This document shows, one piece after another, positions 1 to 32,000 of a DNA stretch of 32,000 nucleotides. The stretch lies in the NCBI GenBank assembly GCA_027460535.1, contig JAPZAR010000018.1, forward strand, positions 37,146 through 69,145, written 5' to 3'. The DNA is from Candidatus Methanoperedens sp. GTDB taxonomy: Archaea; Halobacteriota; Methanosarcinia; Methanosarcinales; Methanoperedenaceae. Below the pieces are notes generated by a model. It was not told where the DNA came from and did no database searches. It saw only the letters and a program-made list of their open reading frames with translations. Within the stretch, counting starts at the first letter, position 1. Every line of letters begins with the position of its first letter. The position numbers and the translations under genes were made by a program.

Positions 1-16221: not shown

Positions 16222-19200
16222 TCAACTTGAATATACGAATATATCGATAACCCCTTTTCCTGACTCATGCCTATCAAGGGCTTTTCCTATAATCGTTCCT
16301 GGTCGAAATAATTCTTCACCTTTAATTTTTATAGGACTGGCTTTCATAGCATGACCAGGGATTGAAGAAGATGTTAATAAATTTCCCCTTTTTATCGGAC
16401 CATTTTCATCAACAACTTTACAGGGAACACGACCACACAGGGCAACAGGAAATACCTTTTCACCGTCACGCTTTGTATTTAACAAGAATCCAGGTGCAGT
16501 CGATATAACTCCGAGGACTAAACAGTCATCCGGCTTTTCCGATATGATGATTCTATCCTCGTCCTGGTCCAAACGAACAACATCTCCAGGTTCAAGATCC
16601 ATATCTGAAGAATAGTTCTCAGCTAGGTCGCCAACCAAACCGGTTTTGAAACCATAACTTGAATACATTGTTCCCTCTGCTTGCACATCACCTGCAACAT
16701 GCAGCGCGCATACTGGGTCCGTTGTCATGATGCCGACGTAGCCTTTATTATAGTAAATACGCCCGGCGATAGAACCATCAATCCATTTGCTTGCGCCAAA
16801 AATATTTTTTAATCCTGAGCCATCGCCAACAAACGCATCCGCCTTAACTGTACCGATGACTTCTAATTCTTTTGATGGCGTTATCGTACCGATGCCGACA
16901 TTTCCTTTATCGTAATAGATACCGCCAGCAGCATCAGACCATTTGCCTGCGCCTGTTAACTGTGAGCCATCGCCTATGAATTTCGTTGCGCTGACAGTTC
17001 CATTAACTGATAAATCGCTGGCAGCATAAGCGTTCCCCACGAAGATATTGCCATTAATATCAATTCTCATTTTCTCTTTACCGTTTATCCTAAACTCCAG
17101 ACCTTGAGAATTGCCTTTGACATCAATGTATGAAGTATCATCGTTATCTCCCTTGATATCCAGACAGATTTCTCCCTCATCACCGAGACGCAGATGGCTA
17201 CCGTTCCAACGCCTTCCGAGTAGCGTTAAAGAAGGATAACCATTGCCGATGATTAAAAGCCCTTCCTTATCATAATCATCTGGAACATATTGATCTTCGC
17301 CTGCATAAGTAAATTCGCCAATCTGGAGCTTTCCTGATGGGCTCTTTGTACCGATGCCGACGATGCCATTATAAAAAATACTATCAGGGACTGCACCATC
17401 TGACCATTTGCCTTCATTGATACCTGTTAATCCTGATCCATCGCCTATGAACTTATCTGCCTTAATGGTGCCTATAACAGATAGTCTATCGGTTGCAGAT
17501 GGTGGTGTCCCGATACCCACGTTGTTCTTATAATAAATCCCGGCAGGGTCGCCGAGCCATTGGGTTTTACCGGTTAACTTCGAGCCGTCACCTATGAACT
17601 CCTTGGCTTTGACAGGGCCGTCAACGTATAAATTACCTAATAATTCCACATTACCCTTTCCATCAATACTGATTCTGATCAATTCCCGGGTCATGAGATA
17701 AATAGAATTGGACCCACCCATCGAGTTAATTTGCAGGCCACCTCCACCAGTACCTTCAGCCTGAATCCTGATATCGCTGTTTGTATCCTCAGTCGAAAGC
17801 CTTAATGCGTAACCGTCATTGCTTTTCACATCTAACCCATAACCTGGCGTGGATGTGCCAATGCCAACATTGCCTTTATCATAATAAATCCCGGCAGGGT
17901 CATTGAGCCATTGGCTGGCTCCTGTTAACTGCGAACCATCACCTAAGAACACATCTGCTTTAACAGTGCCGGCGACCTCTAATTCATTTGACGGCTTATC
18001 CGTCCCGATACCGACATAGCCGCCATTACGGTTTATATAAGTATTTGCAGCGCTATTATTTATTAACAAGGCTTCAAGCTCTTTTGACCAGAGAATATCC
18101 GCTTTCTGTGTGCCATCTTCATAGAAAGATATCACCGGGTCGGGTATGAATTCTGCCAGCATTGGTACGGGGGCCGGACTGGAACCATGGATCCTGACAT
18201 AATCACCTGACATAGAATCAATCGGTTGAACAAGAAGATCCCCGTTCCTTACTTCAAGTTTTGATTCCGGATTCAGCGTCCCAATACCGACATTCCCCAT
18301 AATCTCGGCATTTTCGGCTAAATTCAATGTATCTCCTGAGAATCCAGATGCATTAATGTTAGTGGCTTTAACTGTGCCATTAACGTGCAGTAGTTTTTCA
18401 GATGGTTCATCGATACCTATGCCAACATTGCCATCGTTATCAACAATCAGGGCAGGGTCAGGAGAGCCGTCTGAACCCACGAGTTTGCTGTGCTTATGGA
18501 GTTCATCTGCAATTGAAGCATCGGTCAATTTAAGCACATTGTCACCGTAAACTAAATCTAACAAATTATTTTCAAGACCGATTTTCCATTTGCTATTTTT
18601 CTCAATAGCCTCCTCTCGCCATATTATCTGGGCATTTGGTGCTGTCCCACCCCGATAAACCTCTAAACCGCCATCACCAATAAGCGGTTTTTTATTCCCG
18701 GGGGGTGGATAATCATGTACTGTAATGATATTGTCTGAAATTACTACTCCTTCTTTCCGGGTCCCTTTGACTGTAAGATTACCATCAATCGTACAATTAC
18801 CATCGACTGCCAGATTTTTATCACCCGGATCAGATGTGCCTCCGATGTGCAGACCGCCGGGCATCCCGCTTTTTACCTCAAGCGTCCCATTAACAGTGCA
18901 ATTGCCATCTACGACCAGATTTTTATCACCCGGCTCAGACGTGCTTCCGATACGAAGACCGCCTGTGAAATTCGTTAAAGGAGAATTGATTTGAATCCCG
19001 TTTTCAGCATCAAACTTCTTTCCCTCGATAGAAAGTGCGCTTTCTTCCCCATCCACAGATAGCGCCAGTTTACCGTAGGCTCCAGCATAAATGCGGTCTT
19101 CATTTTCGATATGGACATGTCCATCTATCAATTTGACCTTTGCCAGTATGATATGACTTTCATTGTCAGGTTTATTTTCAGGTTTAACTGCAATTAATTC

Positions 19201-19626
19201 AACTTTGGCTGTTTCCAGCCAGTTGATTTCTTCACTCCCCCCCTTCGACTCATCAGTATAGTTTTTTTCCTCAAACCGATAAATATAAAAATAGACTCCA
19301 TCACCTTCAGCTGCAGTGCCTTTGAGTTCGATATCATCTGTCTCAGCAAAAAGAATGATCTCCTGACTTACATCATCTTCATTTGCTGCTTTCACCTTAT
19401 TGAGCGCCATGCCCGGCTTTATTTTTACACTTGTGGGATTGGATCCCTCTACTACCTCCAGTCCCCATACTATCCCGTGGCTGTGCAGATGCCCGTTATG
19501 AAGCCGCCGCATCCTGATATGATAATTCTGGTCAAGCACGAACTCTTCCTGTTTCAGGAACAGTTCATTAAAGTATCGCATCCTTCTGACTTCTTTCATT
19601 TTCTCAATGTCATCCAACGTTATCAT
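16222..19626 (-). CDS. eCIS tail fibre (Afp13/Pvc13-position) with internal GIGT...GDGSxLTG repeats
   Basis: It follows the baseplate genes. At least six repeats of the type NVGIGTxxPxxxLxVxGTVKAxxFxGDGSxLTG. The likely true start is the ATG at 19626, 6 nt after a perfect AAGGAGGT (19633-19640), rather than the GTG at 19680 in the ORF track. Confidence 0.8.
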   Translation of the reverse strand: MITLDDIEKMKEVRRMRYFNELFLKQEEFVLDQNYHIRMRRLHNGHLHSHGIVWGLEVVEGSNPTSVKIKPGMALNKVKAANEDDVSQEIILFAETDDIELKGTAAEGDGVYFYIYRFEEKNYTDESKGGSEEINWLETAKVELIAVKPENKPDNESHIILAKVKLIDGHVHIENEDRIYAGAYGKLALSVDGEESALSIEGKKFDAENGIQINSPLTNFTGGLRIGSTSEPGDKNLVVDGNCTVNGTLEVKSGMPGGLHIGGTSDPGDKNLAVDGNCTIDGNLTVKGTRKEGVVISDNIITVHDYPPPGNKKPLIGDGGLEVYRGGTAPNAQIIWREEAIEKNSKWKIGLENNLLDLVYGDNVLKLTDASIADELHKHSKLVGSDGSPDPALIVDNDGNVGIGIDEPSEKLLHVNGTVKATNINASGFSGDTLNLAENAEIMGNVGIGTLNPESKLEVRNGDLLVQPIDSMSGDYVRIHGSSPAPVPMLAEFIPDPVISFYEDGTQKADILWSKELEALLINNSAANTYINRNGGYVGIGTDKPSNELEVAGTVKADVFLGDGSQLTGASQWLNDPAGIYYDKGNVGIGTSTPGYGLDVKSNDGYALRLSTEDTNSDIRIQAEGTGGGGLQINSMGGSNSIYLMTRELIRISIDGKGNVELLGNLYVDGPVKAKEFIGDGSKLTGKTQWLGDPAGIYYKNNVGIGTPPSATDRLSVIGTIKADKFIGDGSGLTGINEGKWSDGAVPDSIFYNGIVGIGTKSPSGKLQIGEFTYAGEDQYVPDDYDKEGLLIIGNGYPSLTLLGRRWNGSHLRLGDEGEICLDIKGDNDDTSYIDVKGNSQGLEFRINGKEKMRIDINGNIFVGNAYAASDLSVNGTVSATKFIGDGSQLTGAGKWSDAAGGIYYDKGNVGIGTITPSKELEVIGTVKADAFVGDGSGLKNIFGASKWIDGSIAGRIYYNKGYVGIMTTDPVCALHVAGDVQAEGTMYSSYGFKTGLVGDLAENYSSDMDLEPGDVVRLDQDEDRIIISEKPDDCLVLGVISTAPGFLLNTKRDGEKVFPVALCGRVPCKVVDENGPIKRGNLLTSSSIPGHAMKASPIKIKGEELFRPGTIIGKALDRHESGKGVIDIFVYSS

Positions 19627-19632
19627 ATTTTT

Positions 19633-19640
19633 ACCTCCTT
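19633..19640 (-). promoter_or_regulatory. Shine-Dalgarno site of the tail fibre gene
   Basis: The minus strand reads AAGGAGGT-AAAAAT-ATG. Confidence 0.6.
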
Positions 19641-19698
19641 GTTTTATTATAATCATTTCTCTTAATATCTTTAAACTCACTCGATTTCCATTGACAGA

Positions 19699-20715
19699 TC
19701 ATGCCTCCGTGCTTTCGCGGATCAAGCTTCCAAGCAGTGTATCCACCCCGATTTTTGAATGTACTCCTATTTGCATGGTGGGTGCCTCAGTAATCAGATA
19801 ATAATATGTGTGAGCCGGTTTTTCAAGATTGATGATGTTCCTTATGACGCGCCTCCTCTTTTCCAGTATCTCCCGACTCGCTGTGGGCAGCTCGATATAT
19901 ACCTGGAAATAATAGGGGCGTCCTTCCCGTATCGCTGTATTCGTTCCGATCGTGGAACTGACGCCTATCTGTAATGTCTCCAGGAACTCATTTATTGATA
20001 TCTTGACATCTTCGCCCACATAGATCCGGATGAACTTTCGCAGTCCGTCAAGCGTTCCTCGCCTCTGGTACAGCGGGATTATCTTCGCAATAAGATCGCG
20101 CTTTTTCGCAGCGTTATTCTCATTCCATTCATCCTCTTCTCTCGGAACAAGGGCCATCCAGCCTGCAAGCCAGGGAAGGAACTCAAGAGGCATATTAAGA
20201 GGTTCGAAATAGATATGGATCTGGTCAATTATTTCCTCTATACCTTTTCTTTGAGTTACTTCATAAGGGAACGCTTCTACCAGAAGCATCATGTTCAGGC
20301 GGATGAGGTCATTACCGACCGGATTTTTTTCAAGAAGCTCTGCGGTTTCAGGAGATAATTTTATCCTCTGGAAGCGGTTTTTTTCATATATCGAATTTCC
20401 AAGGAGCAGGTTCTTGAATTCTTCATTCAGGGCTTTTTGAAGGGCTTCTGACGGCTGACTTGCATTCATGAACTCATCCAGAATCCGCCTGTTCTCTTGT
20501 GAAAATCTATCCTTAATGAAAACGGACAGGGGATTATTAGCATCAAGCAATTTGTACGCCAGACCAGCCGGATCTTTGATCTCCACGCGGAACAGTGAGT
20601 ATTTTGAAAGGATGTTCTCAAATACTTTCAGGAACCTTTCAAGAAAGCCATCTTTTTCTATCTGATAGATGGCAGGCAAATACCGAAGATAATTTCTGTC
20701 GTTATTGTCATTCAT
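19699..20715 (-). CDS. Baseplate wedge protein, P2 gpI-like / phage-tail-protein (TIGR02242-like) family
   Basis: YLRYLPAIYQ near the N-terminus and FLPWLAGWMAL...W...KRDLIAKIIPLYQRRGTLDGLRKFIRIYVG, the characteristic gpI-type motifs. The start overlaps the upstream stop by 8 nt. Confidence 0.7.
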   Translation of the reverse strand: MNDNNDRNYLRYLPAIYQIEKDGFLERFLKVFENILSKYSLFRVEIKDPAGLAYKLLDANNPLSVFIKDRFSQENRRILDEFMNASQPSEALQKALNEEFKNLLLGNSIYEKNRFQRIKLSPETAELLEKNPVGNDLIRLNMMLLVEAFPYEVTQRKGIEEIIDQIHIYFEPLNMPLEFLPWLAGWMALVPREEDEWNENNAAKKRDLIAKIIPLYQRRGTLDGLRKFIRIYVGEDVKISINEFLETLQIGVSSTIGTNTAIREGRPYYFQVYIELPTASREILEKRRRVIRNIINLEKPAHTYYYLITEAPTMQIGVHSKIGVDTLLGSLIRESTEA

Positions 20716-22567
20716 ATTTCACCGTTTCTATGTCGAATTTCTCCAATGCGATCAGCTGGTGCTTCTCGATCGCAAGTGTCGAAGCATTTTCAACATCGTT
20801 TATCCAGATTTTAGCGACATAGTCTACGCCGTTGATATTTTCCAGCAGGTTGTACACTTCAGAGCGGTAGATATGCCTGCCCATGGGCCAGCCAGTTCCC
20901 TCCGGTCCGCCTGAGATCGGATTGAAATATTCTTTAATCCTTCTTTCAGCCTCAGATATCACTTCGGCTTGCTTAATATTTTCTTTAATGGCAAGCTGCA
21001 CTCTCAGCTTCACATTTGCATAAACAGGACTCACCACATGCACACGTGTCGTGATCAATCTCCTCGCATCCAGATATGCTTTGATCTCTTCCAGCAACAG
21101 ATCTGAAGGTTTTCCCTCTTCTTTGCAATATCTGGAAATCTCGTATATATTTAGAATACTATTTTCTTTTATAGCATTAAGCGCAAAGGTGCAACCATCA
21201 TCGATTTTCAGGTTCACAATGGTTTTCGTATCATTAAGTTTTAGAGAAAGAGTTTTTTCTTCAGTAGATACATTTATTGTCCTACCATTATCGATTTTTT
21301 CAATTTTTGCTATTTTTGCCAAATCAATACCATATTTCTGTTCCAGAAATTCTGCGAGTTTCCCATTATCGTTTCCCGGGATTTCATCCCATCTGAACAA
21401 ATATGAATCTTCTACTCCGCGTGGAATAATGATCACAGAAACATGTCCTGGAAGCTCCTCATTTACCCCATATTCTTCAATTCCCTTGCTGTATAATAGT
21501 TTCCGGTTGGTCATGCAGACAGCCCTTCCCGGAGGGTCTTTTTGCAGCAGGATTTTCATACAATCCTGTGCTCTTTTTTTATAATCTTCTGACGTGATGG
21601 CCCTGTACATGGATTCCATGAATTCAACGGGAGCCTGTTTGATTTCCGAGATGCTCTTCTTTTTTCCATCATTGATTTCGACCAAGAAATTGAGAAGATT
21701 TTTATAAGCTCCGTCCAGATCAGGCATATTATATATGTTCAATCCTCCATTTTCTTTTATGGAATGCAGGTAGCGCACCTTACAGCCATTGATATTGAGA
21801 TTTCCTTTTCCCTCAATTTCATCCACTTTTATTTCTATCCACTTTTTGCCTGAGGAAATATTGAGAGTCTTAATTGAAGGATTATATACGTTAAGTTTGT
21901 CTTCTCCTTCCATCAAAACGAATTCATCGGTTCTACCATCATCGGTTATCAGCCTTACCTTCTTTTCCTCTTTTTTAAGTCCAAGAGAGACAAATTTATC
22001 TCCTGAAGATAGTTTTATGGTTTCATCATATGTGTCATCATGATAATTTTTAACTATTATTGATTTTTCCACCCAATCAATACCAAATCTCATTTTTAAA
22101 AATGATGTGAGTATTTTGTCATCGTTTCCTGGTACATCGTTCCAGGAAAAAAAATATGATTGATCGTGCTTTATGATCTTCGCATTATCATAATTTGTTA
22201 CCCAATCTAAACCGAGTTCGGTCTTCAGGAAATTCCGTAATCTGATCTCACCATCCGGTTTAAAATCATTCCAGTCAAATAAATACGTGCTTTCAAGTAT
22301 TTTCTCGAGATCGTCTTTATTCTGTGTTCCTGCGATGAGCTTCAGGAAGTTGGTATAGGATTCTACAGTGACCTGGTTCATCCTGTACATTACCATTTCG
22401 CTGAGCCATGCGAAAAGTTCAAGGAGCGTTATTCCAGGATCTGATGGATTGTGGTTTGTCCAGTCCCTGTCATAATTAAGGATAAGCGATCGCGCCTCTT
22501 TCATCAGGTCATCGAAACGTCTGTCATCCAGATTAGGTATTGGTAAATTCGATATAGGTACGGACAT
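20708..22567 (-). CDS. Baseplate J (gp6/gpJ)-like protein carrying three copies of an inserted WDEIPG-type repeat module
   Basis: N-terminal SDPGITLLELFAWLSEMVMYRMNQV and C-terminal RLITTRVHVVSP...GWPMGRHIYRSEVYNLLENINGVDYV match the baseplate-J pattern. Three internal modules start at YLFDWNDF, YFFSWNDVPGNDD and YLFRWDEIPGNDNG. Confidence 0.8.
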   Translation of the reverse strand: MSVPISNLPIPNLDDRRFDDLMKEARSLILNYDRDWTNHNPSDPGITLLELFAWLSEMVMYRMNQVTVESYTNFLKLIAGTQNKDDLEKILESTYLFDWNDFKPDGEIRLRNFLKTELGLDWVTNYDNAKIIKHDQSYFFSWNDVPGNDDKILTSFLKMRFGIDWVEKSIIVKNYHDDTYDETIKLSSGDKFVSLGLKKEEKKVRLITDDGRTDEFVLMEGEDKLNVYNPSIKTLNISSGKKWIEIKVDEIEGKGNLNINGCKVRYLHSIKENGGLNIYNMPDLDGAYKNLLNFLVEINDGKKKSISEIKQAPVEFMESMYRAITSEDYKKRAQDCMKILLQKDPPGRAVCMTNRKLLYSKGIEEYGVNEELPGHVSVIIIPRGVEDSYLFRWDEIPGNDNGKLAEFLEQKYGIDLAKIAKIEKIDNGRTINVSTEEKTLSLKLNDTKTIVNLKIDDGCTFALNAIKENSILNIYEISRYCKEEGKPSDLLLEEIKAYLDARRLITTRVHVVSPVYANVKLRVQLAIKENIKQAEVISEAERRIKEYFNPISGGPEGTGWPMGRHIYRSEVYNLLENINGVDYVAKIWINDVENASTLAIEKHQLIALEKFDIETVKYE

Positions 22568-22588
22568 GTGTTGCCTCGAAAGAAAAAA

Positions 22589-25500
22589 TCAGCGTTTAGA
22601 CAATTCAGCTCCAAAACACCATCTGCAGTAATCGTATACATTGGTCATATCAAGATCATCATAATTTCTGATGAACTTTCTATGCCCAAGTCTTATATCA
22701 GGAAGATGGCAGTTCTTCTTCCAGTTATTCAATTTATGGACCTCCCGGGTGTTTGTATTAATAAGATAAGGGAATTCAGGAAGTTTTCCGTTATGTACCA
22801 GATTATATATTTCATCGATTTTGACATCGGGTAATCCCTCCTCCTCCTCACTCTTATTTATCACATGTGTACCGGAATAAACAAGATAGTTATCATCTAT
22901 GAAAATGGTTTCAACCTTATCACTTATTTCTTTTATCTGTGAAGAATCAATCTTAGTTGGATCATCCCTGAGCCCGAGGAACAATTTATCACTTATCTCA
23001 AGTGGCGCTACCTTGAGATTAATGATGTCGCTATTCGCAGGCACACCTTCGGTAATGAATGACTTAATTCTCTTATCAAATGTTTCCACGACGCTCCAAG
23101 GAGGGAATCCAGTTTCAGATCGTACGGATTCACATTCAAGGATGTCACCCTTAATATTATGAGACACGGAACTAACAACAAGAAGTTTCCTGTTTTCGCC
23201 ATCTCTGAGGATAATATTGTCTCCTTCTTTAAAACCCACTACAGTAAGAGTATCAGTTCCTTCAAGTGGAAGTCGTTCAGCCAGAGAGAATATTGCTCTG
23301 TCATAGATTTTCGTTTTGTCCTTTGCAACCAATTCATCGGTCCTGATGTTATCGATTGTGAGGATCAGCCTTGTTGGATCATCATCAAATCTGATCGAAA
23401 CCGTGTTATTGACGATCTTATTGTAAGTGTATATGTTTAGCTTATTATTCTCGACCTTCGCCTCGAATTTATCGGTCCTGTGGTCAGTTGAGATCGAAAG
23501 GTCTGCTTTGGTTTTTGTAGCGTCGAGCCTGATCAGAATATAGTTTTGATTCAAAGGTGGCCATACAAAAGGACCTTTGATTTTCAGGGTTATGCCATTG
23601 TCAATTTTTCTAACTATCGAAAAAACTTGATCTAACCAGTCCAAACCAAATTCTTCTCTTAGATATGTAATAAGTTTATATTTTTCTTTTCCCGGTACTT
23701 CCTCAGTATCGGCAACCTCTTCCCAGCTGAACAAATATTTATTATATATGTGATTATATGTGTACACATATATGACATTCTTGGTTTTTTCAATCGTTTC
23801 TCCCTTCTCAAAGTCAATGCCAAAATTCTGTGTCAGATAAGCTTTCAAATTTTTTGAATCTTTTCCCGGAATTTCATCCCAGTCAAATAGGAATTTCTTA
23901 CCTATCGACACAATACTGCGCTCTGGATAAACAACCGATGGAGTTATTTCATTGATTTTCAATTTATAAATCTGTATCGAAGCATTAAGATACAGCTGAT
24001 CCACATAGTCCACACCATCCGTATTCTTGATGACTTTATAAACTTCCGATATATAAACATCCCTTCCGAAATCCCGTCCTTTATTGTCTGTACCCCCGTG
24101 CAGCGGGTGAAAGAACTCATTCAGTCTTTTAATGATCCTGCCTTCAATGGTCTTTGCCTCGGGGATCGAAGTGAACTGGACAGAAGCTACCACTCCCACC
24201 TTGATATAACCCGGACCTATCATATTGATCTGGGAACGGTCTATGAGATGGGTCGATGTCTTTTTTTCAATATCATCTTTAATGCTATCTATTAATTCCT
24301 GGGTCGGAAGAGGTTTGTGATCGTCGCTTTCCGGGACTATGATCACCGTGACCCAGCCGGATTTTGTCCTCTGGGTGGGATCTTTGACTGGCAGGCATTT
24401 TGCTTTTGCTACTTTTGGGGATGCCCTGACCAGCCACTCATAGTCCTCTAAAGTGACTGCTCTTTCATGGTGTTTGATAGTCTGAGGTCCTCTTTCTTCA
24501 GCACTTTCCAGGGTCTCCTTATCCCATCCGCCATCTGCATCCGCGTGATTCGTGACTGACTTGACAAATGGAAAAGCGGTCTTTAGTTTTGTTATGGAGT
24601 ATGCCCTGGCATTATTTCCATCATTTCCCCCTCCATACCGATAGCTGCACACGATATTATTTTTTCCAGCTGGAGGGATCATCCCTCTTACTCCGTCGCC
24701 AAAGGTTATTGTCCCATTAATCCTGTCTATAATATAGTGCCTGCTATGGGGTCCAGAAGAGAAGAAATGGCTTACCTCATGCCATCGAACCCGGTAACCT
24801 GTGATGTTGCCTGCATCATCCTTAAGATCTTTGACTGCTGCCTTATCGTTTTTTTCTTCAGAAATTATGAGCTTTCTTTCCTCTTGTGTGAGTGACAGTT
24901 CATTCACGCACACTCTTTGACCGCTAAGGACAGGTGAATGAGAAAATTTGATGACCTGATTCTTTTGCCCGTTACTTCCACCGATCTTCTCATCTCTAAC
25001 TGTAACCAGGTTGCTTGCCCATACCGTGTTAGTGTGCACGCTTCGCAGTTTTGGCAACCTATCATATCTTCCCTTATCGATACGGGCCCGTATCCAGTAA
25101 TACTCTTTCTCTTTCGCATCGTTCTCTTCCTCCCCCTTCTTTTCCTCAAAACAATACCTCTTATTGATATCGGAAGGAGCAGGGAATTGGATAATATCCT
25201 TTCTCGTCAGGTTCTCTGTTTTATCTTCAACGCTCAGGAGGGACCAGTTTTTCCCATTCCAGTATTCCCATGCCAGAACAGGAGGATTATCTGAAAGTGA
25301 GAGACTGATGGTGCTGCCATCCGAACTGAAGTCATGGATTAGTTTTTCTTCCCAGATGATTGTTTGATTATCAATCCTTTTAATGATCTTTTTCTCGATT
25401 TCACCTGAAGGATTGCGAAATTCCACAAAGTCCCCGATATACAGACTGGAAGCATCTTTCAAGGCGATATTAGTGGCTTCACGTCCCGGTCCTTTGTTAT

Positions 25501-27649
25501 CAAACAACAAAGGAACAGCAGGTTTGAACACATTATCGGACAGGGCAAAGAACAGAGTAACCGGGAGTTTGGCGATGTCCTGGTCAAAGGCAAGGTAAAA
25601 GGCAGGTTCTTTATCCTCTATTGGCTGGAATGGGGGAAAAGGATATTTTTTGCTATTCAACACATATCTCTTTTCGTTGACAGCAAATTCACTGGTTTGA
25701 ATCTCGGTTCCTGTCATGTAAACCTTTTTCATCTTGTCATCAAGAATGAGGGAAAGAGTGTTCTTCCCGTCAGAGATACTGATGGTTTCCTTTTCTGTTG
25801 CTATTCCGGGTATTTTCCGGATTATTGCCTCTCTTATCCAGTTCACATCGAAACCCCAGATGAGAGATTCAATAAGCTGGGCATTATTTCCCGGTACTTC
25901 ATCCCAGTTAAATAAACAGTACGTTTGGTTCCTGTAGGCAAAGTCGTTGTACGTCAGGATAGATAGTGGGATCTCACCTGTAGTATAATCCAGGGTCAAT
26001 TTGCTTATGCATGGCGGTTTATAAGTCGGGGGTTTGTATATCCATCCATAATTGAATTTGAAAGTCCTTCCACTAATGGCTGGATCAAAGGCAATATTAA
26101 CAGTGAGTGAATCTATTGCATCAACATAAACGACCTTTCTTGTTTGAGCAGGTTCATCTTTAGTAGGATCAGCAGTAATAGAATCACCAATTCTGAGTTC
26201 ATTTAAAAATTTTGTTCCAGTACCTTCCACATTCGTTTTATTTTCGCTGCTTGTAATCGTTCCAGTTCCTGAAATATCAATTCCACCGCCGGTTTCATAT
26301 ACAGTATCTTTTCCATAATTTCCCGAAATAATCCGAAACCGTATCCAGTAATTCTCTATTCCATTCTCTTCTTTCAATTCGATTTTAGGGCATCTGAAGG
26401 TTATATTTCCAGTTATGGTAAAGGCTAGAGTTGGATCCCCAGATACCACTCCATTTTGCACTGTCTTATTCAATTTCTGGATTTGTATCCATCCTGTTCC
26501 ATCCCAGAATTCCAGGCTAAGACTTATAGAAGTTGTATCAGGTAATACTATTTCCGGCGAAAGCGTAATTCCAATAGTTATGTTAGCGCCTTCTTTAGAA
26601 AAGACCTCTTTTGAGCCAATATAGAAAGTGTCGTTGAATTTGGGTCGTTCTCCAAAAGGATAAAAATCTTTGGTCAGATCAATGGGAACGCTGTTAAAAA
26701 GAGCTGCATCCGGTAATTGAGATGGGGCTGATGTTCCACCTATTGAAGCGGTGATTGATTTGATCTCTGGAAGGTTCCCTTCTGGTGCTGAAGTCATTAA
26801 CTCAGCGAATATCCAGCGGGTTTTCCAGGATTTTTGCTGGCCCTTTACTTTCTCAAATCCCGTAATTTCTTTTTCTGAAATTCCGGCAACAGGTTCAAAA
26901 GTAATGCTCCCGCTCTTCAGAAGATATGCAACATCGTCGTTGGTAGTTCTGACAACATTTAGAGGCTTGGGGGATAGAGTTTCATCAAAGTAATACCATT
27001 TCACTTCCCATTCCTGCGGTATTTTCGGGAGGATGCCAGATCGCAGATCAATTTCTGTCGTAAGGGTAATGGTCTTTTTCTCCTCGAAAGTGAAAAGCTT
27101 GCTGTTGCCGAGGTACAATCTGTGAGGAACACTATCTTTCCCTCTGAAGACCTCCACTTCTTCCTTTGGGTCTTTCAACAGGATTTTGCTATGATCTGTC
27201 CATTTTTCATCATCAGGAGACAAACTAACAGCCCTTGTCAGTTTTGGCTGGATGATAGTGATGTCGCTCTCTGTCTCAAAAACCAGTGAAGGGTGTTCCC
27301 TGGTCTGGAGCGTGGCAGCCTGCGTGCCTGCCCTGATAAATCCCTCCTTTTTATCGCCTTTAGCCATCGTAAAAGTCAGCGGCGCTCTTGCTACTCTCGG
27401 AGGAGACAGGCGTGTGCCCACCATGTTCATGAAGGTAAGGAAATTCTTGTCAGGGACTTTATTCAGCCGCTGTATGATGATCTCCATCATCCTTGAAAAT
27501 ATCTGAATAAGCGCATCCGCGCTCCTGTCAGATCGGATCTGGTCAATATTCATCCAATCTTTATTGCAGTAATTAAGAGCAAGTTCCCTGACCTGCTCCA
27601 CTATCTTCTGTTGATCCCGGTAGTCTAGCTTTGGAGGCGCAGCAGACAT
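22589..27649 (-). CDS. Giant baseplate assembly protein (Afp11-position; TIGR02243/baseplate-J-like) with inserted repeat modules and a C-terminal extension of about 470 aa
   Basis: It follows gp25 with a 1-nt TGATG overlap (ATG at 27649; the ORF track starts 3 nt earlier at a TTG). Carries the baseplate-J C-terminal pattern (GWVTVIIVP...GRDFGRDVYISEVYKVIKNTDGVDYV). Three WDEIPG-type modules are present. The terminal motif is VHK...C...C..C. Confidence 0.8.
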   Translation of the reverse strand: MSAAPPKLDYRDQQKIVEQVRELALNYCNKDWMNIDQIRSDRSADALIQIFSRMMEIIIQRLNKVPDKNFLTFMNMVGTRLSPPRVARAPLTFTMAKGDKKEGFIRAGTQAATLQTREHPSLVFETESDITIIQPKLTRAVSLSPDDEKWTDHSKILLKDPKEEVEVFRGKDSVPHRLYLGNSKLFTFEEKKTITLTTEIDLRSGILPKIPQEWEVKWYYFDETLSPKPLNVVRTTNDDVAYLLKSGSITFEPVAGISEKEITGFEKVKGQQKSWKTRWIFAELMTSAPEGNLPEIKSITASIGGTSAPSQLPDAALFNSVPIDLTKDFYPFGERPKFNDTFYIGSKEVFSKEGANITIGITLSPEIVLPDTTSISLSLEFWDGTGWIQIQKLNKTVQNGVVSGDPTLAFTITGNITFRCPKIELKEENGIENYWIRFRIISGNYGKDTVYETGGGIDISGTGTITSSENKTNVEGTGTKFLNELRIGDSITADPTKDEPAQTRKVVYVDAIDSLTVNIAFDPAISGRTFKFNYGWIYKPPTYKPPCISKLTLDYTTGEIPLSILTYNDFAYRNQTYCLFNWDEVPGNNAQLIESLIWGFDVNWIREAIIRKIPGIATEKETISISDGKNTLSLILDDKMKKVYMTGTEIQTSEFAVNEKRYVLNSKKYPFPPFQPIEDKEPAFYLAFDQDIAKLPVTLFFALSDNVFKPAVPLLFDNKGPGREATNIALKDASSLYIGDFVEFRNPSGEIEKKIIKRIDNQTIIWEEKLIHDFSSDGSTISLSLSDNPPVLAWEYWNGKNWSLLSVEDKTENLTRKDIIQFPAPSDINKRYCFEEKKGEEENDAKEKEYYWIRARIDKGRYDRLPKLRSVHTNTVWASNLVTVRDEKIGGSNGQKNQVIKFSHSPVLSGQRVCVNELSLTQEERKLIISEEKNDKAAVKDLKDDAGNITGYRVRWHEVSHFFSSGPHSRHYIIDRINGTITFGDGVRGMIPPAGKNNIVCSYRYGGGNDGNNARAYSITKLKTAFPFVKSVTNHADADGGWDKETLESAEERGPQTIKHHERAVTLEDYEWLVRASPKVAKAKCLPVKDPTQRTKSGWVTVIIVPESDDHKPLPTQELIDSIKDDIEKKTSTHLIDRSQINMIGPGYIKVGVVASVQFTSIPEAKTIEGRIIKRLNEFFHPLHGGTDNKGRDFGRDVYISEVYKVIKNTDGVDYVDQLYLNASIQIYKLKINEITPSVVYPERSIVSIGKKFLFDWDEIPGKDSKNLKAYLTQNFGIDFEKGETIEKTKNVIYVYTYNHIYNKYLFSWEEVADTEEVPGKEKYKLITYLREEFGLDWLDQVFSIVRKIDNGITLKIKGPFVWPPLNQNYILIRLDATKTKADLSISTDHRTDKFEAKVENNKLNIYTYNKIVNNTVSIRFDDDPTRLILTIDNIRTDELVAKDKTKIYDRAIFSLAERLPLEGTDTLTVVGFKEGDNIILRDGENRKLLVVSSVSHNIKGDILECESVRSETGFPPWSVVETFDKRIKSFITEGVPANSDIINLKVAPLEISDKLFLGLRDDPTKIDSSQIKEISDKVETIFIDDNYLVYSGTHVINKSEEEEGLPDVKIDEIYNLVHNGKLPEFPYLINTNTREVHKLNNWKKNCHLPDIRLGHRKFIRNYDDLDMTNVYDYCRWCFGAELSKR

Positions 27650-28059
27650 CAAATACCGCCCCGCTCAAGATAGAAAGGATATACGAGGTTGTCTTTTGTA
27701 TTCGATGTTTTGATTATATATTCTATATTGACTAGAAGTTTATTTCCTTCTTCCTCATCAGCAGCAATATCCATATCAGTCACTTCTATCCTCGGCTCCC
27801 ATTTCAGCAGTGATTCTCGTATATATGATTCTATAAGGGTCGCTGTGGTCGTGTTATTCAGAGCAAAAACAAGCCTGTTGAGGTCGCAGCCGAAATCCGG
27901 TCTCATGATTCTTTCACCCTTTGAAGTGCCAAGAATGATCATTATCGACTCCTTGATAGAATCTTCACCCTCTGAATATGCGATCTTTCCATCCCTTACA
28001 GAAACGGGCTTATCAGGTTGATATTTCCATCCTCTCCCCAGGAAATCCGGCTCTGCCAT
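27649..28059 (-). CDS. gp25/GPW-like baseplate wedge protein
   Basis: FLGRGWKYQP...IKESIMIILGTSKGERIMRPDFGCDLNRLVF...IRESLLKWEPRIEV is the canonical GPW/gp25 signature. Confidence 0.9.
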   Translation of the reverse strand: MAEPDFLGRGWKYQPDKPVSVRDGKIAYSEGEDSIKESIMIILGTSKGERIMRPDFGCDLNRLVFALNNTTTATLIESYIRESLLKWEPRIEVTDMDIAADEEEGNKLLVNIEYIIKTSNTKDNLVYPFYLERGGI

Positions 28060-28455
28060 CTATCCTCCTATCATAACTGTCCCGACCGCCATCACAGTGC
28101 CCACAGGCATGTCTGACGGGTCGTTGCACGTCATTGCCATATCCCCGTTCCTGGCAGCCATTTTTCCGTTTATCTTTACGGTGGCGCTCCCCAGCTTTAT
28201 GGTAGCCTTGTTCGCCGGGGGCTTCTGGAATGGACCGCCCTGCGGGATGTGGGGCGGCATGTTTGAAGCTGTTGAATCCACTGTAGCTGCGGCCATCCCC
28301 ATTATCTTCACATCAGAGCTAAGGTTCCCGTCGATCATACCTGTGAATGGATGCGGCAGCGGGGTCGGTACCGGACCTCCCGGTGTCGGGATCATTATAA
28401 TATGTATATCCGTCGCCATTACCTGGTCTCCCTGTTTAGCCGCTGGCTGTCCCAT
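28060..28455 (-). CDS. PAAR-like spike-tip protein
   Basis: 131 aa with GQPAAKQGD at the N-terminus and KINGKMAARNGDMAMTCND near the C-terminus (paired PAAR-type motifs). It is directly adjacent to the spike gene. Confidence 0.85.
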   Translation of the reverse strand: MGQPAAKQGDQVMATDIHIIMIPTPGGPVPTPLPHPFTGMIDGNLSSDVKIMGMAAATVDSTASNMPPHIPQGGPFQKPPANKATIKLGSATVKINGKMAARNGDMAMTCNDPSDMPVGTVMAVGTVMIGG

Positions 28456-28456
28456 A

Positions 28457-29140
28457 TTAGTTGATGTTCACCGTTGCCCCTTTTACGTTCATGCTCCCTG
28501 AAGCTTTAAGATCCATACTTGAAGTAGCCTCGATCTTGACGGAAGCTTTTGCTTTGACCTCGAAGTCATTAGCTTCTATCTTTGCAGAAGCTTTTGTTTT
28601 GACCTCGAAGTCATTAGCCTCAATAGCCACCTTCCCGTTCGGGGCCGAAATCTCGATATCCATATCTGATTTAATGGATATCTTGTTATCACTTGTACTG
28701 ATGACTATCATGTTTTTCTCTGATTTGTCAATTATCTCTATCTTCTCTCCCCCATTAGTATCATCAAACCGTATTATGTGCCCGCTCTTTGATTTGATCA
28801 TCCTGATGCTGTTCTCTCCATCCTCATTGGTGAGTATCGGCGTATCCACACCGTTCCACAGCGAACCTATTATGTACGGGATATTTATGTCCCCGTATTC
28901 AAAAGCCACAAGCACCTCATCATCAACTTCTGGTAGGAAAAACGCACCTCTCTCGCTCCCCGCCATGAAAGTAAGCACCCTTGCCCAGTTGGATTCATCC
29001 TCTCCGCTCAGGCGGGGGATTTTAACTTTTACCCTTCCGAGCATATCAGGGTCTTTGTTATCGATAACGATTCCTGTAACGACCCCGTATATTTTCGATT
29101 CAGATCTCCTTCTCTGCTCCAGTAGGCCGGTAATGCTCAT
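28457..29140 (-). CDS. gp5/gpV-like spike protein (VgrG C-terminal half: OB-fold plus beta-helix)
   Basis: YGVVTGIVIDNKDPDMLGRVKVKIPRLSGEDESNWARVLTFMAGSERGAFFLPEVDDEVLVAFEYGDINIPYIIGSLWNG is the gp5 OB-fold signature. The C-terminus has a repetitive beta-helix (IEANDFEVKxKASxK x2). Confidence 0.9.
   Translation of the reverse strand: MSITGLLEQRRRSESKIYGVVTGIVIDNKDPDMLGRVKVKIPRLSGEDESNWARVLTFMAGSERGAFFLPEVDDEVLVAFEYGDINIPYIIGSLWNGVDTPILTNEDGENSIRMIKSKSGHIIRFDDTNGGEKIEIIDKSEKNMIVISTSDNKISIKSDMDIEISAPNGKVAIEANDFEVKTKASAKIEANDFEVKAKASVKIEATSSMDLKASGSMNVKGATVNIN
28542..28631 (-). repeat. 45-bp direct tandem duplication inside the spike beta-helix
   Basis: GAAGCTTTTG(C/T)TTTGACCTCGAAGTCATTAGC... 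occurs at 28542 and again at 28587. It encodes two 15-aa beta-helix rungs. Confidence 0.8.
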
Positions 29141-30186
29141 ATCCCTGTTCTCCTCACCTTGAATGTCGTTGTATACACTCCCTCAAATAAGGAATGAACC
29201 GATGACACCACGTAATATATGCCGCTAAGCTTTTCTCCTATTCCCGTTATCTCTATGGTCTTTCCAGCTCTTATTCCTGGATTTCCGACGCATTCTCCTT
29301 CCCCTGTCAGGAATTCCTTAAGTATGAGGTTATATTTTGCCTTTGCAATATTCTCAGCATCTGTTGCATCGATTATAAGATCATCGACAACAGAGATAGA
29401 AGAAGCGATGAATGCATTTTCAGATATTTCAAAGCCGGATTTATCACCAGCCATTTTTGTCGTTTCACTCCCTGCCGAAACCGTCGAGGCGATCTCTACT
29501 TTATCATTGATGCTCCAGCCTCTGACCTCAACCTCGCTCCCTTCAGTAAGCGTGTTTATCTGAACTCCAAAGCTTTGGAGATCCATTCCGTATTCGAGGG
29601 TCAACTCTGGCGACCTATCCTCCTGCGATTTCTTAAAAACGAATGTCCCTTCATCAACACGCATCTCATAGCCTATCCGTTTTGAACGTTCGAGTAGAAA
29701 TTCATAGTTGCTCTGGTTATTCTGGAATATGTACGGGTGAATAGTACCTGTATCCTCGACATCGGGGGATAGGCTGATATCTGAAGCAATGGATGAAGCG
29801 ATGTCGCTGTCTTTCATGTCTTTGAACGAACGCCTCATCGTTCCAAATCTTAACCTATGCAGTTTGTCATAACCTCTTATCTCTAGGAGGCAATTATCTC
29901 CGAAATTAAAATCGAGTGATGTGATCTCTCCGGTGATCATGTCAATCAGGCTATCAATGCCCATAGAGACTTTCACCTCGTCCCCGATCTTAAAAGTCTC
30001 AAGGTCAACTCCTCTCCATGCGCCGTTCAAATTGTCAACAGTGTCGACCTTGATAATAAACATCGCCGGCAGATTCTGTTCATCTTCGACCGTAATCCCG
30101 ATAATTGCGGTAATAATATCATTCGGGAGCTCATTGCCGTTTATGAGCAGCTTGAAACTTGCAAGGTTTATTGTGTCATCCATCAA
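29137..30186 (-). CDS. Late-control gpD / gp27-like baseplate hub protein (VgrG N-terminal half as a separate gene)
   Basis: 349 aa. FKLLINGNELPNDIITAIIGITVEDEQNLPAMFIIKV...FKIGDEVKVSMG...RSFKDMKDSDIASSIASD follows the gpD/VgrG N-terminal pattern. ATGA overlap with the spike gene. Confidence 0.8.
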   Translation of the reverse strand: MMDDTINLASFKLLINGNELPNDIITAIIGITVEDEQNLPAMFIIKVDTVDNLNGAWRGVDLETFKIGDEVKVSMGIDSLIDMITGEITSLDFNFGDNCLLEIRGYDKLHRLRFGTMRRSFKDMKDSDIASSIASDISLSPDVEDTGTIHPYIFQNNQSNYEFLLERSKRIGYEMRVDEGTFVFKKSQEDRSPELTLEYGMDLQSFGVQINTLTEGSEVEVRGWSINDKVEIASTVSAGSETTKMAGDKSGFEISENAFIASSISVVDDLIIDATDAENIAKAKYNLILKEFLTGEGECVGNPGIRAGKTIEITGIGEKLSGIYYVVSSVHSLFEGVYTTTFKVRRTGI

Positions 30187-30195
30187 ACAGGCTCC

Positions 30196-30846
30196 TTAGT
30201 CAGGAATTATCAATATCCTTCCTATGTCGTTAGATGTTGGGAATGCCAGAGGGTTATTGATGTCATTCTCCTCGGCTATCTTTCTCCATAGATTTACATT
30301 CTTGAGTGTACTTTGAGCTATAAGGTCAAGTCTATCTCCATTCTTGACTTTCCATATCTTCCTGCATGCATCGATGCCCATGTTCTTTTTATATTCTTCC
30401 GCAGTTACTGCTGCTTTCAACGTAATGGTCAGTTCGGCTCTTACAGGCTTTCCATCAGGAAGAAACAGTGTAAATTTTTGATCAAGTTTGTGGAGCCTCC
30501 CTTTATATGCGAAACCGCCCCATACAAATTTGCACATGGGAAGTATTTTTCTTTCCGGTCCCTCGATCGCGGGTATGAGAAGTTTGGCTATCTTGTTCGT
30601 CAGCGTCCTGACATCAGATTTTTGTTCATATGTATCAAAAAGCAGCTTGACCGTAAAATCCTTCAGGGACACCTTATAAAAAGATGGATTTCCCACATTC
30701 GAACCTTTAGGTGCCGAACCTTCTCCAGCAGTTGACGGAGATGTCGGCATTTCCGCTTCCGAAGAGATTGTATATTCGTTTGGATTGAACTTTACTTCTA
30801 TCGGATCTCCACCTTCAACTTCTATTATAGCTTTTGTAGGCGTCAT
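30196..30846 (-). CDS. Tube-fold protein with C-terminal LysM domain (P2 gpX / Pvc7-position)
   Basis: The N-terminal segment KFNPNEYTIS...FVWGGFAYKGRL matches the contractile-tail tube-protein N-terminal pattern as I recall it. The C-terminus, VKNGDRLDLIAQSTLKNVNLWRKIAEENDINNPLAFP...GRILIIP, is a LysM pattern. Confidence 0.75.
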   Translation of the reverse strand: MTPTKAIIEVEGGDPIEVKFNPNEYTISSEAEMPTSPSTAGEGSAPKGSNVGNPSFYKVSLKDFTVKLLFDTYEQKSDVRTLTNKIAKLLIPAIEGPERKILPMCKFVWGGFAYKGRLHKLDQKFTLFLPDGKPVRAELTITLKAAVTAEEYKKNMGIDACRKIWKVKNGDRLDLIAQSTLKNVNLWRKIAEENDINNPLAFPTSNDIGRILIIPD

Positions 30847-32000
30847 AGCAATCCTCTCCTGTCTTTTTCGATCGAGATTTTTCTTTCAATGATATGATAA
30901 ACTCTATCAGCGATCCTGTTTATTTCATTGATTGGTCTGACAGGATCTTTGACCGATTGATCTATTGAATTTGCCGACATTGTTTTTTCTTCTGAGTTTC
31001 TGGTTAAATTTTCAGTCCCCTGAAGCGGAATCTTTTTTATTACAAGTTCCGAAGGATTATATGCATTATTACCTGCATATTCTCTAAAATTCAGATTCCT
31101 ATATTCGTTTTTTCTCACTATAGAGATAATTTGAGATTGATGTGATGCTGATCCGGAAGAGCCGAATCCCATATTCATTTTCTGGAATACCGCAGGCGAA
31201 GCGGCATTATATCGTATCGATCCAGCGTTTTCAAGGCGCCTTTTCCTCTGTAAATATCTCGAAATGGCATGGGAGATTTTTACATGTCCTGCCATAAGGT
31301 ATGAGAAATAATCGGAACCGTCATGCCGGTCGGGTGCATGTTCATATCGAACATTCGGGGTAATCATGTCCAGATTCATCGATAAATTATCCTTTTTTCC
31401 TGCTGCCGGGCTCTCCGTAGCAAAATATACTTTCGATGTTCCTCCTGATGATCCCGAAATACTGAATTCCTTATTTATTTTTCGAAATACCTCAGGTGGA
31501 GTGACATTAAGGCGTATCGGTCCTGTTTTTCCAAAGCACCTGTCCTTCTGCAAATATTCCGAAGTTGCAGGAATAAGAGCGATTTTTGCAGGTCCTGACA
31601 TAAGGTATGAGAAATAATAGGAGCTGTCAATCCTGTCAGGGCGTTCGTATCGAATTTCCCGGCCGATCCCATCCTGGTTCATCGATAAATTATCTTTCTT
31701 TGCAGCGTCGGAACTTTCCATCGCCGAATATACTTTCGATTGTCCCCGCAATGATCCTGAAACATAGGGTTCTTTATTTATTTTTCTAAATACTGCAGGC
31801 GATGTGGCATTATAGCGCATCGATCCTGTTTTATCAAACCATCTGTCCTTATGCAAATATCCCGAAGCTGCAGGACTAAGAGCGATTCTTGCAGGTCCTG
31901 ACATAAGGTATGAGAAATAATAGGAGCTGTCAATCCTGTCAGGGCGTTCATATCGAATTTCCCGGGTAATCCCATGCTGGTTCATCGATAAATTATCTTT
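30843..32000 (-). CDS. Tandem-repeat protein in the tape-measure position of the eCIS operon (partial; the 5' end is beyond the window)
   Basis: The reading frame stays open to the window edge and the repeat continues past 31985. Three 101-aa repeats are followed by a unique C-terminus ending INRIADRVYHIIERKISIEKDRRGLL. ATGA overlap with the LysM-tube gene. Function is assigned by position only. Confidence 0.6.
   Translation of the reverse strand, partial: KDNLSMNQHGITREIRYERPDRIDSSYYFSYLMSGPARIALSPAASGYLHKDRWFDKTGSMRYNATSPAVFRKINKEPYVSGSLRGQSKVYSAMESSDAAKKDNLSMNQDGIGREIRYERPDRIDSSYYFSYLMSGPAKIALIPATSEYLQKDRCFGKTGPIRLNVTPPEVFRKINKEFSISGSSGGTSKVYFATESPAAGKKDNLSMNLDMITPNVRYEHAPDRHDGSDYFSYLMAGHVKISHAISRYLQRKRRLENAGSIRYNAASPAVFQKMNMGFGSSGSASHQSQIISIVRKNEYRNLNFREYAGNNAYNPSELVIKKIPLQGTENLTRNSEEKTMSANSIDQSVKDPVRPINEINRIADRVYHIIERKISIEKDRRGLL
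31077..32000 (-). repeat. 303-bp in-frame tandem repeat (two near-identical copies, one diverged, a fourth starting at the window edge)
   Basis: TTCATCGATAAATTATC recurs at 31374, 31677 and 31980 (period 303). The encoded units are MNQxGIxREIRYERPDRIDSSYYFSYLMSGPAxIAL...KKDNLS. Confidence 0.9.

Follow-up and report, generated by a model that had tools for sequence, protein, structure and literature searches.

Repeat units in two baseplate wedge proteins of Candidatus Methanoperedens are probably copies of a translated, MITE-like mobile element

Rickettsia palindromic elements (RPEs) are selfish repeats found in many unrelated open reading frames (ORFs), in which they are read in one frame and are thought to be compatible with folding of the host protein (PMC10969869). 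They are short (about 150 bp) and non-autonomous, and the frame that is read yields an extra peptide. Prokaryotic MITEs such as Coxiella QMITE, ERIC, Correia and Sulfolobus SM are small multicopy elements with inverted repeats and a target duplication of fixed length. They possess no transposase ORF, show insertion polymorphism between relatives and are mostly intergenic, being non-coding or only incidentally coding. On the protein side, Ig-like, FN3 and BIG decoration domains are promiscuous, beta-rich and independently folding; they sit peripherally on tail and baseplate proteins and vary between relatives. Insertion of a domain into the middle of a protein is common in evolution, and its mechanism is obscure in prokaryotes, which lack introns. 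The repeat family described below shares features with all three groups and is identical to none of them.

The window, i.e. the whole stretch of 32,000 nucleotides that was analysed, contains an eCIS locus with two adjacent genes, A and B (Table 1). From their Pfam gathering scores and their solved CIS homologues, both products can be assigned to the Baseplate_J / gp6-Cis11 wedge proteins. Protein A matches Baseplate_J (PF04865) with 32.8 bits and protein B with 48.7 bits (cut-off 21.1); against TIGR02243, A remains under the cut-off of 155.8 with 141.7 bits and B exceeds it with 240.3 bits. The nearest PDB sequence match of A is 9gtp_1K (E 2e-28), and a Foldseek search with its AF2 model leads to 9gtp_1G from the Streptomyces coelicolor CIS baseplate (E 1e-10); B matches 9gtp_1K (E 5e-56), 7aeb_G and 7b5h_AH. 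A partial protein 100% identical to A is annotated as Ca. Methanoperedens sp. Compared with the wedges of the S. coelicolor CIS (9gtp), AlgoCIS (7aeb) and the Anabaena tCIS (7b5h), A and B retain the N-terminal helices and the C-terminal Baseplate_J core. The solved wedges have no match to the repeat-unit profile in a PDB-wide sequence search. Two paralogues of very different length are present here, whereas in 9gtp a single 652-aa protein, in 12 chains, resembles both.

Table 1. Features of the eCIS locus and of the repeat units, in positions of the window
Feature	Position	Strand	Residues or length	Description
Host gene A	20708..22567	-	619 aa	gp6/Cis11-like baseplate wedge protein
Host gene B	22589..27652	-	1687 aa	gp6/Cis11-like baseplate wedge protein
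Tail-fibre-like protein	16222..19680	-	1152 aa	eCIS locus shared with A and B
Unit A3	21135..21412	-	aa 388-476	full unit, HMM E 8e-40; lineage-specific insertion
Unit A3 element core	about 21143-21404	-		duplicated target on both sides
Unit A2	21881..22159	-	aa 137-229	full unit, HMM E 4e-34; nested in older outer unit of A
Outer unit of A, 5' half	22157..22288	-	aa 94-137	head (strand 1, helix, strand 2), HMM positions 2-39, E 1e-5
Outer unit of A, 3' half	21728..21880	-	aa 230-280	tail (strands 3-7), HMM positions 42-89, E 9e-5
Unit B1	25646..25921	-	aa 578-669	full unit, HMM E 1e-29; old diverged copy
Unit B3	23426..23740	-	aa 1305-1409	full unit, HMM E 4e-29; nested in outer unit of B, lineage-specific
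Outer unit of B, 5' half	23747..23896	-	aa 1253-1302	head, HMM positions 2-40, E 4e-11
Outer unit of B, 3' half	23300..23419	-	aa 1412-1451	tail, HMM positions 50-83, E 4e-4

A motif F.W[NDE][DE] occurs at A97, A140, A391, B581, B1256 and B1308. An HMM trained on the units and their homologues detects eight significant segments in A and B, which correspond to six units of ~88 aa each, as two older units (outer A and outer B) are each split by one complete younger unit in a head-full-tail pattern. Six-frame HMM and nhmmer searches find no further copies elsewhere in the window. The sequence-only reading had reported six copies of a module in both baseplate proteins, and the motif is found at exactly the six places it listed; the number stands and the anatomy changes, as the two head-only copies and the two additional tails are the halves of the two split older units. 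It had also held the module responsible for much of the enlargement of these proteins, which is true for A only, because units make up ~45% of A and ~17% of B. Both wedge genes carry units, in agreement with the claim that the module is common to two different structural genes. Since orthologues of ~360 aa lack the unit, it is not part of the canonical gp6/Baseplate_J fold, as had been proposed as well.

The unit has no match at E<=1 in the local copy of Pfam-A and none in the PDB by sequence search, and NCBIfam yields only a weak partial match to LIC10124_lipo (E 2e-4 to 0.04, far under the cut-off). Precomputed matches to a newer Pfam include PF27311 (AF_1994_N), faint on two hosts, with none on record for other multi-unit proteins; in the literature, AF1994 was found in Giardia primer names only. 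LIC10124_lipo and PF27311 were set aside as the family of the unit because the other multi-unit proteins lack these matches. The single unit is predicted by AF2 as a compact domain with high confidence (pLDDT 89.4), and Foldseek finds no fold match for this model in PDB and BFVD (best E 0.05, TM below 0.47). In the full-length AF2 model of A, pLDDT reaches 63-81 for unit A3, 83-91 for unit A2 and 77-85 for the tail of the outer unit (aa 230-280), which forms five strands. The nested pair is modelled at pLDDT 76-91 in the order strand 1, helix, strand 2, whole inner unit, strands 3-7. The sequence-only reading, which could place the module in no known family, had suggested a profile search, a structure prediction for one unit and a comparison with orthologues lacking the insertions. 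The unit HMM retrieves 2,184 protein clusters, the single-unit model is confident, and besides the ~360-aa orthologues, clean empty sites exist.

The 2,184 representative protein clusters, the majority of which stem from Ca. Methanoperedens, match at E<=1e-3, and 1,611 of them at E<=1e-10. Genome matches belong nearly all to Methanoperedens or Methanoperedenaceae, a taxonomic picture biased to near-consensus copies, as the scan was queried with three close sequences. A search of IMG/VR for viral carriers finds no copies of the unit. Across 63 host proteins, 67 distinct Pfam families are represented. Proteins interrupted by the unit include KAP and NB-ARC NTPases, GAF, RAMP, pentapeptide and S-layer proteins; Baseplate_J (9/63), Tail_P2_I (3/63), TPR and pYEATS proteins are also among the hosts. 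Small stand-alone units exist, some of them preceded by a hydrophobic N-terminal segment which, on visual inspection, resembles a membrane anchor. The interruption of host domains is visible in the profile matches themselves. In the host protein P0017, residues 63-346 are needed to cover KAP_NTPase profile positions 1-163, and in-silico excision of units raises the KAP score from 35.3 to 39.3 bits, that of GAF (two to three stretches) from 84.7 to 97.5 bits, and that of Baseplate_J in protein A from 32.8 to 35.5 bits, the match now extending across the junction.

Orthologues 76-77% identical lack A3, A2 or B3, or possess extra units elsewhere, and the edges are clean throughout. A3 is missing from three such orthologues. 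The empty site in an orthologue reads GTA GAA AAT TCC AAG TAT TGT, and the filled site GTA [GAA GAT TCA] TAT TTG ... ATA TAC [GAG ATT TCC] AGA TAT TGC. Its dS to the nearest paralogues, which are located in unrelated genes, is 0.45-0.49, compared with 0.70 between the host orthologues. A2 is present in P0032 and P0163 and not in the orthologue P0164, in which the outer unit is uninterrupted; its flanks, GATCAATCA and AATCCTTCA, match at 6/9 positions. The L044 and L042 orthologues lack B3 and possess an intact outer unit with contiguous halves; the flanks of B3, TATAATAAA and (ACT) TACAATAAG, match at 7/9 positions. B1 is shared with the L044 orthologue and is the most diverged copy, with a dS of at least 1.1 to any other. 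The loss of a unit in another orthologue (P0175) left a messy remnant, and the clean empty sites are therefore best taken for the state before insertion. Outer units are present in every archaeal orthologue of A, and unit-free orthologues possess a small beta domain at this place. A related, syntenic eCIS (L045, from a MAG labelled Bacillota, with unverified taxonomy) carries units at the same two sites, ~10 in number and strongly diverged. The outer units of A and B and unit B1 are old copies, A2 is of intermediate age, and A3 and B3 are lineage-specific. Self-nesting of units reaches a depth of two levels.

At the DNA level, the element core comprises 261-262 bp, i.e. one G plus 87 codons, from TAT TTG TTT AGC to CTA AAC ATA TAC. 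Its termini carry imperfect inverted repeats of 14 bp, GTATTTGTTTAGCT and AGCTAAACATATAC, which match in the consensus at 13/14 positions and are symmetric at the ends (p=0.003 under synonymous recoding, 0.0004 under codon shuffling); the end sequence for comparison with IS ends is GTATTTGTTTAGC. TIR-like 14-mers are located at unit ends in 128/134 cases. The inverted repeat is short, rests on the consensus and is degenerate in single copies, where 6 to 13 of 14 positions match (17 copies, terminal 36 nt aligned gap-free). The target duplication amounts to 8 bp, or 9 bp if the leading G of the element is counted, and core and duplication together are 270 bp, or 90 codons. Over 53 non-redundant units, the 9-nt stretches preceding codon Y2 and following Y88 agree at 4.42 positions, compared with 2.98 +/- 0.17 after shuffling, a value reached by 0/2000 shuffled pairings. 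The excess is restricted to length 9 and positions -9 to -1, and is retained in 44 isolated units (z=7.2; reached by 0/5000 shuffles). A young subfamily of five copies is 91-94% identical over exactly 261-262 bp in five different contexts, with duplications matching at 7 or 8 of 9 positions, e.g. GAACATTT(G) and GAACATTT(A). In non-orthologous copies, DNA similarity ends at the unit edges. Codon choice is kept position by position over 61 copies. A structured-RNA or palindromic element was considered and dropped, as the RNA fold of the element is barely better than shuffled (z=-2.06).

A single frame runs open through the element, and the remaining five contain 1 to 14 stops. The open frame encodes the 87-aa unit and has no Pfam or NCBIfam match to a transposase. 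With its small size, its inverted repeats, a target duplication of fixed length, the lack of a transposase gene and multiple copies that are polymorphic between relatives, the element resembles the prokaryotic MITEs. It departs from typical MITEs mainly in being located essentially only in ORFs, and furthermore in that element and duplication together have a length divisible by three and that its product is under purifying selection. Of ~100 copies in ~370 kb, some of them retrieved by DNA pattern alone, every one is in frame within an ORF that either measures at least 148 aa or is cut by a contig end; intergenic, antisense, frameshifted, decayed or otherwise non-coding copies are absent from the same ~370 kb according to six-frame HMM, nhmmer and a DNA-pattern scan that included metagenome contigs. 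The ~370 kb of loci likewise contain no transposase or autonomous element with matching ends and no orphan TIR pairs, and orphan TIR-like sites occur at chance level.

The median dN/dS among unit paralogues is 0.33, and the young subfamily has a pN/pS of 0.39 (21 synonymous and 36 non-synonymous changes). The unit peptide, with a pN/pS of 0.3–0.4, is thus under purifying selection, weaker than that on the host protein (0.14), so that the domain is no mere junk. For the bias towards ORFs, such selection is perhaps not the whole explanation, since a frame-blind element should leave neutral intergenic copies.

RPEs are likewise short and non-autonomous and lie in many unrelated ORFs, with one frame read as an extra peptide. 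The present element differs from them in its length of 262 bp, its archaeal rather than alphaproteobacterial host and presumably its sequence, and also in its predicted folded alpha/beta domain, its target duplications, its self-nesting and its spread over >2,000 protein clusters. Its palindromic RNA/DNA structure is weak, and intergenic copies are lacking in the ~370 kb. As the host is an archaeon, the likeness to RPEs is one of behaviour only. With Ig-like, FN3 and BIG decoration domains the unit shares its nature as an extra, beta-rich domain at the periphery; it has no Ig-like fold match, extends beyond virion-like proteins and has probably spread by a transposon-like DNA mechanism.

The six units are probably copies of a translated MITE-like element family that has spread through genomes of Ca. 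Methanoperedens (ANME-2d). The present family is marked by homology among its members, its size and host range, empty and filled sites, target duplication and inverted repeats, by a burst of recent date, by the host domains it interrupts, by its predicted fold and by purifying selection that is relaxed but real. Insertion would duplicate an 8 bp target and add 270 bp, exactly 90 codons, so that the downstream frame would always be preserved. Insertions within genes would survive solely in sense orientation and in phase. The element would encode an autonomously folding domain of ~87 aa, in which strand 1 (YLFSW) is predicted to be followed by a single helix (L..FL) and then by a meander of six strands that closes with KLNIY. 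Surface loops and turns would accommodate this domain, and as older copies offer such turns too, the nested head-full-tail pattern would be accounted for. A and B would each have been hit repeatedly at permissive peripheral sites, and mobilisation would presumably take place in trans by a transposase.

Among the alternatives, a mixed origin fares best, in which the unit began as a repeat domain of the small CIS baseplate protein, whose arrays are the oldest and the most diverged; transposon ends would subsequently have captured a single copy, which then became mobile in Methanoperedens. In that case the outer units of A and B and unit B1 would serve as peripheral arms with a function, and A2, A3 and B3 would have hitch-hiked at a later time. 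Such a history would agree with the outer units in all archaeal orthologues of A, situated where unit-free orthologues possess the small beta domain, with the ~10 diverged units at the same two sites of the L045 eCIS, and with the divergence of B1. The diverged arrays equally fit old insertions into permissive loops, the old copies lack readable flanks and the taxonomy of the L045 MAG is unverified, so that we regard a mixed origin as open to considerable doubt.

Quite improbable is an ordinary functional domain, e.g. a homotypic adaptor or tag between CIS baseplates and NTPase-based conflict systems, an adhesin or a decoration, spread by duplication and recombination shuffling under positive selection. 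The in-frame position of all copies within ORFs, a dN/dS of 0.33-0.39, the confidently predicted fold and the stand-alone versions with anchor-like segments are all expected of such a domain, as are its frequency in Baseplate_J and Tail_P2_I proteins, its presence in conflict-type proteins (KAP, NB-ARC, TPR, pentapeptide, pYEATS, RAMP) and the long diverged arrays of the L045 eCIS. Shuffling, however, predicts neither a target duplication of fixed 8-9-bp length nor terminal inverted repeats, and it leaves unexpected that copies in unrelated genes share 91-94% DNA identity over exactly 261-262 bp and no further, that units insert within catalytic or sensor domains, and that they nest in themselves, up to two levels deep. 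Adaptor domains normally occur at termini or in linkers. Removal of the units from RNA or protein in the manner of inteins, which are likewise selfish in-frame insertions in conserved proteins and would leave the mature baseplate proteins without units, is hardly conceivable and effectively refuted by the sequence, since the unit, at 87 aa, is below intein size, starts with Y-L-F and ends with N-I-Y instead of providing an N-terminal Cys/Ser and a C-terminal His-Asn plus Cys/Ser/Thr, has no intein/Hint match in Pfam, occupies many host genes with no site specificity for a single gene, and has an RNA fold close to that of shuffled sequence.

A further step beyond the translated MITE-like element would be a true protein-domain transposon, a mobile DNA with a folded domain as its product, the spread of which is biased to in-frame coding insertion beyond the effect of purifying selection. 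We consider this unlikely. Under it, the translated domain could possibly provide a benefit or a proteome-wide tag, for example if homotypic association tied CIS baseplates to KAP/STAND NTPases and further conflict proteins; alternatively, the domain might help its own propagation. If true, transposition would be a route by which prokaryotic proteins acquire inserted domains.

A search of the literature for MITEs or in-frame repeats of Methanoperedens yielded no description of the unit, and the ANME and jumbo-ECE papers mention eCIS loci and not the module. To our knowledge, an element of this kind has not been described from archaea. It would represent an archaeal counterpart of the RPEs, but with a predicted folded product and a much larger host range, and a transposon-like element appears to drive domain insertion at scale in one archaeal lineage. 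The insertions map naturally occurring permissive sites of archaeal proteins, and the peripheral loops of CIS wedges that take up units could serve for the display of binders. For annotation pipelines, hundreds of Methanoperedens proteins will be mis-sized or mis-split until the unit is modelled.

As regards the CIS itself, caution is due before the present modules are taken as receptor-binding domains. A target-recognition or anchoring domain specific to the baseplate had been suggested for the unit from sequence alone, a role that is opposed by the 2,184 clusters, among which cytoplasmic enzymes and sensors (KAP P-loop, GAF) are interrupted, by the hallmarks of a transposable element (inverted repeats, duplications, empty sites and self-nesting) and by a constraint much weaker than that on the host. 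No likeness to known receptor-binding domains was found in the fold searches of PDB and BFVD, and most of the 63 hosts are unrelated to CIS. The baseplate units would mainly be tolerated peripheral passengers or decorations and not the receptor binder, although they may conceivably have acquired a secondary role at the periphery of the baseplate, with which the retention of old units in all archaeal orthologues and the diverged units of the L045 eCIS would be compatible. The locus already has a 1152-aa tail-fibre-like protein, in which HMM and nhmmer scans detect no units. It possesses repetitive GNVGIGT...VKA..F.GDGS.LTG motifs and a match to a Chlorovirus glycoprotein repeat, and is a likelier receptor binder than the units.

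All six motifs that the sequence-only reading had described in the two Baseplate_J proteins of the eCIS locus (A and B; Table) are found where it had placed them, but their anatomy is different: a profile HMM delimits eight segments, i.e. four complete units, two heads and two tails. Both proteins show the order head, complete unit, tail; in each, an older unit is split by a younger complete one, as orthologues prove, the outer unit of A being unbroken in its orthologue P0164 and that of B in the orthologues of loci L044 and L042. In the AF2 model of full-length A both nested units are predicted to be folded (pLDDT 76-91), with strand 1, helix and strand 2 preceding the entire inner unit and strands 3-7 following it. 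One unit modelled with 15 homologues (pLDDT 89.4) is built of a strand, a helix and six more strands. On the 5' side of B3, the inner unit of B, five codons (CAC ATA TAT AAT AAA, H-I-Y-N-K; 23741-23770, minus strand) resemble the unit 3' end plus flank, and at this point the window possesses about eight codons more than the orthologues; the H-I-Y-N-K codons may be the footprint of an earlier element, or the donor may have been a tandem array.

Features of the window and of the repeated unit
Feature	Position	Strand	Remark
CIS_tube	30196-30846		
gpD/YQBQ-like hub	29137-30186		
VgrG OB domain	28457-29140		
PAAR	28060-28455		
gp25	27649-28059		
Baseplate_J protein B	22589-27652		1687 aa
Baseplate_J protein A	20708-22567		619 aa
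Tail_P2_I	19699-20715		
Fibre-like protein	16222-19680		1152 aa
M48-peptidase-like ORF (577 aa) and 154-aa ORF	inside ~12000-16200		low-GC island
TPR protein	11519-12502		
Two eCIS_core (DUF4157) proteins	9338-11230; 6224-8215	-	one with fused OmpA domain
Complete unit A2	A 137-229		profile HMM
Complete unit A3	A 388-476		profile HMM
Complete unit B1	B 578-669		profile HMM
Complete unit B3	B 1305-1409		profile HMM
Young subfamily	L049, L050, L052, L053, L056		metagenome contigs LGVF01, LGVD01, Ga0209013; near-perfect target duplications

Excision of the units in silico gives a better host match in every case: Baseplate_J then scores 35.5 instead of 32.8 bits, its match crossing the A3 junction, GAF scores 97.5 instead of 84.7 bits and recovers a third stretch, and KAP scores 39.3 instead of 35.3 bits. 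To span profile positions 1-163, the KAP_NTPase match of the unit-bearing protein P0017 has to take in residues 63-346, since its P-loop domain is interrupted by a nested unit pair. Head-full-tail order is repeated in many unrelated proteins, with a doubly nested instance (head-head-full-tail-tail) among the cases. Among A and its three closest orthologues (host flanks dN 0.10, dS 0.70), A3 is present in the window only, A2 occurs in two orthologues and is absent from P0164, and P0163 and P0032 carry additional units at other sites; B3 is likewise restricted to the window among the orthologues compared. Unit edges are clean at empty and filled sites, e.g. GTA GAA AAT TCC AAG TAT TGT (A3 empty) and GTA [GAA GAT TCA] unit [GAG ATT TCC] AGA TAT TGC (A3 filled, +270 nt). 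Three independent losses of A3 are disfavoured against a gain in the window lineage, since its dS to units in unrelated genes (0.45-0.49) is below that of the host to its orthologues. Loss or decay takes the form of internal deletion, as shown by P0175, another orthologue of A, which retains a short ragged remnant (KVSLEDLPKGETGNGWNKGGNGK) at the second unit site, which a full unit occupies in close relatives.

The DNA of non-orthologous copies is 78-83% similar, beginning and ending at the unit edges, and conservation profiles place the element ends at (G)TAT TTG ... ATA TAC. The consensus terminal inverted repeats (TIRs), GTATTTGTTTAGCT and AGCTAAACATATAC, match at 13/14 positions, a value attained by 15 of 5000 synonymously recoded sequences and by 2 of 5000 with shuffled codons; 128 of the 134 TIR-like 14-mers (<=2 mismatches) in all DNA examined lie at unit ends. 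The 9 nt 5' and 9 nt 3' of a unit share 4.42 matches (2.98 +/- 0.17 in shuffled pairings; 0/2000 shuffles reach 4.42), an excess confined to length 9 and positions -9 to -1. Tandem duplication does not account for it, as the excess persists in 44 isolated units (z=7.2). A DNA-pattern scan of metagenome contigs yielded a young subfamily of five copies in five contexts, 91-94% identical across exactly the element. Young copies are flanked, for instance, by GAACATTT(G) and GAACATTT(A), or CTTTTCGT(G) and CTTTTCGT(T), and at locus L055 the flanks are CTTAATCT(G) and CTTAATCT(A); the G always directly follows the left duplication copy, so that 262 bp belong to the element and 8 bp to the duplication, together 270 bp or 90 codons gained per insertion. 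The L052 young copy lies within a hydrophobic, membrane-like segment, not a polar loop. The sense frame is the sole open frame of the element. Across 61 copies codon choice is position-specific (e.g. Leu3 TTG, Leu17 CTC, Leu57 CTT; Ser5 AGC against Ser47 TCT), and this position-by-position conservation points to units that share descent at the DNA level, not to an old domain that converged.

The unit lies outside known families, as had been proposed: it has no match in a local Pfam-A copy, nothing significant in PDB by sequence or in PDB and BFVD by Foldseek, and only a sub-threshold match to LIC10124_lipo in NCBIfam. The latter similarity, between the unit at 21140-21406 and two regions of NF047815 (Leptospira LIC10124 lipoprotein family; E 2e-4 to 0.04), may reflect a remotely related fold or be due to chance. 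PF27311, a faint precomputed match on two hosts, was not reproduced on other multi-unit proteins. The module is not specific to baseplates. An exhaustive profile search retrieved 2,184 representative clusters (1,611 at E<=1e-10), many proteins having 2 to 12 units, and 63 unit-bearing hosts comprise 67 Pfam families, including Baseplate_J (9), Tail_P2_I (3), pentapeptide, KAP_NTPase, NB-ARC, TPR, GAF, pYEATS, HEAT, RAMP and S-layer. Nearly all matches of a genome scan, biased by its strict near-consensus query peptides, are Methanoperedens or Methanoperedenaceae; no viral copies were found in IMG/VR. Small stand-alone proteins (P0006, P0008, P0012; loci L001, L020) combine one unit with a hydrophobic N-terminal segment that by eye looks like a transmembrane helix, and stand-alone genes occur in ordinary archaeal neighbourhoods (thermosome, prefoldin); should the unit serve in homotypic docking, such proteins would be candidates. 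A MAG labelled Firmicutes/Bacillota (GCA_023512195.1, L045:10001-13291) possesses an eCIS syntenic with the window, and its small Baseplate_J protein (1096 aa) bears about ten units, all strongly diverged, at the two sites that are also occupied in the small wedge protein of the window. Either eCIS transfer carried these units beyond Methanoperedens or the contig is mis-binned; the domain may have originated in the baseplate or have been co-opted by it.

Constraint on the unit peptide is evident, at least on its folding, though far weaker than on the host: paralogue pairs have median dN 0.40, dS 1.14 and dN/dS 0.33, young copies differ from their own consensus by 21 synonymous and 36 non-synonymous changes (pN/pS 0.39), and the ratio is ~0.5 in orthologous A2, ~0.6-0.7 for A3 against its nearest paralogues and 0.14 in the host. 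A putative transposase acting in trans would move the element, the 8-bp duplication keeping the downstream frame intact at every insertion, and selection would purge genic insertions except those in sense orientation, phase 0 and a tolerant loop, where the unit could fold independently. The inverted repeats encode its first and last strands, and the success of nesting implies that the two ends lie close together in space. Six copies have accumulated in the permissive peripheral loops of the wedge proteins, which lie between the N-terminal helices and the C-terminal Baseplate_J core. The ~370 kb examined yielded neither a transposase nor an autonomous copy, nor any intergenic, antisense or frameshifted copy, DNA-based retrieval included. 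Neutral old copies would be beyond detection at dS ~1, young ones should show; as none is seen, the bias towards open reading frames is unexplained. The recurring unit of the sequence-only reading is confirmed, and its interpretation is supported in part. A receptor-binding role is unlikely given the broad host range and a dedicated tail fibre; old copies possibly serve as decoration or spacers. Nearest in behaviour are Rickettsia palindromic elements and other in-frame MITEs (PMC10969869), from which this element is set apart by the domain of life of its host, its size, its folded product, its self-nesting, its scale and its confinement to ORFs; no published description of it was found in the searchable literature.

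A and B both belong to the gp6/Cis11-like wedge proteins; of the solved structures, baseplate protein 9gtp from the CIS of Streptomyces coelicolor is nearest to them, followed by AlgoCIS (7aeb) and Anabaena (7b5h); a partial protein 100% identical to A is annotated as Candidatus Methanoperedens sp. The C-terminal ~60 aa of B (22589-22780, minus strand) are Cys/His-rich (...NNWKKNCHLPDIRLGHRKF...YDYCRWCFGAELSKR), strongly conserved in 4/4 orthologues, and look like a small zinc-binding module added to the wedge protein. The eCIS_core proteins are probably payload or effectors of the window's injection system. The low-GC island has a GC content of 0.34-0.36 (0.42-0.48 elsewhere); its two ORFs are followed by ~1.3 kb (14.9-16.2 kb) that contain short ORFs only and separate the fibre gene from the putative effector region.
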